Source: Candidatus Doudnabacteria bacterium (GTDB taxonomy: Bacteria; Patescibacteriota; Doudnabacteria; UBA920; O2-02-FULL-48-8). Taken from it: a DNA stretch of 64,000 bases. Under the pieces are notes generated by a model that was given only the letters and a program-made list of their open reading frames with translations, did no database searches and was not told the origin of the DNA. Shown here piece after piece: positions 1-64,000 of this stretch (within the stretch, counting starts at the first letter, position 1; every line of letters begins with the position of its first letter). The stretch lies in contig JACPFQ010000004.1 in NCBI GenBank assembly GCA_016182875.1, positions 259,515-323,514 on the forward strand, read 5' to 3'. A program made the position numbers and the translations under genes.

Positions 1-1323
1 ATTAGTCCGCCTTTCAGCACTTTCAATAAATTTTTCAGGGATGACCGTCTTAAGCAATTCCTGCGTTTGGCTTTCAGGCAAATGGACCGTAGTCTCGGTT
101 TGCTGAGCTTGTCGGCGGACTAAATGCGCTTCTAAATCTTGAGTATCAAATATGGGGTCAGGCTTTAAGTTCGGCTGAGTCTCTTGAGCGTCATCAACGG
201 GTTTAAGCTCAACTTTAAATGTTGTCAGATAGGGACTCGTTTCTTGGTCGGCTCGGTGAACTGACTGCATGACCCGAATTGCCTGCCCGCTTTCTACCGG
301 CTCGGTTTTTGGGGTCTCGTCTACTGCGGCGTGAGGTTGTTCTGGCTCAGTTCGAGCTTGCTTAGTTGCTTCAGTGGGCGGTTCGGAAAAATGTTTTTCT
401 GCGCCCAAGGTCATAACCGAGACAGGCTCGGATTTCGCCATATCGGTTAAAGGCCGTGTGACCTGGTGCTGTTGCACTTTTGATTCGGTACGTATAGTTC
501 CCTGCGGCTGAGTAGCCAGGGTCTCTGTAAAATTTAAAACCATGGGTTCAGGCCTGTCGATTTCGATTACCGCGCTTTTTTCCACCACTTGCGGAATTTT
601 GTTTATTTCCTCGTCTACGAAAGGAAGTTCTGTATTGATTTGTTGCCCCTGACTGCTGGTTTTTTCACCTAACCAAGTGTCGTCGTCCATATCGTCGACA
701 GCCAACATCTCAACTTCTTGACTTACTTCTGCTTGAATGGCCTCCGTTAAGTTGAGTGTTATTGGCTGGGGTTCGGTTACGGTAACAGCCGGAATCAAGC
801 GGGATTGCTGAATTTTGCTATCAGTTTCTTCTTCCATGGAAATATCATCGTCCATATCATCGACCGGAGCAGGCTCAGTTTCTTCTATCCTGACGAAAGA
901 TTCATTTAGAATATTGTCGCCCTCCAAGTAATAGACAGTGAAGAATTCTTTGCCGAAAAGCGTTCCTTCCTGTATGGCATAGTTTCTTGTTTTTAGCTCT
1001 GCCAAAAGCCGATCATGTTCAGCCAAAGCCTCTTGATCGGTGCTATTTTTGATTGCTTCGGTTATCGAACGTTCTGTGTTGTTGGAATCAACAACGACCC
1101 AACCCCTTTCGGCATCCAGCCGATATTGGTTAAGGTCCCTGATTTCTTCCCTGGCATAGCCCTGGGCTTCTATAGTCGCCGCCAGCTGCTCCGCCACTGG
1201 TCTTCCGGAAACTGACGCCTGAATATTTATTTCGGCAGAAGCAGAGATTTCAACATGACTCTCCTGGGCCTCGAAGTCGTCGTCCTCAAATGTTTCTATA
1301 TTTATATCTGTTTCATCGTCCAT
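1..1323 (-). CDS. hypothetical acidic protein (start ATG at 1321-1323 on minus strand; C-terminus runs off window edge)
   Basis: Manual translation of the minus strand is open from 1323 to position 1 (over 440 aa, begins MDDETDINIETFEDDDFEAQ...); absent from the ORF track because it is truncated at the edge. Confidence 0.5.
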   Translation of the reverse strand, partial: MDDETDINIETFEDDDFEAQESHVEISASAEINIQASVSGRPVAEQLAATIEAQGYAREEIRDLNQYRLDAERGWVVVDSNNTERSITEAIKNSTDQEALAEHDRLLAELKTRNYAIQEGTLFGKEFFTVYYLEGDNILNESFVRIEETEPAPVDDMDDDISMEEETDSKIQQSRLIPAVTVTEPQPITLNLTEAIQAEVSQEVEMLAVDDMDDDTWLGEKTSSQGQQINTELPFVDEEINKIPQVVEKSAVIEIDRPEPMVLNFTETLATQPQGTIRTESKVQQHQVTRPLTDMAKSEPVSVMTLGAEKHFSEPPTEATKQARTEPEQPHAAVDETPKTEPVESGQAIRVMQSVHRADQETSPYLTTFKVELKPVDDAQETQPNLKPDPIFDTQDLEAHLVRRQAQQTETTVHLPESQTQELLKTVIPEKFIESAERRTN

Positions 1324-1563
1324 AAAAATGAAAAAATCACCTCTCTCAAGGTGAAATGTAAGTTTCCTGCTCGGGAGAGAATGGTTACTTGGCAATCTGA
1401 CTTTGACAGTTGCGGCACAGTGCCGGAATTTCACCGGACTTCCCCTACGACGTCCCGCCTGCGGCGGGAGTCGGAGTCCCGACCTTGCGTCGGGACAAAT
1501 AACCGTTATTCTTTTGTTAACTTTTGCTGAAACGATTCTAGCGCCGGCAAAAAATCTTGTCAA

Positions 1564-1704
1564 CCAGGTACTAGAAATTTGACTTAATCTTTCGGCCATT
1601 TGAGCAATTTCTTAGGACTGGCCGAAAGATTACAGCGCGATATGTTTTTGATTGAGGACTCTTATCTGAAAAACATAATCGCGGGTCAAAATTTCAGTAC
1701 CTGG
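1564..1704. mobile_element. MITE-like element copy 1 (about 141 bp, terminal inverted repeats ccaggtactagaaatttgac / gtcaaaatttcagtacctgg)
   Basis: Near-identical copy at 30139-30280; internal palindromes (ctttcggcca/tggccgaaag; cgcgatatgttttt/aaaaacataatcgcg) fold into a long hairpin. Confidence 0.7.
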
Positions 1705-1709
1705 TCAAA

Positions 1710-2888
1710 CTAAGCGCCGGGCGGCTGCATCATATCCCAGACGTACTTGGCGGCGTTTACGGTTTCTCCGTACAGGGGATTGTAGTGCAGATTTATAAAT
1801 GGGGCGCCATTGCATTCTATAATGCCCGCTTTTTGAATTTTCCATGATTTGGTGATGTCTGAGAGCATGAAATCGAATCCGAGAATCGGATCGCCCACGG
1901 CTTTTGCTGCATCAAGAATCATTTGTTTTGTTTCCGGATGGGTGTCTGGCGTGCAGTCATAGCTCGTTCCGCCGTATGCCACGCCAATTTTTTCGGAAAG
2001 CGTGACGGTTTGGTTTCGGGCTAAAACGGAATTGAGATTGTAGCCCTGCCTCACTAAATAATTCGCAGTTGCTGGATTAACTTTTATGGGCTGCATGCCC
2101 AAGGCAAGATTCGCATTATGTTTTTCTATCAATTGCGCGATAGTCCTTTTGCCGTCGCCCGTAACCTTTGGCGAGGAGCCGCCCAAAATTCCCACCAGCT
2201 GTTTGTTGATAACAGTCCCGCGAAAGACGTCTCCAAATAACTGCTCTTCAACCATGACCCAGAGGCAGAGTTTTTTGGCGATTTTGAAAGCCTCGGCAAA
2301 CTGCGCGTCATTGTAGATGAAAGTCGAAGTATGCCGGCCGCGCGAGCCCTTCCTGGGCTTGACCACGACGGGCTTGAGTAGGGTTTGAAAATACTCAGAG
2401 GCTTCCCGAAAATTTCTAAAGGACTTGCCATTTGCTACCGGAAGTCCTATAACAGCGAGCTTTTGTTTAAGAATCGATTTGTCGTCTATCCAATCAAGCA
2501 CAGCTTCATCAATCGATTCGGGCCTGGGAAGCCCGAAGAAAATTTTTTTCTTTCCCGCGATTTGAGCTTGGTATAAATCTATGGAAAGGTTGAACGGCTT
2601 GATTTCGCAAACCTCAATCCCGCGCCTTTGCGCTTCCTCGAGCAGGACCTTGGCCCGTTTATACGGAATTTTTTCTATGTTGGAATTGAAGCGAACCAGT
2701 CCCAACAGCCGCAAGCCGTAAAAAGTTGTCCACGCCAAAAGTTCGGCCAAATTGTTGATAACCTTTCTTCCGAACCAGCCGAAAAAAAGCTTTTGCCGCA
2801 GAGGGGAGAACGCTATGTCCATGGAGCCATAGAACCAGATGGAGGCGTGGTTTACCGGATTTTCGCCGCAATAGAGGCATTTAGCCAT
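1710..2888 (-). CDS. ATP-grasp domain protein (RimK/cyanophycin-synthetase-like ligase)
   Basis: 392-aa ORF; ATP-grasp-like segments (VVVKPRKGSRGRHTS, EEQLFGDVFRGTVIN) recognised by eye. Confidence 0.6.
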   Translation of the reverse strand: MAKCLYCGENPVNHASIWFYGSMDIAFSPLRQKLFFGWFGRKVINNLAELLAWTTFYGLRLLGLVRFNSNIEKIPYKRAKVLLEEAQRRGIEVCEIKPFNLSIDLYQAQIAGKKKIFFGLPRPESIDEAVLDWIDDKSILKQKLAVIGLPVANGKSFRNFREASEYFQTLLKPVVVKPRKGSRGRHTSTFIYNDAQFAEAFKIAKKLCLWVMVEEQLFGDVFRGTVINKQLVGILGGSSPKVTGDGKRTIAQLIEKHNANLALGMQPIKVNPATANYLVRQGYNLNSVLARNQTVTLSEKIGVAYGGTSYDCTPDTHPETKQMILDAAKAVGDPILGFDFMLSDITKSWKIQKAGIIECNGAPFINLHYNPLYGETVNAAKYVWDMMQPPGA

Positions 2889-2925
2889 GAATTTCTAATT
2901 ATTCTAATTTCTAATTGACCTAAAT
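2888..2925. repeat. AT-rich flank repeat (aatttctaatt / ctaattgacctaa motifs) on the 3' side of the four-helix-bundle gene
   Basis: Inverted relative to 3341-3380; the same aatttctaatt motif recurs at 24220-24245. Confidence 0.5.
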
Positions 2926-2956
2926 AATGTCTAAACCCCAAGCACGAATTTCTAAA

Positions 2957-3340
2957 TTATTTAACCTTTTTGTAAATAGCATTTTTGTAAATAGCATTAA
3001 AGATCAGGTTTAATTCTTTGGCTTCAGTCCAGAGTTTATCAGCCCTTTCTGCCATTTCAGGAACCGCGACCTTGATCATCCGCAGGAAATGCTTGCATTC
3101 TCGGGACTCTTTCTTGCAAATGCCGATTTTGTGCTTAAAGTCTGCTTTGCTTTCAGCATCATCAGCTTCGCAGTAATTAGCTCCGGTTGCGGTACCGCAT
3201 CTAACTAGCTGGTTTATTAAGGGCCTGGTTATATCATTCTTAGCCATTGCGCTGCAAAAGCGTATGACTTCTTCCCCGAACTTTGCAGTTCTTTCTTCAA
3301 GGTCATACTTTCGGCTATTAGGATTTTCGTTATTAGTCAT
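2957..3340 (-). CDS. four helix bundle protein (23S rRNA intervening-sequence protein family, TIGR02436-like)
   Basis: 127 aa; motifs EEVIRF, NQLVRCGTATGANYCEA, DF.HKIGICKKE match the family consensus. Confidence 0.8.
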   Translation of the reverse strand: MTNNENPNSRKYDLEERTAKFGEEVIRFCSAMAKNDITRPLINQLVRCGTATGANYCEADDAESKADFKHKIGICKKESRECKHFLRMIKVAVPEMAERADKLWTEAKELNLIFNAIYKNAIYKKVK

Positions 3341-3380
3341 TGTTTAGAAATTAGGTTAATTAGGTCAATTAGGTTAATTT
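3341..3380. repeat. AT-rich flank repeat (aattaggttaattaggtcaattaggttaatt), inverted partner of 2888-2925
   Basis: Contains the reverse complement of ctaattgacctaatt / aatttctaa seen on the other side of the gene. Confidence 0.5.
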
Positions 3381-3571
3381 TAAAGCCCCTGCCAATTAGC
3401 AGAGGCTCGTTTTTAGTGTCCCATCATAATCTGCTAGCTAGATTAATGATTAACTAAATTATAGGAAGCGAAAACCCATCAGTCAAACCCCCTTGCCCGC
3501 AAGGCAAGCTTCGGGTATAATTGCGGGATGTAGGGCGGCCTTTTACCGGGCCATTTTGAGGAGGAGCAAGC

Positions 3572-3877
3572 ATGTCAATGAAGATTACCGACGCCCACAA
3601 TCACGTGGGTCAGCAAGTCACGGTACTCGGTGCCATCGCGGCACCCCCCAGGCCGACGAGTCCGGAGGTTCAGGAAGCTTTGGTAAGCATGAGGGACCGC
3701 ACTGGGATCATCCGAGTCGTCGCATCGAGGAAGCGCCTGGGAGATGTGGGATTCGCCGGCCTCACGAGCCTCAGGCAGGGTACGCCGCTCGTCGTCATCG
3801 GTTCGCTGAGCTTGGACGCTGAGGGGTACTACGCGCTCCAAGCGGACCGGTTCCAGGTCACCGGACCGGGCAACTGA
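3572..3877 (+). CDS. hypothetical protein in a GC-rich islet
   Basis: 101-aa ORF preceded by a strong RBS (gaggagg); local GC about 62% versus about 47% in the flanks. Confidence 0.5.
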   Translation: MSMKITDAHNHVGQQVTVLGAIAAPPRPTSPEVQEALVSMRDRTGIIRVVASRKRLGDVGFAGLTSLRQGTPLVVIGSLSLDAEGYYALQADRFQVTGPGN

Positions 3878-3932
3878 TCGAAATTTCCGGTCGATTCAAA
3901 GCCGCGAGCGCGGCGACTCTGCAAGTTCCGGC

Positions 3933-3965
3933 GGGACCGCCTGTGGGTCCCGCTTCTTTTTTTTG
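3933..3965 (+). terminator. rho-independent terminator (gcgggaccgcc tgt gggtcccgc followed by a T-run)
   Basis: GC hairpin followed by ttcttttttttg. Confidence 0.6.
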
Positions 3966-4058
3966 CACATGTTGACAGAGGGAACTCTTATTCCCTGCTA
4001 TGTTGATAAGTTTTTCTATATTTAGTAAAAGTTCTCGAAATTTAGTAAAAACGCCTCT

Positions 4059-4088
4059 TTGACAGGTATCTACATATGGGGCTATAGT
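4059..4088 (+). promoter_or_regulatory. sigma70-like promoter candidate for nrdR (TTGACA-18-TATAGT)
   Basis: ttgaca at 4059-4064 and tatagt at 4083-4088. Confidence 0.35.
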
Positions 4089-4231
4089 GCTTATGTTAAT
4101 ACTAGATATTGTGTTTGAAGCCCAAAATAGGCTACCCTTCGACACAAAATCACAACTGGCTCATTCTGCAAACTAAATCGAGAGGCCCAAAGATGTCGGA
4201 ATCACGCCTATTTTTTATGTGCTAAAAAAGC

Positions 4232-4675
4232 ATGAAATGCCCTAATTGTGCCCATGACGACAGCAAGGTTTTGGACTCGCGTCCGATTAATGACGGGCTG
4301 GCCATAAGAAGAAGGCGCGAGTGTATTAAATGCGCCTTTCGGTTTTCGACCCATGAGGAAATGGAAATTCTGGATTTAACGGTAGTCAAGCGCGACGGGC
4401 GCAAGGAGCCTTACATGCGGGAAAAGATTGAGTCCGGCATCAGGAAAGCTTTCGAAAAAAGGCCGCTTAACCGCGACGACTTCCACGCCTTAATGTCGGC
4501 GATTGAGCAAGACATTCAAAAATTGGGCCGAGACGAGATTAGTTCCCGCGAAATCGGAAGCATTGTCATGCGGCGCATCAAATCCCGCGACCAGGTTGCT
4601 TACATCAGGTTTGCCTCGGTTTATCGCCAGTTCGCCGATGTGGACGAGTTTGTGAGAGAAGCAAAAAAGTTATAA
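4232..4675 (+). CDS. nrdR: transcriptional repressor NrdR
   Basis: 147 aa; N-terminal zinc ribbon (MKCPNCAHDDSKVLDSR ... RRRRECIKC) and ATP-cone; directly upstream of an RNR gene. Confidence 0.9.
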   Translation: MKCPNCAHDDSKVLDSRPINDGLAIRRRRECIKCAFRFSTHEEMEILDLTVVKRDGRKEPYMREKIESGIRKAFEKRPLNRDDFHALMSAIEQDIQKLGRDEISSREIGSIVMRRIKSRDQVAYIRFASVYRQFADVDEFVREAKKL

Positions 4676-4765
4676 TAATTCGAAACTACGAACCGGGATC
4701 CGAATAATACGAACCCGTTCGTAGATTCGCATAAACGTTCGTAATTTCGCATTATATTTAAAAAA
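4676..4765. repeat. 88-bp imperfect palindrome in the nrdR-nrdJ spacer (copy 1)
   Basis: taataattcgaaactacgaacc...cgaataatacgaacccgttcgtagattcgcata...gttcgtaatttcgcattatatt; about 85% identical to 21077-21165. Confidence 0.7.
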
Positions 4766-4787
4766 AGAATTAACTAAAGAAACCAAT

Positions 4788-7391
4788 ATGCAGTACTACG
4801 AAGTCATCCAAAAGCATCAGTTATTAACCGCGGAAGAAGAACAACGGGTCAACGACAGCTTTTCCCAGAATGCGCTTAAGATGATGAAGAAGCGGTACCT
4901 GCTCCGCGACGAGAAGGGCACGATTTTGGAAGATCCCGCGCAAATGCTGCATCGCATCGCGCATTCTTTGGCTGACGTCGAGCGGCAGTACGGCAAAAAC
5001 CAGTTTGAAATCGAGCAAATCGAACGCGACTTTTTCTATATTATCGCCAACAAGGAATTTACCCCAGCCGGCCGGACCATCACCAACGCCGGCGCTCCTT
5101 CGGCTGTGGTTGCCAACTGCATCGTGCTACCCATCAAAGATTCGATGGAAAGCATTTTCCAAACCCTCAAGGACGCCGCCCAGCTGCAGAAAGCCGGCTC
5201 AGGCCTTGGCTTTTCGTTTACCCATCTCCGCCCCGCAGGCTCAATCGTCAAAAAATCCCAAGGCATGGCTTCTGGCCCGGTTTCATTTCTGCAGGTTTAC
5301 AATCAGGCGTTCGGAGTGATTAAACAGCAGGGCCGGCATGGGGCCAACATGGCCATTCTCCGGGTGGATCATCCTGATATTTTGGACTTCATTCACAGCA
5401 AGAAAATCGAAGGCCACATCCGCAACTTCAACATTTCAGTAGGGATTACCGATGAATTTATGGAGGCGGTAATCAATAAACCCAACGAGCCCTGGGTCTG
5501 CAAATTTGACGGAGAACCCATGAAGCCGCGCCGGATTGAGCGGGATGAGCATGGCTTAATCAAGAAAATCGAAGAGCTCGACATTTCCGCCGTCCAGTTG
5601 ATGGATGAGATTGTGTATGGCGCCTGGCGGAACGGCGAGCCGGGCGTGGTCTTCCTCGATGTCGTCAACAAAACCAATGTCTTGCCGGAGCTGGGCGAAA
5701 TTGACGCCTGCAACCCCTGCGGCGAGCAGTTCCTGCATCATTATGATGTTTGCAACTTAGGCTCCATTAATTTGGCCGTCTTGGTCAAAAACGGCCAGGT
5801 CGACTTTGAGCGGCTGCGGTTTGTGACCCGGACCGCGACCAGGTTTTTGGACAATGTCGTGGATGTTTCCAACTTCCCGGTCAAAAGCGTGGATGAGATG
5901 GCCAAAAATTCCAGGCGAATCGGCTTGGGCGTCATGGGCTTTGCCGACATGCTTTATCAACTGCGCGTGCGCTACGATTCGGCCGAAGGATACAAGGCGG
6001 CGGAAGACGTCATGCGCTGCATTCAGGAAGAGGCGCACCGGACTTCACAGGCCTTGGCCGAAGAAAAAGGCGTGTTCCCGCTTTACAATCTTTCAATCTA
6101 CAAAAAACTGGGCATTCCCATGCGCAACACAATGTTGACGACAGTAGCACCCACCGGCTCGATTTCCATGTTCTTCGACACTTCCTCCGGATGCGAGCCC
6201 AACTTCGCTTTGGCCTACACTAAGCAGGACAAAGACCGCATGCAGTATCTCTATGTCAACCAATATTTGGAAAAGGAACTCAAGGAGCGAGGCTTGTACA
6301 CTAAGGAGTTGATGGACCAAATAATTCATGAAGGCTCGCTTGCCAATATTGAGCTTCCGGAGGATCTCAAAGAGACTTTCCGCGTCTCCATGGACATTTC
6401 CGCCGAGTCTCACATCCGGGTCCAGGCGGCATTCCAGAAATGGGTGGACAATTCCATTTCCAAGACGATTAATTTTCCTTACAGCGCCACGGAAACAGAT
6501 GTCCGCCAAGGCTACATTCTAGCCTGGCAGCTTGGGTGCAAAGGTTGCACGGTTTACCGCGACGGCTCCAGAGAATTGCAGGTTTTGAATATCAACAAAA
6601 ATTTGACTGCGGACGGCAAAACCAAAATCGCAGAGAGTGCCTCCCGACGCGACTTTCAGTCGGTCGGGACCCCGACTTCCGAAGGAACGTCGGGGCAAAC
6701 TGTTCCCCAGCCAAATCCAAATCCAACCCCTATGCCCCAGCCCCAACCCCAACCCATGCCGCCGCCGGCAACTCCCAAGATGTCTGCCTCGCCGGCAGGC
6801 GGGACAATCTCGCCGCGCAAGCGGCCGGATGTCATGCACGGCGCCACGTATAAAGTCTCCACCGCCTATGGCAATCTCTATGTCACAGTCAACGAAGACG
6901 AGTTTGGCCCGTTTGAAGTGTTTTCCCAGCTCGGCAAGGCCGGCGGATTTTTCGGGGCCCAAACCGAAGCGCTATGCCGGCTGATTTCCCTAAGCCTGCG
7001 AAGCGGCATTTCGATTCAGGAAGTCGTAGACCAGCTGAAAGGGATTAGAGGGCCGGATCCCGTTTTCCATAACGGCGAGCGGATTCTTTCTTTGCCGGAC
7101 GCCATTGCCTCGGTGCTGGAAGGCCACACTAAGCGAGGCCAGCAGGAGCTGACGTTCGAACTGCCTAAAGCGGCGCCAAAAGTTGAACAGAAAGCAGAGC
7201 AGGAACTGGTTTACGAAACCGTCACGAAAGAAGTGCAACCCAGCGGTATCCTTGGAACAACAGTAGTCACGCAAAAATTTTCCATCGCTAACTTAGGCCA
7301 CGCGCCAGCTTGTCCTGATTGTTCCAACATGCTGGTCATGAAAGAAGGTTGCATGTCCTGCGAAGCGTGCGGGTTTTCGAAATGTGGTTAG
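4788..7391 (+). CDS. nrdJ: ribonucleoside-diphosphate reductase, class II (adenosylcobalamin-dependent), with C-terminal Cys-rich zinc ribbon
   Basis: 867 aa; VCNLGSINL, TVYRDGSR, NSISKTINFPY motifs; no small subunit gene nearby; B12 adenosyltransferase gene adjacent; Pro-rich low-complexity insert near the C-terminus. Confidence 0.85.
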   Translation: MQYYEVIQKHQLLTAEEEQRVNDSFSQNALKMMKKRYLLRDEKGTILEDPAQMLHRIAHSLADVERQYGKNQFEIEQIERDFFYIIANKEFTPAGRTITNAGAPSAVVANCIVLPIKDSMESIFQTLKDAAQLQKAGSGLGFSFTHLRPAGSIVKKSQGMASGPVSFLQVYNQAFGVIKQQGRHGANMAILRVDHPDILDFIHSKKIEGHIRNFNISVGITDEFMEAVINKPNEPWVCKFDGEPMKPRRIERDEHGLIKKIEELDISAVQLMDEIVYGAWRNGEPGVVFLDVVNKTNVLPELGEIDACNPCGEQFLHHYDVCNLGSINLAVLVKNGQVDFERLRFVTRTATRFLDNVVDVSNFPVKSVDEMAKNSRRIGLGVMGFADMLYQLRVRYDSAEGYKAAEDVMRCIQEEAHRTSQALAEEKGVFPLYNLSIYKKLGIPMRNTMLTTVAPTGSISMFFDTSSGCEPNFALAYTKQDKDRMQYLYVNQYLEKELKERGLYTKELMDQIIHEGSLANIELPEDLKETFRVSMDISAESHIRVQAAFQKWVDNSISKTINFPYSATETDVRQGYILAWQLGCKGCTVYRDGSRELQVLNINKNLTADGKTKIAESASRRDFQSVGTPTSEGTSGQTVPQPNPNPTPMPQPQPQPMPPPATPKMSASPAGGTISPRKRPDVMHGATYKVSTAYGNLYVTVNEDEFGPFEVFSQLGKAGGFFGAQTEALCRLISLSLRSGISIQEVVDQLKGIRGPDPVFHNGERILSLPDAIASVLEGHTKRGQQELTFELPKAAPKVEQKAEQELVYETVTKEVQPSGILGTTVVTQKFSIANLGHAPACPDCSNMLVMKEGCMSCEACGFSKCG

Positions 7392-7542
7392 ACGCTCGGC
7401 ACCGATTGCAAAACTACCGGCCGTAAAATTCTGCTGAATTTTCGGCCTACGTGCTCGGGCCGTCGCCCTGCGCAAGTTAGTTTTGCAACAGTGCCTCGCA
7501 TCCACATTTCGAAATTGGAATAAAAAATAATGGAAGGCGGTG

Positions 7543-7573
7543 GAGTATCCGCCGCCTTTTAAAAAATGTTAAG
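7543..7573 (+). terminator. rho-independent terminator after nrdJ
   Basis: aaggcggtgg agtat ccgccgcctttt followed by aaaaaa. Confidence 0.6.
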
Positions 7574-7596
7574 CACGGATATAGCATAAATATAGC

Positions 7597-8124
7597 ATGC
7601 AAAAGGGTCTGGTAATCATTTATATAGGCAACGGCAAAGGCAAGACCTCAGCCGCCGCTGGCTTGGCGATTCGGGCGGCGGGAACCGGCATGAAAGTTTT
7701 GTACGCGCAATTTGTGAAGGGCGATTGGCCGAGCGGCGAGCGGAAAATTTTGGAGACCTTGCCCAATGTGACGGTTAAGCTCATGGGCCGGGGATTCGTG
7801 GGCATTTTGGGCGACCGCAAGCCTATTGAGGAACATATCCGTGCCGCAAAGCTTGGACTGAAGCTTGTGTTGAAGGCTTTGAAAAGCAAAAAATATGATC
7901 TGGTCATCGCCGACGAGGCGATTTCCGCGATTGAGTCCAAGCTTTTGACAGTAGAAGATGTTTACAAATTAATTAAACAAAAGCCGCAGAACGTCCATTT
8001 ATGCCTCACCGGCCACAAGCGAATCAAAAAATTGATAGATGCGGCGGATCTGGTGACGGAAATGAAAATGATCAAGCATCCCTATTATCTGGGCATTCTT
8101 GCGCAGAGAGGGATTGATTATTAA
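7597..8124 (+). CDS. cobO: cob(I)yrinic acid a,c-diamide / cob(I)alamin adenosyltransferase (CobO/CobA/BtuR family)
   Basis: 175 aa; P-loop GNGKGKTSAAAGLAIRAAGTG and YAQFVKG motif typical of the family. Confidence 0.8.
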   Translation: MQKGLVIIYIGNGKGKTSAAAGLAIRAAGTGMKVLYAQFVKGDWPSGERKILETLPNVTVKLMGRGFVGILGDRKPIEEHIRAAKLGLKLVLKALKSKKYDLVIADEAISAIESKLLTVEDVYKLIKQKPQNVHLCLTGHKRIKKLIDAADLVTEMKMIKHPYYLGILAQRGIDY

Positions 8125-8179
8125 TTTTTCCAAAGGGCACCTTTGCCCATCGTGAAAACCAATCAGGCAAAGGTGCCCT

Positions 8180-9139
8180 TTGCTCGGTCGACGAGGCAAT
8201 CTAATTATACTAAGAATTATTTCTATGGCCAATAAAAGCAGAGAAGTATTAACTCATACCGGAGAACCTGAAGCGCCTGATAAGATTCAAGCAATTGAAA
8301 ATGAAGTTTTAACGGATGCTGAAAAAAGAAGCCCGGAATTTTTAGCTTATTTGGGGAAGGTTGATTTTGATTTGCTGCGTAAATTATTTTTTGAAATTTT
8401 CAAAAGAATCGGTATGGATGAAACAAGTTTTAATTTTTTAGGACCAGAGAGAATTGTTGAATCTAATCATGGTACCACATACAGCGGAATTGATAATGCC
8501 ATCATTATTGCCTTAAAAAATTTAGAAGCAACAGGAAGACCAACTGAACAGGATTTTGCTCATGTATTGATCCATGAAGAAGTTCATGCAACGGCAAAAA
8601 CTATTTGCAGGGGAGAAATTGATCCAACCTGGTTAGCAGATTATTTCCCAAATAAAGTTAACTCGATTCCTGAAAATCAATTCCGAGAACTTAGGTATGG
8701 CCTTTCCCGTCTTACGCTTCCTAAAAAAAGTATTCATGGAAGGACGAGAGTATTTTATCTCTTGAATGAAGGGGTAACTGAGAAGCTGGCACGAGAAATA
8801 TTTGAAAAATACGCCAATGTTAAAGACATGGATGTAAAGGAGCATGGCAAAAAAGTGAATGATGAGAAAAACCCAGAAAATTATTATTATCCGATCCCGG
8901 TTAGATTTGTTGAAGCATTAGTTGATAGAATTGCCAAAGAAACAGGTTTAGAATCTAAAATGGTTTGGGAAAGCTTTGTGCGAGCTGCTTATACGGGAGA
9001 AGATATGGAGAATCCTGAATTGCGGCAAGCTTTCGCGGAAACCATATCAGACGATTTTCTTTCCAGGCTGTCTCGTCTTGAAATTGGTGATGAAGAACAA
9101 ATGTTGGAGCTTATAGAGGAGTTGAAAAAGAATAATTAA
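8180..9139 (+). CDS. hypothetical protein with HExxH motif (putative zincin-like); likely starts at MANKSREV, about 8225
   Basis: 319-aa ORF; HEEVH motif; no other recognisable domain. Confidence 0.45.
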   Translation: MLGRRGNLIILRIISMANKSREVLTHTGEPEAPDKIQAIENEVLTDAEKRSPEFLAYLGKVDFDLLRKLFFEIFKRIGMDETSFNFLGPERIVESNHGTTYSGIDNAIIIALKNLEATGRPTEQDFAHVLIHEEVHATAKTICRGEIDPTWLADYFPNKVNSIPENQFRELRYGLSRLTLPKKSIHGRTRVFYLLNEGVTEKLAREIFEKYANVKDMDVKEHGKKVNDEKNPENYYYPIPVRFVEALVDRIAKETGLESKMVWESFVRAAYTGEDMENPELRQAFAETISDDFLSRLSRLEIGDEEQMLELIEELKKNN

Positions 9140-9146
9140 CCTGTTA

Positions 9147-9683
9147 TTGATGCATATAATGGACGCTTTATTTGGAGATGCGGATTTTGAAACTAGCAAG
9201 GAAGCCACAGCACTAATTGGCAAAATTATTGCAGCTCATAATTTGCAAAACAGCCTGCTTTACGATTTGGGCAGCTGCTGGGGCGGATTTGTGTTCGGCA
9301 TTCAAACTGCCTGCCCGGGCCTGCAAATAGTCGGTGTAGATAAAAGCAGGATAAAGACCTGGCTCGCCAGGCTGCGCAGCCTTTACCACAGAAATCAAAA
9401 TTTTCCGAGGTTTTTAAAGGCGGATATTTTTGACGTCGATGTTTCAAAAATCGATTTGGCATTCGTTTATTTGCCTCGACCATTGTTGCCGGCCTTGGAA
9501 GCAAAATTACAGAAAGACTTAAAACCTGGGTCGCTCGCAATAACTTATCGCGTTAATTTTCCCACCTGGCGGCCGACCCAAATTTTCGTGACTGATCTTA
9601 AGAGACGAGAGAGGAACAATATTTTTATTTATAAAAAAATTAATAAAATTTTGACCTTTGACAAACTGGAATTTCGCAAATAA
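9147..9683 (+). CDS. small class I SAM-dependent methyltransferase-like protein
   Basis: 178 aa; LYDLGSCWGGFVFGI resembles SAM-binding motif I. Confidence 0.45.
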   Translation: MMHIMDALFGDADFETSKEATALIGKIIAAHNLQNSLLYDLGSCWGGFVFGIQTACPGLQIVGVDKSRIKTWLARLRSLYHRNQNFPRFLKADIFDVDVSKIDLAFVYLPRPLLPALEAKLQKDLKPGSLAITYRVNFPTWRPTQIFVTDLKRRERNNIFIYKKINKILTFDKLEFRK

Positions 9684-9709
9684 GATATTGAGGTCCTTAA
9701 ATTTAATTT

Positions 9710-10111
9710 ATGTTTAAAAATTCAGCCAAAAAGCTAGAAATATTCGTCATTATCTCAATTATTGCCATAATCGGGATTATTTATGCTTTAGCCAAACAGC
9801 CGGTGGTGGCCCCGAGAGTAAGCCAGGACCGCAACCAAACGGAGAGCATCCAGCAAGTTCCCCAAACTGCGATTCAATATCAGGGCGTAGACGGCCAAAA
9901 CGCCTTATCACTGCTTAAGGCTTATCATAATGTCGAGACAAAAGATTACGCGGGAATTGGGGAGTACGTGATCTCTATCGACGGGATTGCTCCGGACAGC
10001 AAACATTTTTGGGCGTTTTATGTGAATGAGAAACAAGCCGAGGTTGGAGCCGGGGCTTACGTCACCAAAAGCTCGGACGTAATTGAATGGAAACTGGAAG
10101 AAATTAAATAG
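9710..10111 (+). CDS. DUF4430-domain protein with N-terminal TM anchor (putative cobalamin-binding module)
   Basis: 133 aa; ALSLLKAYH...GEYVISIDGI...KHFWAFYVNEKQAEVGAGAYVTKSSDVIEWKL matches the DUF4430 pattern. Confidence 0.6.
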   Translation: MFKNSAKKLEIFVIISIIAIIGIIYALAKQPVVAPRVSQDRNQTESIQQVPQTAIQYQGVDGQNALSLLKAYHNVETKDYAGIGEYVISIDGIAPDSKHFWAFYVNEKQAEVGAGAYVTKSSDVIEWKLEEIK

Positions 10112-10131
10112 TTTGTAGTTGGTAGTTTGTA

Positions 10132-10692
10132 GTGAGTAGAAACTACAAACTACTCACTACGCACTACTCACTATCGATGCTCGCGTATTTTCTAATTTTT
10201 CTCGGAGCGTTTTTGCGAATCTTACCGCATCCGGCTAACTTCGCCCCGATTGCGGCCATTGCCTTGTTTGGCAGCGCTTATCTTAATAAAAAATTGGCGC
10301 TGATTCTGCCGCTTGTGGCCATGATTATCTCCGACTACTTCATCGGATTCGATTCGCTCAGCTCGCGTTTGACTGTTTACGGCACTTTTATTTTGGTCGG
10401 GCTTTTGGGATTCTGGCTGAGGGTCAAAAGAAGCCCGGGCCGGATTGTGGCCGCTTCCCTGGCCGGCTCCCTGATTTTTTATTTAATTACCAACTTCGCT
10501 TTTTTGTACCCTGCCGGTATGTACAGCCATGATTTGAACGGCGTGATGTCATCTTACATTAACGCTCTGCCGTTCTTTAGGAATACTTTGTTAGGCGACT
10601 TGTTTTACGTCAGCTTGTTTTTTGGAATTTATGAATTAGCATCGTACTATGTCAAGAATCATTCGAGTTCACGTTCAAACCCACGCGCATGA
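10132..10692 (+). CDS. small polytopic membrane protein (ECF S-component-like size and topology; possible vitamin transporter)
   Basis: 186 aa, about 5 hydrophobic helices; ends with TGA overlapping the next gene. Confidence 0.4.
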   Translation: MSRNYKLLTTHYSLSMLAYFLIFLGAFLRILPHPANFAPIAAIALFGSAYLNKKLALILPLVAMIISDYFIGFDSLSSRLTVYGTFILVGLLGFWLRVKRSPGRIVAASLAGSLIFYLITNFAFLYPAGMYSHDLNGVMSSYINALPFFRNTLLGDLFYVSLFFGIYELASYYVKNHSSSRSNPRA

Positions 10693-10873
10693 AGATCGGA
10701 TGGAAGAAACCGGCCTGGATGAGTACAAAATTTGGACCACAGCGATTTCGGAAAAGGGTGGGGCCAACCAAGCGGTAATCGAAATCATCGCGGATTTTTT
10801 TGACATCGTGCCCAGCAGCATCCGCATTATTTCCGGCAACAAAAGCCGGCATAAGCTCATCGAAATCCTATAA
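10649..10873 (+). CDS. DUF167 (YggU) family protein
   Basis: 74 aa; GGANQAVIEIIADFFDIVPSSIRIISGNKSRHKLIEI matches the GkANkaLikfLak...SGetSR.K family signature. Confidence 0.6.
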   Translation: MSRIIRVHVQTHAHEDRMEETGLDEYKIWTTAISEKGGANQAVIEIIADFFDIVPSSIRIISGNKSRHKLIEIL

Positions 10874-11030
10874 CCGTTCTCCCGTTCGCTCCCGTTTTTT
10901 ATCTAAAACTGAAATGCTGGTACATGAATTGCACGGCCGCGTAATTCATGTACTGGCATCGATGGAACATAAATATTGCGATCGCAAGAATTATGTTCCT
11001 CTAGTTGCGGCAAAAAATTTGGCTATTGTA

Positions 11031-11064
11031 GGTACCTAAAAAAGCCATGGCTAATTTAGGTGCC
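11031..11064. repeat. 34-bp palindrome ggtacctaaaaaagccatggctaatttaggtgcc (copy 1)
   Basis: Near-identical perfect palindrome at 33437-33470 (GGTACC...GCCATGGC...GGTACC). Confidence 0.6.
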
Positions 11065-11155
11065 TCAATGGATAAAAAATCCTGTCAGCGGTGACGTTTA
11101 GACAGTGCAAATGCAACGCTACCAATCGTCAAGCGCTTTGTGTTAAAATTACTTT

Positions 11156-12391
11156 ATGTCCGAAACTCAATTGCTAAAAGGCTTTCGCGATTATCTGCCG
11201 CAGGAGCAGATGGCGCGGAAGAAAATAATTTCCAAAATCTCGGAAGTGTTCGAGCGTTTTGGGTTTGCCCCGGTCGACACTCCGGCCTTGGAATACTACA
11301 AACTTTTGGGCGGCAAATACGGCACTGAGGGTGAAAAGCTCATGTATAAATTCAAAGACCAGGGGGGACGCATGGTGGCGCTTCGTTATGACCTCACCGT
11401 GCCTTTGAGCCGAGTGCTGCTCAATTATCCCAATCTTCCCAAGCCGTTCAAGCGCTACCAAATCGCCCCGGTTTGGCGCGCGGAGAATCCTCAGAAAGGG
11501 CGCTTCCGCGAATTTGTGCAATGCGACGCAGACATCGTCGGCTCTGATTCCTTGATTGCCGACGCGGAAGTGGTCGCGACTTTTGCCGCCGCGTTCAAGA
11601 ATTTGGAAATTGGGGAAGTTGTGGTCAAGTTCAATGACCGCAGACTGATTGATCAAGTTTTGGACAAGCTTAAGGTTTCAACGGCAAAGCGGGTGAATTT
11701 TTTGAGAATCCTCGATAAGCTTGAGAAAATCGGCAAAAAGGAAACTTTGCAGAGCTTGAAGAAGGCAGGCTTTAAGCCAGACCTTTTGACTGAATATGAA
11801 AGCCAGATGAAATCAGCCGGCCTGGACTTTGTGGAACAGTTCGAAAATTTACTGGGAAGCTTTGGAGTGGGCAATATAAAATTTGACCCTTATTTGGCGC
11901 GCGGCTTGGATTATTATACCGGTACGATTTTTGAATTCATTTTGAAAAATAAACCCGAGTTTGGTTCAATCGCGGGAGGAGGGCGCTACGATAATTTGAT
12001 TAAAGACAATAAAGGCCAAGCCCTGCCCGCAGTCGGCTGTTCCATCGGCTTAGATAGGATGCTTTCGGCCTTGGAAGAAATGGGAGTGATTGCTCCGCAG
12101 ACCGCGGCGGAAGTGATTGTGTTTAATCTGGACGCAAGCCTTACTGCCGACTATTTGAATATTGCGACCAATCTGCGCTCAGCCGGCTTGGATTGCGAAT
12201 TTTATTATAAACCGGACAAGCTTGATAAACAATTCAAATATGCGGAAGCAAAAAATATCCAGGTTGCGGTGATTTACGGCCCCAATGAAGCAAAAGCGCG
12301 GAAGGTCAACGTGAAAAATTTAACGGAAAAAAAACAAGTTTCTGTTGACCTAGATGACTTAGTCACGGAAATCAAAAGCATGCTTTGGTAG
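11156..12391 (+). CDS. hisS: histidine--tRNA ligase
   Basis: 411 aa; class II aaRS HisRS motifs (RDYLPQE, ALRYDLTVP, GGGRYDNL). Confidence 0.9.
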   Translation: MSETQLLKGFRDYLPQEQMARKKIISKISEVFERFGFAPVDTPALEYYKLLGGKYGTEGEKLMYKFKDQGGRMVALRYDLTVPLSRVLLNYPNLPKPFKRYQIAPVWRAENPQKGRFREFVQCDADIVGSDSLIADAEVVATFAAAFKNLEIGEVVVKFNDRRLIDQVLDKLKVSTAKRVNFLRILDKLEKIGKKETLQSLKKAGFKPDLLTEYESQMKSAGLDFVEQFENLLGSFGVGNIKFDPYLARGLDYYTGTIFEFILKNKPEFGSIAGGGRYDNLIKDNKGQALPAVGCSIGLDRMLSALEEMGVIAPQTAAEVIVFNLDASLTADYLNIATNLRSAGLDCEFYYKPDKLDKQFKYAEAKNIQVAVIYGPNEAKARKVNVKNLTEKKQVSVDLDDLVTEIKSMLW

Positions 12392-12394
12392 CTT

Positions 12395-13942
12395 ATGCTA
12401 TCTAAATCGAAAATTTTTTTGATTCTTTGCTTGGGCTTCATCGCCGGGGTTTGGCTGGGAAAGTATGCGAATTTGGAAATCATGGCTTTGCTGGCCATGT
12501 TTTTTGTTGTCATCGCCACGTTGGGATGGCAGAGCAAACTTGCCAAGCTAGCCGGCTTCGCGGGAATCGTTTTGGTTTTGGGCATGGGTCGGATTTATTT
12601 TTCTCTGGACGAAAATAAACTTGTACCCTTCTACGGCCAGACGCTAAACGTGCAGGGTCTAATCACCGAAGAGCCGGACGTGAGAAGCGATAAGACCTAT
12701 TTGACTTTGGGCAGATTGAAAATTGAGTCAGAAGAAGTTGATTCGAAAATCCTGCTGACTGTGCCGAAGTTCCCTGAATACAAATACGGTAACGTATTAA
12801 AGCTTACCGCCAAAATCCAGGAGCCGCGAGATGCGGAAACCAAAGGCGAATTTTCATATAAAAACTATCTTTCCAAATCCGGCATTGAAGCAGTAGTTTA
12901 TTACCCGAAAATTGAAGTTTTGGCAGAAAACCAGGGCAATGTAGTCAAGGCAAGCCTGCTTGCTTTGAAGCAGAGATTCATCCGGGCCATTTCTGAAATT
13001 CTGCCCGAACCTCATAATTCCTTCTTAGCCGGGCTTTTGGTGGGGTTAAGGCGTGGCATTCCCCAAGATTTGCTGGAAAATTTCAACATCACCGGCACGA
13101 CTCACATCATCGCGCTTTCCGGCTTCAACATCACCATCATCGCCCGGGCGGTGGACGGGGTGCTTCTCAATTGGTTTCGCCGCCGAATCTCCTTCGCGCT
13201 TTCTTTGATTTGCATAGCAAGCTTTGTGATTATGACCGGCGCTTCGGCCTCGGTAGTGCGGGCGGCGATTATGGGTATTTTGGCCATGCTGGCTTTGAAC
13301 ATCGGGCGGGTCAAGGCGATTAATAATGCCATGGCTTTTACCGGGGCGGTGATGGTTGGCCTGAATCCGAAAATCTTGCATTTCGACCTTGGTTTCCAGC
13401 TTTCGTTTCTGGCTTTAATGGGTTTGGTTTATTTAGCACCCAAATTGGAGCCGTATTTTTTGCGGCTTTGGAAATGGCTCCGCGAAATTTTGGTTGCCAC
13501 TTTATCGGCGCAGATTTTCGTCATCCCGGTTTTGCTTCTTAACTTCGACCGGCTGTCGCTCGTCGCTCCGCTTACGAACGTCTTGATTCTGCTTGTGATT
13601 CCATTTGCCATGCTGTTCGGATTTTTGGGAGGCTTGGCTGGCTTGGTTTGGAAAGCTTTGGCCTTGCCGTTTGTCTGGGTTGCCTGGGCCATGCTGGAAT
13701 ACATCATCTGGATAGTTGAGTGGACCGCAAAAATTCCATTTGCGTCCATAAATTATGAAAGCTTCGCCGTCTGGATGCTGATTTTGTACTATGCTGTTTT
13801 GATTGCGTTCTTGAACAGAAGATTTTTGCAGGAGCTTTGGATTAGATTGCTTCGTCGGCCTTTCGGCCTCCTCGCAAATGCGCCTACCGTTCCCGTATCT
13901 GCGAGGAGTGAAACGACGAAGCAATCTATCCCCGAGGATTAA
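12395..13942 (+). CDS. comEC: ComEC/Rec2 competence protein, membrane channel part (DUF4131 plus competence domain)
   Basis: 515 aa polytopic; GLRRGIPQDL...TGTTHIIALSGFNITII motif. Confidence 0.8.
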   Translation: MLSKSKIFLILCLGFIAGVWLGKYANLEIMALLAMFFVVIATLGWQSKLAKLAGFAGIVLVLGMGRIYFSLDENKLVPFYGQTLNVQGLITEEPDVRSDKTYLTLGRLKIESEEVDSKILLTVPKFPEYKYGNVLKLTAKIQEPRDAETKGEFSYKNYLSKSGIEAVVYYPKIEVLAENQGNVVKASLLALKQRFIRAISEILPEPHNSFLAGLLVGLRRGIPQDLLENFNITGTTHIIALSGFNITIIARAVDGVLLNWFRRRISFALSLICIASFVIMTGASASVVRAAIMGILAMLALNIGRVKAINNAMAFTGAVMVGLNPKILHFDLGFQLSFLALMGLVYLAPKLEPYFLRLWKWLREILVATLSAQIFVIPVLLLNFDRLSLVAPLTNVLILLVIPFAMLFGFLGGLAGLVWKALALPFVWVAWAMLEYIIWIVEWTAKIPFASINYESFAVWMLILYYAVLIAFLNRRFLQELWIRLLRRPFGLLANAPTVPVSARSETTKQSIPED

Positions 13943-13945
13943 GTC

Positions 13946-14842
13946 ATGGAGGCTCAAACTAAAACCCTCATAAAAAGATTTCTTGTTCCTCTTCTCTTCG
14001 CCAATCTGGCCGTCTTTGCCGGGTACATTCAGTTCCAGCCGGATTTTTTGATGCACATCAACTTCTATGATGTCGGACAAGGCGACTCGATTTTGATTCA
14101 AACTTATTTGGGCAACCAAATTCTGATCGACGGCGGGCCGTCAGATGCCGTGCTTGGGCATCTGGGCCAAGACCTGCCGTTCTTTGACCGGACGATCGAT
14201 ATGATAATTTTGACCCATGCCCATAATGACCATGTTGCCGGCTTGATCGATGTGCTAAAGCGTTATCGGGTCAAAAAAGTTATCTTGCCGGAAGTGGCCT
14301 TTGAGTCCGGACCGTACAAAGAGTTTTTGAATTTGATTGAAGAAAAGAATGTCGAAAGAATTTTTGCCCATGCAGGCCAAAGAATTTATCTAGACAGCGG
14401 TACAGTTTTCGATGTTTACTATCCCTATGGCAAAGTTGCCGGGGTAACTTCCAGCGGCAAGTATCAGCTGGAAAGCGACGACCTGAATGACACCTCGATT
14501 GTCGGCAAATTGAGTTTTGGCAAAAATAAAATTTTGCTGACCGGTGATGCCGGCATAAACGTTGAGCAGCAGCTTCTGCTGCAGTACGACTTGGATTCTG
14601 ATTTGCTTAAGGTCGGCCACCATGGCAGCAGGCATTCCACTTCCAAAGAATTTTTGAAGGAAGTGACACCTGAATATTCGGTAATCCAAGTGGGCAAAAA
14701 TAATTATGGTCATCCGACTCAGGAAACCTTGGACAACCTGGCTGCGGCTTCTGTCCAAGTTTTCCGTAATGACCAAAATAAAACCGTCCGATTTGTTTCT
14801 GACGGCGTCAATCTTTACCCCGTTAGAAATCCGATGCGTTAA
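13946..14842 (+). CDS. MBL-fold metallo-hydrolase (ComEC C-terminal beta-lactamase-like domain encoded as a separate gene)
   Basis: 298 aa; ILTHAHNDHVAGL and GHHGS motifs; immediately follows comEC. Confidence 0.75.
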   Translation: MEAQTKTLIKRFLVPLLFANLAVFAGYIQFQPDFLMHINFYDVGQGDSILIQTYLGNQILIDGGPSDAVLGHLGQDLPFFDRTIDMIILTHAHNDHVAGLIDVLKRYRVKKVILPEVAFESGPYKEFLNLIEEKNVERIFAHAGQRIYLDSGTVFDVYYPYGKVAGVTSSGKYQLESDDLNDTSIVGKLSFGKNKILLTGDAGINVEQQLLLQYDLDSDLLKVGHHGSRHSTSKEFLKEVTPEYSVIQVGKNNYGHPTQETLDNLAAASVQVFRNDQNKTVRFVSDGVNLYPVRNPMR

Positions 14843-14923
14843 CGCATCGGCAGATGTCTAAGACATCTTATTTCTAACGGAGTTTACAAAAAGTGAAATT
14901 TTTGCTAAAATGACAAAGCAATC

Positions 14924-15574
14924 ATGAATAGTAAATTTTTAGCAGTTATTGCAGTAATAGTTTTGGGAGTCGTCGCTGGTGTTTTTTATTTTAAGAATCG
15001 AAGTCAAGAGTCAGGAAACAGTAATCAGGAACCAGTCGAACAGGAACAATCAACTCAAGCTGTTACACCTCAGCCGCCACCGCAGCAGTCAAGCGTTCCC
15101 GAACAAGCCACGGCAGTGATTGAAGTCGAGGGCTACGGAACCATTAACTTGAGCCTTGATGGCAAGGCCGCACCCAAGACCGTGGCGAATTTCATCAAAC
15201 TTTCCAAAGACGGCTTTTATAACGGCCTCAAATTCCACCGTGTGGTTCCAAACTTCGTGATTCAAGGCGGCGACCCGGAAGGCACGGGGCTGGGCGGCCC
15301 TGGCTATACGGTTCCTGCCGAAATCAGCCTTAAGCACAAGAAGGGCGCGATTGCCATGGCCCGCACGGACGATTCGGTCAATCCCAGCCGCGCTTCTTCC
15401 GGCAGCCAGTTTTATATCGCTGTGCAGGATTTGACGAGTTTGGACGGGCAATACACGGTCTTCGGATACGTCACGTCCGGCATGGATGTCGTGATTCAGA
15501 TTAGCGAAGTTCCGACCGAACCCGGCGATTACCCGATTAAGGATATTGTTATTAAGAGAATTATGATAGAGTAA
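14924..15574 (+). CDS. peptidyl-prolyl cis-trans isomerase, cyclophilin type, with N-terminal TM and low-complexity linker
   Basis: 216 aa; FHRVVPNFVIQGGDPEGTGLGGPGY...FYI cyclophilin core. Confidence 0.85.
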   Translation: MNSKFLAVIAVIVLGVVAGVFYFKNRSQESGNSNQEPVEQEQSTQAVTPQPPPQQSSVPEQATAVIEVEGYGTINLSLDGKAAPKTVANFIKLSKDGFYNGLKFHRVVPNFVIQGGDPEGTGLGGPGYTVPAEISLKHKKGAIAMARTDDSVNPSRASSGSQFYIAVQDLTSLDGQYTVFGYVTSGMDVVIQISEVPTEPGDYPIKDIVIKRIMIE

Positions 15575-15579
15575 TACAA

Positions 15580-15700
15580 ATTAGAATTTCCCTCCCCTTG
15601 CAGGGGAGGGACCAAGGGTGGGGTGGATAGAGGCAACCTCATCCCACCTCTCCCCCGACCCCTCTCCTGGAAGGAGAGGGGAGATCTAATCTGAAGTAAA
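15580..15700. mobile_element. solo (ORF-less) member of the hairpin/G-rich/C-rich element family
   Basis: ccctcccct tgc aggggaggg ... gggtggggtggat ... atcccacctc ... cccctctcc tgga aggagagggg; about 85% identical to 20664-20770. Confidence 0.6.
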
Positions 15701-15707
15701 CAAAGCT

Positions 15708-16301
15708 ATGACTAAGCACCCAAGAGAAGAGCGAACTTATGTCATGATCAAGCCGGACGGGGTTAAGCGCGGGTTGATTGGAGAAATTATTAAGCGCATT
15801 GAGCAGAGAGGATTGAAAGTTGTCGCGCTGGAAATGGAACATCCGACTCATAAGCAGATGGACGATCACTATCCCAAAGATCCCAAATGGATTACTAGGC
15901 TCGGCGAAAAAACACTCTCGACCTATGCCAAATTCGGTTATGACGCCATGAAAGAGCTAGGAACTGACAAAGCCGAAAAAATTGGGCCAATGGTGCGCGA
16001 ATGGTTGATTAATTATATGAGTTCAGCGCCGTTGGTAAAGATTGTCGTCGAAGGGATCCACGCCATAGACATGGTCAAAAAATTAGCAGGCAAGACTATG
16101 CCGATTGATGCTGAAATGGGCACGATCCGCGGGGATTTTTCTGCCGATTCTGCTGCCGCAGCTAATCGAGACAGACGCGCGGTGCATAATTTGGTTCATA
16201 TTTCCGAAACGCCGGAAGAAGCAGAACACGAAATCGCTCACTGGTTTACGCAGGATCAAATCCATGATTACAAGCGGGTGGAAGAAGACCTGATGATTTA
16301 G
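15708..16301 (+). CDS. ndk: nucleoside diphosphate kinase (with internal insertion)
   Basis: 197 aa; ERTYVMIKPDGVKRGLIGEII and NLVHISE active-site region. Confidence 0.75.
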   Translation: MTKHPREERTYVMIKPDGVKRGLIGEIIKRIEQRGLKVVALEMEHPTHKQMDDHYPKDPKWITRLGEKTLSTYAKFGYDAMKELGTDKAEKIGPMVREWLINYMSSAPLVKIVVEGIHAIDMVKKLAGKTMPIDAEMGTIRGDFSADSAAAANRDRRAVHNLVHISETPEEAEHEIAHWFTQDQIHDYKRVEEDLMI

Positions 16302-16335
16302 GTCACGTAACACGTATCATGTAACACGTAACAGA
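16302..16335. repeat. tandem ACGTAWCA octamer repeats (gtcacgtaacacgtatcatgtaacacgtaacag)
   Basis: The same octamer in tandem also at 58925-58955; related motifs at 42205-42270 and 45983-45992. Confidence 0.5.
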
Positions 16336-16336
16336 G

Positions 16337-16362
16337 ACAGCCTGAGGGCTGTTTTTGTTTTT
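16337..16362 (+). terminator. rho-independent terminator after ndk
   Basis: cagcc tgag ggctg followed by tttttgtttttc. Confidence 0.6.
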
Positions 16363-16385
16363 CTATTTTTGTTAGAATCAGAAGC

Positions 16386-16544
16386 ATGGGAGGCCTCATG
16401 GCTGAAAAAAGCAAGAAAACTGAGGTCTCCAAAAGGCCTCAGAATTACCGAATGCCATCGCCAGAAGAATTCCGGTGTTGGCTGGAAGATCTTCTTAGGG
16501 AAGCTGGCCTTAAGCCAGCTCAGCCGAAATCGGAGAAAGAATAA
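16386..16544 (+). CDS. hypothetical small protein (52 aa)
   Basis: ATG with upstream purine-rich stretch; followed by RBS and next ORF; GC-richer segment. Confidence 0.3.
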   Translation: MGGLMAEKSKKTEVSKRPQNYRMPSPEEFRCWLEDLLREAGLKPAQPKSEKE

Positions 16545-16560
16545 CTGAGAGGAGGACGAC

Positions 16561-16941
16561 ATGTCGTACGCTGTCTGCGTTTCAATGTACGTCGTGAACA
16601 ATTTGCCGTACGGGGGTAGGTCTAGGAAACTAGTCATTGTCAGGGAAACCGAGGAAGAGGCCCAAAAGCTGGCCGAAGCATTCAAGGCGGAATCAAGGGA
16701 TCATCAGCACATAATCGACGTCGAAGTTTGCCCGGTGCGTGAGCTGAAGGGAATTGTTCCTGCTTTCGTCCGCAACTGGAAGCAGACGATAATCACAGAG
16801 GACACTGAGGAACATAGCCGTCACGCGCAGCACGTAACCGCAGCAAGGAAACGGCTAGCGGCTGAGCCAGTGACTGATTCTGCGCGCCGCGACAGCTTCC
16901 AGGACGACATCGATACAGCCTTAGGCCGTCATCAGAAGTAG
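16561..16941 (+). CDS. hypothetical protein
   Basis: 126-aa ORF with strong RBS gagaggagg. Confidence 0.45.
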   Translation: MSYAVCVSMYVVNNLPYGGRSRKLVIVRETEEEAQKLAEAFKAESRDHQHIIDVEVCPVRELKGIVPAFVRNWKQTIITEDTEEHSRHAQHVTAARKRLAAEPVTDSARRDSFQDDIDTALGRHQK

Positions 16942-17156
16942 CAAGGTCTTCGGCTCCGTCGAGCTCCTGCCGTAACGCGACGATTGTGCCTGCCCGCCGA
17001 AGTTTTAACGAAGGCGGGAGGGGAATCGTCTTTTATTTTTGCCCAGAATTGCTGGTATAATGGATAGAGCATTAGCCCGCAGTTCCTCCCCTCTCCTTCC
17101 AGGAGAGGAATTCTCTCCCTCATCGGCCGCCGGGGGCTGGTCGGGGGAGAGGTGGG

Positions 17157-17523
17157 ATGAGAATCAACAGGAATCTTTTGCAAAAGTCCAAGCTACAGCG
17201 CAAATCCCAGAATCCCTGGGAAGCCAAGCTTTGGTATTACCTCAGAGCTAAAAGATTCCAGAATTTTAAATTCAGAAGGCAAGTGGTTATTGGTCCTTTT
17301 ATCGTTGATTTTTATTTGCATAAGCTAAGGCTGATCATAGAACTCGACAGTGGGCAGCATAATGAGAATATAAATATACGTAAGGACCAGGGCAGGCAAA
17401 ATATTTATAGATCAAGGCTATACAGTCCTCAGATTCTGGAACAATGAGCTAGACGATAATATAGACGGCGTACTGGATACAATTTACAAAGCTTTAACCA
17501 CCTCTCTCGACCGGAATAATTAA
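17157..17523 (+). pseudogene. DUF559 endonuclease-domain protein, frameshifted (frame change near 17390-17405)
   Basis: N-terminal part KLWYYLRAKRFQNFKFRRQVVIGPFIVDFY..ELDSGQH in frame 0; C-terminal part GYTVLRFWNNELDDNIDGVLDTIY continues in frame +1. Confidence 0.7.
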
Positions 17524-17593
17524 CCTCAGAAGCGGTCGGTCTCTCCTGGAAGGAGAGACAACTGCTGCCTGACGCTTCAGCCAAACCAAATCC

Positions 17594-18511
17594 ATGCCAG
17601 AATTGCCAGAAGTCGAAACCATTGTTCGAGAGCTTAGACCTAAGCTTCGAAACAAAAAAATCAAAGACATCCGCGTCTTGCTGCCAAAAATGGTGGCGCT
17701 GGGGCCGGCGACTTTACCGAATCTTCGAAACACTTCTGGATTAGTGGCAGTTAAATTTGCCAAGACGTTAAAAGGTTTGAAGGTTACAAATGTTAAAAGG
17801 CGCGCGAAGCTTATCATTATCGACTTGGCGGGTAAATATTCTATTTTGGTTCATCTGAAAATGACTGGTCAACTAATTTTTTTAGATAAAAAGCATCTTA
17901 ACAAGCAGATAAGGCTTTTAAACATTCCAACTTTAAAACCTTCTAACCTCCCGGCCAAATCTACGCACGTCATTTTTGATTTCACGGACGGCTCTAGGCT
18001 TTTTTACAATGACTTTCGGCGGTTTGGGTACTTGAAGCTAGTTACTGATCAAGAACTGCCGCACGTCAGGGAATTGCAGGAATACGGTCCTGAGCCGCTT
18101 GACATAAATTTCACGACCGGTAAATTTATGTCAATTGTGAATAAACGACCGAAAGCAAAAATCAAACAATTTTTAATGGATCCAAAAAATATTGCCGGAA
18201 TCGGAAATATTTATTCCGACGAGATTTTGTATTATGCCAAGCTCAGGCCAAATCGGAGAGTGAACAGCCTGACGACGCAGGAGAAAAAAAAGTTATACTT
18301 AGGTATAGCAAAAATCTTGGGCGATGCCGTAGTGCATTACGGTTCATCGGTCGGAGACTTCGTCCGGCCTAGCGGCGATTGGGGGACCTACGGCTTTTTG
18401 CATAAAGTCTATGGCCGGGCAGGAGAAAAATGCAAAGTTTGTGGTAGTATAATAAAGAGCATTAAGTTCAACGGCAGGACGGGAAGTTTCTGTCCTGTTT
18501 GCCAGAAATAG
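17594..18511 (+). CDS. mutM: formamidopyrimidine-DNA glycosylase (Fpg/Nei family)
   Basis: 305 aa; MPELPEVE N-terminus, H2TH region and C-terminal zinc finger CKVCGS...CPVCQ. Confidence 0.85.
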   Translation: MPELPEVETIVRELRPKLRNKKIKDIRVLLPKMVALGPATLPNLRNTSGLVAVKFAKTLKGLKVTNVKRRAKLIIIDLAGKYSILVHLKMTGQLIFLDKKHLNKQIRLLNIPTLKPSNLPAKSTHVIFDFTDGSRLFYNDFRRFGYLKLVTDQELPHVRELQEYGPEPLDINFTTGKFMSIVNKRPKAKIKQFLMDPKNIAGIGNIYSDEILYYAKLRPNRRVNSLTTQEKKKLYLGIAKILGDAVVHYGSSVGDFVRPSGDWGTYGFLHKVYGRAGEKCKVCGSIIKSIKFNGRTGSFCPVCQK

Positions 18512-18514
18512 ATC

Positions 18515-18600
18515 GCCGCGTCGGCCTACGGCCTCCTCGCGAATGCGCATTTGCGAGGACCCCGGACTCCGATCCGGGGGACAAAGCAATCCAACCTAAA
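18515..18600. repeat. structured repeat (cggcctacggcctcctcgcgaatgcgcatttgcgagg...aaagcaatcc)
   Basis: Related copy at 13850-13940 overlapping the comEC 3' end. Confidence 0.45.
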
Positions 18601-18952
18601 CCCTATGGAAAACGACAAGTGGGAGGGCTTGAAAGAAGAAATCAAGAGGAAGTTTAAGATTCTTGAGGAAAAAACCGAAGACGTCCTTGGCGAGACTTCG
18701 GATGGCTTGGTCAAGCAAGGAGTGGCGGAGGTTTTGATTATAAAAACCCCCATGGGCAAAATCAAGCTCGTCCGCGAAAACCGGCCCGCGGTTTTGGACA
18801 AGAAATTCATTTACTCTCACCGCGCCGGCCAAGCCGGGCGCACGGAATACACTTTTTCGGACACGGAATTCTCGCACAAGCTCCGTGCGTTTAAGTGGGA
18901 TGAAGACGAAGATGACTGGAAGGAAATAGATGCCAAAAATTTCGGAAATTAA
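18551..18952 (+). CDS. hypothetical protein (probable start at MENDKWEG, about 18605)
   Basis: ORF with acidic C-terminus; overlaps the next gene start. Confidence 0.4.
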   Translation: MRGPRTPIRGTKQSNLNPMENDKWEGLKEEIKRKFKILEEKTEDVLGETSDGLVKQGVAEVLIIKTPMGKIKLVRENRPAVLDKKFIYSHRAGQAGRTEYTFSDTEFSHKLRAFKWDEDEDDWKEIDAKNFGN

Positions 18953-19865
18953 GGAGCGGGTTGGGACAGACTTAGCCAACGGTGTTCTGTCCACTTTGGC
19001 TTTTTTCGGCATGTATGGTTTGCCGCTATCTTCAAAAAGGGTTTTTGAACTGCTTTATCAAACCAGAGCCAGTAAGCAGCAGGTTAATGAGGCTTTGGAA
19101 GATTTGGTGTTAAGAAGCAAAGTTGTCAAACACGATAATCTTTACGCTCTGAAATCCTGGGATGACTTGCAGTCGCTGATGCGTGACGACGAAACAAAAA
19201 AACGCTGGAAGCAGGTCGACAAGTATTTCAAACTTTTGTCCAGCATTCCATTTATCGAGCATATTTCCATAATCCATAGTTTGGCCATCGGCAATGTCAA
19301 TTCCGAATCAGATATTGATTTTTTCGTAATCACGAAGCCAAATCGGCTTTATTTCGTGCGAAGCTTGGTTATCGTTTTATTCCGAATGTTCGGGGTTTAT
19401 AGAACCAGAACTCAAATCGCCGGCAGGCTAAGTTTTGGTTACTATGTCAGCAGCAAGGCTTTGGATTTATCCGAGGTTGAGGGCAAAGACCCATTCATGG
19501 CTTTTTGGTTCGCTTCGTTCCTGCCGATTTTCGGCAAGCAAACGTATTTAAAGCTTGCGGAAAGCAACCAATGGATTTATGAGTTCCTGCCGAATTATTC
19601 GCCGCAGGCCAGGATAGAAAACATCCGAAGAGCAGAATCAACTTTGCTCAAAAAGTTTCTGGAAACCCTGCTCCAGTTGCCCGCAGTTTTGATTGAACCG
19701 TTGCTTCGTTCTATTCATATCACTCACACTTTCAACCTTCCGGAGAATCACTGGGCGACCTCGACTACCATTGCCAACCGCGACGTCTTGAAACTGCAGG
19801 CGGTCAGCCAAAGGCGGCTGATAGTTGAAAAATATGAAAATCATCGCCGTAATATTGCTTTGTAA
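18930..19865 (+). CDS. putative nucleotidyltransferase-domain protein
   Basis: 311 aa; G..NSESDIDFFVI resembles the Pol-beta-type NTase signature. Confidence 0.45.
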   Translation: MPKISEIKERVGTDLANGVLSTLAFFGMYGLPLSSKRVFELLYQTRASKQQVNEALEDLVLRSKVVKHDNLYALKSWDDLQSLMRDDETKKRWKQVDKYFKLLSSIPFIEHISIIHSLAIGNVNSESDIDFFVITKPNRLYFVRSLVIVLFRMFGVYRTRTQIAGRLSFGYYVSSKALDLSEVEGKDPFMAFWFASFLPIFGKQTYLKLAESNQWIYEFLPNYSPQARIENIRRAESTLLKKFLETLLQLPAVLIEPLLRSIHITHTFNLPENHWATSTTIANRDVLKLQAVSQRRLIVEKYENHRRNIAL

Positions 19866-20583
19866 AAATTGGTGGCGTATCTTTTTGAGCAAGTTGTTTG
19901 TTCGCCAAAAGCTCAATCAAATAGAATTAAGAAACAAAACACGCTTCAAGGTCAATCAAAAATTGGAAACAGCTGAATTGTCCATGCTCGCCGACATCTG
20001 GCTTCGGCATGTTTATGAACGCGATTTTTTGAAAATTGAACCGACTGACGTGGTTTTGGACATAGGCGCTAACAAAGGATATTTTACAATTTACGCTGCC
20101 AGGCAAGCACAACATGTTTACAGCATCGAGCCTGTGCCGCGGTTGGTTGAATTTATCAAGTACAATACTTCCCTCAACAATCTTTTAAATGTTTCTGTTT
20201 TTGAGCAGGCCTTGTGGGACAGAACGGGAAGAGAAAATTTTTATATCTCGTCGAACAGCGGCGGACACGGCATGCGGCCGAAACCCTCAACGATCGGCGA
20301 AATAACCGTCGAGACAACTACTTTGGAACAGTTCTGCAGGGATAATAAAATTGAGAGAATTGATTTTCTGAAGCTCGACTGTGAGGGCTCGGAATACAAC
20401 ATTATTCTTACCTTAAGCGAAGCGATGCTTGGAAGAATAGGCAAAATCGCCATGGAGTGCCATGACTTTTTGAGTTTTCATCATTCGCAGATCCGGGATT
20501 TCCTGCAGGCCAAGGGCTTCGAAGTATTGGCGAAAAAAGGCTATTTGTATGCTTATCGGAAGGACTTGCAAAGCTTGCAATGA
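19825..20583 (+). CDS. FkbM family methyltransferase
   Basis: 252 aa; VLDIGANKGYFT, IEPVP, FLKLDCEGSEYNIL motifs. Confidence 0.75.
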   Translation: MKNMKIIAVILLCKNWWRIFLSKLFVRQKLNQIELRNKTRFKVNQKLETAELSMLADIWLRHVYERDFLKIEPTDVVLDIGANKGYFTIYAARQAQHVYSIEPVPRLVEFIKYNTSLNNLLNVSVFEQALWDRTGRENFYISSNSGGHGMRPKPSTIGEITVETTTLEQFCRDNKIERIDFLKLDCEGSEYNIILTLSEAMLGRIGKIAMECHDFLSFHHSQIRDFLQAKGFEVLAKKGYLYAYRKDLQSLQ

Positions 20584-20663
20584 CCGATTATAATTACTAG
20601 TACGAAAAAACAAAATGCCTTGTGGCATTTTTTTAACCAAAGCAATTGATATTAAACGGCAGC

Positions 20664-20770
20664 TTAGGATTTCCCTCCCCTCCCAGGGGAGGGACTAAGG
20701 GTGGGGTGGGTAAAGCAACCTTAAAGCCACCTCTCCCCCGACCCCTCTCCTGCGAGGAGAGGGGAGTTCT
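20664..20770. mobile_element. solo hairpin/G-rich/C-rich element, copy 2 (upstream of groES)
   Basis: ccctcccctcccaggggaggg...gggtggggtgggta...gccacctc...cccctctcctgcgaggagagggg; paralog of 15580-15700. Confidence 0.6.
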
Positions 20771-20788
20771 AAGCAGAAGGAGAACCAA

Positions 20789-21076
20789 ATGAATATCAAA
20801 CCATTGGGCGACAGGGTGCTTGTAAAGCCTCTGACCCAAGAAGAAGTTACCAAGTCAGGGATCGTGCTGCCTGACACTGCCGAGAAGGAAAAAAAAGAGC
20901 AGGGTGAGGTCGTGGCCATCGGCGAAGGCGAGAAAATCAAGAAGCTCAATCTCAAAATCGGCGATAAAGTTTTGTTCGGCAAATACTCAGGTGATGACGT
21001 CGAGATGGGAGAAGGTACGAATAAGGTCGAATATAAATTCCTCAAAGATGAGGATATTTTGGGCATTGTTGAGTAA
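20789..21076 (+). CDS. groES: co-chaperonin GroES
   Basis: 95 aa; IKPLGDRVLVK...GIVLPDTAKEK...GEVVAVG. Confidence 0.9.
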   Translation: MNIKPLGDRVLVKPLTQEEVTKSGIVLPDTAEKEKKEQGEVVAIGEGEKIKKLNLKIGDKVLFGKYSGDDVEMGEGTNKVEYKFLKDEDILGIVE

Positions 21077-22822
<1,746 letters not shown>

Positions 22823-22860
22823 TCCACTAATAGACACGAATATAAAACCAATAAACACTA

Positions 22861-23277
22861 ATGGCAGAACTCTTACATAAAGAGTTATCATATATAGTGC
22901 ATGGTGCGGCTATTGAAGTTCGAAAAGATTTTGGGCCAGGACACAAAGAAAAACTATATCAAACAGCATTTGCGCAGGAACTCGACCGCCGAAGTATAAA
23001 TTTCAAACAAGAGCCAGCAGTAAATATCTATTCACCTAAGGATGGACAAAAAGTCGGGTTATATTGACCCGACTTTGTTGTTGACGGTAAAATACTTGTC
23101 GAAATGAAGGCTGAAAAATTCGTTAATCGTGATGAGATCAAAAGAATCTATGATTATTTGCGAAACAGTAAATATGAATTAGCCTATTTTATAAACTTCG
23201 CTTCACCTAAGCTCTACGTCAGACGCATCATCTTTACTAATGATAGAAAGCTTTCAATGCCCAGTAAGTTCGTGTAA
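22861..23277 (+). pseudogene. GxxExxY protein (PD-(D/E)xK-like, TIGR04256-like) with in-frame TGA at 23065-23067
   Basis: ELSYIVHGAAIEVRKDFGPGHKEKLYQTAFAQEL...VGLY[TGA]PDFVVDGKILVEMKA...AYFINFASPKLYVRRII reads through in a single frame. Confidence 0.7.
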
Positions 23278-23345
23278 ATTCGTCTATTATTAGTGTTAAT
23301 TAGTGGTTTATTTGGCTAAGTTAAGCCTTTTTTGAGGCCAAAGTC

Positions 23346-23481
23346 TTGACAGCGCCGGCAAAAAGGTATATACTTTTGAGTTCTTTTTAAAATCGCATAT
23401 TATGCCAATTTCGTAACAGGACCGAAGTTTGGCGTTAAAAATTATACAAAAACAGCTCCTGTATTACGAGCTGTTTTTGTT
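23346..23481 (+). ncRNA. candidate small RNA unit (promoter TTGACA-17-TATACT to intrinsic terminator, about 100 nt transcript)
   Basis: ttgaca at 23346, tatact at 23369; hairpin acagctc ctgtattac gagctgt plus T-run at 23452-23481; no ORF longer than 5 codons. Confidence 0.25.
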
Positions 23482-23614
23482 TCCACTATTCTGGGTACTA
23501 ACTTGATTTAGCCCGCCCGAACGTACCGTTCGGTACGGGCGGGCAGGGAAATCATTTTATTGCCCTCTTAAGCAATCAAGCCTAAGTACCCAGAATTGTG
23601 GAAGTAACAGCAAG
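23479..23614 (+). repeat. array leader repeat copy A (gtttccactattctgggtac ... gtacccagaattgtggaagtaacagcaag) with nested GC hairpin insert
   Basis: Inverted arms flank a conserved core; ends 43 bp before the ORF 23657 start. Confidence 0.7.
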
Positions 23615-23656
23615 TTCTTTTGTTTTAGCGCTTTAAATGCGCAGCGGGAGTGTGAG

Positions 23657-24013
23657 ATGAAGAATATGCGATGTATTGCGTTGTACTTCGCCTTGGTCGC
23701 CTCGCTTGGTTTCAATGTCTACTACATGTTCAAAATGTCGGCGGGCCGCGTCGGCCAGGTCATGACAAGGGTCGGCAACATCCCGAACAACGAAGTGCAG
23801 TTCGAGCTCTTCGAAGTCAGCGCTGTCGGTCAGTCGAAGATGCTCTATGGCTGTTTGGAACTCCGCGCGGTGGAGAAGACCATGGCCTACCTCGGGACCA
23901 CGTATAGCGCGGACTATACGTACTTCACCGAACAGGGGTGGGTCACCATGCTGGTCGATCCGGTTCCGGTGACGTTCGCCGGCCTTCGATACATCAACCA
24001 GCGTATCGAGTAG
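23657..24013 (+). CDS. array ORF1: small secreted/membrane protein (118 aa)
   Basis: Signal-peptide-like N-terminus; GC about 60%. Confidence 0.5.
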   Translation: MKNMRCIALYFALVASLGFNVYYMFKMSAGRVGQVMTRVGNIPNNEVQFELFEVSAVGQSKMLYGCLELRAVEKTMAYLGTTYSADYTYFTEQGWVTMLVDPVPVTFAGLRYINQRIE

Positions 24014-24248
24014 TGCCAACAACCGGCGGCGCCGGAAACTGAGGGTAAGTAGGAGGAAGTTCCCAACCGCTTGGCGGCGGTCACAAATCATTTCGGATTA
24101 CTTCATTCTAAGTAATCCACCCAGAAGTGCGCCAACACTTCTCCTGTCCTGTGAGCTAGTACTCTAATACTGCGCCGTATTAGAGTGAAGCTTAGAGGAT
24201 AGGACATTAACAAACTTCTAATTTCTAATTACTAATTTCTAAAATTTT

Positions 24249-24340
24249 GTTTCCACGATTCTGGGCGTTAGTTAGAACTAAGGATGAATTCAGTAATACT
24301 GCCTTGAAAGTTAAATTGATACCCAGAATCGTGGAAGTGA
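24249..24340 (+). repeat. array leader repeat copy D (gtttccacgattctggg ... cccagaatcgtggaagtg)
   Basis: 13-bp perfect inverted arms; ends 40 bp before ORF 24380. Confidence 0.7.
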
Positions 24341-24379
24341 AAGATTGTCAGCACCTGACAAGGTGCAAAGTGAGGCAAC

Positions 24380-24613
24380 ATGAAGGGATTAAGCGCTCTC
24401 CTCGGAATCGCGATGATACTTCTGGCTCTCCGGGTTAGCTCTGTTGTTGAAGCCAACCCTGATCCATATAGGGAGATTCTCCCCGGGGTGATTGCGGTCG
24501 CCTCGATCGTCTGTCTCGTAATGGCCGCCGCCGGCCTGCTGCTGTACGCGATCTCGCCGCCGAGTAATCGGGACAACCTGCCGCGGCAGACGTCCTGTCG
24601 GTGGCACAAGTAA
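24380..24613 (+). CDS. array ORF2: small membrane protein (77 aa, two predicted TM helices)
   Basis: Hydrophobic; GC-rich. Confidence 0.45.
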   Translation: MKGLSALLGIAMILLALRVSSVVEANPDPYREILPGVIAVASIVCLVMAAAGLLLYAISPPSNRDNLPRQTSCRWHK

Positions 24614-24738
24614 GGCCAACGACGGCACTATGAATGGAGGACACAGAATGCATTAAGTAACTCGCGAACCATCGCGAATTGAATAGTGGGGCCAGAGCAA
24701 GCCAAACCTCTGTCCCCACATCCCGTTTCCAATATTTT

Positions 24739-24833
24739 GTTTCCACTATTCTGGGTACTAACTTGATTTAGCAGGGAAATCATTTTATTGCCCTCTTAAG
24801 CAATCAAGCCTAAGCACCCAGAATTGTGGAATT
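24739..24833 (+). repeat. array leader repeat copy B
   Basis: gtttccactattctgggtactaacttgatttagcagggaaatcattttattgccctcttaagcaatcaagcctaagcacccagaattgtgga; about 95% identical to copy A without its insert. Confidence 0.75.
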
Positions 24834-25101
24834 GAAAGGGAGGATGGACATGACGCGTGCGCAGCGCAAGAGATACGAAAGGAAGATGCAGAAGAAGGCC
24901 GAACGGGGCCTGATTGCGCCGACTCTCGTGATCGTCGGCGGGCTGGCCTTGGCGCAGGTCGGTTACTCGTTGATCTCTGAGCCGTTCAGGATCATCGAGT
25001 TCATCGGCCTCGGCATCGTCGCTCTCGCCGGAGCCGATTGGTTGAGAGTATTCGTGTACATGTATCGCAACCGGCCGACCTACGAGGATCGGCTGCTCTA
25101 G
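24826..25101 (+). CDS. array ORF3: small membrane protein (probable start MDMTRAQ at 24847)
   Basis: RBS gggagg; basic N-terminus followed by two TM helices. Confidence 0.45.
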   Translation: MELKGRMDMTRAQRKRYERKMQKKAERGLIAPTLVIVGGLALAQVGYSLISEPFRIIEFIGLGIVALAGADWLRVFVYMYRNRPTYEDRLL

Positions 25102-25109
25102 GAGGGCAG

Positions 25110-25460
25110 ATGAAGCTCAGAACCATCGGTTGGGTGCTCGCGTTTGTCGCCGCGGCCATTGTCGGCGCGATCGGCGACAACATGTACATGCAGGCGCGGC
25201 TTGAAGCCCAGCTCGGCTCATGCCCCGCCACGGTCCAGGTCCTGCAAGACGCCCTCGACAACTCGGCTGTGCTGAAAGAACAGCTGACCGAGTGGTTCGT
25301 GGCCACCGACGAACAAACCAAGCCGCTTCGGCTGACCTCCTTCACTGTCAGCCAAAAGGGCGAGGAGAAGCGCTGGGTCGGAGCCGCGGTCGAGAAGGAC
25401 CTGCTGCTCTCGCCGATCGGCAGAATCGTCGGCCGTGTCGTCGGCGAAGCCGGTCCCTAG
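25110..25460 (+). CDS. array ORF4: membrane-anchored small protein (116 aa)
   Basis: RBS ggaggg 6 nt upstream of ATG 25110; N-terminal TM helix. Confidence 0.45.
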   Translation: MKLRTIGWVLAFVAAAIVGAIGDNMYMQARLEAQLGSCPATVQVLQDALDNSAVLKEQLTEWFVATDEQTKPLRLTSFTVSQKGEEKRWVGAAVEKDLLLSPIGRIVGRVVGEAGP

Positions 25461-25610
25461 CGTTCCGTGAGGCGCGATGAGTGAGAGGTCTATTCGACTC
25501 TCCTCATCCGCTCTCTTCCTAAATTTTCGAGATTCGAAGATTTTGGAAGGGAGCAATCCCGAAACGGATTTAAATACTTTAATACATTATCGTATTAAAG
25601 TGAATAGGTT

Positions 25611-25739
25611 AATAGTTAACAGCCACGAGCCAAGCTCGTGTCCGCCATTCTGGGTACTAACTTGATTTAGCAGGGAAATCAAATTATGCCCTCAAAGCAA
25701 TCAAGCCATTGCACCCAGAGTCGTGGAAGTAACAGCAAG
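25611..25739 (+). repeat. array leader repeat copy C (with upstream conserved module aatagttaacagccacgagccaagctcgtg)
   Basis: Same core as A/B; the upstream module is shared with copy G (26905-26945). Confidence 0.7.
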
Positions 25740-25776
25740 ATCTTTGATAAAAAAAGTCGCCTTGGTTAGGCGACGG

Positions 25777-26158
25777 CTAGTATAGAATATAGTTAGTAAG
25801 GCAGAACAATTCCGAGTTTGTCGGCCACTTTTTTGGCCCAAGCTTCCAGGACTTCCAGGCGTTTGCGCATGATGATATGCTCTTCCTGGAAAGTTTTGAC
25901 GATTTTAGTAAGCCCGTCAGGTTTGTTAAGAGAATGTCAATCTTTGAATCAGTATGCGCTAAATCCTCTTTAGTGACAAAGACTTCTTTCTCAGCTTCGA
26001 TTAAATTTTTGATGTCCTGGGGAGTAAGCATTTATGCTGTTAATTAATATTAAAATTTGATCTATATGTTTTTGAACCTTAGTAATATCCGCTTCCAGCT
26101 TGTCGAACTTCTCGTCCAAGTATCCCAATAATGGTTTAAAATTAATCTCAGCCATAAT
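25777..26158 (-). pseudogene. AT-rich coiled-coil protein remnant broken into at least three frames
   Basis: MAEINFKPLLGYLDEKFDKLEADITKVQ... / MLTPQDIKNLIEAEKEVFVTKEDL... / KIVKTFQEEHIIMRKRLEVLEAWAKKVADKLGIVLPY lie in different frames on the minus strand. Confidence 0.25.
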
Positions 26159-26204
26159 AGTGCATTTATTCTAGTCCTTTGAAAATTTCCAGTCAATATA
26201 TTTT

Positions 26205-26252
26205 GTTTCTACGGTTCTGGGCGTTAGAATTAGCACCCAGAATTGTGGAGGC
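26205..26252 (+). repeat. array leader repeat copy F (short form: gtttctacggttctgggcgttagaattagcacccagaattgtggaggc)
   Basis: Minimal inverted-arm version; ends 19 bp before ORF 26271. Confidence 0.65.
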
Positions 26253-26270
26253 AAACAAGCTTCTACTAAT

Positions 26271-26669
26271 ATGCAGGAGGACTGCATGACGATAAACCAT
26301 GAGTTTAAGGTCGGCGATCGTGTCAGGTTTTCTCGAGCCGGAATTGGCGACTCGATTGACCTTTCTGAGGAAAGAGTCGCTCAACTGAGACAGAAAATCG
26401 CTCAGTTGAAAGATCAGGCAGTCGAGAAAGAACTGGCTGTAGACCAGCAGATTGAACTGGAAGCGAGCATGGATGAATTGGATTACATCCTCTTGCTCAG
26501 TTCAAACTCAATCTACTGCGTAGTCGAAAAGAGAACGCAGTGTACGATTTTCGAGAACACCAGCGGTGTCTCGAAAGAAGTTTTGGCCCAGGACATCAAG
26601 CTTGAAGATGTTTTTGTGCCAAATCTCTACGACGAGCTTTTCCCGGTTGACTGGTTCGAACTCGCTTAA
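26271..26669 (+). CDS. array ORF6: hypothetical soluble protein (132 aa)
   Basis: RBS gcaggagg; no TM segment. Confidence 0.45.
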   Translation: MQEDCMTINHEFKVGDRVRFSRAGIGDSIDLSEERVAQLRQKIAQLKDQAVEKELAVDQQIELEASMDELDYILLLSSNSIYCVVEKRTQCTIFENTSGVSKEVLAQDIKLEDVFVPNLYDELFPVDWFELA

Positions 26670-26797
26670 GTAGTCCTGTTCGGAAATCTCTCAAGGTTGG
26701 TTGGGTTAGAAGCAAGCCCCGTGTGGTGTAGCCGTCGTGCAATTACCAAGAAGTGCAGTTAGGTCCAAGGTGTAAGTTGATTAATTTCTCTTCCACC

Positions 26798-26853
26798 TTT
26801 CTATTTCCCTTCAATGGGACTGATGAGTCCGTGAAATCCGGACGAAATAGAAA
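26798..26853 (+). ncRNA. candidate minimal type III hammerhead ribozyme
   Basis: Stem III tttctat/atagaaa; U17; stem I tccc-ttcaat-ggga; CUGAUGA at 26820-26826; stem II GUCCG-ugaaauc-CGGAC with G10.1:C11.1; GAAA at 26844-26847. Confidence 0.55.
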
Positions 26854-26855
26854 TT

Positions 26856-27085
26856 GTTTCCACGATTCTGAATACTTAATGTTGTAATACAGGAACTAAA
26901 TAGTTAACAGTCACGAGCTAAGCTCGTGTCCACCATTCTGGGCACTTATCTTGGTTTAGTCCCGACGCTACGGTTCCGACGCAAGGTCGGAACAGGTCGG
27001 GACAGGCAGGGAATCATATATAAATGCCCTCGAGCCTTAAGCAATCAATGCTCTAAGTACCCAGAATTGTGGAAGTAACAGCAAG
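26856..27085 (+). repeat. array leader repeat copy G (composite, 230 bp, extra nested hairpins gtcccgac...gtcgggac)
   Basis: gtttccacgattctg ... aatagttaacagtcacgagctaagctcgtgtccaccattctgggcac ... gtacccagaattgtggaagtaacagcaag; ends 18 bp before ORF 27104. Confidence 0.7.
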
Positions 27086-27103
27086 TTCTTTTGAGCGCGA
27101 AAT

Positions 27104-27439
27104 GTGCGCGTGAGGTGTGACATGCAGATTCAGGATTTTATCTTGATCGCCCTCGGGATTGCGGCGTTCCTCTCCATCACGTTGAGGGTCGCGCGAGCTC
27201 TCTGGACTCTCGGGTCCAGCGCGCGCGGTCTGCTCGGACTACTCGGGCTGGTCGTCGGTGGGTTCGTTCTTATCTGGCTCGTGACTCTCATGCCGGAATC
27301 GGTAATTCCGGTTCAGGGCAAGCGTCTCTTACAGATCGCCGGTATCCTCATGATGCTTGGCGGACTGTATCAAACAATGCAGATGAGGTTCCGGGAAGCG
27401 CATCTGCCGCCAGGTTCCAAGGAGGATGCGGCGCGGTAA
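27104..27439 (+). CDS. array ORF7: small membrane protein (111 aa, 3 TM helices)
   Basis: Hydrophobic; GC-rich. Confidence 0.45.
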   Translation: MRVRCDMQIQDFILIALGIAAFLSITLRVARALWTLGSSARGLLGLLGLVVGGFVLIWLVTLMPESVIPVQGKRLLQIAGILMMLGGLYQTMQMRFREAHLPPGSKEDAAR

Positions 27440-27658
27440 CGCGTCGTAAAAGTGCAAAGGTGGCGAGATGGTTCATACCCACGATGGGTCACTGACCGTT
27501 TTGCCTTCCTTCCCTTGGACTGCACTTATAATACTTTAACGTATTGAAGTGGAGTCCAGAGGATCGGAAGTTAAATCAGTAATAAGAAACTAGTAATAAG
27601 TAATTAGGACAAAAGATTCTAATTACTATATACTTTTTACTAATTACTAATCACTTTT

Positions 27659-27752
27659 GTTTCTAGAATGCGAGTGTAGTTGGCTTAAGTTAAGAGAGAA
27701 CATCATTTTTCAGTCTCAGAACTAACAAGCTAAATACATTCCATTGTGGACG
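27659..27752 (+). repeat. array leader repeat copy I (degenerate)
   Basis: gtttctagaatg...ccattgtggacgcg, preceded by the AT-rich taattactaat motif as in copy D. Confidence 0.4.
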
Positions 27753-27769
27753 CGAATTGAGGTGATGAG

Positions 27770-27976
27770 GTGACTATGAAGAACCCATTGTTCAAACCCG
27801 GAGATCGGTGCACGTTCACCAACCGCAGCGGGAATAGCGCACGCAGCGGTGAAAAATGCACGGTGGTCACTGTGGTTCCGCCGGATGAGCATGATGGCGG
27901 TGTCGCCTACATCGTCGAGTTCGAAAACGGCCACAGGATATCAGTTCATGAAGAAGAGCTCATGCAGACGCATTGA
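27770..27976 (+). CDS. array ORF8: small soluble protein (68 aa)
   Basis: ORF immediately 3' of the degenerate repeat. Confidence 0.4.
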   Translation: MTMKNPLFKPGDRCTFTNRSGNSARSGEKCTVVTVVPPDEHDGGVAYIVEFENGHRISVHEEELMQTH

Positions 27977-28299
27977 GGACTAACATGCATATCGAGATTG
28001 ATTCGTCCTGGAAGTTCCGGTTGCTCCTCGGTGGTTTGCTCCTGGCGATTTACTTCCTCTGGGAGTACGTCGCAAGCCAGCCGCACCACCTCGTCATCAA
28101 GTAGGAGGATTCCTTCCAGCCAGGAAAGCAAGATTTTCCAATCAGCTCACCTTCACCTGGCTTATCCAGCAGGATTGACTCAAGATTAATCCTGCTCCTG
28201 CCCTTGCGCTTAAAACTATATTGAGCTTGAGGGCGGGTCAGTGGTATAATATAGTGTTAAAGCACTTTTATATAATAAAGTCTTTGAGACTTTGGATAC

Positions 28300-28332
28300 T
28301 TAGTTGGTTAAGCGGCCAGAATCGTGGAGGCT
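28300..28332 (+). repeat. array leader repeat copy H (3' arm only: gccagaatcgtggaggc)
   Basis: Partial match to the conserved 3' arm; 18 bp before ORF 28351. Confidence 0.35.
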
Positions 28333-28350
28333 TAACCAAAGGAGGTTGCG

Positions 28351-28614
28351 ATGCCTGAGATCATCGGCTCAGCCGAAGCTGCCAGTTTGACCACCATAGG
28401 CGCGCTGCTTTTCATCCGCTTTGTGTTCGTTGGCCTCTGCCATGTCGAAGACAAAGCCCGCTCCTTCAGCCGACGGGTCTACGGACAGGAAGAAGCGTCC
28501 GAAATCCCGGCAAGCGTCACTGCTCCCGCCGGAAAGATCGTTTCTTTCCCTGCCATCGCCGCGCCCGCACCAATCTCGCGAGAGCGAGAAAAGCAGCCCC
28601 CAATTGCTGCGTAG
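28351..28614 (+). CDS. array ORF9: small membrane protein (87 aa)
   Basis: RBS aaaggagg; N-terminal TM helix. Confidence 0.4.
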   Translation: MPEIIGSAEAASLTTIGALLFIRFVFVGLCHVEDKARSFSRRVYGQEEASEIPASVTAPAGKIVSFPAIAAPAPISREREKQPPIAA

Positions 28615-28743
28615 GCGCTACCAAGAAGGTGGTTCGCTTCTCTAGAGCCACCTTCCCCTCCTTATGTGTTTGACCAAAAGGTCGAATGCATAAGGAGGGA
28701 TATATTTCCGCCCTCGTGTCGTTAACCTCTTAGAGAGGAGAGT

Positions 28744-28938
28744 ATGCAGAAGAAGGCTACCGTCGGCGTGGAATCGTCCGTCGCAAGGCCTGTCGTTCGC
28801 ATCCGTTATTGGTGGGACCCGTGGTCGTTGCTTCCCCCAATGTCTGAAAAGACACACAGGCGGGTATGCAACACCCTCATGGTAATCGCCGCGGCCATTT
28901 TGTTAACATGGGTCGTCGGCGGATTCCTCTTCGAGTAA
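28744..28938 (+). CDS. array ORF10: small membrane protein (64 aa)
   Basis: RBS gagaggagag; C-terminal TM helix. Confidence 0.4.
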   Translation: MQKKATVGVESSVARPVVRIRYWWDPWSLLPPMSEKTHRRVCNTLMVIAAAILLTWVVGGFLFE

Positions 28939-29012
28939 TCCCTTCCCCGGGCGCTTCCCAGCGCGCCCAAGTACTTATACAAAAACCAACTTTATTAGCA
29001 AGGGGGGCTCCA

Positions 29013-29204
29013 ATGGAGCACGAAGCGCCTGACCTCTTGGTCGTCTTGAGGGTCTGCGCACCGATCGGCGTCGCCTTCGGCATTTATGGCATCATCAGCA
29101 ACTTGCCAATGATGCGAGAAGTGGCGACGATCTGTTTGCTCATATCGCTTGCGGTGTGGGCAGGGCCAATCGTGCGACGCATCAAGCGGAGGGGGGTGGG
29201 CTAG
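29013..29204 (+). CDS. array ORF11: small membrane protein (63 aa; internal start of track ORF 28866..29204)
   Basis: RBS gggggg then ATG at 29013; two TM helices. Confidence 0.4.
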   Translation: MEHEAPDLLVVLRVCAPIGVAFGIYGIISNLPMMREVATICLLISLAVWAGPIVRRIKRRGVG

Positions 29205-29393
29205 TACGGCCATTCCTCCTCCGGAAGTTTTCTTTAGATATCTGCCGGCGAATCTGACAAATTTTCTTTGAAGATTTATCAGATCTCCTGTTCGCCGGCA
29301 GATACTTGAAGAAAACCAAGCGCCTTTGACGAGGCGCTCTTTTTATGCTAAAGTTTTCAGGCAACTATCAACTATTAACTATAACCTAATTCG

Positions 29394-29591
29394 ATGGCTG
29401 TACCAAAAAAGCATAAAACTAGATCGGGCCGCAATCAACGGCGGGCTCATGACTTTTTGATTAAGACCAACTTGGCAGTTTGCAGCAACTGCAAATACCC
29501 CGTGATGCCGCATGAGGTTTGCCAGAACTGCGGATACTACAAAGGACGGCAGGTTTTGAGGATCAAGGCAAAAACTAAGGCATCGAAATAA
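29394..29591 (+). CDS. rpmF: 50S ribosomal protein L32
   Basis: 65 aa; MAVPKKHKTRSGRNQRRAHD...CSNC...CQNCGYYKG. Confidence 0.85.
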   Translation: MAVPKKHKTRSGRNQRRAHDFLIKTNLAVCSNCKYPVMPHEVCQNCGYYKGRQVLRIKAKTKASK

Positions 29592-29682
29592 TTTTAAATT
29601 TCGAGTTTTGAATTTCGAGTGAATTTTAGAATTTATAATAATTCGAAATTGAATCAAAATTCAAAATTATGAATTCATAATT

Positions 29683-30138
29683 ATGGCTAATAGGCACCTT
29701 TCCAGAACAATTGCGATGCAGTCGCTGTATGAGTGGGATTTCAACGACCGAGCCAAACCGCTTTCGGACATCACGCAGTACAATGTAAAGCAGTTCGCCC
29801 CGGGCCTCGATGATCCCGCTTTTATTTTTAATTTGATTAAGGGAGTGGAAGAGCATATGGCCGACATCGACAAGATAATCCAAGAGACCGCTCCCGAATG
29901 GCCGCTCGACCAGATCACGGTCGTGGACAGAAATATTCTCCGCCTGGGCATTTATGAATTGCTGTTCGCCCATGAAGTCCCGCCCAAGGTGGCGATCAAT
30001 GAAGCGGTGGAACTCGGCAAGGCGTTTGGCGGCGAGTCATCCGGTAAGTTTATCAACGGAGTACTGGGAACTTTATATAAGAATCTTCCGCAAGCGGAGC
30101 AAGACAAAGAAAAACCGGAAGATAGCGAAAAAGTTTGA
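29683..30138 (+). CDS. nusB: transcription antitermination factor NusB
   Basis: 151 aa; [17 protein letters not shown]... typical NusB helical fold signature. Confidence 0.8.
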
Positions 30139-30280
30139 CCAGGTACTAGAAATTTGACTTAATTTTTCGACCACTTAAGATTTTGGCCTGCTCCTGGTCG
30201 AAAAATTATAGCGCGATATGTTTTTGATTGAGGATTCTTTGCATGAAAAACGTATCGCGGGTCAAAATTTCAGTACCTGG
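30139..30280. mobile_element. MITE-like element copy 2
   Basis: About 90% identical to 1564-1704 with the same terminal inverted repeats. Confidence 0.7.
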
Positions 30281-30362
30281 TTGACTGCTGTTTGCTCCCG
30301 TTATACAATAAAATAAATTAATAAGGCTTAACCGCGAGAGTTATTTCTCGCGGTTTAAATTT

Positions 30363-32525
30363 ATGAAAACAAAAATAGGTTTGATAGGTGCGATAAGTTT
30401 GGTAGGTCTGATAGGTCTGATGGGTCCAGTAAGTCGGGTTGAGGCTTCGTCCATGACTCATCTAGTCATAAATCAAATCCAAGTCGAAGGCGACGGCGGG
30501 AGCAATGACGAATTCATAGAAATTTACAACCCAACCGGTTCATCTGTTTCTCTGAACGGCTGGTCTTTGCAGTATAAATCTTCAAGCGGCAACTTTCCGC
30601 TGACTTCGGGAAAGAAAAATTTGCCGGATGCCATCGTAAACCCGGGCGGATATTTTCTTGTCGCGCACACTTCATATAATGGTTTAGTTGCGGCCGATCA
30701 TACTCACTCAAGTTTCACGTTGTCCGGCTCAAGCAGCGGCGCGACGATTTTTCTAGTCAACAGCACCAGTTTTCTTGTTTCGGGCAGTGATTCTTCGATT
30801 GTCGACAAACTTGGTTACGGCAGTTCTTCCAGCAACTCTCCGGAAGGAACCGCCGCTTCCGTACCGGCGTCAGAACAAGCGCTTATCAGGGGTACAGACA
30901 CCGACAATAACGCTTCAGATTTTACTATTGTGGCTTCCAATCCGCGAAATTCCGCCACTGATTCGCCAACTCCAAGTCCATCTCCAGCTCCAAGTCCGTC
31001 ACCGACACCAAGCCCCACCTCCACTCCCCAAGCTTATTCGGTATCAGTCAAAATTTCGGAATTTATGCCAAACCCGGAGGGCACAGATAGCGGCGAGGAG
31101 TGGGTTGAGCTTTATAACGATTCTGTTTCTTATGTTGAACTCAAAGGCTGGAAGCTGGATGATTCTTCACCGGATGGCAAGATCGGAACCTCTGCTGTTT
31201 TGCTTTCGGAATACACCATACCGCCGAAAGAATATCTAGTAATAAGTTTGGACGAAAGCGCTTTTGCTTTGAACAACAGCACTGATTCCGTGCGTCTGAT
31301 TTGGCCGGATGGGCAAGTGGCCGACGAGGTCAGCTACGAAGAAGCAAAAGAGGAAGAGTCGTACGCCAAACAGCCGGATAACATTTTTGCCTGGACCAGC
31401 AAAGTTACCAGAGGAGCGGTGAATCAATTCAGCCAGGCAACAAGTCCGTTAGGAGCGAGCAATCCCGCTGATTTTGGGATTAAAATCAATGAGATATTTC
31501 CCAATCCCGAAGGCGCTGATTCCGGCAAGGAATGGGTCGAAATAAAAAATCAGGGCGATGCCGCAGTTTCTTTGGATGGCTGGATTATCGATGATGGCAA
31601 GGTCGAGGATAAAATTGGCGCAAGCGCTTATACGATCAGTGGCGTAACGCTTAATCCTGGTCAAGTCGTGCAGATTATTCTTCCTTCTGGCTCGTTTGCC
31701 CTCAATAATAGCGGCAAAGAAACTGTAAGGATTTTCAATTCTTTTAAAACATTGATTAACAGCGTCGACTATGAGAATGCCGAGGAAGATTTGAGTTTTG
31801 GGTATAACAATGATACCTGGTCCTGGATGAAGCCAACGCCAAATCAGGCCAATATCGAAGCTTCTGAGGTTGAGCAGAAAGAAAAAGCCCAAATATTTAT
31901 TAACGAAGTTTTTCCAGAGCCCGAAAAAGGGGTTGAAGAGTTCGTGGAGCTTGTAAATTTGGGTAATGCGGCGGTGAATCTTTCCGGCTGGACTATTGCC
32001 GATAATGTTTCTGAGCATAAGCTTGCAGACCTAATAATTGAATCGGGACAACTGCTCGTCATCAGTAAAAGCCAAAGCAAGCTGTCGTTTAATAATTACG
32101 GGCAGGAAGTAGTCAGAATAAGCGACGAGCAAGGGGAAGTTATTGACGAGGTCGAATATGAAGATGCGCCAAAAAATCAGTCATATAATCTTATTGAGGG
32201 AAGTTTTGTTTGGTCGGAATTGGTGACACCAGGAAAAGCCAATCGCGTCAAGGTTCAAGAACAGCCGGAGGTGGTGCAGGCTGTTGAAGAAACCCCGGAA
32301 GAAGTTTTGGGACCGGAAATTTTGGAGTTGTCTGAAGTTGCAAACGAGGAGTTGCCGATTGCTACTATCTCTGAAGCTTCAGATTCAGGCAAAGTGGCCG
32401 GCGCTTCCGTTTCCGCTCCCAAGACCGATGTTAGCAAAAAATTCGGCGGCGGTTCTTTGTGGTTTTTGGCGGGCTTTGCCGCGGGCATATTTATTTGTTA
32501 TATTTATCTAAGGAAATTCACCTAA
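30363..32525 (+). CDS. surface protein with four lamin-tail-domain (LTD) repeats, signal peptide and C-terminal TM anchor
   Basis: 720 aa; repeated I(N/S)E(I/F)(F/M)PNPEG.DSG.EWVEL.N...V.L.GW motif; PT-rich linker. Confidence 0.65.
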   Translation: MKTKIGLIGAISLVGLIGLMGPVSRVEASSMTHLVINQIQVEGDGGSNDEFIEIYNPTGSSVSLNGWSLQYKSSSGNFPLTSGKKNLPDAIVNPGGYFLVAHTSYNGLVAADHTHSSFTLSGSSSGATIFLVNSTSFLVSGSDSSIVDKLGYGSSSSNSPEGTAASVPASEQALIRGTDTDNNASDFTIVASNPRNSATDSPTPSPSPAPSPSPTPSPTSTPQAYSVSVKISEFMPNPEGTDSGEEWVELYNDSVSYVELKGWKLDDSSPDGKIGTSAVLLSEYTIPPKEYLVISLDESAFALNNSTDSVRLIWPDGQVADEVSYEEAKEEESYAKQPDNIFAWTSKVTRGAVNQFSQATSPLGASNPADFGIKINEIFPNPEGADSGKEWVEIKNQGDAAVSLDGWIIDDGKVEDKIGASAYTISGVTLNPGQVVQIILPSGSFALNNSGKETVRIFNSFKTLINSVDYENAEEDLSFGYNNDTWSWMKPTPNQANIEASEVEQKEKAQIFINEVFPEPEKGVEEFVELVNLGNAAVNLSGWTIADNVSEHKLADLIIESGQLLVISKSQSKLSFNNYGQEVVRISDEQGEVIDEVEYEDAPKNQSYNLIEGSFVWSELVTPGKANRVKVQEQPEVVQAVEETPEEVLGPEILELSEVANEELPIATISEASDSGKVAGASVSAPKTDVSKKFGGGSLWFLAGFAAGIFICYIYLRKFT

Positions 32526-32531
32526 ACAATT

Positions 32532-32807
32532 ATGAACAAACAAGATCTTGTCGATACTTTGGCAAATAAAATCGGCGTGGCGAAATCCGACGCGGAAAAA
32601 ATGTTGGAGGGTTTAGTGGAAGTAATCACCCAAACTCTCAAAAGCGGCCAAGAAGTCAGCATTTCCGGGTTCGGCTCATTCGTGGTCAAAGAACGCTCGG
32701 CCAGAATGGGAGTCAATCCGCAGAATCCTGAGCAGAAAATTCAAATTGCGGCTACCAGGGTCCCCAAGTTCCGCGCCGGCAAAAACCTCAAGGATGCCGT
32801 GAGATAG
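32532..32807 (+). CDS. hup: DNA-binding protein HU
   Basis: 91 aa; MNKQDLVDTLA...GFGSF.V.ER.AR.GVNPQNPEQKIQI typical HU/IHF sequence. Confidence 0.85.
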   Translation: MNKQDLVDTLANKIGVAKSDAEKMLEGLVEVITQTLKSGQEVSISGFGSFVVKERSARMGVNPQNPEQKIQIAATRVPKFRAGKNLKDAVR

Positions 32808-32809
32808 CC

Positions 32810-32838
32810 CCGCGAAAGCGGGGATTTATTTTATCGCC
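32810..32838 (+). terminator. rho-independent terminator after the HU gene
   Basis: ccccgcgaaagcgggg followed by atttatttt. Confidence 0.6.
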
Positions 32839-32898
32839 TTGACCAATAGACGGGAGCTTTGCTAATATCTAGAGTTCCTTATTATTAAAGGAAAGTCT

Positions 32899-33354
32899 AT
32901 GAGCAAAGCCAAATTTGTAGTGTTTAGCCTGGCTTTCATGCTGGTGTTCGGCATGTGGGGGCATGCCTCTGCGGCCGTCGTGATTATGCCGGGGGACCTT
33001 GTCAAAACACAAAACAGTTCAGTGGTCTTCTACATGGACGATGCCAAACAAAATCTACCGCTGGATGCTTCTGGGTTTGCCATCAGATATGGAAGCGACT
33101 TCAGTAAAATAAAAATTGTGGCTGAGTCTGACATTAAACCTTACACCGGGCACAATTTTTTGAACCGGATGCTGTCGGTGCCGGAAGGAAGCCTGATAAT
33201 GTATTATCCGGACCCAACTGTGTATCTGGTCAAGAATGGCATGAAGCAGCCGTTCACCTCCTGGCAGGCGTTTACCAGCAGGGGATATAAGTCGTCTGAC
33301 ATCAAGCTTGTCGGCACGTATCACGTTTACGCCACCGGCCCAAATTTGAACTAA
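32899..33354 (+). CDS. secreted protein carrying two copies of the roughly 45-aa module shared with the giant surface proteins
   Basis: Signal peptide; TVYLVKNGMKQPFTSWQAFTSRGYKSSDIKLV matches the repeat found in ORFs 35045, 44307 and 46882. Confidence 0.5.
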   Translation: MSKAKFVVFSLAFMLVFGMWGHASAAVVIMPGDLVKTQNSSVVFYMDDAKQNLPLDASGFAIRYGSDFSKIKIVAESDIKPYTGHNFLNRMLSVPEGSLIMYYPDPTVYLVKNGMKQPFTSWQAFTSRGYKSSDIKLVGTYHVYATGPNLN

Positions 33355-33359
33355 GTAAA

Positions 33360-33390
33360 AAACCGCCGGCAACCCGGCGGTTTAAGTTTG
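33360..33390 (+). terminator. rho-independent terminator
   Basis: accgccgg caac ccggcggt followed by a T-rich tract. Confidence 0.5.
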
Positions 33391-33436
33391 TCTAATTTTT
33401 GGTGTAATTACGCTATTTGTTAGACACAAGGCATTC

Positions 33437-33470
33437 GGTACCTAAAATAGCCATGGCTAATATAGGTACC
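33437..33470. repeat. 34-bp perfect palindrome ggtacctaaaatagccatggctaatataggtacc (copy 2)
   Basis: Paralog of 11031-11064. Confidence 0.6.
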
Positions 33471-33523
33471 AGTCGTGTTGTTTTGCCTTCTAATCATATT
33501 ATTAATTCTCTAGCAAATTTTAC

Positions 33524-33659
33524 TGGTCGGGGTGCTGGGAATTGCCGCCTCACTTCGTGAGGCGAGCCACGCCCATCTTCGATGGGCGGGAACCCGTCTA
33601 TCCCGCACCAAAAGCTTCGCTTTGGTATGGGGCATGCCTGCTCTTCAGCCTGAAATTTT
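33524..33659. other. partial duplicate of the tRNA-Pro 3' end (22 bp) followed by three UUCG-capped hairpins
   Basis: tggtcggggtgctgggaattg versus tRNA 3' end tggtcggggagccgggaatcg; hairpins gcctcac-ttcg-tgaggc, cgcccatc-ttcg-atgggcg, ccaaaagc-ttcg-ctttgg. Confidence 0.4.
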
Positions 33660-33733
33660 TGGTCGGGGAGCCGGGAATCGAACCCGGTCTATCTGCTCCC
33701 AAAGCAGACGTACTACCGGTATACTACTCCCCG
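33660..33733 (-). tRNA. tRNA-Pro (anticodon TGG)
   Basis: 74 nt with encoded CCA; acceptor CGGGGAG/CTCCCCG; anticodon loop TTTGGGA; T-arm CCGGG-TTCGATT-CCCGG; flanked by inverted repeat agcctgaaattttt / aaaaatttcaggct. Confidence 0.85.
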
Positions 33734-33897
33734 GAAAAATTTCAGGCTGCCTACCAGGCGTATTTACCCCGTAGTGAACCGAAGGTTCTACTACGGGGCT
33801 ACCGGTATACGACACCCCGCCTTCGCTAAAGCTTCGGCGGGCAAGCCCGTTAGATGTCACAAAAGCCTACGCAATATTATATGTTATACTGGCACTT

Positions 33898-34500
33898 ATG
33901 AAAAGAGTTTGGGAATTTTATAGAGACCTGCTTTGGCAGAATAGGGGAGTGCTGCGGAAGGTGATAATTTTATTTCTCGTATCAATTGCCGCGGGAGCGG
34001 TGCTTTTTTTCTATGACCAAACACTGCTTGATAAAATTGTTGCTATGTTCGAAGAAAAATTCGGAGCGGATAGAGCGCTTGACCTAAGTTTGGCCATAGA
34101 TATTTTCAGGCAAAATCTTATAGCCTCGCTTATAGCGCTAATCGGCGGAGTCATTTTGGGTATTACTCCGGTACTGCTGGTGGGCCTCAACGGACTCCTT
34201 TTGGGCTATGTAGTGACTTCGATATTTGTTTTGATGCCGGGAAGTATAATGGATAGCCTTACTTTTGCATCTAAAGGACTTCTGCCCCATGCGATATTTG
34301 AGGTTCCAGAATTTCTGATTGTTTCCGCGTTCGGTTTAGTACTCGGTACGCGCTGGCTTAAGAGAGAATCAGCTGGGAAGCGAAAACAGGTTTTGAAAGA
34401 AGATTTTATAAAGGCGTTAAAAATTGTGCCGTTAGCTATTATTTTGCTTATAGCGGCAGCCTTGGCAGAAGTTTTTGTTTCGGGAAATTTAATAAAATAA
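33898..34500 (+). CDS. SpoIIM / DUF95 family membrane protein
   Basis: 200 aa polytopic; LPHAIFEVPEFLIVSAFG motif. Confidence 0.6.
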   Translation: MKRVWEFYRDLLWQNRGVLRKVIILFLVSIAAGAVLFFYDQTLLDKIVAMFEEKFGADRALDLSLAIDIFRQNLIASLIALIGGVILGITPVLLVGLNGLLLGYVVTSIFVLMPGSIMDSLTFASKGLLPHAIFEVPEFLIVSAFGLVLGTRWLKRESAGKRKQVLKEDFIKALKIVPLAIILLIAAALAEVFVSGNLIK

Positions 34501-34562
34501 AGGTTTTGTTGATAAAATGTGAATAAGTTAATTTTATCTATCTTTGCCTATCAATAACCTTG

Positions 34563-34679
34563 TGGAGCGGGATGCGGGAATCGCCCGGTCATTCGATCCG
34601 GTCATGCGACCGGACTGCTTGACCCCGTCGAATGACGGGGCCGGGCGTCAGGTCGGATGACCTGACGAACAGCACTTCT
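34563..34679. other. partial duplicate of the tRNA-Gly 3' end followed by a hairpin-rich insert
   Basis: tggagcgggatgcgggaatcg versus tggagcgagcagggggaatcg; small palindromes ccggtcattcga... Confidence 0.4.
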
Positions 34680-34753
34680 TGGAGCGAGCAGGGGGAATCG
34701 AACCCCCGGCATCAGGTTGGAAACCTGAGGTATTGCCACTATACGATACTCGC
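34680..34753 (-). tRNA. tRNA-Gly (anticodon TCC)
   Basis: 74 nt; acceptor GCGAGTA/TGCTCGC; anticodon stem TCAGG/CCTGA with loop TTTCCAA; T-arm CGGGGG-TTCGATT-CCCCC; CCA encoded. Confidence 0.85.
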
Positions 34754-34834
34754 ATTAAAAGCCTAAAGCACAAGATATACTAGCAAAATACCTAGCCTTT
34801 TTCAATCCCGCACCAGATACTGGTGCGGGATTGC

Positions 34835-34864
34835 TTGACATTTTGGGGTTGTTTTCTTTATAAT
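34835..34864 (+). promoter_or_regulatory. sigma70-like promoter (TTGACA-18-TATAAT) upstream of giant gene 35045
   Basis: ttgaca at 34835-34840, tataat at 34859-34864; preceded by hairpin atcccgcaccag...ggtgcgggat. Confidence 0.45.
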
Positions 34865-35044
34865 GTAGAAACGTTTGTTTGTAACTATTACAGGCAAACG
34901 TGCGTCTTAGCTTATGGAATATGGAATCTTAAAGCGGACACTGTGTCCGGTCATTCGACCGGATTGGTCGGTCTTTGTCTTAACAACTGATTTCAATTCC
35001 ATACAAATTAAAGAATGTTTATAGGTCGTCTTTCCAATATTTGA

Positions 35045-38000
35045 TTGATTGTCTCATATGAACAATTAATCCTAATTCAGGAAAGCACTTATAAACAGGA
35101 GATAATAATGCACACTAGCGAATTAACTCTCACTGCGCGAAAAGGCATTGCACTGGGTTTGGCTGTTTCCACTTTGCTGTGGGCCGCCACTCTTTGGGCA
35201 CTGCCTGCTTTTGTTTCCGCAGCACCCCACTCTGATGGTTGCTTGATCAACTCATCCGGCACCATTTATCTGGTCACTGGCGGTCAAAAGAGAGGTTTCC
35301 CGACCGCTGAAGTTTTTGCCTCACACGGCTACAGCTTCAGCCAAGTCGTGGCTGCCTCATCCGAAGACACTCAAGCCATGGGTCCGGTAATGGTTTACGC
35401 CGATGGGACATTGGTCAAGGGCCCGTCTGACCCTCTGGTCTACTTGGTAGCCAACGGTCAAAAGAGAGGCTTTGTGTCTGGCTCGGTCTTTACCGGTCTT
35501 GGCTTTAGCTTTGCCAGTATCGTGACTGCCGCCACCAACACTTTTGCCGATCTGCCAATGGGCGCCAACCTCGAGTCCGCTACCGAGCGCCACACAGCTG
35601 GCGTCTTGGCCAAGGATTCAACCGGCACTGTTTGGCAAATGACTGCCACCGGCCGAAAAGGCGTTCCTTCCATGGAAGTCTTTAACTCCTATGGCTGGTC
35701 ATGGTCCAATGTGGTTGCTGCCAACGCTGCTGACACTGCCGCTGCGAATGAAGGCGTAGTTGCCGCCCGAGCATCCTGCTCAACCGGCGCCACACCTCCT
35801 CCTCCGCCAGCAGGCACTATGTCAGTCAGCCTTGCTTCCAACAACCCTGTTGCCGGCACAGTAATTGCCGGCCAAGGTGTGGCAGATCTTGCTCACTTTA
35901 GCTTCTCAGGCTCTGGTAAAGTAACCAGCGTTGTCTTGAAGCGATTGGGTGTATCATCCGACACCACCTTGTCTGCAGTTTATCTGTATGACGGTTATGT
36001 CCGATTGACTGATTCTGCCACCGTTTCTTCTGGCACCATCACTTTCAACAACACCGCGGGACTCTTCACCGTGGCAGGTTCCAGAACAGTCACAGTGCGC
36101 TCCAACATCGCGGCCAGTACATCCGGCCAGACTGTGGGCGTGCAATTGTTCTCAGCCGCGGCTGACGTCGGCACCGTGTCAGGCTCTCCGCTTTCCGGAA
36201 ACATGCACACTGTGGCTGCCGCTCCAAGCAACTTCGCGACTGTTGACTTTAATGCCACTACCACTCCGTCCAATGCCACAATCTCACCGCAAGATGATTA
36301 CACCATGTGGCAGAACGTGGTCACGGTGGGCAATACCAAAGTCAGATTGTATGCGTTCAAACTGCGACAAGTTGGTTCAGTCGTAGCTTCAGATCTTCAG
36401 AACTTTGATCTGTTTGTTGACGGCACCAAGGTCGCCTCAGTTGCGGCTTTGGATTCCGAAGGCTATGCCAACTTCGATCTTTCAGCCGCTCCGGTCACAC
36501 TAGAAACCGGCTCTAGAACGATCAAGATGTTGGGCGACATAATTGGCGGTTCCAACCGCAACTTCGCCTTCAGCTTGCGCCAAGCGGTTGATGGCTTCTT
36601 CGTGGATAACGACTTCAACCAGGGAGTCCTTCCGACCGCTGCCAGCGCCACTTTCTCGGCGCGCGGCAACACCGATGATAACTTGCAGACGATTAGCACT
36701 GGCACCATCACCTTCACCAAGCGGGCTGATTCCCCGTCCGGCAACGTCGTGAATGCCGCCTCCAATGTTTTGCTGGCGAAATTCGACGTCAAGGCTGCGG
36801 GTGAATCCATGAAGGTGGAAACCCTTCGCGTGCGAATTGATGATGACGACGGCGACGAGATGACCCTGCGCAACGGCGCTTTGTATCTCGACGGCGCTCA
36901 GATCGGCTCCACAGCCGCCATTTCCGGCGACACCGGCACCGACCCTGACTACACCGAATACACCTTCGGCTCATCGTTCATCGTGGTCCCCGGCACCCCG
37001 CGCGTGCTCGAAGTCAAAGCAGATATCTTTGACAATGACGGCACCAACAGCGTGGCTGCCAGCGACACTTACCAGGTGGAAATCATTGGTTCGGCCAACG
37101 TCCAAAGATTGACTTCATTGGGCTACGTTTCCGCTCCTTCGACCGCAGCCGAGGCCAACACCTTGACTGTGGCCACGGGTTCGCTGACCGCTGCTCTTGA
37201 TACTTCACTCGCTAATCACACGATTGTGGCTCCTAAGTATGGCTACATGATTGGCAAGTACACGATCCAGCAAACGACCACCGAAGGCGCCAACATCACC
37301 AGCGTTGTCGTTGACTTCGACGAAAAAGCTGATGCCTTTGATGGCTCAGACGACTTAACCAACCTCTACATTAAGATGGGCTCTTACACCTCGCCCATCA
37401 AGGCGACAGTCACGGATACGGGCAATACGTTCTCAACCAATGTCGCGATTGCTGCCGGCCAGGTCATGGCTCTGGAGGTTTACGCCGATGTTGCTGCTTC
37501 CGCCACCAATGGTGACGGCACAGCCGACACGATTGAAAGCTCGGTAACCGTGGCTTCCACCACTACACAATCCAGCACCTCTGCCACTGCCGACGAAGTT
37601 GATGGCCAGACCATCACAGCCGGCGCCGGCACGTTTGCCACTGCCGTGGCTCCTGACACACCAGTCAATAGGATCACTTATGGCAACCAGGAAGTGGAAG
37701 CGGCCCGATTCAAGATCACTGCCACCAATGAGACCTACACTCTGCGCCAGTGGAACATGAAGGTTGGCGCATCGCCAATCTCATCCGCTATCGTGGAAGC
37801 CAGGCTCTACTATGGCTCGACCTTGCTCGGCTCCGCTCCATTCTCTGTCACCAGCAACACAATTGCTCAAATTACTGGGCTTGAGTCTAAGGCTGAAGCC
37901 GTGGTTGCGGCCAATACCAGCAGGACCTTCTCGGTCAAGCTGCTGCTCAACCAAATCGGCGGAAACTATGGCACTTCCCAGCAAAACGTGGCTGTCACTT

Positions 38001-38773
38001 CGGATGCTTTGATCATCCAGGACAGCCAGGGAGTCCAAGATTCCACCTCATCCGCAGTCACCACTGACCGCGTGGGCAATGAATTGTACGTCTATAAGGG
38101 CACGCCAAAAGTTGAGGTTGTCGATCTGACAAATTCGACCTTGGTCAACGGTTCGGCCCAGGACGTCTACAAATTCAAAGTCACTGGCCAGGGCGGCACG
38201 GTAGCTGTCAAACAGGTTAAGCTTTCTGTGGCTTGGTCTGATGGCGGCACTGCCGACACCCTGGAAGTGGAATCATTGAAGTTCTACAAGAACGACGTTG
38301 ATATCACGGCGAGCGTGACTATGGTTGACGAAGACGGCAATGATGTGGAAACCACCTCCGGATTGACTGAAGATGACGACACACTGGTTGTCACCTTCAC
38401 CACCGAAGATGCCGTGGCTGCCGGCGAATCCGTGACCTACCGGGTCCGCGGCACGCCGCAAGCCTTCCGCGCCACCGGCACTGACACCGTCGGCGACAGT
38501 GTGTCCTTCAATGTCCCGTCTGATGCCAGCCACAACGGCACCTCAGTCTTCTTAAATGACCAGACTGATATTAACGCCGGCCAGTCCGAAATCATGGAGT
38601 TGTTCACTTCCGCCGCCGCTTCATCTAGCGATGGCACTGCTGCCAACTTCATCTGGTCCGACAACTCGGCAACCGCACACGTTTCAACCGCCAATGCCAC
38701 CAGCACTGGCGACTGGGCGAACGGCTACAATGTCCTCAACTTGCCGCTCGACGGCGAGACTTGGACAAAATAA
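35045..38773 (+). CDS. giant secreted surface protein (about 1220 aa; probable start MHTSELTL at 35108) with four N-terminal 45-aa modules and Ig-like beta-rich repeats
   Basis: Signal peptide; repeated G(T)xYLVxxGxKRGF...VFxSxGYSFS module four times; T/S/A/V/G-rich beta-strand repeats. Confidence 0.75.
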   Translation: MIVSYEQLILIQESTYKQEIIMHTSELTLTARKGIALGLAVSTLLWAATLWALPAFVSAAPHSDGCLINSSGTIYLVTGGQKRGFPTAEVFASHGYSFSQVVAASSEDTQAMGPVMVYADGTLVKGPSDPLVYLVANGQKRGFVSGSVFTGLGFSFASIVTAATNTFADLPMGANLESATERHTAGVLAKDSTGTVWQMTATGRKGVPSMEVFNSYGWSWSNVVAANAADTAAANEGVVAARASCSTGATPPPPPAGTMSVSLASNNPVAGTVIAGQGVADLAHFSFSGSGKVTSVVLKRLGVSSDTTLSAVYLYDGYVRLTDSATVSSGTITFNNTAGLFTVAGSRTVTVRSNIAASTSGQTVGVQLFSAAADVGTVSGSPLSGNMHTVAAAPSNFATVDFNATTTPSNATISPQDDYTMWQNVVTVGNTKVRLYAFKLRQVGSVVASDLQNFDLFVDGTKVASVAALDSEGYANFDLSAAPVTLETGSRTIKMLGDIIGGSNRNFAFSLRQAVDGFFVDNDFNQGVLPTAASATFSARGNTDDNLQTISTGTITFTKRADSPSGNVVNAASNVLLAKFDVKAAGESMKVETLRVRIDDDDGDEMTLRNGALYLDGAQIGSTAAISGDTGTDPDYTEYTFGSSFIVVPGTPRVLEVKADIFDNDGTNSVAASDTYQVEIIGSANVQRLTSLGYVSAPSTAAEANTLTVATGSLTAALDTSLANHTIVAPKYGYMIGKYTIQQTTTEGANITSVVVDFDEKADAFDGSDDLTNLYIKMGSYTSPIKATVTDTGNTFSTNVAIAAGQVMALEVYADVAASATNGDGTADTIESSVTVASTTTQSSTSATADEVDGQTITAGAGTFATAVAPDTPVNRITYGNQEVEAARFKITATNETYTLRQWNMKVGASPISSAIVEARLYYGSTLLGSAPFSVTSNTIAQITGLESKAEAVVAANTSRTFSVKLLLNQIGGNYGTSQQNVAVTSDALIIQDSQGVQDSTSSAVTTDRVGNELYVYKGTPKVEVVDLTNSTLVNGSAQDVYKFKVTGQGGTVAVKQVKLSVAWSDGGTADTLEVESLKFYKNDVDITASVTMVDEDGNDVETTSGLTEDDDTLVVTFTTEDAVAAGESVTYRVRGTPQAFRATGTDTVGDSVSFNVPSDASHNGTSVFLNDQTDINAGQSEIMELFTSAAASSSDGTAANFIWSDNSATAHVSTANATSTGDWANGYNVLNLPLDGETWTK

Positions 38774-38841
38774 TCTGAATCTAGCTTGAAGAGCTAATCG
38801 GGTTATTATCCGCCTTCGCTGAAAAGCTTCGGCGGACAGGC

Positions 38842-38875
38842 AAAGCCCCCGCAATTTGCGGGGGCTTTGGTTTGG
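38842..38875 (+). terminator. rho-independent terminator
   Basis: aaagcccccgc aattt gcgggggcttt followed by ggtttgg. Confidence 0.6.
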
Positions 38876-39100
38876 TATAATTTTAGGGCAGTTGGGAGTT
38901 AAAACCCCCTCTTAGAATAAGAGTGGGTAGGGTGAGTTAGACGTAAAGAACCCCTGCCTCTAACCCCTCTGCTCAGCCTAATTCTTAGCATCTCCCCTTG
39001 TTCCAAGGGGAGATGGAACTGCGGCCTTACGCTTTGCCTTAAAGAATTAACTTGCAGTTAAACCCCTCTTAGAATAAGAGGGGGTAGGGGGAGTTAGAAC

Positions 39101-39419
39101 ATGAGCTATTTGTATAATAATTTAAAGCTTAAAAACTTCAGGCGTAAACTAAGAAGCAACCAGACAGACTGTGAAGCCTTGCTCTGGTCTGTGTTGCGAA
39201 ACAAGCAATATAGGCAATTATATCTTAGATTTCTTTTGTCCTAAATTAAGATTGGGAATTGAGCTTGACGGTGGTCAGCACGCCAAGCAAAAACTCTACG
39301 ACAACCAGAGAACCAAATATCTTGAATCACAGAATATTAAAGTCCTTAGATTCTGGGATAACGAGGTGCTTGAGAATCTTGAGGGAGTTTATCAAAAGAT
39401 CTTAGATCATTGCCTCTAA
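39101..39419 (+). pseudogene. DUF559 endonuclease-domain protein disrupted by an internal deletion or frameshift (two frames)
   Basis: MSYLYNNLKLKNFRRKLRSNQTDCEALLWSVLRNKQ (frame 2) then IGNYILDFFCPKLRLGIELDGGQH...KVLRFWDNEVLENLEGVY (frame 0). Confidence 0.7.
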
Positions 39420-39717
39420 CCCCCTCTAACTCCCCCTTGTTCCAAGGGGGAGGATCCCAATTCTTTTCGGGCATTAGTAAATCCCCTCCAATTGCTTGAT
39501 TTCGCTGGAAGTTTTACTATATCCTTACTTAACTTATACTTAGCATTGATATAGCATTTATTTTAGTGTCATCCTGAAACAAGTTTTTGGGATCTCGCTT
39601 AGTTACTGAAAAACCCCCGCCGAAAGGCGGGGGTTTTGTTTGTTGACAGGCTGAATCATTTAATTTATCATAAGTACGAAAGTTATACTTTCTAACTAAA
39701 TTGATTTAGGGAAACTC

Positions 39718-39981
39718 ATGTCCATAGTTAAAGTCAAAAATAAATACCAGGTGACTTTGCCCGCTTATGTCCGCAAGCAAGCCGGAATCGAAATTGGGGA
39801 TATTTTGGAAGCAAAAATTGAAAACGGTAAAATTATGCTTTCACCTCAAAGCACGATTGATAAGAGATTAGCCAAGGCGCTCGAAGAGATAGAGAAGGGC
39901 CAGACTTATGGACCCTTTGATACTGCAGAAGAAATGATCACAGCTCTTCATCGCGAGGTAAAAAAACTTAAGCGAAAGTAG
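39718..39981 (+). CDS. AbrB/MazE/SpoVT-type antitoxin
   Basis: 87 aa; KYQVTLPAYVRKQAGIEIGDIL swapped-hairpin motif. Confidence 0.65.
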   Translation: MSIVKVKNKYQVTLPAYVRKQAGIEIGDILEAKIENGKIMLSPQSTIDKRLAKALEEIEKGQTYGPFDTAEEMITALHREVKKLKRK

Positions 39982-39988
39982 AGTTATA

Positions 39989-40234
39989 ATGAGGCTTGAC
40001 TTTTCGCCTAGTTTTGTGAAAGCCTACAATAAGGCTCCCACAAAAATCCAGCGAGCATTTGACAAACAATCAAAATTGCTTCTTCAAAATTTAAACTACC
40101 CTTCATTGCGCGCCAAGAAATACAGCGAGACAGAAAATATCTGGCAAGCGAGAGTTGATAAATCTTGGCGGTTTTATTTTCGCATCAAAGGCGATGTATA
40201 TTATCTACTTGATATTATTTCTCATCCTAAATAA
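39989..40234 (+). CDS. RelE/ParE-family toxin
   Basis: 81 aa; WQARVDKSWRFYFRIKGDVYYLLDIISHPK C-terminal RelE-like motif; 8-bp gap from the antitoxin gene. Confidence 0.6.
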   Translation: MRLDFSPSFVKAYNKAPTKIQRAFDKQSKLLLQNLNYPSLRAKKYSETENIWQARVDKSWRFYFRIKGDVYYLLDIISHPK

Positions 40235-40239
40235 CTTCC

Positions 40240-40929
40240 ATGAACAAAAAAGCATTATTTATAGGAATCGGAGCCGCCTTGGTTATTTTTTTTGGGTACT
40301 TAGCCTACCAGCAATGGGGGGATAAGCCGCAGTTGGTTACTTACAAGGAGCCAAGCTTAACGGCGGAAGCCAGAGCGATTTATGAGCAGCGTTTGAGCGA
40401 AGCCCAAAAAGCCGTTGCTGAGATCAATGACCAAACTCCGGCCGAAGAAAAATTCAACCGCTATATGGCTTTGGGCAGCGCCAAGTTCAGTTTAGGCTTC
40501 TATCTCGACGCCAAAAACGCTTATCAGCAGGCTTTGGAAGTCATGCCCAACAACGCCTTTGCCTGGCAGGCCCAATCCACCACCCTAACCGCCATGGGCG
40601 ACTACAAAGGAGCTTTGAACGCCATCAAGAAAGCAATTTCCTTGGACCCCAAACAAGCCGATTTCTGGAAGTGGCAAATTGATTTGGAAAAAGACCACTT
40701 CCAGGCAAACAGCGACAGGGTTGACGAGCTTTATGGAGAGGCTTTGAGCAAAACCGATAACAACATCAATATAATCACGGCTTACGCGACCTTTTTGGAG
40801 CAGACAGGCGATTTGGAAGGCGCTTTGGAGCAGTGGCAGAAAGCCTATGAAGTCAATACTGCCCAGCGAGAAGTTTATCAGGCGGAGATAGACAGGCTTC
40901 AGAGGAGGCTGGAGAAACTGCTCAAATAA
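40240..40929 (+). CDS. tetratricopeptide-repeat protein with N-terminal TM anchor
   Basis: 229 aa; several 34-aa A..Y..AL...P.N repeats. Confidence 0.65.
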   Translation: MNKKALFIGIGAALVIFFGYLAYQQWGDKPQLVTYKEPSLTAEARAIYEQRLSEAQKAVAEINDQTPAEEKFNRYMALGSAKFSLGFYLDAKNAYQQALEVMPNNAFAWQAQSTTLTAMGDYKGALNAIKKAISLDPKQADFWKWQIDLEKDHFQANSDRVDELYGEALSKTDNNINIITAYATFLEQTGDLEGALEQWQKAYEVNTAQREVYQAEIDRLQRRLEKLLK

Positions 40930-40989
40930 TTTAAGGATCAGGCAGCAGTTTACCCCTCCTCTTTAGAGGAGGGGTAGGGGAGGAGTTCT

Positions 40990-41388
40990 ATGGTTTTGCC
41001 CAAAACAAAGCTACGCAGAGAATTAAGGCATAATTCAACTCCAGCGGAAAAAGTTTTCTGGGCTATGATTTGCGACAGAAAAGTATTAGATCTAAAATTC
41101 CGCCGTCAGCACAGCATCGGGCCTTACATAGTTGATTTCTACTGCGCGGCACTTAGGTTAATTATAGAGATTGACGGCGATACTCATGGAACTGTTGAGG
41201 GAATTAAAGCTGATAAAAAGCGAACCGCTTATTTAGAATCACTGGGCTATACTGTCCTAAGATACGCAAATTCAGATATACTAAATAACCTTGAAGGAGT
41301 ATTCCAGGATTTAACCAGCAAGCTTCAGAAACTACTGCCTAATTCCACCTCCTCACCCATCCTCTCCTCCTTGCAGGAGGAGAGGTGA
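40990..41388 (+). CDS. DUF559 endonuclease-domain protein (intact)
   Basis: 132 aa; EKVFWAMICDRKVLDLKFRRQHSIGPYIVDFYC..LRLIIEIDGDTH...GYTVLRYANSDI family pattern. Confidence 0.8.
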   Translation: MVLPKTKLRRELRHNSTPAEKVFWAMICDRKVLDLKFRRQHSIGPYIVDFYCAALRLIIEIDGDTHGTVEGIKADKKRTAYLESLGYTVLRYANSDILNNLEGVFQDLTSKLQKLLPNSTSSPILSSLQEER

Positions 41389-41438
41389 AACTGCGAGAAA
41401 CTAGGTCAATTAGAAATTGATTCTATATAACAATAACA

Positions 41439-42173
41439 ATGTATCCAAGAAACAAAAATTTAATCCTTTGGGCGGGAGTTATTTTATTGGCGGGAGTTGC
41501 TGTGGGATTAAATATCCTTAGAAATCCAGCCTTAGTCAGCAAGGAAAGCGAAACAGACCTAAGAAGCGAGACGGAAGCGGTTGGGGGCGAAGCGGTCGAG
41601 CCTGCCAAAGATAACGGTTTAGCATCGCCAGCTCCGCAGCAGCCGCAAACTCCGCTGCCTGCTCAAAATTCATCTTCCCCAGCGGACGTTAAGAGCTACA
41701 AAAACACCGAGTACGAATTCGAGTTCACTTATCCGGCCAGCTTCGGCGAAGTGGCTGAAAAAATTTATCAATGCCCGCGGGGTTTCATGACGATCGGGAC
41801 ATTTATCGGCAACCCCAACATTGATTTTGGGTTTGTCTCGTCTGATTATGAGAAATGCGCGGCAGCCGACGCACCCCTGTTTGAAATTCTGAAGTATGAC
41901 TTGTTGGACAAGAAGTTAAAGCTTTACAGCTCAAACCCGGTTTCACCGACTGTTGAGGTGACGATCGAACAAGTTATACCTACCCGAACCGCCAACATTC
42001 TGGCTTATATTATTAAAAATACTATTGAAGCAGATGGCAACGGTAGCCCCGCGGCTGTTCTCAAAAGCCCAAACCCGGCCATTGGCCCGCTTATTTTTCG
42101 AACCCATGGAATGTCCCATGGAATGTCCTATGAGGATGGAATAAAATTGCTGGAGGCGATTATACAGAATTGA
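41439..42173 (+). CDS. hypothetical membrane-anchored / secreted protein
   Basis: 244 aa; N-terminal TM then PQ-rich linker. Confidence 0.45.
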   Translation: MYPRNKNLILWAGVILLAGVAVGLNILRNPALVSKESETDLRSETEAVGGEAVEPAKDNGLASPAPQQPQTPLPAQNSSSPADVKSYKNTEYEFEFTYPASFGEVAEKIYQCPRGFMTIGTFIGNPNIDFGFVSSDYEKCAAADAPLFEILKYDLLDKKLKLYSSNPVSPTVEVTIEQVIPTRTANILAYIIKNTIEADGNGSPAAVLKSPNPAIGPLIFRTHGMSHGMSYEDGIKLLEAIIQN

Positions 42174-42204
42174 CCCAATTAGTAATACGGTTTACGTTGT
42201 CGAA

Positions 42205-42270
42205 GCCCGTGACGTAAAACGTAGGACGTAATACGATACTGGCATCGATACCGTCAAACGTAATCCCGCA
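42205..42270. repeat. cluster of ACGTAA-containing motifs (gacgtaaaacgtaggacgtaatacg ... aaacgtaatccc)
   Basis: Hexamer shared with the octamer arrays at 16302 and 58925. Confidence 0.35.
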
Positions 42271-42438
42271 AGGTTGTGGATAATTAGGGTATTGTAAAAG
42301 TTGACAATTACCTAACGTTCCCGCTATTATTCACCTGTAAAAACTCACAATTAAATCCCGGATTTGAGACAAAACCTTTGGCTAAAGACGAGTAAATAGG
42401 CGCAAACCCCAAGATTTAGGGTCGATTTTTAATCTTGA

Positions 42439-44151
42439 GTGTTTGTTGATAAGTCTCAAAACCACAAATTATTAAGGACAATCAATCAAAATATGAAATA
42501 TTTCAAAAATTTTAGCCGGCAAAAAGCCTTGATGGTCTCAGTGCTTGCGCTGGCTTTCTTGGTGGTTGCCGGCGGAGCCTTTGCCGCTCTGACGTTTACC
42601 GCCACTACCACCTCCAGCGACGGCGCTTTAACGATTAGTTCCGCCACCACCAATGCCATAAGTTTGGATTCCGGCACCACTGGCGCTGTCAATCTTGGCA
42701 CTGGCAATAATGCCAAGACCATCAGCATCGGAACCGGCACTGCAGGCAACACCATTAACGTTGGCACGGACAACACTACTCTTGATGCTATTAACGTAGG
42801 TTCAGCCCTGGATACTGTGATCATAACCGGCACAAGCGCAGGATTATCTAAAATTGAGTTGGCGGCAACTCGCCCAACCGGCGCTACGAGCTCTTATCAA
42901 ACACTTGCTGGCGATCTTAACTACGTAGGAGCCGCGGGCGGTACTGGCACATATCACGCTGGCGTCATGGGCAACTTTTTGGGCGATACTCTGACCAACG
43001 CTAATGCCACTATCCACGCCGGCACAATCGGCAAGTACTCTGTGACCACGAGCGACGCTTTGGTTGGACCAAAAGCAGGCTTGGTTGGTGAAGCGGAAAC
43101 TAGCGTTGCCAATGCCGCAGTGATGGCAGTGCTTGGCGGTGATACTGCGACAGTTGCTCCTGGAGCGGCTTATGCTGTCCGTTATCTCAACTCTACGGCA
43201 GCTTCTAAGTTCACTTACGGTCTTGATCTCTTCTCCGCGGCTGTCGGCGGTTACAAGGCCGTTGATTACGGCACAGCCGATATCCGACTTCAAAACGGCG
43301 AGACGATTAGCAACGCCACTGACGGCGCAATCACCATCAGCGGCGCGCTTACTGGCACACCGGCAGTGCTTTCTACTACCACAGCCGGCGGAGGGAGCAA
43401 CCTTAAACTGCAATACAAGCAGATAACCAATGCCTTAACTGGCGACTATGAAGGTTTGCATGTCAGAGTTTCCACTGATGTCGGCTCAGCCGATAATGCC
43501 GTTAACGGCGCCCAAATCAAAGCCGTGGCTAATGACGTGGCTTCCCAGATTGACGTTGAAATTCTCCGCGGCGTTTACACCAGCGTGGATGCCAAAGACA
43601 ATTTGGTCACCACTGCTCGCGCGTTTGAAGCATCACTCGATGGTTTGCCCGGATCAACAATCACCGAAGCCGTAGGCATTGAATTGATGAACAACTCTTC
43701 TGGTGCCCAAACGAACTCCTATGGGCTATCCATCAACGGTGGTACAGCTTCCGGTCATAAAGCATACACAAGAGATATTCGATTGCAAAATGGCGAACTC
43801 ATTGACAACGCCACGGATGGCACGATAGCTTTCTCTGGAATAATTGCGGCAAACGGCGGTTTGGTTCAAAGGTACACGACTAATGCTAATGTTCCAAATG
43901 CGTCTGGCCAAAATGTGATTAGGCTTAACGCATTAGCAGCTGACTTTGCCACGATCGCTGGCGGTACCGCAGGCCAAATTATTACCATCATTTTCAGCGA
44001 TGCAGTGGTGGTGACTGACGACAACGCCAACGGCGCCAATGCGATAAATCTGGTAGGTAGCGCTAACCTTACATCTGCTGCTGATGATGTACTTGAGTTA
44101 GTATTTGACGGAACCAGCTGGTTTGAAGTTTCGCGCTCAGTGAACAACTAA
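42439..44151 (+). CDS. secreted Thr/Gly/Ala/Asn-rich repeat protein (probable start MKYFKNF at 42493)
   Basis: Signal peptide; low-complexity TGTGAVNLGTGNNAKTISIGTG-type repeats. Confidence 0.6.
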   Translation: MFVDKSQNHKLLRTINQNMKYFKNFSRQKALMVSVLALAFLVVAGGAFAALTFTATTTSSDGALTISSATTNAISLDSGTTGAVNLGTGNNAKTISIGTGTAGNTINVGTDNTTLDAINVGSALDTVIITGTSAGLSKIELAATRPTGATSSYQTLAGDLNYVGAAGGTGTYHAGVMGNFLGDTLTNANATIHAGTIGKYSVTTSDALVGPKAGLVGEAETSVANAAVMAVLGGDTATVAPGAAYAVRYLNSTAASKFTYGLDLFSAAVGGYKAVDYGTADIRLQNGETISNATDGAITISGALTGTPAVLSTTTAGGGSNLKLQYKQITNALTGDYEGLHVRVSTDVGSADNAVNGAQIKAVANDVASQIDVEILRGVYTSVDAKDNLVTTARAFEASLDGLPGSTITEAVGIELMNNSSGAQTNSYGLSINGGTASGHKAYTRDIRLQNGELIDNATDGTIAFSGIIAANGGLVQRYTTNANVPNASGQNVIRLNALAADFATIAGGTAGQIITIIFSDAVVVTDDNANGANAINLVGSANLTSAADDVLELVFDGTSWFEVSRSVNN

Positions 44152-44306
44152 GCTTAACCCCGCCTCGCCTTGGCTCGCTAAAGGGGTAGAGCACAAGCGT
44201 AAAGCTTTGGCTCTACCTCCCCTAACCCCTCCTATTCTAGGAGGGGAAAAAACCAAGAGGCGAGTCTAGGCAGGCAATCCTAATCATTAATCATTATGCC
44301 TAAAAT

Positions 44307-45980
44307 ATGAAACACTTATATAAGGCACTCGTGAAAGCATCGGCTTTGGGATTGGGCATAAGCTTAGCTCTGTCTAGCGTGGCGTTTGGTGCGGCTGATT
44401 TGAACTGGTCCGTAGATACGACCGTGACCATCAATTCGGTAAACTTCATCATCAGCGGCAATTCCGAAGCGACTTCCATGATTGTGGGGGCAACGACGCT
44501 TACCGTGACAGTCCCTTCCGGAAGTGAGTTTAGGCTCAGGTCCGTTGACCGCCGTCCCTTGAACAACAACCAAAGTCTGGCTCAGCAATGTTCTGTTTCG
44601 GACAACGTCCTGCCAGTGGTCGGCCCCAAAACCAGCGTAGTTATAACACCTGACACCTCAACCACCTGTACCACCAACTATCCGCCGTCAGGCGGAGGCG
44701 GTGGCGGCGGCGGTGGATCACCCAGCCCAAGCCCAACTCCTACACCGACACCGACCCCCACGCCTACCCCGACTCCTACACCAACCCCTACTCCTACTAG
44801 CACCACTGGCACTGTGAATGCCACGCCAGAAGCCGGCGGGTCCACCAGCTTCACGCCAACCGATACTGCCACTCCACAAGCCAGCGTTTCACTGCCGGCC
44901 AATTCTGTCTCTTCCACCACTACAGTGACGGTGACTAACACCACTTTGGCCAGCGAAGGCATTACCCCAGCGCCTTCAAGCGGCGGGGCCACTGCCACAG
45001 TCGGCGCTCCTTACGAAGTCACGGCCACTGCCGCTAGCGGTAGTGCGGCCAGCTTTAGCCAGCCGGTCACGCTGACTTTTACCTATACTGACGCGCAACT
45101 GCCGTCGGGTGTTTCTGAATCCGATTTGGTGGTCATGTATTTTGACTCTACTTCCAATTCTTGGGTGACCCTGCCAACCTCGGTCAATGCCAGCACCAAT
45201 ACGCTGACGACCACAGTCACGCACTTTACCGTGTTTGTGATCGCGGCCAAGCCGGGCGGCTCGGGCACAGTTGGCGCGCATGCCAATGGCACCCTGATTT
45301 TGGACGGGCAAACCGTGTACCTCATCAAGAACGGTCAAAGAATTGGCTTCCGCAATGAACAAGAATACCTCTCCCACGGCTACAAATTCAGCCAAACCGT
45401 GACAGCCTCTGCTGCAGACAAAGCTCTGCCCGCAGGCGTGATCCAAAAAGCCATGGAAGGCACACTGGTGCTGGATTCTTCTGACAACCGTACGGTATAT
45501 ATGGTTGGCACAGGTGCGACCAAGCGCGGGTTTACCACAGCTGCGGTGTTTACCGGCCTGGGCTATAATTTTGCTAATCTGCCCAAGATCAATCTTTCGG
45601 ATTATCCAGCCGGCAGTCCGATCGGGACTACCACCGAAGTCCATCCGGACGGCGCCCTGGTTTTGGAAGGCAAGACAGTCTGGTGGATTCGCGGCAATGC
45701 CCGGCAGGGATTTGAGAGCGAAGCCGTGTTCAACACCTACGGCTTCTCATTCGGCAAAGTGGTCGCGTCCAATTCCTCGGATCTGGCGCTGGCCCAAGGC
45801 GCGCTGGTCAAATTCCGCGACGGGACATTGGTCAAGGACGGAGCAGACTACTACCTGGTCTCGGACGGCAAGAAGCTGAAATTTGCTTCTTCAGCTGATC
45901 TAACTGCCAAGGGATATAAGACTTCCAACGCAATCAGCGCGTCTCTGTCCGCCTACGAATCCGGCGGCAATGTGCAATAA
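44307..45980 (+). CDS. secreted surface protein: N-terminal beta domain, PT linker, four C-terminal 45-aa modules
   Basis: 557 aa; [22 protein letters not shown] linker; C-terminal 250 aa about 75% identical to the C-terminus of ORF 46882. Confidence 0.7.
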   Translation: MKHLYKALVKASALGLGISLALSSVAFGAADLNWSVDTTVTINSVNFIISGNSEATSMIVGATTLTVTVPSGSEFRLRSVDRRPLNNNQSLAQQCSVSDNVLPVVGPKTSVVITPDTSTTCTTNYPPSGGGGGGGGGSPSPSPTPTPTPTPTPTPTPTPTPTPTSTTGTVNATPEAGGSTSFTPTDTATPQASVSLPANSVSSTTTVTVTNTTLASEGITPAPSSGGATATVGAPYEVTATAASGSAASFSQPVTLTFTYTDAQLPSGVSESDLVVMYFDSTSNSWVTLPTSVNASTNTLTTTVTHFTVFVIAAKPGGSGTVGAHANGTLILDGQTVYLIKNGQRIGFRNEQEYLSHGYKFSQTVTASAADKALPAGVIQKAMEGTLVLDSSDNRTVYMVGTGATKRGFTTAAVFTGLGYNFANLPKINLSDYPAGSPIGTTTEVHPDGALVLEGKTVWWIRGNARQGFESEAVFNTYGFSFGKVVASNSSDLALAQGALVKFRDGTLVKDGADYYLVSDGKKLKFASSADLTAKGYKTSNAISASLSAYESGGNVQ

Positions 45981-46002
45981 GCCAGATAACACGTAACAAA
46001 AT

Positions 46003-46036
46003 AAAGCGGCTCTATTTGGGAGCCGCTTTATTTTGA
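46003..46036 (+). terminator. rho-independent terminator
   Basis: aaagcggctc tatttgg gagccgcttt followed by attttg. Confidence 0.6.
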
Positions 46037-46102
46037 GGTCTTGTGGATTGACATATAACTTTAAGTTATATATTATATATACTATCAATTAACCATTGAA
46101 GT

Positions 46103-46378
46103 ATGACTACGCAAGTTATCTTTAAAGTCGATAAAAACCTTAAAGCCAAAGCCATGAAAAAAGCTCAAAACGAAGGCATTGCTTTTTCCTCTATTCTTAA
46201 GCTGGCCACGCAGGCTTACGTCAAGGGGAATTTGAATGTCGAGTTGGTAACGCACCCCAGGCTTAATGCTAAAACTCGCCAAGAGCTTATCAAAGCTTCT
46301 AAAGATATCAAGGAAGGGAAGAATTTAGTTGGACCTTTTAAAACAGTTGAAGAAATGAAAAAGTATCTGATGAAGTAA
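46103..46378 (+). CDS. RelB/DinJ-like antitoxin
   Basis: 91 aa; immediately upstream of a RelE-family toxin with a 2-bp gap. Confidence 0.55.
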   Translation: MTTQVIFKVDKNLKAKAMKKAQNEGIAFSSILKLATQAYVKGNLNVELVTHPRLNAKTRQELIKASKDIKEGKNLVGPFKTVEEMKKYLMK

Positions 46379-46380
46379 GT

Positions 46381-46641
46381 ATGGAGCCATTTTTACACAA
46401 GAGCTTCAGAAAACAGTTTGACAAACTTCCTCCGAAAGTTCAGCAACAATTTTTCAAAAGACTTGATTTGTTTTTGAAAGATCCATTCCACCCGATATTA
46501 AATAACCATTCAGTGGACGCAGTTTATCCTAATTGGCGCAGCATAAATATTACCGGAGATTACCGTGCGCTTTATGAACTAAAAAGTGAAGATATTTTTG
46601 TGTTTATGAAGATTGGCACCCATTCAGAGCTGTATGAGTGA
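46381..46641 (+). CDS. RelE/StbE (YafQ-like) family toxin
   Basis: 86 aa; ...ITGDYRALYELKSEDIFVFMKIGTHSELY C-terminal signature. Confidence 0.7.
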   Translation: MEPFLHKSFRKQFDKLPPKVQQQFFKRLDLFLKDPFHPILNNHSVDAVYPNWRSINITGDYRALYELKSEDIFVFMKIGTHSELYE

Positions 46642-46881
46642 TCCACAGTTTTGACATAAATTTTATAATATACTACAGTTTAGGCACAAAAGCCTTGGGC
46701 TTTTAAGAAAGCAAAAACAATTAAATCAAAGGTGAAAAACAAAACTTTGCAGGGATTGTTAGGGTTTTTCCAAACTGGAAGTCCAACTGCCAATGTTTTA
46801 TTTGTCACCAAAAAACTGCAAGCAATGACGCGTTTGATTGGGTCGAACACAGACGCGTCTTTGTTTTAGAAAGGAACAAAC

Positions 46882-49800
46882 ATGAATACAAATATGCTTT
46901 ACGTGCGGTTTGAAAAAGTCGTTTACTGGTTTTTAATAGTGGCCATCGCCATCTGGGCATTTGGCCCGGCGGCACTCCTGCCGTTCGCGCAAGCGATCGT
47001 CACCACCACCATCACGGATCTGACCCCGCAATTCGGCGGGCAGCGGCTAAAAGCTTCCAGCAACCCGACCGCGGTGCTCAAAGTCCAGTTCGGCTCGGAC
47101 TCCAACGGCGAAACTTTGACTTCTATCAAGGTCACATTTGCCTCGGTTACCGGTTGTACCGGTTGCTGGACTTCCGGCGCGGCCACTTCTTCCGAACTTG
47201 CCGATCTGGCAGCCGCGGCTGATGGCGCAGGCGGCATCCAGCTTTGGAAAGACGCGGGTGCCGCGGGATTCCAGGGAACAGGCGTTGATACGCAAGTCGC
47301 TTTGACCGCCACCCCGCAGTACGCTTCGGCCACGACTTTTATCCTCAATCCGGCTGTTGATCCGACATTGACGACTGATGATATTTATTTCGTTGTTTTG
47401 AAAACCAAGTCTGCACCCACTAACAATAATGCTTTTACTATTGGCGTGGCCGCTGACGGCGACATTGTCACCTCGGCCAACAACCCAATCATCACGCCGG
47501 TGACCAGCCGGACGATCACAGTTGATACTGCGGCTCCGACTTTGACTGCGGCCATGAGTAATCCTTTGACTGCCGCGACCGGAGTGCCGATCAGCACCAC
47601 CCCGCACATGACTTTCTCGGAAGGCGTGGACCAAACGACTCTAATCCCTGCCAACATCACCCTAACTGCTGGCAGTGCCGTAAATGGTGCCATCCGCGCA
47701 TTTCCTGATGGATTTGATTTTATCGTTTCCAGCGCCCCTACTTATACGGCCAGCACCAGTTTTACCAAACTTAGCATTGTCTCTACCGCTTTCTTCCAAA
47801 TCGCAGGAACTAACCCCATAAGTCCGCAGGGAACTTATACCGCACCGGTGGTTGGCGACATTGTCATGACCCAGAGAGAAACTTTTCCAGCAGAGCTGGG
47901 ACTGGTCACGGATGCCACTTTGACTTCCGGCACTTTTGCCGTCAATGGGTTTGCAGGGTTTGCGCCGATGCAGATCACCAAAATAGCCACTCCTGCTGCC
48001 ACCGGCGCGGTGAGCGCTTCGACAACAGTTAATGTGGGTGACATCATAGTGGTTAATACTACTGCCAATCCTACTGATAGCCGCTACAATTGGCACATGG
48101 TCACCACAGGCGTGTCCGCAGCGGCCTTAAACGGCGGCGCATTAAGACTGGACGGCAATGGATCCGCCCCAACTTTTGCTGCCAGTTCCAGCTTCTCAAC
48201 CATCGCCCCGGCCGGCACAGCAACTGACAATGGCGCCACCAATGGCGGAAAGCTGGCAGTCGTGGTTGGCGACTTGGTATTTGTAAAAATCGGGGCAGGT
48301 TCTTATAGCTGGCATCAAGTGACTACTGCTGGCGATCTTTCCTCTGACGCCACGGAAAACACGGCGTTTATAGACGATGGCGCGGCTGATCCCGGAATTG
48401 CCGCTAGCAGTCAAATGAGCAAGATTGCAACTGCTGCCAACGGGGCGGTAACTGACACTGCAACTGTCTTTGCTTATGGAGACTTGGTGTTTGCCCAGAC
48501 CACAGCCAATGCCGCCAATAACAATGCTTATAACTTTCACATTGTGACTAATGGCGCTACCGGAGCAAACTCTACCAGCCTGCGATTCGACAACGCTCCA
48601 GGCAGCTTGGCGACTTCCACTGCCCACACCTTGACTATGACCACTGGGATTAAAGATTTAGCCGGAAACGCTTTGGCTACAAACCAAGTCATTACCTTTA
48701 CTACGGGCGGCACCGGCGGGACCAACACCACGCCGCCATTTGTCCAATCCTCCCAGCCGCAGTCCGGCAGCCAAACCCATGCCATTGGCGCGCCCATCAG
48801 GCTGACGTTTAGCGTGGACATGGCTGCAAGCGGCGGCGGGTCAATTCTTGCTGATGCCAACATAGGTTTGTTTACCGATGTCAACGGCGCTCCTGGAGTC
48901 GCTGTGACTACTACCAAAGCTTATGACTCGGCTTCCAGAACAGTCACCCTGACTCCTGCAACGCTGACTGCTGCAACCGGGTATGTGGCCAGGGTCAATA
49001 CCACTGCCACTTCCACTACGGGAACTGCTTTAAACAGTCCGAGTACGCAGCCTTATTTCTTATTCTTCAAGACCGCTTCCGGGGCCGCTGATACCGCGGC
49101 ACCAACCGTGCAAGGGGTCTCTCCGGCCACTGGCTCAACCGGGGTTAGCATGAGCACGGTCATTAGCGCGGGATTCAGCGAAGACATTGATCCTTCGACT
49201 GTCTCCACAACTACCGTGACGCTTGCCAAAACTACGCCCCTGACTGCGATTACCGGCAATGTCAGCTACAATTCGGCCAGCAGATCCGTTAACTTTACCC
49301 CTTCAACAGTGCTTGAAGCCACCACCGGCTATACCTTTACCATTGTCGGCGGAGCAAGCGGGATTAATGATTTGTCGGGCAATGATTTGGCCGCAAACTT
49401 TACTTCAACTTTCACGACCACTGGCACAGCCGACAATGTCCTGCCGAAAGTCTCATTTGCCGCGGCTGACGACTTTGGCGTAGCCATAACCTTTAACGAA
49501 ACCATGAAAACCGGCGGCGGGCCTAATGCTGCGGACAACATTGTCAACTACAGCTTGCAAAGCCCGACTGGCTCTTCCATTTCTTTAGGCGGCAAAACCG
49601 TGACTTATGATTCCGCCACCAAAACCGCGCGCATCTCAGGACTTAGTTTGCAAAACGGCAATACCTTTAAAGTTACGGTCAATGCTCCCACCCAGGATTT
49701 GGCTGGCAATGGCATGGATACTACTGGCACGCCGGCTAACAACACGGCTTTTGGCACGGTCCAAAATTCCACCACCACGGGAGGAAACTTGGGCCCTGGC

Positions 49801-52800
49801 TCAGGCACGATTAACTTTAGCCAGCAGGGCATGAACCCAACCAGGGTGACTCCCATGAACCGGGCGGCGGGAGCGACCAGCAATTACAAAGCGGAGTTTT
49901 TGGCCGCGACCTCTGTGCCTTCGGGCGGCAAGATTGTCCTGACTTTCCCAGCCGGCTTTACCGTAACCAATGCCGCGGCAGTGGCCGCAGCGAGTAGCTT
50001 CTGCAACGCTGATTTAAACGGGCCAGGCATTGGCGCTGTCACCATCGCCGGTTCTCTTGCCAACGATAACGCGGCCGGAACCATCACCATCACCACCGGC
50101 GGAGATGCCACAGGCGCCAATGCTTTCTTGTGCCTGGAGCTTTCCGGGATTGTCAACTCCACGGTTCCCAACACTGCCGGCTACACCGTTGACATCAAAA
50201 CCCGCGATACCGCGGCCAACAACCTCGCAATCTTGGAAACCAAAACTGCCTCGCCGTTCTTTTTGGGACAAACCGGTTCCCGCACACTCACTGTTAACGT
50301 CTTCAACGACAACGGCGCGGGAGTCGGCGGGGTAGCCAATGACAACATCAAAAATGGATCAGAAGCCGCGATTGCCAATGCCAAAGTCTTCTTGTTCTCG
50401 CCGTCCGTGGGAGGACAAGCAGGCACCACTGACGTCAATGGCCAAACGACATTCACCAGTTTGGCAGACGGCGAATATATGATCGGCCTTGAGCCGGCCT
50501 CGGTGGGCGGCGGCGGGTTTGCGCTTAATTCCGCGCCCCAGCCGTTTACTCTCTCAGCTTCCAGCTTAACCAAAAACTTCGGCTTGCGCGCAGCCCCCTA
50601 TACAATTTCCGGCACTGTGGCGGGACCTAACGGCACAATTGTAGATGTGTTTGCTTCCTCACCTAATGGTTTTACCAAGACCACCATAACTCTCTTGGGC
50701 TTAGGCACGCCTGTTGCCTATTCTTTGCCGGCGCAGGACTTGACCACTTACAACGTGGGCGTAGGCCCAACCATGCCGGAAGCGTCTCTGCGGCCCGGAG
50801 CCCCGCCGCCGCCGCCGCCGACAGCCACTGATAAGACCATTGCCGGCACCGTGGTTGATTCATCCGGCGGCGGAATTTCCAATGCCGGCGTGTTCTGCCG
50901 GCCTTCGGAAAGCTCTACCGGCACTTCTTCCGGCTTTGGCACGGGTGGCATGACCAACACTTCCGGCGCCTTTACGCTTAATGTTACTACCGGAGTTTAC
51001 CTTTGCGGAGTGTTCAAACCCGGCATGCCGCCGGCTCCGGAAAAGCAAATCACGGTGGGCGCTGCCGCTAATACCCCAACTAGCCTGGCCTTTATCATTG
51101 ACGTGGCGACCACGCTGACAATTTCCGGAACTATCAAAGATGACAGCGGCAACGCCATCCCGTATGCCGGAGTCAGCGGCCGCAAAGTTGTTTCCACCAC
51201 CAATACCACGCCAGTCGGCGGCGATTCCAGCAACTTTGCCGGCGGCCCGACAGACGCCAATGGCGCTTACACCCTCTATGTGACAACCGGCACCTGGGTG
51301 GTGGAAGCCTTCGCTCCCGGCTTTGGCAGATTGGGAACCAAGACAATCACGGTCGCTGCGTCAAGCTTAAGCGGCCAGGACTTTTCTGCTCAAACCTTAA
51401 GTATCGGCACGATTACCGGTTCTGCTACCAGGGATAGCAGTCCGGTGCAGGGAGTCATGGTGCGGGCAGAAAGTAGTAGCGGCGGCAATATGGGAGTGAC
51501 AGATGCTGCTGGGGCTTATACAGTTAAAGTTCCGGCCGGCACTTACACCATCACTTGTTTCTTCCCGGGAGTCGGCGAAAGCACTCCCATCACGGGAGTT
51601 GTCGTGACATCAGGAAATACCACCGCCGCGGGAGCTTGCGCGCTGGCTGCCCCGATTACTATTACCGTCAACGTCACTGACGGCACCAATCCGATTACCA
51701 ATGCCGGCGTCGAGGTGCGCGATCCTGTCACAGGACGCGGCAACTTTAGTTCGACTTCTACCACTTCAGGCGTGAACGCTGTTTATACCGTGGTCGTGCC
51801 TCCTGGCACCTACAATGTGCGCGCCGGGCATCCAGCCTACGGCAGCGTGGGCCAAACCGCCAATGTCAGCACAACGCAAACTATTACTTACAATGTCGGC
51901 AGCTCCAAACAATTATACGCGGTGACCGGCACAGTCACGGGAGACGCAGTGGCCCTAAGCGGCGCCTGGGTGTCATTAAACGGCACTCCCACCGGGGCCA
52001 CGAACACTGTTTTCTTGGGCGCCCAGACCATTGCCAATGGCACATTCACCATCAATGTCCCGCCAGGAGCTTACAGGATTAGGGCGGACAAGCCGGGTTA
52101 TAAATCGCCGGCAGAAACCGCAGTCACCGTCACTGGTGCCGCAGTGACTGCCGGAACCATTGCCTTAACCACAGCCGCTCGGACCATTGCCGGAACAGTG
52201 ACTTTGGACAGCGCTGGCATTTCCAACGCATTTGTGGATGCTACAGATGGCAATGGCGGTTATGCGGTGGCTCAAACCAATGCCTCAGGCGCTTATACCT
52301 TGAACGTTGACAACGGTACTTGGACGATTAGAGCGCACAGCCAAGGCTATGAAGGTGGTCCCTTGCCAGTGACGGTCAGCGGGGCCAATGTCACTGGCCA
52401 AACTATTACGCTTTCAGCTATTTCAGGCTTTACCATTACAGCTGAACGGCCCGAGACCGTGACCCCGACTGCCGGAGGATTTATCGGCAACACCGACATT
52501 GGCACGCACTTCCAATTGGAAATTCCGGCAAACGCGCTAGGCACTGGTTCCAATGCAGCAACCGTGACGACCAAAGTCAACACAGCCATGCCCAACCCGC
52601 CAACCGGAACGATCCTAAACAAGAATGCAGTGACGATTGATGCCGTGGATGCTTCGGGCCAGCCCATCTCAAGCTTGAATGATGAGATCACGATTACGAT
52701 TCCTTATACGCAAGCTGATTTGCCAGCCGGCACTTCCGAAGAATCATTGGTTATCGGTGTTTGGAATGACGCCACGCAAACTTATGATACGCTTTCAACG

Positions 52801-54015
52801 ACGGTTGACACGACCCTAGATACTCTAACCGCCACAGTTTCTCACTTGTCAGACTTCGCGCCGTTAGTTTCATCCGGCGGCTCTCCGCCAGCTACTCCGA
52901 CCAATCTGGCGGCCAGCAATACCGGCGATGGCGCCTCGGTCAGGCTGACTTGGACTGAAGTCTCGGGAGCTACCAGCTACAACATCTACCGCTCCACTGA
53001 CAATTCGACTTTCCCACTGCTGGCCAATACCGCCCAGACCACCGGAGCTTATAATGCCACCAGCTTAACCAACGGGACGACCTACTACTTCAAGATTAGC
53101 GCGCAGAACTCAACGGGAGATGAATCAGCCGCCACTTCTGCGGTAACAATCACTGTCGCTGCAAGCGGCGGAGGCGGTGGTGGAGGCGGCGGCGGAAGTG
53201 CTGCTCCGGTAAGCCCAACCCCGACTCCCACGCCAACACCTACTCCGATCCCAACGCCCACTCCAACACCGAGTCCGAGTCCGACTCCGACTCCCGCTCC
53301 CAGCGGAGCGCACTCAAATGGAACATTAGTCAACGACAATGGAACAATCTATCTGATTAAGAGCGGCAAACGAATCGGGTTTAGGAACGAAGCTGAGTAT
53401 AAATCTCACGGATATAATTTCGGCCAGGCAGTAGCCGCGAATGCTCAGGATAAAACCCTTCCACAAGCGGAATTTGTCCAAAAAGCTTTGGAAGGAACCT
53501 TGGTGCTTGATGCTGCTGACAACAAGACCATCTACATGATTGGCTCAAATGGCACCAAGCGCGGGTTTACGTCTGAATCGGTGTTCAAAGGCTTGGGATA
53601 TAACTTCAAAGACATTCCCAAGATCAATCTGTCGGATTATCCGCCAGGGCCCCCTGTTGCTGATTCAGCGCTTACTCACCCTGATGGCGCCTTGGTCCTG
53701 GACGGCAAAACTGTCTGGTGGATTCGAGGCAATACCCGCCAGGGCTTCGAGTCCGAAGCGGTGTTCAACACTTATGGCTTCAAGTTTTCCAACGTCACTA
53801 AAGTCAACCCAGCCGACAAGGCTTTAGTCGAAGGCCCGCTCGTCAAGTTCCGTGACGGGACCCTGGTCAAAGACGGAGCCGATTACTACCTGATTTCCGA
53901 CGGCAAGAAGCTCAAGTTTGCTTCCACTGCCGACTTGACTGCCAAGGGCTATAAATCATCTAACGCGATTAGCGGCTCATTGGGCAGTTACGAGTCAGGC
54001 GGCGGTGTGCAGTAA
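46882..54015 (+). CDS. giant S-layer-like surface protein (2377 aa): signal peptide, Big_5/SbsA-Ig-like, CarboxypepD_reg-like and fibronectin type III domains, PT linker, four C-terminal 45-aa modules
   Basis: DTAAPT... Ig-like repeats; repeated GTY.I.A..PG(Y/F) modules; [34 protein letters not shown] Fn3 motif; C-terminus paralogous to ORF 44307. Confidence 0.75.
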
Positions 54016-54035
54016 ATAAAACAAAAAGTTCCCCC

Positions 54036-54067
54036 AAAAAACCCGTTTTTCAAAAAGCGGGTTTTTT
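54036..54067 (+). terminator. rho-independent terminator
   Basis: aaaaaacccg tttttcaaaaa gcgggtttttt. Confidence 0.55.
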
Positions 54068-54087
54068 GATAATCTGTTCCATATACA

Positions 54088-54120
54088 TTGACATAAAAAC
54101 ATCGGTCGCTATAATTATGT
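54088..54120 (+). promoter_or_regulatory. promoter/operator module copy 1 (TTGACA-16-TATAAT inside acataaaaacatcggtcgctataattatgt)
   Basis: Identical 30-bp module repeated at 54672-54701; ends in the inverted repeat ACATAA...TTATGT. Confidence 0.55.
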
Positions 54121-54121
54121 C

Positions 54122-54667
54122 ATGAGAATTAAAGGCTCTGAGATTTTAAAATATGTTTTGCTGGGCATTGGATTAACCGGATTGGTGCTCGTTGCCATTA
54201 CTGCGCCTAATCTTTTTTCGGCATTAGGGCAATTTACCGGCCGCAAAGGTTACAGAAAACAGCAGATCCGGCGCGCGTTTGACTACGCCAGAAAAAGCCA
54301 GATGATAGAAATCAAAAAAACTCCAAGCGGCTACGCGGTCATGCTTACGGAAAAGGGCAAGGAAAGAATGGCTAAATTTCGTTTGGGCGAGCTTGAGCTT
54401 GCTAAACCCAAAAAGTGGGACGGCAAATGGCGCGTTGTTATTTTCGACATTCCGGAAAGGTATAAATTGAGTCGCCTGGTTTTCGCCAAGAAACTTAAAG
54501 AGCTTGGATTGGCCCAAATGCAGAAAAGCGTCTGGGTTTGGCCTTATGATCTGCAAGACGAAATAGATCTGATGAAGGAAGCTTATGAAATCAGGCCATT
54601 TGTCCGCCTGATTTTGGCTCAAAACATCGACCGGCAGACAGACTTGCTTAAATTTTTTAATTTATAG
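54122..54667 (+). CDS. membrane-anchored PaaX-like transcriptional regulator (wHTH plus PaaX_C-like domain)
   Basis: 181 aa; N-terminal TM; KWDGKWRVVIFDIPERYKLSRLVFAKKLKELGLAQMQKSVWVWP matches the PaaX C-terminal signature. Confidence 0.5.
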   Translation: MRIKGSEILKYVLLGIGLTGLVLVAITAPNLFSALGQFTGRKGYRKQQIRRAFDYARKSQMIEIKKTPSGYAVMLTEKGKERMAKFRLGELELAKPKKWDGKWRVVIFDIPERYKLSRLVFAKKLKELGLAQMQKSVWVWPYDLQDEIDLMKEAYEIRPFVRLILAQNIDRQTDLLKFFNL

Positions 54668-54668
54668 C

Positions 54669-54701
54669 TTAACATAAAAACATCGGTCGCTATAATTATG
54701 T
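54669..54701 (+). promoter_or_regulatory. promoter/operator module copy 2 (TTAACA-16-TATAAT) upstream of pilB
   Basis: aacataaaaacatcggtcgctataattatgtt, 30/30 identical to the copy-1 core. Confidence 0.55.
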
Positions 54702-54818
54702 TAAATTGTCAGAGGAGCCTGCTTCTCTTATAAAGTAGGCTTTATGGTATAATAAGGACGACCTTTTGATTATTTCAGAAACAAACCTAGTGCAATTTAT
54801 TAAATTTCTACTACCCTG

Positions 54819-56567
54819 ATGGCTTTAAACGAGCAGGATTTAAAACGTGCTTTGGTTTCAAAAAAAATCCTCAGTGCAAAAAGCTGGGACGAGCAGTTAG
54901 CTGAGGCTAAAACCAAAAGACAGGATATCGGCCAGCTTCTGATCGACAAGAAGCTGGTGGAAGAAGAACAACTGGCGCAAATCACCGCTCAGTTTTTTGA
55001 TGTTGAATACGTCGACCTCAAACAGCTTGAACAGATTCCTAAAGAAGTCCTGCTTTTGGTTCCGGAGCCGATTGCCCGGCGGCATCAGGTGGTAGCGTTT
55101 GGAAAGGAAAAGGACAAGCTAAACCTGGCCATGATTGACCCCAATGACCTGGAGACCAGGGATGCCATTAAGAAAAAGACGGACTTGGTAGTTTTGCCTT
55201 TTTTGATTTCCAAAAGCTCTTTGGACTGGGGGCTCAAGCAGTACCACACCTCGCTTGAAGCTGAATTTGCCAAAATAGTTTCGCAGCCTTCGAAGGAAGG
55301 CGAACATGAACCGGAGGCGGTCACGGCCAAACTCAAGGAAATGGCTCAAGAGATCCCGGTGGTCCGCGTCGTCGATACGCTCTTGGAGTATGCGATTTTG
55401 GAGAAAGCCTCGGACATCCATATCGAGCCTCATGAGAAAGACTTAATCGTGCGATACAGAATCGACGGCGTGCTCCATGAAGTCATGACCTTGCCCAAGG
55501 TCATCCAGCCGGCGCTTGTGGCGCGGATTAAAGTTATCGCCGACTTGAAAATCGACGAACATCGACTGCCGCAGGACGGCCGCTTCAAAGTGGAAAAGGA
55601 AGATTATAAAATTTCGATTCGGGTCTCGACCATTCCCGTGTTCGACGGCGAAAAGGTCGTCATGCGCCTGCTTGATGAATCAGCCCGCGCCATGACCCTT
55701 GAAGAGCTCGGGTTTATCCATCGCAATTACGATACGATACTGCGAAACGTCAAAAAACCGCACGGCGCCCTGTTTGTCACCGGCCCTACCGGAAGCGGCA
55801 AATCGACCACGCTTTATACCATTATTTCCATGCTCAACACCAAAGGCGTCAATATTTCCACGATTGAAGAGCCGATCGAGTATCACATCCCGGGTGTCAA
55901 TCAAATGCAGGTTAATCCCAAGATCGGGTTGACTTTCGCCACTGGTTTAAGGGCGCTTTTGAGGCAGGACCCGAACATCATTATGATTGGCGAGGTCAGA
56001 GACCGAGAAACCGCGGAGGAAGCCGTGCACGCGGCTTTGACCGGACACATAGTTTTGGCCACGCTTCACACCAATAATGCTTCCGGAGCATTGCCCAGGC
56101 TTCTCGACATCGGCGTAGAACCATACTTGATTGCCTCCACCATCAACGCCGTGGTCGGGCAAAGGCTGACCAGGCAAATATGCCAGGATTGCAAAGTCGA
56201 GGTCCATATCGATGAAAAATTCGAGGAAAGTTTGCGAAAGGAATACAATCTCGAGCATTTATTGGGGGTCATGAAGCGCGAGGGTTTTATCGAAAAAAAT
56301 ATAAAAAATCTGAGGGAGGTTACTTTTTACAAAGGCCAGGGGTGCGACAAGTGCGGCCATACGGGCTACAGGACCCGCAAGGGTATTTATGAAGTTTTGG
56401 AAGTAACCGCGGAAATCCAGGACTTGATTTTGAAACACGCTCCGACTTCCCAGATCCAGGAAAAAGCCGTGGAACAGGGGATGATTTTGATGTGGGAGGA
56501 CGGATTTATCAAATGCGCGCAGGGCCAAACCACCATTGAGGAGATTTTGAGGGTGAGTAAAGAATAA
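54819..56567 (+). CDS. pilB: type IV pilus assembly ATPase PilB (GspE family)
   Basis: 582 aa; N-terminal GSPII_E domain; Walker A GPTGSGKST; Asp box; His box; C-terminal CDKCGHTGY zinc motif. Confidence 0.9.
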   Translation: MALNEQDLKRALVSKKILSAKSWDEQLAEAKTKRQDIGQLLIDKKLVEEEQLAQITAQFFDVEYVDLKQLEQIPKEVLLLVPEPIARRHQVVAFGKEKDKLNLAMIDPNDLETRDAIKKKTDLVVLPFLISKSSLDWGLKQYHTSLEAEFAKIVSQPSKEGEHEPEAVTAKLKEMAQEIPVVRVVDTLLEYAILEKASDIHIEPHEKDLIVRYRIDGVLHEVMTLPKVIQPALVARIKVIADLKIDEHRLPQDGRFKVEKEDYKISIRVSTIPVFDGEKVVMRLLDESARAMTLEELGFIHRNYDTILRNVKKPHGALFVTGPTGSGKSTTLYTIISMLNTKGVNISTIEEPIEYHIPGVNQMQVNPKIGLTFATGLRALLRQDPNIIMIGEVRDRETAEEAVHAALTGHIVLATLHTNNASGALPRLLDIGVEPYLIASTINAVVGQRLTRQICQDCKVEVHIDEKFEESLRKEYNLEHLLGVMKREGFIEKNIKNLREVTFYKGQGCDKCGHTGYRTRKGIYEVLEVTAEIQDLILKHAPTSQIQEKAVEQGMILMWEDGFIKCAQGQTTIEEILRVSKE

Positions 56568-56657
56568 TGCAAAAATCAAAGCTCAAAAATCAAAATGTAA
56601 TTAAAAATGCAAAGAGAATAATTTTTAATTTTGCTTTGTCATTTTGCATTTTGACTT

Positions 56658-57893
56658 TTGCATTTTGAATTTTTAAATATGCCTGAATTTTCATATATCG
56701 CAAGATCCAAAACCGGGAGCCTGGAACAGGATGTCATGACGGCCGTTTCCGAACGGGCTGTGGCCGACGCCTTGAGAGCCAAAGGATTGATGCCGACGTC
56801 CATCAAAGCTCTAAGAAAAAGCTTTGATTTGGAAATTTTAAAAGGATTTCTGACCCCGATCAGGCTGATCGAAAAAATAACCTTCATCAAAAATTTGTCC
56901 GTGATGCTTAAAGCCGGCTTGCCCGCGGCCAAAAGCCTCAAGATTTTATCAACGCAGACTACCAACCAAAAATTTGTCAAAGTCATTTCCGATTTGGCCA
57001 AAGCCGTGGAAGCCGGCACATCTTTGGCGGACGCCATGGGCAAGCACCCCGGAGTGTTTTCTCCAATTTTTGTCAGCATGGTCCGCGCTGGTGAAATCTC
57101 GGGCAATCTGGAAAAGAATCTCCTTTATTTGTCCGAACAAATGCAGCGGGACTACGACTTAATTTCCAAGGCCCGCGGCGCCTTGACTTACCCAATCGTG
57201 GTTTTAATCGCTTTGGGCATCGTCGGCTTCCTTATGTTCACCTTTGTCCTGCCCAAGCTGACCGATACTTTTAAAGACTTGAACGTTCCACTGCCGCTCA
57301 TGACCAGAGTCGTGATGGCGGTTGTGGACTTATTCGCGAAATATGGAATCTTCATCATTTTCCTCCTGATTTTATGCTTTTTTGGATTTATGTATTGGCG
57401 CAAGAGCGAAGGCGGGAAGAAAGTCATTCACATGGCGGTGTTTTATGTTCCCATTGGCAGCGGGATAGTCAAAAAAATCAACCTGGCCAGGTTTGTGCGC
57501 ACTTTTTCTTCGCTTATGAAAAGCGGCATGCCGATTGTGGAAGCGCTGGAAGTATCCTCCCATGTCGTCGGCAATATTTATTACCAAAAAGTGATTGCCG
57601 AGGCCGCGGCCAAAGTAAAAGTCGGCTCGCCGCTGGCCGCAAGCTTCAAAAAGCAGCCTAAATTGTTTCCGAATCTGGTGGTGGAAATGATGGAGGTCGG
57701 CGAGGAATCGGGCACGACGGATGAAGTCCTTTCTGAGGTTGCCGCGTTTTATGAATCCGAAGTCGACCAGACCATGAAAAATTTATCCTCGATTTTGGAA
57801 CCGGTTATTATGATGGTCATTGGAGCCGTGGTCGGGTTGCTGGCGGTGGCTCTGGTAACGCCGATTTATAACATTACGCAAAGCATAGGATGA
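56658..57893 (+). CDS. pilC: type IV pilus inner-membrane platform protein PilC (GspF family); probable start MPEFSY at 56679
   Basis: 411 aa; two GspF repeats (AGLPAAKSLKIL..., SGMPIVEALEV...). Confidence 0.85.
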   Translation: MHFEFLNMPEFSYIARSKTGSLEQDVMTAVSERAVADALRAKGLMPTSIKALRKSFDLEILKGFLTPIRLIEKITFIKNLSVMLKAGLPAAKSLKILSTQTTNQKFVKVISDLAKAVEAGTSLADAMGKHPGVFSPIFVSMVRAGEISGNLEKNLLYLSEQMQRDYDLISKARGALTYPIVVLIALGIVGFLMFTFVLPKLTDTFKDLNVPLPLMTRVVMAVVDLFAKYGIFIIFLLILCFFGFMYWRKSEGGKKVIHMAVFYVPIGSGIVKKINLARFVRTFSSLMKSGMPIVEALEVSSHVVGNIYYQKVIAEAAAKVKVGSPLAASFKKQPKLFPNLVVEMMEVGEESGTTDEVLSEVAAFYESEVDQTMKNLSSILEPVIMMVIGAVVGLLAVALVTPIYNITQSIG

Positions 57894-58276
57894 AAAATAA
57901 CAGGCAAGCCGGTTTATCTTTGATGGAAGTGGTTATAAGCATGGCCATGATACTGGTTCTTTTTATTTTGTATATCGCGGCGCAAAACACGACGATTCAC
58001 ACAAGGAAACTACGCTATGAAAATTTGGCTTACCATGCGGCCAACAAAAAAATGGAAGAACTTCGGGCGACGGCTTTTAATTCACTTCCCGTCTCGGGCG
58101 CCATTTCCGACTCAATGCTTGGCCAAATTCCATCCGGGGCCGGCAGTTTTACGGTCAATGACTACGCCGGCTTCAGCGGTTTGAAGGAAGTTATCGTGAC
58201 TGTAACTTGGAATGACGGCATTAGCAAGCAGGTCGTTTTGAAAACTTTAGCTGGGAGCGGAGGAATTAATCCATGA
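57890..58276 (+). CDS. prepilin-type N-terminal cleavage/methylation domain protein (pseudopilin)
   Basis: 128 aa; QAGLSLMEVVISMAMILVLFI class III signal; overlaps the pilC stop. Confidence 0.7.
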   Translation: MKNNRQAGLSLMEVVISMAMILVLFILYIAAQNTTIHTRKLRYENLAYHAANKKMEELRATAFNSLPVSGAISDSMLGQIPSGAGSFTVNDYAGFSGLKEVIVTVTWNDGISKQVVLKTLAGSGGINP

Positions 58277-58917
58277 CGAGAATGCGGTATATGTTTAACG
58301 GCAGCGCAACGCGTATCGGTAAGCGTTTGACGTTTAGCGATCAGATTTCCCCCCTTGGAACAAGGGGGGATCAAGGGGGGTTAGACGCTGGCTTCACCCT
58401 CATCGAGGTCATAATCGTGGTCTTCATGCTCGGGATGGCCATGCTCGTGCTGACCAGCCTTTTCCTCAACCAAAACCAAGTTTACCAAAGCCAGACCGCG
58501 GAGCTTAACGTCACGGCCGATGCCCGGTTCGCCTTGGACGATATTGATTCCTCGGTTCGAGCCGCGGACGTGGTGGCGGCAAGCTATAGTTCATATACTA
58601 CAGGAACGCAAGTTTTGGTTCTGCAGATTCCTTCCATCAATGCTTCCAACCAAATCATCGCGGCGGCTTATGATTATTTCGTTTACTATCTAACCGGCAG
58701 TGATTTCTTTCGGCAAATCTTCCCCAATGCATCAAGCAGCCGGCAGGCCACAACGAAAAAAATAGCTTCCAATGTCACAGGCTTGCTTTTCAGTTACGAC
58801 AATGGCGACTCGGCTTTGGTTAAGCAAGTGACCACGGACTTAACCATCCAGCAGTCAGGCGGAAGGTACAATCGGTCAATCACAATTTCTTCCAAGTCGA
58901 GATTAAGAAATAACTAA
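58273..58917 (+). CDS. prepilin-type protein with unusually long leader (pilin motif GFTLIEVIIVVFML at residue about 40)
   Basis: 214 aa; the leader region contains a poly-C/poly-G hairpin (ccccccttggaacaagggggg) at 58350-58385. Confidence 0.55.
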   Translation: MTRMRYMFNGSATRIGKRLTFSDQISPLGTRGDQGGLDAGFTLIEVIIVVFMLGMAMLVLTSLFLNQNQVYQSQTAELNVTADARFALDDIDSSVRAADVVAASYSSYTTGTQVLVLQIPSINASNQIIAAAYDYFVYYLTGSDFFRQIFPNASSSRQATTKKIASNVTGLLFSYDNGDSALVKQVTTDLTIQQSGGRYNRSITISSKSRLRNN

Positions 58918-58921
58918 GGTC

Positions 58922-60316
58922 ATGAATCACGTATCACGTAACACGTATCAAACAGGTCAAATCATAATCATTGCCGGCGTGTTCATGCTGATTTTGATTA
59001 TCCTCATAACCGGTTTAGTTTCTTATGCCGGCGTGCAAATCAAAGGACATAGGCAAGCGCTTTCGCGCGTGCAGGGTCTAAATATCGCCGAAGCCGCAAT
59101 TGAATTGGCTGTCTGGAAGCTTAATAATCAGCAAGGTTATACCGGCGAGACAGGCACGGCCTATGGGAATGGCACGTTTAACGTCACGATTACAAATTTA
59201 AGCGGCAATCAGAAATTGGTTAAGGTCGATTCATTCGTGCCCAACGCCGCCAACCCTCAGGCAAAACGAACAGTGCAGGTTACGGTAACGCTAGGGGCAA
59301 CCAACATTTCGTTCAACTATGGAGTACAGGTCGACTCGGGTGGAATAGAAATGGAAAACAATTCGCAGGTCACGGGCAACGTTTATTCCAACGGCAATAT
59401 TATCGGCGACAATTCCGGCGTCAGGATCGCCGGCACGGCAATCGCCGCAGGCGCCACTGGCAAAATCGATGAAATCAACGACATTGACGGCGATGCTGCC
59501 GCCCATTTTTTGGAAGATGTCTCGGTTGACGGGAGCACAAATTCAGCAAGCCTGCTTCAAGCCACGGTTGGGGGGAACGCCGTTTCCGACAGCATTTCCG
59601 ACTGCACCATTGGAGGGAATGCCACCTACGATACAAAAACAAGCTGTACCATCGGCGGCACGCAGACGACGCCCAACCCCGCCAATTTCGACGACCCGGA
59701 TGTATTGTCTCTGCCTATTTCTGATGAGCAAATCCAAGATTGGAAGGATGAGGCGGAAGCCGGCGGTGTGGTAACCAGCCAGACCATCGACGGCACGGCT
59801 TCCCTCGGGCCCAAGAAAATTAACGGCAATTTGACAATCACTAACGGGGCGACGCTGACCATGACCGGAACGATTTGGGTTACCGGCAATATCAGCATCG
59901 ATAATAACGCGACAGTCGTGCTTGATCCGAGCTACGGCAGTCTAAGCGGTGTAATTGTCAATGATGGCTGGATACACTTTGACAACAACGGCCTTATCGG
60001 CGGTTCGGGAACGGCCGGGAGCTATCTCATGTTTCTCAATACCTTGGCCTGCACCGGTTCATCGGGCTCAGGGTGTACGCACCACAGCGCGGCCGTGGAC
60101 CTGCATAACAATGTTGGAGCGGCAATTGTTTATGTCAAAAGCGGTCTCGTTCATCTTCACAACGGGGTCAACGTCAAGGAACTGACGGCGTATAAGATTC
60201 ACTTGAGCAATACCGCCAGTGTAACTTATGAGTCTGGTTTGGCCAACGCCCAATTTTCTTCGGGCCCGGGCGGGGGCTGGGAAGTCTTAGATGGAACGTG
60301 GCAGCTACTTCAATAA
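58922..60316 (+). CDS. PilX-like minor pilin / pilus-associated protein with beta-helix-like repeats
   Basis: 464 aa; N-terminal hydrophobic TGQIIIIAGVFMLILIILITGLVSYA; G/N/T-rich repeats; first 12 codons overlap the ACGTAWCA octamer array. Confidence 0.5.
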   Translation: MNHVSRNTYQTGQIIIIAGVFMLILIILITGLVSYAGVQIKGHRQALSRVQGLNIAEAAIELAVWKLNNQQGYTGETGTAYGNGTFNVTITNLSGNQKLVKVDSFVPNAANPQAKRTVQVTVTLGATNISFNYGVQVDSGGIEMENNSQVTGNVYSNGNIIGDNSGVRIAGTAIAAGATGKIDEINDIDGDAAAHFLEDVSVDGSTNSASLLQATVGGNAVSDSISDCTIGGNATYDTKTSCTIGGTQTTPNPANFDDPDVLSLPISDEQIQDWKDEAEAGGVVTSQTIDGTASLGPKKINGNLTITNGATLTMTGTIWVTGNISIDNNATVVLDPSYGSLSGVIVNDGWIHFDNNGLIGGSGTAGSYLMFLNTLACTGSSGSGCTHHSAAVDLHNNVGAAIVYVKSGLVHLHNGVNVKELTAYKIHLSNTASVTYESGLANAQFSSGPGGGWEVLDGTWQLLQ

Positions 60317-60321
60317 TCCAC

Positions 60322-60397
60322 GAAAGCACACGAATATTAAACTAATAGCCACTAACTGTTCGTGTAAATTCGTCTGATATTAGTGTTAATTAGTGGT
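60322..60397. repeat. palindromic element (cacgaatattaaactaatagccactaa...ttcgtgtaaattcgtctgatattagtgttaattagtgg) = empty version of the inverted repeats flanking the GxxExxY gene
   Basis: 60343-60392 is about 90% identical to 23262-23310; left part resembles 22823-22868. Confidence 0.55.
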
Positions 60398-60410
60398 ATA
60401 ATTAAAGCGT

Positions 60411-61070
60411 ATGTTATCGCTATTTGGAAACAAAAAAATCAAAGCATTCGGGCTGGATATTTCTGACGCTTCGATTAAGCTCATGAGCCTAAAGCCCCAT
60501 GAGCAAAGCCTCATTCCTGAGGCTTTTACCAATGTTCCCCTGCCGCCGAAAATCATCAATAATCACCTGATTGCCAGTGAACAGAGGCTGGCCGAGAGCA
60601 TCAACTACGCTTTGAGCAAAGCCGGCAAGCTCGATACCAAATACGTGGTGGCTTCTTTGCCGGAGGCAAGATCATTTGTCCGCTTGTTGAACATGGCCAA
60701 AATGTCTGACTCTGAAATTGAAGGCGCCATTCCCTGGGAGTTGGAGCAGGATATTCCAATGCCGGTCGATCAGGTTTACTTGGATTGGGAAGTGGTTTCG
60801 AAGTCGGATGACAAGCTCGCGGTTTTGGTCGCGGCCACCCAGAAAGATTACGTCGATTCATTGATTGATACTTTGAAGCTCGCCCGCCTCAAACCCGTGG
60901 CGCTTGAATTGGAATCTCAGGCAGTGGCGCGCTGTCTGATAAGAAGGCAAGATGCCGCTGAGACGGTCTTGATCCTCGACATAGCCAGCGTGCAGACGAG
61001 CTTCATTAAAGCATTGCGCGAAACCTCTCAATATCGGCCGCGGAAGCGGAAAAGCTCAAAAAAGACATAG
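60411..61070 (+). CDS. pilM: type IV pilus assembly protein PilM, N-terminal fragment
   Basis: FGLDISDASIKLMSL actin-like ATPase N-terminus; the reading frame breaks after ...ILDIASVQTSFIKA (about 61010). Confidence 0.65.
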   Translation: MLSLFGNKKIKAFGLDISDASIKLMSLKPHEQSLIPEAFTNVPLPPKIINNHLIASEQRLAESINYALSKAGKLDTKYVVASLPEARSFVRLLNMAKMSDSEIEGAIPWELEQDIPMPVDQVYLDWEVVSKSDDKLAVLVAATQKDYVDSLIDTLKLARLKPVALELESQAVARCLIRRQDAAETVLILDIASVQTSFIKALRETSQYRPRKRKSSKKT

Positions 61071-61111
61071 GCCTGATTTCGGAAAACAAGCGCAACGTCA
61101 GAGAGGCGATT

Positions 61112-61429
61112 TTGCCGATTTTAGACAGTATAGTCGACGAAATCAAAAATGTTGTCCGGTTTCACGAAGATCACAATGTCAATCACAAGCCGATCAATAA
61201 GATTATGCTTTGCGGCGGCTCGGCGAGGCTGTTGGGCATCGCTGATTATATTTCCGCCCGCATCAACTTGGGCAGCAGCAAGCCTTTAGGAAAGGTTCAA
61301 TTGGGGGACCCGTGGACTAATTTATCAATAACGAAAATGGATAAATCCGTTCCCTTAACGCCCGAATCCGCTTTAGGCTTTGCCACGGCAATCGGGTTGG
61401 CGCTGCGAGGACTGTCAGATGCCGGTTAA
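61112..61429 (+). CDS. pilM: PilM C-terminal fragment (in a different frame)
   Basis: ENKRNVREAILPILDSIVDEI...IMLCGGSARLLGIADYI matches the PilM C-terminal half; an intermediate piece IARNLSISAAEAEKLKKDIGLIS lies in a third frame (61012-61080). Confidence 0.65.
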   Translation: MPILDSIVDEIKNVVRFHEDHNVNHKPINKIMLCGGSARLLGIADYISARINLGSSKPLGKVQLGDPWTNLSITKMDKSVPLTPESALGFATAIGLALRGLSDAG

Positions 61430-61970
61430 CCTTTTACCAAAATCGGAACAAAAAGAAATCCGCTTTGAGCTGATAAGCCGCCAGCTTGTAAATTTTTGGC
61501 TGTGGCTGGTTTTAAGCCTCGTGGTCCTGCTGATATTAAGCCTGCTGGCAGTTTTTCAGCTTAAACTTATGGCGAGGCAGGTCGATGGGGAAATCGACAA
61601 GAACCGGCAGGCCTTAAGCAGTGCGAGCAATCAGGAGCTGCAAAAACAGGTCTTGCTTTTGAACAATGAAATCGGGAAAATCAATCAACTGCGTGAGAGT
61701 CATTATCAATGGTCAGAGGCGCTAATTGAACTCGGCAGCATTATTCCGGGCGACTTAGTCGTGGACATTCTGACCCTTGACCGAATCAGCGGCAAAGTCG
61801 AGATCACGGGATTTGCCGGCGACCGGGAAAGCATCATCAAGTTTTGGTCAGCCATGCATAAGTCCCAATATTTCAAAAATATCAACTTCCCGCTGTCAAA
61901 TTTGGAGCAGGCGCGCAATGCGCATTATCAATTCACGTTTTACATTAACGAAGACAAAATTACGCCATGA
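61419..61970 (+). CDS. pilN: PilN-like pilus assembly protein
   Basis: Starts MPVNLLPK (PilN INLLP motif); single TM; overlaps the pilM stop (ATGccggTTAA). Confidence 0.6.
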   Translation: MPVNLLPKSEQKEIRFELISRQLVNFWLWLVLSLVVLLILSLLAVFQLKLMARQVDGEIDKNRQALSSASNQELQKQVLLLNNEIGKINQLRESHYQWSEALIELGSIIPGDLVVDILTLDRISGKVEITGFAGDRESIIKFWSAMHKSQYFKNINFPLSNLEQARNAHYQFTFYINEDKITP

Positions 61971-62560
61971 CCGCATCGTCAGTCAAACTTTCATTGATTT
62001 TGGCCTCCGGACTCCTGGGCTGTCTGCTCATCTTTATTTTCCTTTTGAACCCAAGCTTAAACCAGCTTACGGCATTAAGCGGGAATCTTACGCAGAAAAA
62101 ATTGGAATTGGCAACTGTGGAGCATCAGGTTGTCGCGTATCAAAATGCCCAAGCCGATCTTTCGAAAGCGGCGCAAAAAGAGCGAATCTTCAACGCTTTC
62201 CTGGTCCGTGAGGACTTGGTTGCCGCGGTAAAGCATTTAGAAGCAGCAGCCGCAGCTACTAAAACCCAGGAATCATTGAAGATTGATGAACCGGACCAGG
62301 ACCCTAAAAATAAGCCCCAGCCTGTGGTTGACGTTAAGGGTTTGGAAGAAATCCCTTATCGGGTTTTGACCTTAAACGATTATATCGGAACCATCCAGTT
62401 TTTAAGATACCTTGAGCATCTGCCCGAGTTTACCGAGGTTTCCAAAATTACTCTTTCGGCCGAGACTGTGGATTCGGAAGTTTCCAAAACCAAGATCTAT
62501 ACCGGCAAAGTTTTTGGCTCCATAGACGGCGTATTTTTTGTTAAACAGCCAAGTCCATGA
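61967..62560 (+). CDS. pilO: PilO-like pilus assembly protein
   Basis: 197 aa; N-terminal TM followed by coiled-coil; position after pilN. Confidence 0.45.
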   Translation: MTASSVKLSLILASGLLGCLLIFIFLLNPSLNQLTALSGNLTQKKLELATVEHQVVAYQNAQADLSKAAQKERIFNAFLVREDLVAAVKHLEAAAAATKTQESLKIDEPDQDPKNKPQPVVDVKGLEEIPYRVLTLNDYIGTIQFLRYLEHLPEFTEVSKITLSAETVDSEVSKTKIYTGKVFGSIDGVFFVKQPSP

Positions 62561-62817
62561 ATAACATCAGAATCCCCAAAGTTAAAATTAATTTCATCTT
62601 GACTCTGGTCCTCGCCCTGGTTTTGCTTTGGGAGCTGTATTTGGCTTACATTCATATTTTTAAGAATTTCAATCAAGAACTTCCCGAAGTGGCGTCAAGC
62701 AATATTGTCCGCGTCAATTTGGAGAATTACCGCAAGACCATCGACTTGCTGGAAGAGCAGGAAAATTTCGCCCCGGCCCCTGTTAATTTTCTTAGGTCAA
62801 ACCCCTTCCGCCCATGA
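62557..62817 (+). CDS. small membrane protein of the pilus cluster (PilP-position)
   Basis: 86 aa with a single TM; translationally coupled on both sides. Confidence 0.35.
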   Translation: MNNIRIPKVKINFILTLVLALVLLWELYLAYIHIFKNFNQELPEVASSNIVRVNLENYRKTIDLLEEQENFAPAPVNFLRSNPFRP

Positions 62818-64000
62818 ATGATTCCAAAAGGCTCGCTTCCTTGCTGCAGGCTTATCAGAATTGGGCGATTGTCGGCGGTCAGTGGGGGGATGAAGCCAAA
62901 GGCAAAATCACCGACCTTCTGGCTCCTTTTTTTGACTATGTCGACCGCTATTCCGGCGGCTCGAACGCCGGCCACACGACTTATGTTCCGGCCGGCAAAA
63001 TCGTGGGCCACCTTATCCCAAGCGGGTTGGCTCAGGGCAAGACCTGTATAATCTCGCGCGGGGTATTTTTTGATTTATCGGCTTTTCTCACTGAGCTTTC
63101 GGAGGCAGGGAAAGTTTTAGGCAAGCTGCCGCCGATCTTTATTGATGAGGGCTGTACAGTAAGAACCCCCTGGCATAATTATCTGGAGCTTTGGTCTGAG
63201 AGGGCCAGAGGAAGCAAGTGGGCCAACACCACCAATCGGGGGATAGGCCCCATGGCCAGCATCAGAGCCGCACGCCTGGACATCAAGCTGGCCGACTTGT
63301 ATGGCGGCAAGGAAGCGCTTCTGGAAAAACTTGAACTTCTGCGCCGCATCTACTTGCCCATTTTTGAGAACATGAAGACTGCCGGCATCATTTCACGCAT
63401 AGAAACTGCTGAGGAGGTGGGCTTAGGTCTTGCTTCCGAAGCGGCACAGATAAAAGATTACGTCCTGGATACGCGCCGACTGTTGCTTGATGGCATGCGC
63501 AAGGGCCAGCGAATTCTTTTTGAAGGAGCGCAGGCCGCCCTGCTTGACGCCACTTGGGGGACTTGGCCATACACTTCCTCCGGGGATGCCATTGCCGGAG
63601 GAGTATTTACCGAAACCGGCCTGCCGCCTTCTCCGTTAGGGGTCGCGATGGTTGTGAAGATCTTGCCCACGCGCGTGGGCGAAGGGCCCATGCCTTCGGA
63701 AATTTGGAATCGCGCCGAGGCTGAGCAGTATGCCAAAGATCACGAAGAGCTGTTCAAAGCGGGCTGGGAACGTTCGGAGTTTTTATCAGCCCTGCTTTCC
63801 AAAATTAATTCAAAGCAAACCAGCCCGGCGGAAATCTCCCAATACTTTCAAGTCTTAGGCGATGAGCGGGGTTCGACCACGGGGCGCGGCAGAAGTGTGG
63901 GCTTCATCGATGTTCCAATCATTCAGTATGCGGCTGAAATAAACGGCCCGCAATTTCTAGCTCTTACCAAGCTTGATACCCTCTCCGGCCTTCGCTCGAT
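62814..64000 (+). CDS. purA: adenylosuccinate synthetase (N-terminal 395 aa; continues beyond the window)
   Basis: VGGQWGDEAKGKITDLL, GGSNAGHT and GSTTGRGRSVGFID motifs; the frame is open to the window end. Confidence 0.85.
   Translation, partial: MNDSKRLASLLQAYQNWAIVGGQWGDEAKGKITDLLAPFFDYVDRYSGGSNAGHTTYVPAGKIVGHLIPSGLAQGKTCIISRGVFFDLSAFLTELSEAGKVLGKLPPIFIDEGCTVRTPWHNYLELWSERARGSKWANTTNRGIGPMASIRAARLDIKLADLYGGKEALLEKLELLRRIYLPIFENMKTAGIISRIETAEEVGLGLASEAAQIKDYVLDTRRLLLDGMRKGQRILFEGAQAALLDATWGTWPYTSSGDAIAGGVFTETGLPPSPLGVAMVVKILPTRVGEGPMPSEIWNRAEAEQYAKDHEELFKAGWERSEFLSALLSKINSKQTSPAEISQYFQVLGDERGSTTGRGRSVGFIDVPIIQYAAEINGPQFLALTKLDTLSGLRS

What the first reader, a model, noticed from the sequence alone, without database searches (positions are those of the whole stretch)
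38895..39460. Second DUF559 cassette, with tandem solo mini-element, internally deleted gene, and TIR gggggagttaga
Region 38900-38965 is a solo unit: hairpin ccctcttagaataagagtggg, G-rich gtagggtgagttagac, C-rich cctctaacccctc. Region 39057-39100 repeats the hairpin cccctcttagaataagagggg and the G-rich terminus gtagggggagttagaac, which abuts the ATG at 39101. The ORF is split between two frames, with the RQ-PIG segment missing. The right terminus ctctaactccccc (39424-39436) is the reverse complement of the left terminus and runs into hairpin ctccccc-ttgttccaa-gggggag.
Basis: seen in the sequence. Interest (0 to 1): 0.6.

Follow-up and report, generated by a model that had tools for sequence, protein, structure and literature searches.

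The report
Decayed DUF559 nuclease cassette with triplex-repeat ends
This is a broken copy of a small nuclease gene (DUF559, the E. coli YcjD family) framed by an inverted pair of BoxC-type triplex-forming palindromic repeats, with a gene-less pair of the same repeats beside it; the same gene-plus-repeat arrangement recurs across many bacterial phyla and may point to the enzyme behind repeats whose origin has been unexplained since the 1990s.

Summary
38888-39022 is a gene-less mini-element and 39054-39452 a DUF559 cassette. They share a 39-nt left end (92%) and a 17-nt right hairpin, and the cassette has a perfect 13-nt terminal inverted repeat. Against an intact relative in another Doudnabacteria genome, the gene has lost 32 nt (11 codons plus a frameshift).

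Each end is a pyrimidine-arm hairpin followed by a purine tail that mirrors the hairpin's 3' arm. This is the architecture of the known BoxC/PIT/TM intrastrand-triplex repeats of E. coli.

In 80 loci from many phyla, such hairpins are 24-fold enriched next to DUF559 genes. They form inverted pairs that match within each element. Non-coding ends are 93-100% conserved while ORFs are about 70% identical.

One DUF559 clade sits in frame inside HsdM, HsdR or MetH, bounded exactly by the units. E. coli ycjD has a canonical TM unit beside it, and genomes lacking that locus carry fewer copies (median 8 vs 20).

Best reading: a nuclease-repeat partnership analogous to RAYT-REPIN, of which this locus is a decaying member. 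Movement has not been seen directly and the mechanism is inferred. I found no paper in the held library linking DUF559 to these repeats.

The parts
38888..39022 (+). Gene-less mini-element (doublet of two inverted triplex-type units). Layout: GCAGTT 38888-93; left hairpin 38904-38928; G tail 38929-38942; centre GTAAAGAACCCC 38943-38954; C tail 38955-38969; right hairpin 38989-39015; AACTGC 39017-22.
   Evidence: Sequence. Repeats shared with the cassette: D1, D4, D10. GCAGTT/AACTGC pairing. Folds as separate hairpins with z -3.8 (+ strand) and -4.8 (- strand).
39054..39100 (+). Left end of the DUF559 cassette: GCAGTT 39054-59; hairpin CCCCTCTTA-GAA-TAAGAGGGG 39063-39083; purine tail GTAGGGGGAGTTAGAAC 39084-39100. 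The tail mirrors the hairpin's 3' arm and carries the likely ribosome-binding GGAG.
   Evidence: 43/46 nt identical to the left end of the intact element in L099.
39101..39419 (+). DUF559 pseudogene. The N-terminal part is in frame 1 (39101 to about 39209) and the C-terminal part in another frame (about 39213-39419, stop TAA 39417-19). It has a 32-nt internal deletion that removes the conserved KF(R/L)RQ segment.
   Evidence: Pfam DUF559 on both halves. 11-residue gap against 116-aa relatives P0121-P0125. 32 gap columns against L099.
39411..39452 (+). Right end of the cassette: C tail TGCCTCTAACCCCCTCTAACTCCCCC, containing the complement of the left tail (39425-39437), then hairpin CTCCCCCTTG-TTC-CAAGGGGGAG at 39430-39452. 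The outer AACTGC is missing.
   Evidence: (I5). 32/34 nt identical to L099.
40945..41394 (+). Intact DUF559 cassette (ORF 40990-41388, 132 aa) with its own unit pair and GCAGTT/AACTGC ends.
   Evidence: (E 5.9e-33). PDB 3HRL E 4.6e-17.
17079..17565 (+). Third DUF559 cassette, frameshifted by one extra A in the run at about 17390 (ORF 17157-17447, continuing in another frame to about 17523). GCAGTT/AACTGC ends.
   Evidence: The frameshift was read from the sequence.
15587..15685 (.). Gene-less doublet (hairpin + G tail, about 17 nt, C tail + hairpin). Its tail and right hairpin are related to the 17-kb cassette.
   Evidence: Three-hairpin fold, z -4.4.
20670..20768 (.). Second gene-less doublet of the same subfamily, in the groES upstream region.
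44150..44250 (.). Degenerate doublet: decayed left hairpin, GGGGTAGAG tail, GCGTAAAG centre, C tail, intact hairpin 44226-44246.
58345..58388 (+). Single unit (hairpin 58348-58370 plus tail CAAGGGGGGTTAGA) lying in frame in the long leader of a pilin-like ORF (58273-58917).

Best explanation
The locus is a decaying member of a nuclease-repeat partnership.

Shown:
- A small Vsr-like PD-(D/E)XK nuclease gene (DUF559, the E. coli YcjD family) sits between two inverted copies of a structured repeat unit.
- Each unit is a pyrimidine-arm/purine-arm hairpin followed by a purine tail that mirrors the purine arm. This is the architecture of BoxC/PIT/TM intrastrand-triplex repeats.
- The neighbouring 135-nt element is the same two ends without the gene.
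- The gene here is dead (32-nt deletion).
- Across phyla the unit pair travels with the gene and bounds in-frame insertions into other genes.
- The non-coding ends are conserved far more strongly than synonymous sites of the ORF.

Inferred:
- The gene-less element is most simply an internal-deletion derivative, comparable to a MITE or a REPIN.
- The nuclease recognises and nicks or cuts the folded ends (hairpin, cruciform or triplex). Host repair or recombination then copies or relocates the units. The nuclease is purely hydrolytic and cannot rejoin DNA itself.
- In free-standing cassettes the G tail doubles as the Shine-Dalgarno sequence. Pairing with the 3' C tail could limit expression of a potentially toxic nuclease.
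- Like RAYT genes with REPINs, the gene is low-copy and positionally stable on short time scales, while its repeats spread.
For: Local anatomy and decay:
-.
- An intact relative with the same ends lies in a different genomic context in another Doudnabacteria genome (L099).
- Between the window cassette and L099, ends are 43/46 and 32/34 identical, the ORF 226/316, and third codon positions 46/105.

Survey of 80 loci from many phyla:
- 62 have a left pyrimidine-arm hairpin and 61 a right one.
- Density is 4.87 per kb within about 150 nt of the gene, against 0.20 per kb more than 300 nt away.
- Left and right ends of one element match as inverted repeats better than ends of different elements (mean score 20.9 vs 11.3; 0 of 10,000 permutations reach the observed mean).

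Triplex rule in 161 units:
- In mirror register, the tail base opposite an arm G is G in 958 of 993 cases.
- Opposite an arm A it is A 189, T 137, G 25, C 13.
- Mirror match exceeds direct match (p = 1.5e-8).
- This agrees with the purine-motif triplex shown in vitro for E. coli TM/BoxC (PMC4666352).

Modular insertion:
- One DUF559 clade lies in frame in HsdM, in HsdR at several sites, and in MetH.
- Against solved HsdM 3KHK, a 151-aa insert replaces a 7-residue loop.
- The right unit is 36-38/38 identical across four phyla while the ORF is 64-70% identical, and homology stops at the outer tails.
- 11 of 11 metagenome hits to that unit have DUF559 in HsdR (7) or HsdM (4).

Protein:
- Pfam DUF559 E 5.9e-33; PDB 3HRL E 4.6e-17; homing endonuclease I-Bth0305I E 3.4e-3; NCBIfam YcjD model E 1.7e-24.
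- Asp49, Glu60, Asp62 and His66 are invariant in the 24-sequence family alignment. Asp49 aligns with the mutated catalytic Asp196 of I-Bth0305I.

E. coli:
- A canonical TM unit lies about 190 nt 3' of ycjD. It has the same sequence type as 'type A mm' TMECO in Table 1 of PMC4666352.
- In a spread sample, genomes with that locus have a median of 20 copies (13-29, n=37). Genomes without it have a median of 8 (1-22, n=21). Mann-Whitney p = 5e-8, not corrected for phylogeny.
Against: - No transposition event was observed. Two identical DUF559 proteins seen on many contigs always sit in one context.
- No target-site duplications were found (read from the sequences).
- No empty site was found for any window element. 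Short-read contigs break at the repeats, and a metagenome scan for the cassette's end found nothing.
- The three DUF559 copies in the window are only about 40-45% identical, so they are old lineages rather than recent copies.
- A purely hydrolytic nuclease has no known way to move DNA to non-homologous sites.
- Holder et al. found no in vivo triplex signal by DMS and no mobility genes near E. coli TMs.
- The E. coli copy-number contrast follows phylogroups and may amount to only two or three independent events.
- My unit detector and its thresholds were designed after seeing the data.
- The 80 loci are relatives of one DUF559 subfamily, picked by two peptide patterns.
Confidence: 0.6

Rival explanations
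1. Homing into pre-existing repeat doublets. The gene-less doublet is not a deletion derivative but the empty target. The nuclease cuts the centre of a doublet, and the gene is copied in from a filled doublet, using the repeat units themselves as the homology.
For: - The protein family is related to a proven homing endonuclease (PHROGs and PADLOC homing-endonuclease hits).
- There are no target-site duplications.
- Free-standing genes sit exactly between tails-inward unit pairs, which is the geometry of the solo doublets and of the E. coli A+B pairs.
- Two of three copies in the window are decayed, as in the homing-gene life cycle.
Against: - The ORF usually overlaps the units: the tail carries the Shine-Dalgarno sequence, and the stop codon lies in or beyond the C tail or hairpin. 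The gene is therefore not a clean insert between them.
- The solo centre shares CGTAAAG with the 5' leader of a full element (L001), which fits deletion.
- The in-frame clade has the opposite geometry, with tails outward.
- No filled/empty pair was found.
Confidence: 0.2
2. Not mobile. The flanks are cis-regulatory structures (5' and 3' UTR hairpins, ribosome-binding-site sequestration, or autoregulatory binding sites) of a host DNA-repair nuclease. Gene-less copies are scars of gene loss or unrelated BoxC-type repeats.
For: - The G tail lies in Shine-Dalgarno position (median 20 nt from hairpin end to start codon; GGAG/GAGG/AGGA motif in 7 of 13).
- Positions are stable across samples.
- Both the protein and the ends are under strong purifying selection.
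- The cassette lies between two terminators as its own transcription unit.
Against: - The same module, with identical ends, sits in frame in different host genes (HsdM, HsdR, MetH), where a ribosome-binding site or UTR has no role.
- Single units occur in frame inside ORFs.
- There are about 20 gene-less copies per E. coli genome at unrelated loci.
- Related elements lie in different contexts in two Doudnabacteria genomes.
- PIT elements showed no promoter or terminator activity, as reported in PMC4666352.
Confidence: 0.12
3. Coincidental association. BoxC/TM-type repeats are hotspots of instability that accumulate in variable intergenic DNA, where small accessory genes such as DUF559 also reside.
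For: - TM loci are more rearranged among E. coli strains (PMC4666352).
- The ycjD locus is itself a replacement hotspot, alternating with eefRABCD.
Against: - 24-fold local enrichment, with inverted-pair geometry tied to the gene's ends.
- Within-element matching of ends.
- Invariant ends across phyla, moving with the gene into coding regions.
Confidence: 0.04
4. Invertible switch. The inverted repeats mediate programmed inversion of the DUF559 segment.
For: [quoted passage not shown] That enrichment probably reflects these same inverted repeats.
Against: - No recombinase lies nearby in the window.
- In all 80 loci, oriented by the gene, the unit geometry is class-specific rather than mixed.
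- Repeats of 13-35 nt whose tail carries the ribosome-binding site on one side only would not give a symmetric switch.
Confidence: 0.03
5. Partial assembly artefact. The tandem solo-plus-cassette arrangement, or the internal deletion, was produced by mis-joining at repeats in a metagenome-assembled genome.
For: - Independent Logan contigs end inside the repeats at about 38933 and 39431.
- Neither half-ORF is on record elsewhere.
Against: - The 32-nt deletion lies in unique coding sequence, away from the repeats.
- A tandem full-plus-partial arrangement is also seen in L099.
- The elements themselves are corroborated by other genomes.
Confidence: 0.1

Closest known systems
BoxC / PIT / TM(ECO) intrastrand-triplex repeats of E. 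coli and many other bacteria (Holder et al. 2015, PMC4666352; earlier BoxC and Hoyne/Maher PIT work as cited there)
   Same: - Unit architecture: pyrimidine arm, 3-5-nt loop, purine arm, 2-4-nt spacer, mirror purine third strand with G opposite G and A or T opposite A.
- Occurrence as tails-inward inverted pairs (vs 85, 93).
- Dispersed, mostly intergenic copies.
- The unit beside E. coli ycjD has the 'type A mm' TMECO sequence.
   Different: - Here the units frame a DUF559 gene. The papers I could read report no associated gene or mobility function and do not mention DUF559, ycjD or an endonuclease.
- The Doudnabacteria units are more A/T-containing (TTAGA/TAAGAG).
- They carry an extra outer GCAGTT/AACTGC inverted repeat.
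REPIN-RAYT systems / REPtrons (REP-associated tyrosine transposase flanked by its REPs; PMC3116915, PMC3733652)
   Same: - A low-copy nuclease gene flanked by inverted copies of the palindromic repeat that is dispersed through the genome.
- Gene-less inverted doublets as the abundant form.
- No target duplications.
- Positional stability of the gene.
- Repeat abundance tracking gene presence (suggestive only here).
   Different: - The nuclease is a hydrolytic Vsr-like PD-(D/E)XK fold, not an HUH/Y1 transposase that can rejoin DNA.
- There is no 5' GTAG tag.
- Units carry a triplex-type tail.
- No experimental evidence links the protein to the repeats.
EDxHD / Vsr-like homing endonucleases (I-Bth0305I, PDB 3R3P; PMC3239194)
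   Same: - Catalytic fold and key residues.
- Selfish-gene hallmarks: patchy occurrence, several diverged copies, frequent decay.
   Different: - Not in an intron or intein.
- Lacks the N-terminal NUMOD DNA-binding region (only about 110-130 aa).
- Flanked by structured inverted repeats.
- Inserts in frame without splicing.
TIR transposons and their MITEs
   Same: Terminal inverted repeats, plus a short gene-less derivative that keeps both ends.
   Different: - No DDE or other known transposase.
- No target-site duplication.
- The copies are old and diverged rather than near-identical.
Rickettsia palindromic elements (RPE) and other repeats inserted in frame into genes (as reviewed in PMC3184786, PMC3733652)
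   Same: Palindromic repeat units tolerated in frame inside protein-coding genes: HsdM, HsdR, MetH and a pilin-like leader.
   Different: Here the units can carry a nuclease domain with them. RPEs have no associated enzyme.
E. coli YcjD (NCBIfam PRK09767) and Vsr
   Same: - Same Pfam family (DUF559) and fold.
- ycjD occupies a variable locus with a TM unit beside it.
   Different: - No function is known for YcjD.
- Vsr is a T:G mismatch nickase partnered with Dcm. No methyltransferase partner is seen next to the window's genes.

Membership tests
DUF559 (Pfam PF04480) / Vsr-like PD-(D/E)XK nucleases | Significant match to the family profile above the curated cut-off | tested here: met
   - 40990-41388: E 5.9e-33, 113 bits against a cut-off of 20.6.
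- The two halves of the 39-kb gene: 21.0 and 81.2 bits.
- The 17-kb gene: 75.5 bits.
DUF559 (Pfam PF04480) / Vsr-like PD-(D/E)XK nucleases | Catalytic Asp, Glu/Asp and His retained | tested here: met
   - D49, E60, D62 and H66 are invariant in the 24-sequence alignment.
- D49 aligns with the mutated D196 of I-Bth0305I.
- In the 39-kb pseudogene these residues are still encoded (ILDFF...IELDGGQH), but the conserved KF(R/L)RQ strand is deleted and the frame is broken.
BoxC / PIT / TM intrastrand-triplex repeats | Three consecutive blocks: pyrimidine arm, complementary purine arm, mirror purine (G/A/T) third strand, with short loops | tested here: met
   - All 11 window units and 150 units from other loci were scored.
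- Opposite an arm G the tail base is G in 958/993.
- Opposite an arm A it is A 189, T 137, other 38.
- Mirror match exceeds direct match, p = 1.5e-8.
- Compare Table 1 and the description in PMC4666352.
BoxC / PIT / TM intrastrand-triplex repeats | Dispersed multicopy occurrence, often as inverted pairs | tested here: met
   - 13 perfect hairpins in 64 kb, against 0.28 expected.
- Four gene-less doublets plus one single unit.
BoxC / PIT / TM intrastrand-triplex repeats | Actual triplex formation by the single strand | not testable with these tools
   - The folding tool models Watson-Crick pairs only.
- G-quadruplex formation is an alternative: 144 of 161 units have four G2+ runs and 61 have four G3+ runs.
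REPIN-RAYT / REPtron | Nuclease gene flanked by inverted copies of the genome's dispersed palindromic repeat, with gene-less inverted doublets elsewhere | tested here: met
REPIN-RAYT / REPtron | The enzyme is an IS200/IS605-like HUH Y1 transposase | tested here: not met
   The protein is DUF559/Vsr-like. So this is an analogue, not a member.
REPIN-RAYT / REPtron | REP with conserved 5' GTAG (or CGTC) tag | tested here: not met
   GTAG follows the hairpin in some window units, but on the wrong side, and it is not conserved in other phyla (TTAGG, CCGGG, CTAGG).
Homing endonuclease gene | Resides in a self-splicing intron or intein, or free-standing next to its cleavage site | tested here: not met
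   - No Rfam intron or other RNA family in the region.
- In-frame insertions have no intein motifs and stay open through the whole insert.
Homing endonuclease gene | Cleaves the empty allele, with gene conversion into it | not testable with these tools
   No empty allele of any window element was found.
TIR transposon / MITE | Terminal inverted repeats shared by autonomous and gene-less copies | tested here: met
TIR transposon / MITE | Target-site duplication | tested here: not met
   - No direct repeats abut GCAGTT...AACTGC in four elements.
- One 23-bp direct repeat flanks a single unit in L013.
TIR transposon / MITE | Encoded DDE/serine/tyrosine transposase | tested here: not met
   The only ORF is the about 110-130-aa DUF559 nuclease.

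The most novel reading that the evidence does not exclude
DUF559 proteins (including E. coli YcjD) are the long-missing enzymes that create, spread or maintain BoxC/PIT/TM intrastrand-triplex repeats. Together they would form a new class of nuclease-repeat genetic element with these properties:
- It is driven by a hydrolytic Vsr-like nuclease that recognises a folded (hairpin or triplex) DNA end.
- It is present across most bacterial phyla and in some archaea.
- It can insert in frame into genes such as hsdM, hsdR and metH.
Probability: 0.35. Interest if true: 0.9.

Novelty: new variant of a known kind. Interest (0 to 1): 0.75.

Why it matters
BoxC/PIT/TM repeats have been known in E. coli since the 1990s. 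They occur in hundreds of genomes and form very stable triplexes in vitro. Yet the most thorough study I could read found no associated gene, no mobility function and no role beyond local instability (PMC4666352).

DUF559 is a very large family; two searches here returned 3,882 and 1,598 homologues. It has a solved structure but no known function.

Finding the two physically and evolutionarily coupled gives each a candidate partner. The question also becomes testable in E. coli K-12: YcjD against BoxC oligonucleotides, and a ycjD knockout or overexpression followed by tracking the 23 TM sites.

If the coupling holds, it adds a second, mechanistically different example of the RAYT-REPIN type of nuclease-repeat association. 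It would also explain the PSP..GRG-type low-complexity inserts seen in restriction-modification proteins, and offer a structure-specific nuclease of possible practical use.

For annotation, it shows why assemblies break at these sites and why DUF559 ORFs are so often truncated or frameshifted.

Tried and rejected
- Rfam, at gathering threshold on the whole window and at permissive E-values on 38700-41600, gave nothing relevant.
- An integron attC reading of GTT/AAC ends was rejected: the R''/R' core consensus is not met (read from the sequence).
- GCAGTT...AACTGC pairs elsewhere in the window are chance matches inside genes.
- Strain comparison for the deletion failed. P0001 is not on record. 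Neighbour-gene contigs stop at the repeats. Neither half-ORF is on record.
- The search for recent transposition was negative. Identical proteins P0107 and P0077 each occupy one context in all samples.
- Synteny search for empty sites: flanks of L001, L002 and L099 have no orthologous site in the window. A paralogous gene end at about 46 kb lacks the element, but it is not an orthologue.
- A metagenome scan for the cassette's left end returned 0 hits.
- A test for RNA versus DNA structure by wobble asymmetry was uninformative. There were only 25 mismatches in 1270 stem pairs (T.G 5, C.A 1).
- A 'swapped arms' model of the ends applies only to a Nitrospira/Uhrbacteria subgroup: 6 of 25 elements, against 17 that are ordinary inverted repeats.
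- The E. coli ycjD presence/absence polymorphism is a large replacement by the eef operon, not a precise excision.
- Ten literature searches found no paper linking DUF559 or YcjD to BoxC/TM or describing it as a repeat-bounded element. The closest hint is its enrichment among predicted inversion targets.
- Structure prediction and fold search were not run, because sequence matches to solved structures were already decisive.
Full report
**1. The observation**

The sequence at 38886-39460 is as described.

- *Mini-element, 38888-39022.* It starts with GCAGTT and ends with AACTGC. It contains a left hairpin (38904-38928), a G-rich tail (38929-38942), 12 central nucleotides, a C-rich tail (38955-38969) and a second hairpin (38989-39015).
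- *Cassette, from 39054.* After a 31-nt spacer the same left end recurs: GCAGTT, hairpin 39063-39083, then tail GTAGGGGGAGTTAGAAC abutting the ATG at 39101. A split DUF559 reading frame follows. The right end (39411-39452) carries the exact complement of the left tail and a hairpin.
- *Repeats.* A 39-nt direct repeat (92%), a 17-nt and a 13-nt exact repeat shared by solo and cassette, and a perfect 13-nt inverted repeat (39086-98 / 39425-37).
- *Pfam.* The two half-ORFs match DUF559 positions 3-33 and 40-107.
- *Organism.* The window is from a Candidatus Doudnabacteria (CPR) genome: the best hit for the neighbouring intact copy is 99% identical.
- *Chance.* The window has 13 perfect pyrimidine-arm hairpins, against 0.28 expected. 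All 13 lie in elements of this type.

**2. The gene is a decayed copy**

- The nearest intact relatives are 116 aa and 67-76% identical. The window copy lacks exactly 11 residues (CNGYKFLRQYS).
- A Doudnabacteria genome (GCA_016186915.1, locus L099) carries the intact element with the same ends: GCAGTT, hairpin, tail, ATG ... TAA, C tail, hairpin, AACTGC. It lies in a different gene neighbourhood.
- The DNA alignment shows one 32-nt gap in the window copy.
- Between the two elements the non-coding ends are 43/46 and 32/34 identical. The ORF is 226/316 identical and third codon positions are 46/105. The ends are therefore under much stronger nucleotide-level constraint than the coding sequence.
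- Of the window's other two DUF559 cassettes, 40945-41394 is intact. 17079-17565 is frameshifted by an extra A in a homopolymer run.
- The three genes are only about 40-45% identical to one another, and each has its own end sequences.

**3. More gene-less elements in the window**

- Doublets of the form hairpin + G tail ... C tail + hairpin lie at 15587-15685 and 20670-20768. Both are related to the 17-kb cassette.
- A degenerate doublet lies at about 44150-44250.
- A single unit sits in frame in the leader of a pilin-like ORF at 58345-58388.
- As single strands the doublets fold into three hairpins, with z-scores from -3.5 to -4.8.

**4. The architecture is general**

I fetched 80 loci encoding relatives from many bacterial phyla and one archaeon.

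- 62 have a pyrimidine-arm hairpin just upstream and 61 just downstream.
- Density is 4.87 per kb near the gene and 0.20 per kb more than 300 nt away.
- Free-standing genes mostly show 'hairpin + G tail ... gene ... C tail + hairpin'.
- The two ends of one element match each other as inverted repeats far better than the ends of other elements do (0 of 10,000 permutations).

A distinct DUF559 clade has an HYRGGFxFxG N-terminal extension.

- It lies in frame inside larger genes with the opposite geometry, 'C tail + hairpin ... DUF559 ... hairpin + G tail'.
- The hosts are HsdM, HsdR (at least three sites) and, in Flavobacterium, MetH.
- Against solved HsdM 3KHK, the insert of 151 residues replaces a 7-residue surface loop and begins and ends with the units.
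- The same module occurs in HsdM (L003) and HsdR (L023, L025, L034). Its right unit is 36-38/38 identical in four phyla while the ORF is 64-70% identical. Similarity stops at the outer tails.
- A metagenome scan with that unit returned 11 loci. All have DUF559 upstream and are in HsdR (7) or HsdM (4).
- Extra single units also sit in frame in some of these genes.

**5. What the units are**

In 161 oriented units the tail is a mirror repeat of the hairpin's purine arm.

- Opposite an arm G the tail has G in 958 of 993 cases.
- Opposite an arm A it has A (189) or T (137), and rarely G or C.
- Mirror matching beats direct matching (p = 1.5e-8).

This is the base-triplet rule of an antiparallel purine-motif triplex. 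The same segment often has four G runs, so a G-quadruplex is an alternative.

A literature search on the tail sequence led to Holder et al. 2015 (PMC4666352). The motif is the BoxC/PIT/'TM' repeat. Their findings:

- 23 copies in E. coli MG1655.
- Loop types TTA and CCG.
- Five inverted A+B pairs.
- A stable triplex in vitro that was not detected in vivo.
- Presence in more than 260 genomes.
- No associated gene class, and 'never ... activities that provide genetic mobility'.

That paper does not mention DUF559, ycjD or an endonuclease. None of my ten searches found such a link. The nearest hint is that DUF559 proteins are enriched among predicted inversion targets, presumably because of these same inverted repeats.

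**6. E. coli**

- ycjD (DUF559) lies between sapF and fabI. It has a degenerate hairpin at its stop codon, an approximately 40-bp duplication of its 3' end, and a canonical unit (CCCCTCGCCCCTCTGGGGAGAGGGTTAGGGTGAGGGG, 'type A mm') about 190 nt downstream.
- That unit family is in all 5,426 complete genomes, with a median of 17 places and about 20 in K-12.
- ycjD is present in 3,346 genomes. Elsewhere it is replaced by the eef efflux operon (PMC12817139).
- In an evenly spread sample, genomes with the ycjD-linked copy have 13-29 places (median 20, n=37). Genomes without it have 1-22 (median 8, n=21; many have 1-4). This is suggestive but follows phylogroups.
- At hrpB-mrcB the A+B doublet is present in K-12 and O157. 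It is reduced to a single hairpin in one strain and absent in a UPEC strain, with imprecise borders.

**7. The protein**

- DUF559, E 5.9e-33.
- Solved relatives: 3HRL (E 4.6e-17) and the Vsr-like homing endonuclease I-Bth0305I (E 3.4e-3).
- YcjD model, E 1.7e-24.
- Weak homing-endonuclease hits in PADLOC and PHROGs.
- The Asp, Glu/Asp and His positions that are invariant in the family alignment are intact in the 41-kb copy.

**8. Interpretation**

Shown:
- A nuclease gene and a structured repeat pair form one conserved module.
- Gene-less versions coexist with it.
- Modules occupy different sites, including in-frame positions.
- The ends are the most constrained part.

Inferred:
- The nuclease acts on its folded ends, and host repair spreads or maintains the units. 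This is analogous to RAYT-REPIN, but with a hydrolytic Vsr-like enzyme.
- In free-standing copies the G tail serves as ribosome-binding site.
- The locus under review is a degenerating member, with a deletion derivative beside it.

Against:
- No movement was observed.
- There are no target duplications and no empty site for any window element.
- Positions were stable in the two populations checked.
- The copies are old and diverged.
- There is no obvious way for a hydrolase to transpose DNA.

Rivals considered: homing into pre-existing doublets, pure cis-regulation, coincidence, an invertible switch, and partial assembly artefact. Each is weighed in the structured fields.

**9. Verdict**

The units are a known repeat family and the gene a known family of unknown function. 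Their coupling appears not to have been described, at least in the literature I could search. It makes the origin of BoxC/TM repeats experimentally addressable.

Noticed in passing
window 58345-58388 (ORF 58273-58917): A single triplex-type unit lies in frame (ISPLGTRGDQGG) within an unusually long leader, just before the GFTLIEV prepilin motif of a pilin-like protein. This would be an in-frame repeat insertion in this genome.
   Followed up: partly
window 20670-20768 and 15587-15685: Two near-identical gene-less doublets differ mainly in their hairpin loops. One lies directly upstream of groES (start 20789). Any effect on groES expression is unknown.
   Followed up: partly
window about 17385-17395: The 17-kb DUF559 gene is interrupted by one extra A in the run CAAAAT. 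This could be a real frameshift, a sequencing error, or slippage-prone sequence.
   Followed up: partly
window 38871-38879 and 17054-17062: An extended -10-like TGGTATAAT lies 7-19 nt upstream of GCAGTT, both at the solo element and at the 17-kb cassette. In each case it follows the upstream gene's terminator. It is unclear whether it belongs to the element.
   Followed up: no
window 38943-38949, 20713-20718, 44199-44206; L001 about 1480: A short motif (C)GTAAAG recurs in the centre of three gene-less doublets. It also occurs between the G tail and the ATG of a full element in another Doudnabacteria genome.
   Followed up: no
window 39718-40234: A MazE-family antitoxin gene and a weak ParE-like toxin gene lie immediately downstream of the cassette.
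   Followed up: no
window 1391-1445 (-), 33663-33733 (-), 34683-34753 (-): An AdoCbl-II riboswitch and two tRNA genes were the only Rfam matches at gathering threshold.
   Followed up: no
L081-L084 ends (window about 38933 and about 39431): Independent short-read contigs from four samples all terminate inside the repeat units. These elements therefore fragment assemblies.
   Followed up: yes
L013 about 1825-1905: A perfect 23-bp direct repeat (AAACAGTATCTCGTGCCAACGAG) flanks the single right-hand unit inside an hsdM gene, duplicating TVSRANE in the protein. It is the only target-duplication-like feature seen.
   Followed up: partly
L008, L012, L019, L020, L022: In Nitrospira, Uhrbacteria and related elements, the left unit's purine arm equals the right unit's tail and vice versa (GGGGAGG / GGAGGGG). 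The two ends are mirror variants rather than strict inverted repeats.
   Followed up: partly
L032 and L069 (Flavobacterium): DUF559 is inserted in frame in methionine synthase MetH, between the cap region and the B12-binding domain. The insert is bounded by short hairpin-encoded SPP.PEGG / APPSGAGG segments.
   Followed up: partly
L109, L111, L006, L010: Tandem expansions of several units (and of unit-plus-spacer blocks) are translated in frame within hsdM or hsdR next to the DUF559 insert.
   Followed up: no
L104 (E. coli K-12 1351200-1351830) and L105 (IAI39): ycjD alternates with the eefRABCD efflux operon at sapF-fabI. On the fabI side the breakpoint lies about 45 nt beyond the TM unit. 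K-12 also has an approximately 40-bp duplication of the ycjD 3' end.
   Followed up: partly
L117-L120 (E. coli hrpB-mrcB intergenic region): Three alleles of a TM doublet were found: full A+B pair (K-12, O157), collapsed to one hairpin (N5D43), and absent with non-identical borders (UPEC957C). The polarity (insertion or deletion) is undetermined.
   Followed up: partly
L099 1911-1970: Downstream of the intact Doudnabacteria element lies a further partial left unit, with 23 nt inserted between hairpin and tail. This is another tandem full-plus-partial arrangement, like the one in the window.
   Followed up: no

Follow-up and report, generated by a model that had tools for sequence, protein, structure and literature searches.

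At positions 40945-41394 of the window (the 64,000-nucleotide stretch of DNA analysed here), an intact DUF559 gene lies between two perfect pyrimidine-then-purine hairpins. Is this 450-base unit an ordinary gene with structured flanks, or an element with ends of its own? We find a cassette composed of a ∼110-aa DUF559 nuclease gene with the Vsr / I-Bth0305I fold and an inverted pair of BoxC/TM-type motifs, an architecture that is general across phyla. Small cassettes of this kind, probably mobile, make up a widespread family to which this intact unit probably belongs.

Table 1. Features of the intact unit and related copies in the window
Feature	Position	Strand	Details
Solo A, ORF-less double motif	15588-15685	+	long hairpin, -68.8 kcal/mol, z -5.2
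Copy 1, frameshifted DUF559 cassette, other subfamily	17068-17576	+	DUF559 part 17157-17514
Solo B, ORF-less double motif	20656-20772	+	insertion upstream of groES compared with four related genomes
Solo C, ORF-less double motif, copy-2 type	38888-39022	+	both GCAGTT/AACTGC ends
Copy 2, frameshifted and internally deleted DUF559 cassette, third subfamily	39054-39455	+	DUF559 part 39102-39420
Left outer terminal motif GCAGTT	40945-40950	+	inverse AACTGC at right end
Hairpin 1, perfect 12-bp stem TACCCCTCCTCT/AGAGGAGGGGTA, TT loop	40951-40976	+	arms 40951-40962 / 40965-40976
G-box GGGGAGGAG	40977-40985	+	ends 4 nt 5′ of ATG
DUF559 ORF, 132 aa	40990-41388	+	C-terminus ..SSPILSSLQEER; core residues 1-115, tail 119-132
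C-box CCACCTCCTCACCC	41345-41358	+	near-mirror of hairpin 2 pyrimidine arm; complementary to G-box
Hairpin 2, perfect 11-bp stem CCTCTCCTCCT/AGGAGGAGAGG, TGC loop	41361-41385	+	arms 41361-41371 / 41375-41385
Right outer terminal motif AACTGC	41389-41394	+	

The unit has terminal inverted repeats, consisting of the outer GCAGTT..AACTGC pair and of an inverted hairpin-box unit at both ends (Table 1). The G-box mirrors the purine arm (40966-40974) exactly and forms the third segment of a triplex motif. Residues 119-132 of the ORF are encoded by the C-box and hairpin 2, and the TGA stop directly follows hairpin 2. A first-pass annotation of this DNA had described an upstream hairpin, a G-rich run near the ATG at 40990 and an ORF whose 3′ end runs over a C-rich run and a second hairpin. 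All three are present, the 9-bp stem with a 4-nt loop that it gave for the first hairpin being the core of the 12-bp stem. The outer GCAGTT/AACTGC ends were absent from its list. Copy 1 is delimited by the same pair (17079/17560), as is ORF-less solo C (38888/39017); the left motif is found in copy 2 (39054) and also in relatives (L082, L002, and L089). The sole match to an unoccupied GCAGTT..AACTGC target in the window (29475-29492) is a coincidence within an rpmF-like gene.

Both ends show the three-block arrangement of the BoxC / TM_ECO intrastrand triplex motif. The blocks are Y (40953-62), R (40965-74), and a mirror R′ (40977-85, 9/9) on the left, and Y′ (41345-58, mirror score 0.82), Y (41361-71), and R (41375-85) on the right. 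The first-pass annotation had thus correctly seen a hairpin with a G-rich run but had missed that this is a known repeat type (PMC4666352). The TM_ECO consensus, CCCTCNCCC N3-6 GGGNGAGGG N3 GGGNGAGGG, is not matched by the window arms CCCCTCCTCT and CCTCTCCTCCT with their 2-3 nt loops; the consensus form flanks DUF559 genes in other phyla (e.g. loci L006 and L014). The window holds 13 pyrimidine-first hairpins of at least 8 bp, compared with 0.40 ± 0.58 expected from 40 dinucleotide shuffles, and no purine-first hairpin. A mirror third segment accompanies 78/157 DUF559-adjacent hairpins, and 4/157 when the flanks are shuffled. Hairpin 1 and the G-box are nearly identical between the window copy and L082 despite saturated synonymous sites, and hairpin 2 of L082 keeps its stem with a different loop. 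Conservation of the hairpin ends is far above that of synonymous sites, and the element ends are under selection at the nucleotide level. The boundaries, whose conservation the first-pass annotation had made a test of its reading, are kept in relatives.

The 132-aa protein matches positions 5-108 of the 109-position PF04480 profile with E = 5.9e-33 and 113.4 bits, the Pfam gathering score being 20.6, and profile comparison with the PDB returns 3HRL (E = 2e-33) and 3R3P (E = 2.8e-4). An AlphaFold model (pLDDT 84.9, tail below 50) aligns in Foldseek with 3HRL (TM 0.92, r.m.s.d. 1.3, E = 5.8e-8) and with I-Bth0305I (TM 0.82). 1VSR is a distant fold match only (E = 0.015, TM 0.52), and the window protein returned no match to PF03852, Vsr proper, at E ≤ 0.01. 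E20, D49, E60, D62, H66, and D75 are present and invariant among 30 homologues. Five of these (E20, D49, D62, H66, and D75) are equivalent to E25, D51, H64, H69, and D97 in Vsr and to E170, D196, N208, H213, and D222 in I-Bth0305I (PMC3239194), and E60 occupies the position of Vsr F62. This mapping comes from the 3R3P alignment and PMC3239194, with a one-residue offset around H66 that makes the H66 position an inferred one. The catalytic residues of the Vsr/I-Bth0305I type, on which the first-pass annotation had let its nuclease assignment depend, are therefore complete. The gene has a dN/dS of 0.04-0.05 with saturated synonymous sites, and the protein is under strong purifying selection. Its C-terminal tail is not a conserved protein feature, since it is modelled as disordered and the stop codon falls before, inside, or after hairpin 2, depending on the close relative. 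A Pfam scan of the four neighbouring ORFs identified MazE, a ParE-like protein, a TPR protein, and one ORF without family, with no methyltransferase among them.

The window contains two further DUF559 copies, both defective and both flanked by similar hairpins, so that 40945-41394 is the only intact copy in the window, as first annotated. The hairpin and inverted-repeat frame proposed for all three copies is likewise supported, also around defective copies 1 and 2. That the intact gene encodes the family's active endonuclease is unproven: the three copies are mutually 39-48% identical and each has different hairpin sequences, so they represent three subfamilies rather than one family with one active member. 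Hairpin sequences track the DUF559 subfamily within one genome. Insertion of copy 1 has separated the fpg start codon from its -10 box. Solos A and B have one internal junction in common, and a further hairpin lies inside a prepilin-like ORF at 58348.

Cassettes vary in presence and position among related genomes. The four closest relatives of the window cassette occupy four different genomic contexts, and close relatives adjoin sugar transferases, a T4SS-like ATPase, and a TPR gene. Copy 1 is missing upstream of fpg in L084-L087, and solo B upstream of groES in four related genomes. Within one syntenic block, MazE-ParE-TPR-X, cassettes sit at differing intergenic positions between genomes: one site is occupied by different DUF559 subfamilies in the window and in L089 and by only a remnant in L090, which has cassettes at two further sites. 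Three lineages whose neighbours are ∼50% identical have the element or a remnant of it at the TPR|X site; it seems to be old there, and turnover would therefore be slow. We found no clean excision footprint, and no target-site duplication is visible at the groES, fpg, and hsdM sites, at which identity between the genomes is only 67-79%, so that a duplication could go unseen.

The association extends well beyond these genomes. DUF559 is a large family (3882 matches at E ≤ 1e-5 among 3897 word-sharing candidates scored in a clustered protein database), and we surveyed its best 80 loci, from many phyla. A pyrimidine-purine hairpin is found upstream of 55/76 and downstream of 50/79 DUF559 genes, against a background of 0.034 per 190 nt, and the hairpins counted within 300 nt of DUF559 are pyrimidine-first in 182 cases and purine-first in 6. 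At many loci the loops of the two hairpins are reverse complements, which makes them true inverted repeats. Near-identical motifs occur in more than 10 phyla. For one such palindrome only 4/94 instances adjoin a DUF559 gene, so that motifs elsewhere outnumber DUF559-linked ones ∼20:1: as in REP-RAYT systems, the repeat whose inverted copies enclose the gene is far commoner elsewhere. Pfam domains flanking the 80 loci include SWI2_SNF2 (14), ResIII (13), HSDR_N (12), N6_Mtase (9), HsdM_N (9), and Methylase_S (4), and 24/80 copies lie in frame within hsdM, hsdR, or metH. The in-frame insertions fall at fixed points of hsdM and at several points of hsdR in many phyla, the uninterrupted E. coli hsdM being an empty counterpart. 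Transposase families are absent from the top 25 flank families, and DUF559 is the sole ORF in the unit. Among 10 hairpin pairs spaced 250-900 nt apart in metagenome loci, 3 enclose DUF559, and no recognisable small gene was found as other cargo in the remainder. Generic motifs are flanked by ordinary metabolic genes, with no transposase or restriction-modification enrichment nearby; they fall in long open frames in 39/94 cases versus 67% of random positions, open frames being inflated by high G+C.

How might such a cassette be expressed? A promoter scan found none upstream of the ORF, neither a promoter nor a terminator consensus was found within the element, and 40600-41700 contains 0 terminator-like sites, with no T-tract after either hairpin. 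No Rfam covariance model matched the hairpins (38500-42000, E ≤ 1). Genes flanking DUF559 are co-oriented in 121/150 cases. The cassette would sit between host genes in their orientation and would probably be transcribed by read-through. In free-standing copies the G-box is found 3′ of the upstream hairpin, next to the start codon, by 15:2, and it is likely the ribosome-binding site of the ORF. In the minimum-free-energy RNA fold (z -4.2) the G-box is base-paired to the C-box, and GCAGUUU to AAACUGC, such that the 5′ and 3′ ends of the cassette could pair.

The reading we favour, while rating it somewhat below an even chance, is that 40945-41394 is a selfish, promoterless DUF559 nuclease cassette with inverted triplex-motif ends, which spreads by action of the nuclease on those ends. 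The finding of a BoxC-type repeat at the ends of the DUF559 gene hints at an enzyme that might handle such repeats, and we infer that the nuclease acts on the cassette ends and so drives spread. The nuclease would recognise these ends by their palindrome or structure, or else their ORF-less copies, and nick or cut there; recombinational repair could then copy the cassette in, in a homing-like manner. Loss of the ORF would generate double-motif solos that may persist and multiply. Our literature search returned no binding or cleavage results for any DUF559 protein. A 110-aa PD-(D/E)XK nuclease is unable to rejoin DNA and thus cannot by itself explain 100-nt solos at new sites, and since only 4/94 of the common palindromes adjoin DUF559, the repeats could spread otherwise, with DUF559 merely associated. 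A broader proposal, which we regard as doubtful, would make the DUF559 proteins the long-missing enzymes for recognition and cleavage of BoxC/TM-type triplex or hairpin repeats, the two together forming a new, nuclease-only mobile element. Such an element would range over bacterial phyla and at least one archaeon. Its pyrimidine/purine inverted ends would have few stops in any frame, which may permit insertion in frame (hsdM, hsdR, metH) as well as between genes. Differences between copies of pyrimidine-only or purine-only arms are transitions, so that the heteroduplex mismatch is T:G or C:A, and a Vsr-like nickase acting on T:G mismatches could keep the stems perfectly paired and G/C-rich.

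Several other explanations address parts of these data. The mobile or amplifying unit may be the triplex-motif repeat itself, with DUF559 acting in trans as a nuclease for the processing or maintenance of the repeat and perhaps retained by the host; the gene would then lie between its own substrates, like RAYT genes between REPs, and the cassette would not be the unit of spread. This arrangement, which we judge unlikely, would account for the excess of solos while most DUF559 genes are motif-flanked, for solos A and B having been copied as solos, for the metabolic surroundings of generic motifs, and for strain-variable TM_ECO numbers with no mobility gene known (PMC4666352). However, DUF559 is without the HUH/Y1 chemistry by which RAYTs cut and rejoin DNA, hairpins follow the DUF559 subfamily within one genome, and several degenerate copies per genome at variable positions, together with the in-frame copies in hsdM, hsdR, and metH, suggest selfishness more than the domestication of a single gene. 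If the gene were an ordinary one of the host, for a repair or housekeeping nuclease, it would be under the strong purifying selection that we find, and its hairpins could act at the RNA level, as mRNA stabilisers or in translational control through pairing of the ribosome-binding G-box with the C-box, which the predicted fold joins. Variable location would then reflect ordinary recombination at dispersed repeats instead of element-encoded mobility; co-oriented neighbours and the age of the element at the TPR|X site agree with this. We consider it quite unlikely, as it leaves unexplained the frameshifted and deleted copies beside the intact one, the copying of ORF-less derivatives to new loci, the occupation of one site by different subfamilies, in-frame insertion at fixed hsdM and several hsdR points in many phyla, and near-identical motifs over >10 phyla; moreover, earlier work that PMC4666352 cites found TM_ECO to act neither as promoter nor as terminator.

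An accessory nuclease of restriction-modification or defence systems, whose hairpin linkers tolerate domain insertion and of which the free-standing window copy is a detached relic, would fit the dominance of type I domains around the best 80 loci and the place of COG2852 among defence-island families (PMC7251935). It is improbable: no restriction-modification gene adjoins any of the three window copies, the close relatives have the transferase, ATPase, and TPR neighbours given above, cassettes also lie within metH, and generic motifs lack such enrichment. That an unremarkable gene simply has hairpins around it by chance, or plain intrinsic terminators, is very improbable indeed, for while hairpins are common 3′ of genes, the T-tract is absent, the strict pyrimidine-first orientation in the window contradicts chance, and the enrichment holds across phyla. 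DUF559 is also among predicted targets of programmed inversion (PMC9881135). We rejected this candidate, which rests on a prediction from inverted repeats between gene pairs in a paper that does not discuss DUF559.

The favoured cassette resembles several known systems in part. MITEs and Rickettsia palindromic elements (RPE) are short, palindromic, ORF-less derivatives copied around a genome, some of them in frame within protein-coding genes and translated. Similarly, we find an in-frame hairpin in the prepilin-like ORF and solos within L072 hsdR. Unlike in MITEs, we see no DDE-type transposase and, at the 67-79% identity of the compared sites, no target-site duplication, and the autonomous partner, if any, would be a nuclease only. 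BoxC / TM_ECO repeats (Bachellier; Hoyne/Maher; Holder et al. NAR 2015, PMC4666352) share with the window motifs a C-rich arm, a G-rich arm, a G-rich mirror arm, and short loops, and their second loops are TTA or CCG, as in our metagenome matches. Both occur singly or as inverted pairs, are mostly intergenic, and are tied to local genome variability. TM_ECO counts 3610 copies in 262 proteobacterial genomes, is linked to genome instability, and differs widely in number between strains, its authors having found no mobility gene; triplex formation was seen in vitro with single-stranded TM_ECO and not detected in vivo (Holder 2015, PMC4666352). Salmonella is reported to lack TM_ECO. A megablast search for TM_ECO in E. 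coli returned only 1-3 places per genome and is unusable as a co-occurrence count. The window motifs differ from TM_ECO in arm sequences and in their 2-3 nt loops, occur in a candidate-phyla-radiation bacterium rather than in Proteobacteria, and bracket a nuclease gene, whereas the TM_ECO publication describes neither a gene nor a mobility function linked to the repeat and is silent on DUF559 (PMC4666352).

I-Bth0305I / EDxHD (PMC3239194; PDB 3R3P) has the Vsr-like catalytic fold and residue set in common with the window protein, and both genes are sporadically distributed and selfish, apparently so for the window gene. I-Bth0305I is a dimer that cuts a pseudo-palindromic target (PMC3239194). 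It has an N-terminal NUMOD/HTH region and is associated with a group I intron or inteins, whereas the window protein lacks such a region, being a bare 110-aa catalytic domain with a disordered tail in an intergenic, hairpin-bounded cassette. REP/BIME with RAYT (TnpA_REP; PMC2817692, PMC3333891) likewise places a gene between inverted copies of a structured repeat that is commoner elsewhere, the REP unit also being a hairpin with an adjacent conserved non-palindromic segment. RAYT is a HUH Y1 transposase that cuts and rejoins single strands, and DUF559 a PD-(D/E)XK/Vsr-like nuclease; REPs are lineage-specific, whereas window-type motifs recur almost unchanged across phyla.

The unit joins one of the commonest uncharacterised nuclease families to repeats that have been recognised for decades and for which neither an associated gene nor a mode of spread is known (PMC4666352); a search of the literature on DUF559, Vsr-like nucleases, and BoxC/triplex repeats found no paper linking DUF559 to these repeats. 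If nuclease and repeat are partners, both become directly testable by simple binding, cleavage, and homing assays, the Pro/Ser...Gly/Glu/Arg tails and inserts that recur in many annotated proteins would be explained, and a source of in-frame domain insertion into restriction-modification genes would be identified. If they are not, annotation still gains, as the tails and many small ORFs over the motifs would be translated repeats.

E. coli YcjD and N. gonorrhoeae NGO0050 (PDB 3HRL) belong to the same DUF559 family as the window protein. The ycjD gene is carried by 3378/5426 E. coli strains. We discarded it as a clean filled/empty pair, the ycjD-less strain examined having a different gene there with no clean junction. 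Degenerate hairpin remains are found at E. coli ycjD only at its 3′ end.

The first-pass annotation had described an intact DUF559 cassette at 40950-41400, with hairpins, G-rich and C-rich runs and an ORF, and the sequence matches this layout (table). We find that this window copy is very probably an intact representative of a widespread cassette type, in which a DUF559 gene lies between inverted repeats of the triplex-motif kind.

Features of the window copy and related elements (window positions)
Feature	Position	Strand	Details
Outer motif, left	40945-40950		GCAGTT, inverse of right AACTGC
Hairpin 1	40951-40976		TACCCCTCCTCT-TT-AGAGGAGGGGTA; perfect 12-bp stem, upstream of ORF
G-box	40977-40985		GGGGAGGAG; directly after hairpin 1, ATG 4 nt on
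DUF559 ORF	40990..41388	+	132 aa
C-box	41345-41358		CCACCTCCTCACCC; within ORF 3' end
Hairpin 2	41361-41385		CCTCTCCTCCT-TGC-AGGAGGAGAGG; perfect 11-bp stem within ORF 3' end, stop codon immediately after
Outer motif, right	41389-41394		AACTGC, inverse of left GCAGTT
DUF559 copy 1	17157-17514		tblastn; 39% identical to window copy, frameshifted
DUF559 copy 2	39102-39420		tblastn; 48% identical to window copy, internal deletion
Solo A	15588-15685		ORF-less double motif
Solo B	20656-20772		ORF-less double motif, 117 nt
Solo C	38888-39022		ORF-less double motif
Single hairpin	44226-44246		CCCCTCCTA-ttc-TAGGAGGGG; just 3' of 570-aa ORF 42439..44151
Hairpin + G-box	58348-58385		TCCCCCCTTG-gaa-CAAGGGGGGA tcaagggggg; in frame, ORF 58273..58917

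The ORF product belongs to DUF559 (113 bits, E 5.9e-33), and a 30-homologue profile matches both PDB 3HRL (E 2e-33) and, at E 2.8e-4, the homing endonuclease I-Bth0305I (3R3P). Its AlphaFold model (pLDDT 84.9) superimposes on 3HRL with a TM of 0.92 and on I-Bth0305I with a TM of 0.82; E. coli Vsr is a distant structural match. The family and the Vsr/I-Bth0305I fold are already known (PMC3424549, PMC3239194). Carrying the published I-Bth0305I/Vsr active site (PMC3239194) over via profile and structure alignments, we located E20, D49, E60, D62, H66 and D75, none of which varies across the aligned homologues; the likely active endonuclease proposed earlier thus has its catalytic residues. dN/dS is 0.04 (window copy versus L082) and 0.05 (L002 versus L083, further loci from other genomes), with synonymous sites saturated in both pairs (pS 0.74-0.94). 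In the model, the stretch that the C-box and hairpin 2 encode (residues 119-132) is disordered. The stop codon, just after the hairpin 2 stem in the window copy, precedes the C-box in L083, falls within the hairpin loop in L082 and comes 15 nt past the stem in L002; because it shifts among these close relatives, the C-terminal tail is translated repeat, not a conserved protein feature. A Foldseek search with the model also matched several Toxoplasma and Tetrahymena mitoribosomal large-subunit proteins (E 4e-4 to 4e-3), which fits the DUF559-like domains reported for apicomplexan proteins (bioRxiv 10.1101/2023.06.05.543710).

The element ends, expected to be conserved, are so, and selection acts on them in their own right: despite synonymous saturation, the window and L082 hardly differ over the GCAGTT-hairpin 1-G-box-ATG stretch, and stems are preserved while loops diverge. 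In the predicted RNA fold of the whole unit, GCAGUUU pairs with AAACUGC, both local hairpins form and the G-box pairs with the C-box (z -4.2); each ORF-less copy is predicted to fold into one long hairpin. The ends have no Rfam match, and we found no terminator-like site in the unit and no promoter match upstream of the ORF. The G-box is an exact mirror of the purine arm GAGGAGGGG (40966-40974), and the C-box a near-mirror of the hairpin 2 pyrimidine arm, so that each end has three blocks, pyrimidine-purine-purine or the complement of this. This architecture is common to the window motifs and the known BoxC/TM_ECO repeat, an 'intrastrand triplex motif' of the pattern CCCTCNCCC N3-6 GGGNGAGGG N3 GGGNGAGGG (Holder et al. 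2015, PMC4666352), whereas the TM_ECO consensus sequence is not shared. TM_ECO has 3610 copies in 262 proteobacterial genomes (23 in MG1655, five as inverted pairs), and its triplex has been seen in vitro, not in vivo; local variability between strains was raised, a mobility function nearby was explicitly not found, and an endonuclease is unmentioned (PMC4666352). The cassette ends are true inverted repeats and not duplicated targets, since their hairpin loops are mutually reverse-complementary in many loci.

In the window, 13 hairpins of at least 8 bp are pyrimidine-first, versus 0.40 ± 0.58 in dinucleotide shuffles, and 0 purine-first. Those framing the defective copies 1 and 2 are similar to the window-copy hairpins but different in sequence. 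The hairpin at 44226-44246 looks like a lone motif; that at 58348-58385, in the leader at the N-terminus of a prepilin-like protein (..SPLGTRGDQGGLDAGFTLIEVIIVVFMLG..), is a copy of the repeat that lies within a gene and is translated. At 40901-40922 the TPR gene ends in codons (..agaggaggctggagaaactgctc..) that resemble the cassette right end (purine arm plus GAAACTGC), a likeness shared by L089 but not by L090; the gene may here have taken in an older element end, or the match may be coincidental.

Scanning a single genome for each species yielded 80 DUF559 loci, spanning CPR phyla, Nitrospirota, Cyanobacteria, Bacteroidota, Verrucomicrobiota, Proteobacteria, others and one Methanophagales archaeon. 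Perfect, pyrimidine-first hairpins of at least 7 bp within 160 nt of the gene occur upstream in 55/76, downstream in 50/79, on both sides in 38/75 and on neither in 10/75 (background, from other parts of these loci, 0.034 per 190 nt). Of the hairpins within 300 nt of DUF559, 182 are pyrimidine-first and 6 purine-first (background 80 and 37 in 640 kb), and a mirror third block is found at 78 of 157 adjacent hairpins versus 4 of 157 with shuffled flanks. PSP..L..GEG-type tails or heads on many homologous proteins are translated motifs. About one-third of DUF559 genes on viral contigs have such hairpins, and flanking genes are co-oriented with DUF559 in 121 of 150 cases. In free-standing copies, including the window copy, the mirror block adjoins the ORF (G-box after the upstream hairpin 15:2, C-box before the downstream hairpin 11:1), and GGAGG-type sequence therefore precedes the start codon; in embedded, in-frame copies the motifs are flipped (12:4 and 13:1).

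Such embedding, with the DUF559 ORF and hairpin 'linkers' in frame within a long gene, is seen in 24/80 loci, among them cassettes inside hsdR, hsdM or metH (L072 2924..6739; L014, L017, L004, L011, L030, L031, L042, L057; L033, L069). The interrupted hsdR genes encode ~1250 aa and hsdM ~700-790 aa. The hsdM insertion point is constant across several phyla (after ..TQIPAxLWF.., before ..ILFIDAR), hsdR has at least three sites, and metH is interrupted in two Flavobacterium genes. An E. coli hsdM with flanks 67.5% identical is without the 432-nt insert; hsdR of L072 also holds two ORF-less motifs in frame.

DUF559 cassettes and their ORF-less derivatives probably shift position over evolutionary time. 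The closest relatives of the window copy (65-77% identical) occupy, counting the window, four different contexts. In the window the copy lies between a TPR gene and an unknown gene, X; in L082 it follows a 378-aa gene, in L002 it is flanked by a sugar transferase and a glycosyltransferase, and in L083 it comes after a T4SS-like ATPase. In Doudnabacteria relatives whose Fpg is 73-79% identical, the order fpg-x-x-groES-groEL is retained. Solo B lies between the upstream-gene terminator and the groES ribosome-binding site; in the four relatives L084-L087 this site measures only ~15-25 nt, without the 117-nt solo, which is therefore an insertion in the window lineage. The whole copy 1 cassette (17068-17576), absent there in the relatives, sits between the fpg TATAAT -10 box and start codon (17594), so fpg transcription must now cross the element; the relatives' ATG is within ~10 nt of the -10 box. 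The MazE-ParE-TPR-X block varies among genomes. At the TPR/X site, occupied by the window copy, L089 carries a copy-1-subfamily DUF559 whose ends are the same (GGCAGCAGTT..AACTGCG); L090 keeps only a right-end remnant at this site, and its cassettes lie after X and between ParE and TPR. The internal junction, with its 3'-end remnant of a copy-1-type ORF, is identical in solos A and B, which were thus copied as solos.

We tentatively suggest that the nuclease itself drives this movement: it would cut structured ends or ORF-less copies, and repair would copy the cassette in. In favour of this, the fold is akin to that of a proven homing endonuclease, copies show a pattern of decay, conserved genes carry in-frame insertions, and no other gene is a candidate. 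The main difficulty is that rejoining DNA is beyond a nuclease alone, and neither target-site duplication nor footprint was seen at the compared sites. The chief rival is a REP/RAYT-like relation: what spreads would be the repeats, with DUF559 acting on them in trans. The converse association is weak: DUF559 lies within 250 nt of only 4 of the 94 metagenomic CCCTCTCCC-NNN-GGGAGAGGG occurrences that could be tested, their neighbours being ordinary metabolic genes, yet most DUF559 genes are hairpin-framed; the repeat is therefore far commoner than the gene, the same numerical pattern as for REP repeats and RAYT genes. An RNA-level role of the ends (stability, or translational gating via G-box:C-box pairing) can accompany either nuclease-driven movement or repeat spreading. 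A full-text search, with most subscription journals outside its coverage, found no literature linking DUF559 to BoxC/TM repeats, nor any published account of DUF559 cassettes that are framed by hairpins or inserted in frame within hsdM, hsdR or metH.

Between copy 2 and the TPR gene (39718-40234) lie a MazE-family antitoxin gene (PF04014, E 8e-13) and then a ParE-like toxin gene, a weak match (E 2.8e-4, under the Pfam cut-off), a pair whose synteny extends to L089 and L090. L083 carries a 23S_rRNA_IVP/bAvd-family gene (1-143) 6 kb from its cassette on the same Doudnabacteria-like contig. E. coli K-12 ycjD (DUF559; NC_000913.3 1351000-1352400, L294) ends ..RRSPSP over a degenerate pyrimidine/purine hairpin, with a partial duplicate of its 3' end just downstream; its presence at ≥80% cover is limited to 3378 of the 5426 complete E. 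coli genomes.

Follow-up and report, generated by a model that had tools for sequence, protein, structure and literature searches.

A PaaX-like gene family of Patescibacteria bracketed by palindromes: apparently a new means of self-control, or a form of selfish DNA, and not a pilus-dedicated switch

RESULTS

Two copies of one palindrome bracket the gene

A gene for a 181-aa PaaX-like protein, located in the window (the whole 64-kb stretch of DNA analysed here), belongs to a family whose members are bracketed by two copies of a lineage-specific 30–50 bp palindrome in 75 of 81 homologous loci, all from Patescibacteria. Both flanking copies go with the protein family and not with the type IV pilus operon that follows the gene in the window; at least 90% of the family has a second copy beside unrelated genes, so that this copy cannot be counted as part of the operon. 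To all appearance the bracketed gene is a device of self-control, or of selfish DNA, that has not been described before, and not a switch dedicated to pili. The reading we favour, with a probability of roughly 0.55, is a PaaX-type autorepressor with two operators, one embedded in its promoter and the other where its gene ends.

A locus was counted as bracketed if its upstream/downstream pair scored above the 95th percentile of a cross-locus control; at the 99th percentile the count is 67 of 81. Of 232 other genes in these loci only 2 had such a pair, vs 52 of 75 family genes. On the strength of the cross-locus and other-gene controls, we rejected the idea that the flanking repeats arose by chance or reflect a generic similarity of intergenic DNA. 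The centre of the downstream copy, chosen for maximal pairing, is located at a median of +37 nt from the stop codon. The genes downstream of the bracket, as called by a crude ORF picker in the fetched loci, are diverse housekeeping genes, and 23 of 80 are convergent.

With thresholds of 50% identity and E ≤ 1e-10 the family comprises ∼3900 clusters. In our survey its members came from Patescibacteria-type MAGs only, and a search of viral contigs gave no homologue. An origin in a defence system or a phage was rejected, as PADLOC gave only weak Cas2 and LmuC matches, PHROGs gave nothing significant and viral contigs yielded no relatives. We found no paper in the literature joining PaaX with Patescibacteria or with Cas2-like proteins, and among ‘PaaX-like’ publications none had a title or abstract on Patescibacteria or on the family of the 181-aa protein.

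Sequence and promoter anatomy of the module

The features around the gene are as follows.

54035–54068, no strand assigned: terminator-like palindrome CAAAAAACCCGTTTTT/AAAAGCGGGTTTTTTG, an inverted repeat with 16-nt arms, 94% complementary, and one of the long palindromes of the window
54082–54120, forward strand: module copy 1, dyad TGACATAA...CGGTCG...TTATGTCA fused to the regulator promoter
54122–54667, forward strand: regulator ORF, 181 aa (Pfam, AF2, Foldseek, hhalign, hydropathy)
54663–54701, forward strand: module copy 2, overlapping the regulator stop and 100% identical to copy 1 across 30 nt

The 30-nt sequence ACATAAAAACATCGGTCGCTATAATTATGT occurs in the window in two exact copies (54091–54120 and 54672–54701). 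No further copy with up to 3 mismatches was found in the 64 kb, and 100 shuffles produced 0; the identical duplication reported in the preliminary description is thus exact, with 0 expected by chance, and the synteny check found it conserved in relatives. Ungapped similarity of the two copies reaches 39 nt (54082–54120 vs 54663–54701, 92% identical). The ACATAA/TTATGT inverted repeat said to end the module is there as well, and in copy 1 it is lengthened to TGACATAA/TTATGTCA. The inner arms are poorly paired, with DNA hairpin energies of −4.0 kcal/mol (z −1.7) for one copy and −3.7 kcal/mol (z −2.1) for the other, so the window's own module is a weak palindrome only, an observation that counts against the operator reading.

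Both copies contain putative sigma-70-type hexamers with spacers of 16 bp, within the 16–18 bp range, which agrees with the near-ideal spacing described earlier. Copy 1 has TTGACA-16-TATAAT, matching 12 of 12 consensus positions (−35 at 54088–54093, −10 at 54110–54115); copy 2 has TTAACA-16-TATAAT (11 of 12), with a weakened −35 and an intact −10. The regulator ATG (54122) is 7 nt past the −10 of copy 1 and coincides with its predicted transcription start; the regulator mRNA is therefore predicted to be leaderless. This geometry recurs in orthologues and paralogues; upstream distances in the fetched loci were counted from the start of the tblastn match, not from the true start codon. That the module precedes both the regulator and pilB holds as far as the copies are concerned, but copy 2 overlaps the regulator gene, with the stop codon TAG (54665–54667) inside it, and is separated from the pilB ATG (54819) by 117 nt.

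Across the family, upstream copies have better −10 elements than downstream ones (mean score 4.53 vs 3.63 of 6, p = 2e-4; at least 5 of 6 positions matched in 30 of 57 upstream vs 15 of 57 downstream copies), which identifies the upstream copy as the promoter-embedded one.

Position and folding might suggest that the palindromes act as RNA, the downstream one as a terminator or a stabilizing 3′ hairpin and the upstream one as a terminator of the preceding gene. Downstream copies do start a few to tens of nt past the stop codon, several orphan copies are located 14–25 nt beyond the point where a gene ends, and many copies fold strongly (−9 to −13 kcal/mol). We regard this explanation as very improbable. 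T-tracts are not enriched after downstream copies (4.09 vs 3.96 T per 12 nt) and mismatches have no sense-strand G-T wobble bias (G/T 26 + 28, A/C 27 + 22); on these two grounds an intrinsic terminator or RNA hairpin was rejected for the downstream copy. Copy 1 is upstream of its own transcription start, and the preceding gene, encoding a 2377-aa surface protein, is already followed by a separate classical terminator hairpin (54035–54068), which divides it from the regulator cassette. Nor would a role in RNA explain why both hairpins of one gene have a private sequence in common. A search of Rfam with 53900–54900 returned sub-threshold noise only and no match to a known RNA element.

A PaaX-like protein with a Cas2-like domain

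The 181-aa protein consists of an uncharged hydrophobic segment (residues ∼11–40), a predicted wHTH recognition helix with wing (∼44–76) and the PaaX_M domain (97–172). PaaX_M (PF20803) is its sole significant Pfam domain (E 4.6e-21; 75.2 bits vs a cut-off of 24), and the equivalog model TIGR02277 matches weakly (2e-6; 27.6 bits vs a cut-off of 264.55). The AF2 model has a mean pLDDT of 84; its best Foldseek match is PaaX (8a39, E 4e-7), followed by wHTH and Cas2 structures. Alignment by hhalign to E. coli PaaX placed residues 43–157 on residues 51–162 of 316 with 91% probability, covering recognition helix, wing and middle domain. The preliminary description of a PaaX-like protein with a wHTH is supported by these matches, which add a Cas2-like middle domain. 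Its PaaX_C domain, on the other hand, is absent according to the HMM check: the Pfam domain present is PaaX_M, the central Cas2-like one, and the chain stops 9 residues past it. The Pfam N-terminal domain of PaaX gave no match at E ≤ 0.1, the a1-a2 region being hydrophobic and either replaced or diverged.

PaaX itself, the phenylacetyl-CoA-responsive repressor of E. coli and Pseudomonas (PDB 8A39, TIGR02277), has the succession of wHTH helix, wing and Cas2-like domain that is predicted here. It differs in size (316 aa vs 181 aa) and in having the ligand-binding PaaX_C, in its less hydrophobic N-terminus (maximal KD19 hydropathy 0.99 vs 2.29) and in having Glu and no QxS motif where the protein described here has a Cas2-type Asp and QxS. 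Unlike PaaX, the window gene has two bracketing sites and no paa genes nearby, its neighbours encoding a surface protein and type IV pilus components.

Asp109 is invariant among 107 family sequences. It aligns with the YDV Asp of Cas2 SSO8090 and occupies the place of the conserved metal-binding Asp with which strand b1 ends in Cas2, and the surrounding pattern vviFDIp..R..L..LkeLGf.qlQkSvW can be aligned with the same protein. The ferredoxin-like fold is another feature in common with Cas2, the CRISPR adaptation protein, and with its relative VapD. In contrast to these, the family is fused to a wHTH and its matches to Cas2 models, though present, are below cut-off (PF09827 18 bits vs 23.8; TIGR01573 19 vs 24.5; best PADLOC Cas2 model 5e-5). 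The replacement of the PaaX Glu by an invariant Asp could mean catalysis beyond dimerization and in that respect speaks against the operator reading. The window has no cas1-like neighbour, and a CRISPR array was rejected, none being seen among its tandem repeats; the two repeats of the module are 581 bp apart and enclose a gene, not spacers.

Hydropathy suggests that the N-terminal segment may serve as a membrane anchor. Across the family KD19 has a median of 1.71, below the value of the window protein, and is at least 1.6 in 73 of 107 members; the uncharged run is ∼25 aa long, with a net charge of +1.7 ahead of it and +5.4 behind it. The AF2 model, at low confidence (pLDDT 56–76), folds residues 5–38 as a1-b1-a2 of the wHTH, which puts the hydrophobic segment where helices a1-a2 belong. 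The membrane tethering proposed earlier is hence conjectural, suggested by hydropathy and at odds with the low-confidence structure model. If the segment were truly transmembrane, the wHTH would be left without a first helix and would lie against the membrane, which would count against the operator reading. One predicted hydrophobic segment and a winged-helix domain in a single chain are also found in ToxR, CadC and TcpP; here, unlike in these regulators, the segment is N-terminal and directly adjoins the DNA-binding domain, and no extracytoplasmic sensor domain was found, with ∼10–40 residues ahead of the segment throughout the family.

Sites away from the gene

Sites related to the module occur elsewhere in the window.

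18099–18134, reverse strand: orphan site TTGACATAAATTT..CGACCG..AAATTTATGTCAA within the Fpg/MutM ORF, hairpin z −6.7
10920–11065, no strand assigned: cluster of three palindromes of the module's class, all different, with a DUF167 gene on one side and hisS on the other, z −4.4 to −6.5

The reverse complement of 18099–18134 agrees with the module in the CCGGTCG core and in the two outer arms (26 of 35 positions identical). The site is probably the third to be bound by the 181-aa protein. It is located inside the H2TH domain (Pfam) without a length insertion. The intergenic cluster comprises 10920–10953 (core CGGCCG), 10964–10999 (core GCGATCGC) and 11030–11065 (core GCCATGGC), the first two with the module's frame ACAT(A/G)A-N18-T(T/C)ATGT. 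The window thus has two exact copies and three related sites in 64 kb; a CGNNCG centre is present in 5 of 5 window sites with the ACATAA-N18-TTATGT frame. A second paralogue in the window was ruled out as the cause of the orphan sites, since a tblastn and family HMM search in six frames found a single gene.

Third or fourth copies were seen in 4–5 of 76 loci (8.5 kb each), and in L021, L056, L072 and L074 the orphans have the arms and core of the bracketing pair. In metagenomes, 10 of 13 loci with orphans had no family gene nearby. Some orphan sites are located between convergent genes or within ORFs, unusual places for promoter operators.

Palindromes vary together with their proteins

Each lineage or paralogue has its own arms, and paralogues in one MAG (∼65% identical) have different palindromes. 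The central hexamer tracks the protein clade: identity between proteins is 50.5% in pairs sharing a core vs 39.3% in other pairs, a difference reached in 0 of 1000 permutations. The two copies also co-vary in a mirrored fashion that keeps each of them palindromic (58 compensated changes vs 8.5 expected, permutation maximum 19). This co-variation, which a simple dimer-operator model would not lead one to expect, suggests that the DNA can form hairpins or cruciforms, or that quasi-palindromes are corrected by template switching. A direct arrangement of the two copies fitted better in 26 pairs, an inverted one in 11 and both equally in 20; a fixed orientation was rejected in this test, which is biased by the pair-finding procedure.

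The main rival to the autorepressor takes the palindromes for structured DNA (hairpins or cruciforms) that the protein encoded between them keeps up, copies or processes, as in REP/RAYT systems, where REP-associated tyrosine transposases (RAYT) are flanked by repetitive extragenic palindromes (REP). RAYT genes always have two cognate flanking palindromes, one of them near the stop codon, with complementary mutations and co-variation of protein and palindrome (PMC2817692), and the family resembles them in all these respects. It also has several cognate pairs per genome and additional intergenic palindromes, sometimes clustered, as at 10920–11065, where the arrangement is reminiscent of a BIME. 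The Cas2-like domain with Asp109 would then be a structure-specific nuclease or binder, the gene and its palindromes a domesticated or selfish unit, and the orphans dispersed or relic copies. Orphans with matching arms and core, those in metagenomic loci without a family gene, the diverse housekeeping contexts and the fact that Cas2-like sequence motifs are better preserved in the family than in PaaX all fit this explanation.

We nevertheless consider it rather unlikely. Instead of an IS200/IS605-type HUH/Y1 transposase, the family has a wHTH and a Cas2-like fold, with no HUH/Tyr transposase domain or known recombinase fold, and in PaaX the Cas2-like domains serve dimerization. Copy number appears low in the window and the 8.5-kb loci scanned, with two copies in the 64 kb of the window at up to 3 mismatches. 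The paralogues are old and give no sign of recent mobility, and the want of viral-contig homologues weighs in the same direction. Orientation is mixed, the hosts are Patescibacteria rather than Proteobacteria, and the upstream copy doubles as a promoter; its systematic adaptation to that role fits regulation. Template-switch repair could yield the compensated changes without selection.

A more far-reaching version, to which we give comparably little weight, postulates a Patescibacteria-specific class of palindrome-plus-protein systems. Thousands of wHTH/Cas2-like proteins would each recognize or process their own 30–50 bp hairpin or cruciform. In this version, too, on balance doubtful, the gene would always be bracketed and extra copies would be seeded genome-wide; the class would play the part of REP/RAYT with a Cas2-like fold in place of an HUH transposase, and might do so at the membrane.

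Relation to the type IV pilus genes

Two further features lie downstream of copy 2.

54745–54753, forward strand: extended −10-like TGGTATAAT, 66 nt upstream of pilB, read from sequence
54819–56567, forward strand: pilB-type ATPase (T2SSE 2e-125 and MshEN), the first type IV pilus gene

The host is an ultra-small groundwater bacterium. After pilB follow pilC, pseudopilins, pilM and pilN, to ∼62 kb. The second copy could have been supposed to exist in order to place this operon under the regulator. Copy 2 is a predicted promoter (11 of 12) facing pilB with no terminator in between, and the order giant protein–regulator–pilB–pilC is retained in a 70% identical orthologue (L007). Besides, in a distant member (L072) pilB comes directly after the second palindrome, and in relatives of 76–83% identity the cassette adjoins a homologue of the giant surface protein.

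As the primary function of the second copy, control of pili is nonetheless unlikely. The second copy is retained regardless of the neighbour. Genes pilB or pilC occur near a family gene only at L016/L007, L072 and L059, and pilB is adjacent in 3 of ∼84 loci. An association of the whole family with pili was rejected, since downstream neighbours fall into 108 Pfam families, none of them in more than 3 of 80 loci; the convergent neighbours counted above argue in the same way. A paralogue in the same MAG (P0007) is bracketed by a palindrome pair without adjacent pilB or other pilus genes. In the 70% orthologue copy 2 lacks a −10, and ∼500 bp separate it from pilB, whose own promoter reads TTGACA-17-TATAAT; in the 76–83% relatives it is the giant-surface-protein homologue, not pilB, that is located downstream of copy 2. 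Downstream copies in the window's clade have a systematically degraded −35, and TGGTATAAT is a candidate pilB promoter independent of the module.

The co-regulation of pilus genes put forward in the preliminary description is therefore plausible for this genome and lineage and fails as the general purpose of copy 2. Control of pilB by the regulator is plausible as a lineage-specific trait of this genome only.

DISCUSSION

In the autorepressor reading, the 30–39 bp module would be the private dyad site of the adjacent protein, whose Cas2-like domain would serve dimerization next to the wHTH and the hydrophobic N-terminus. The symmetry of the site implies a dimeric repressor. In copy 1 the outer half-site would hold the −35 and the right arm the −10, with the start codon at +1; given that both hexamers are inside the half-sites, we propose that a bound dimer would block RNA polymerase and repress its own gene. 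E. coli PaaX acts in this manner, repressing its own promoter Px by steric hindrance at a long dyad, TGATTC-N27-GAATCA (PMC9493321). With 6-bp outer half-sites on either side of a long spacer, ACATAA-N18-TTATGT appears by analogy to have the same geometry. Repression of the own promoter, established for PaaX, we infer here; the autoregulation claimed earlier agrees with the location of a promoter whose dyad overlaps the regulator start, as would be expected.

Copy 2, located right at the stop codon, would be a second operator that together with copy 1 encloses the gene. Its likeliest role would be a tighter or insulated autoregulation, either via looping over ∼580–820 bp or as a roadblock to transcription leaving or entering the gene. 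Binding, repression and looping or a roadblock are deduced from sequence features; the anatomy of the locus, the fold assignment, the family-wide bracket and the co-variation of protein clade and site are the observations from which they start. Looping repressors (lac O1/O2, gal OE/OI, deo) likewise combine a promoter operator with a similar one hundreds of bp away. Unlike in those systems, the second operator would be past the 3′ end of the repressor gene itself, enclosing it. Other sites of the class, e.g. 18099–18134, would be additional targets. The near-consensus −10 of copy 2, kept here and in the closest relatives, may drive transcription of pilB under control of the regulator; this would be an addition of the lineage and not the reason for the second copy.

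Patescibacteria (Candidate Phyla Radiation) represent a large share of bacterial diversity, and type IV pili are central to their episymbiotic lifestyle; to our knowledge, almost nothing is known about their gene regulation. The locus reveals a very large family with a readable private DNA site on either side of the gene. If its members are autoregulators, the bracket would provide a protein-DNA recognition code for uncultured organisms, with hundreds of natural protein/site pairs, as well as a testable instance of a gene that its own product insulates. Should the palindromes work as DNA structures, the family would represent a second, independent invention of the REP/RAYT kind and a non-CRISPR role for a domain in which Cas2 motifs are better preserved than in PaaX. 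Under either reading, the link to type IV pili becomes directly testable in this lineage.

Module copies and promoter elements

A search of the window found the identical 30-mer ACATAAAAACATCGGTCGCTATAATTATGT at 54091-54120 and 54672-54701, in agreement with the preliminary description; no third copy was present at up to 3 mismatches in the 64 kb, and none occurred in shuffles. The ungapped match between the copies extends to 39 nt with 92% identity (54082-54120 vs 54663-54701). The promoter hexamers proposed earlier are present as well, as TTGACA-16-TATAAT in copy 1 (12/12) and TTAACA-16-TATAAT in copy 2 (11/12). The region contains the following features:

54035-54068: classical terminator-like hairpin between the gene of a 2377-aa surface protein and the cassette
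54122-54667: 181-aa regulator ORF, ATG 7 nt past the −10 of copy 1
Copy 2: starts on the regulator stop codon, 117 nt 5′ of pilB (54819)
54745-54753: extended −10 TGGTATAAT between copy 2 and pilB, separate from the module

With the ATG at this position, neither a leader nor a Shine-Dalgarno sequence fits. The module of the window is a weak palindrome, in which the outer 8-9 bp alone pair (−4 kcal/mol); strong palindromes (−9 to −13 kcal/mol, z −4 to −8) are formed by copy 1 of the 70% identical orthologue and by the orphan sites of the window, i.e. palindromes of the module class other than the two flanking copies.

Palindrome pairs around genes of the family

An exact match to the regulator protein carries the annotation HYV13_03270 in a MAG of Candidatus Doudnabacteria; a paralogue with 65% identity (HYV13_03650) is encoded in the same MAG. 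When 1.84 billion representatives were searched with a profile, 3910 clusters passed E ≤ 1e-10 and 6392 the looser threshold of E ≤ 1e-3; nearly all family matches listed have a length of 180-240 aa. The GTDB genome scan confirmed 301 family loci; 80 were kept, nearly all from Patescibacteria-type MAGs. The MAGs behind loci L029, L050 and L052 bear the labels Deltaproteobacteria, Bdellovibrionales and Gammaproteobacteria; in view of where the family otherwise occurs, mis-binning of Patescibacteria contigs may account for these three.

In all close relatives the module flanks the gene on both sides, at identities of 88, 83, 76, 70 and 60%, and the paralogue (65%) has the same arrangement. For the 80 distant loci, the best ungapped match between the upstream and downstream regions of each gene was evaluated against a cross-locus control. 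With narrow windows, 59/84 loci were above the 99th percentile of the control; with wider windows, 67/81 exceeded the 99th and 75/81 the 95th percentile. Such a pair surrounded 52/75 family genes and 2/232 other genes in the same loci. The bracket (the palindrome pair around a family gene) is a feature of the gene family and not of the pilus operon.

What is repeated is a palindrome of 30-50 bp with arms different in each lineage and paralogue. The central hexamers, mostly CATATG, CCATGG, CGATCG, CTATAG or CTATCG, form with their flanks the pattern GC-N-(A/T)(A/T)-N′-GC (e.g. GCCATGGC, GCGATCGC, GCTATAGC, GCATATGC). Palindrome cores follow protein clade (0/1000 permutations), and paralogues from one MAG have different palindromes (e.g. 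L019/L023, L061/L063, L021/L091). Copies are 579-817 bp apart from centre to centre (median 656), the centre of the downstream copy lying at a median of 37 nt past the stop codon. Several central hexamers are classical type II restriction sites (CCATGG, CATATG, CGATCG, CTGCAG, CAATTG, TCATGA); methylation/restriction biology or simply a GC-clamped tetraloop are possible sources of this likeness.

Mirrored positions were compared between both copies at 57 loci. Position pairs differing on both sides numbered 135 (55 expected), and 58 of the 135 were fully compensated, with both copies still paired (2000 permutations gave a mean of 8.5 and at most 19); G/C changes were involved in 38 of these 58. 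The central 8 bp are nearly invariant between copies, and positions 5-8 from the centre are most variable. Judged from these substitutions, the dyad symmetry is preserved for its own sake. Since no sense-strand G-T wobble bias was detected among palindrome mismatches and no T-tract after the downstream copy, the symmetry acts on DNA rather than RNA. Template-switch correction of quasi-palindromes is an established process, and the compensated changes could originate from it.

The main rival explanation is a REP/RAYT-like system. In REP/RAYT systems the gene is always flanked by two cognate palindromes, the downstream REP often adjoins the stop codon, complementary mutations keep the palindromes, and protein and REP trees agree (PMC2817692); all of these parallels were found for the family. 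However, the regulator is not a transposase, exact palindrome copies are few in the window, paralogues within a MAG are old and upstream copies are adapted as promoters.

The window contains 17 long palindromes vs ∼1 in shuffles. About half have the form of a classical terminator hairpin, a GC-rich stem between two A/T runs, so this genome does use intrinsic, often bidirectional terminators, distinct from palindromes of the operator class. Terminator-type or long palindromes are located at:

23446-23480
34803-34833
38841-38869
39610-39637
45997-46035

Upstream and downstream copies

In the Doudnabacteria clade, upstream copies keep TTGACA...TA(T/A)AAT with ATG directly after, while downstream copies have a degraded −35 (TTAACA, TAACAC, TAATAT, ATACAT) and a variable −10. 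Family-wide, the TATAAT match averages 4.53/6 upstream vs 3.63/6 downstream (p = 2e-4), and a match of at least 5/6 is found in 30/57 upstream vs 15/57 downstream copies. The better TATAAT and the kept −35 identify the upstream copy as the promoter-embedded one; a downstream copy that may serve as a promoter, as in the window, is the minority state.

Genes downstream of the bracket represent 108 Pfam families (including tRNA synthetases, RecA, aldolase and FtsJ), each found in at most 3/80 loci, and are convergent in 23/80 loci by our own ORF calls. Adjacent pilB genes are confined to the clade of the window (L007/L016) and to L072, where the association is independent; the pilB of L059 is ∼3 kb off, on the opposite strand. 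At the 70% orthologue locus the −10 of copy 2 is gone (CTGTTTTTATGT), copy 2 is ∼500 bp from pilB, and a separate promoter, TTGACA-17-TATAAT, precedes pilB. Instead of pilB, the next gene past copy 2 in the relatives with 76% and 83% identity is homologous to the N-terminal part of the giant surface protein. Co-regulation of the pilus genes, suggested in the preliminary description, is possible in this genome, given the promoter in copy 2, with no terminator between copy 2 and pilB; it cannot explain the existence of the second copy.

Several other observations concern the neighbouring genes. The ∼500 bp between the second palindrome and pilB in the orthologue locus (L007:6580-7070), missing from the window, may contain a degraded minus-strand ORF, possibly a mobile-element remnant. 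The 80 downstream neighbours include DNA uptake/recombination genes (pilB, ComEC-type Competence, DprA, RecA and two PIF1 helicases) and five aminoacyl-tRNA synthetases, and an orphan cluster in the window also precedes hisS; the numbers are low, with at best a slight excess over expectation. The 2377-aa surface protein (46882-54015, upstream of the regulator) has a Gly11 run and a PT-rich linker, and its orthologue has Big_5, fn3 and CarboxypepD_reg-type domains. Relatives at 76-83% have its N-terminal homologue downstream of the regulator, vs upstream in the window, and a Doudnabacteria relative at 46% has a 903-aa protein with the C-terminal region of the surface protein at the downstream position (homologues at L013:1562-2257, L014:832-1995 and L017:4797-7508). 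In this clade, therefore, the cassette stays beside large surface-protein genes, with shifting order. A tandem repeat of ATTTTGAATTTTGC (3.9 copies, 56621-56673) is located in the short spacer between pilB and pilC, where it overlaps the TTG annotated as the pilC start. In the 60% relative (L111:231-291), duplication of GTCATGAGA at the promoter/start junction creates a 6-codon mini-ORF right at the predicted +1, before the real start.

Domain structure of the regulator

The earlier assignment of the protein as PaaX-like was upheld. Pfam detected PaaX_M (PF20803, the central Cas2-like domain; E 4.6e-21); neither the PaaX_C domain claimed in the preliminary description nor the PaaX N-domain had a Pfam match in the regulator, and TIGR02277 matched weakly (27.6 bits, cut-off 264.55). 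For the AlphaFold2 model, built from 107 homologues (mean pLDDT 84), the top PDB match was E. coli PaaX (8a39, E 4e-7), followed by Rv0674 and then by Cas2 and winged-helix proteins. Profile comparison aligned residues 43-157 with PaaX 51-162 at 91% probability, spanning the recognition helix, wing and middle domain. Asp109, aligned to the β1 Asp of Cas2, is invariant in the family and the QKS motif is conserved, whereas PaaX has no QKS and carries Glu at the Asp109 position; Cas2-like signatures are better kept in the family than in PaaX.

The N-terminus is an uncharged hydrophobic stretch conserved family-wide. Its peak 19-residue hydropathy is 2.29 in the regulator (family median 1.71; at least 1.6 in 73/107 members) vs 0.99 in the equivalent region of E. 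coli PaaX, and net charge is +1.7 ahead of the stretch and +5.4 behind it, a pattern compatible with an N-out/C-in membrane anchor. The segment stands, however, in place of winged-helix α1-α2, where AlphaFold2 gives α1-β1-α2 with low confidence; conserved Gly20 and Pro29 coincide with boundaries of these elements. The membrane tethering proposed earlier is therefore plausible, not established.

Orphan sites

The pattern ACATAA-N18-TTATGT with at most 2 mismatches has five matches in the window, all with a CGNNCG centre. Orphan sites are located at:

18099-18134: within the Fpg/MutM ORF (17594-18511), in the H2TH domain; the protein is not lengthened
10920-11065: tandem array of three palindromes of 34-36 bp, each different, flanked by a DUF167 gene (10649-10873) and hisS (11156-12391)

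Read as its reverse complement, the first site has the outer arms of the module on both sides and the same CCGGTCG core; its arms TTGACATAAATTT...AAATTTATGTCAA pair over 13 bp perfectly, or 14 with one mismatch. On the + strand this site also reads TTGACA-16-TAAATT and could be an internal promoter. The tandem cluster has cores CGGCCG, GCGATCGC and GCCATGGC, and resembles a BIME or an operator array serving several paralogues whose genes lie elsewhere in the genome. A metagenome scan with ACATAA-N6-CGGTCGC-N5-TTATGT returned 13 loci, only 3 with a family gene nearby; in most matches the unspecified positions were themselves palindromic, and some matches lay 14-25 nt past the 3′ end of a gene or between convergent genes. 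Among the 8.5-kb loci, L021, L056, L072 and L074 have extra copies that match the flanking pair in arms and core.

Possible function and novelty

The best-supported reading is that the regulator is a PaaX-type dimeric repressor with a private dyad site fused to its own promoter, autorepressing its expression. For E. coli PaaX, which recognises TGATTC-N27-GAATCA, repression of Px is by steric hindrance (PMC9493321). We infer that a regulator dimer would bind copy 1 and repress its own promoter, that the other site, at the gene's 3′ end, may serve in looping or as a roadblock/insulation, and that a few more genomic targets may exist beyond the two flanking copies.

Full-text searches returned no paper joining PaaX with Patescibacteria or with Cas2-like, and the family was absent from matches to ‘PaaX-like’. 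The fold and the probable mode of action, that of a PaaX-like autorepressor, are of a known kind. The truncated architecture, hydrophobic N-terminus and retained Cas2 motifs appear to be undescribed, as does the universal self-bracketing of the gene by a private, co-evolving palindrome.
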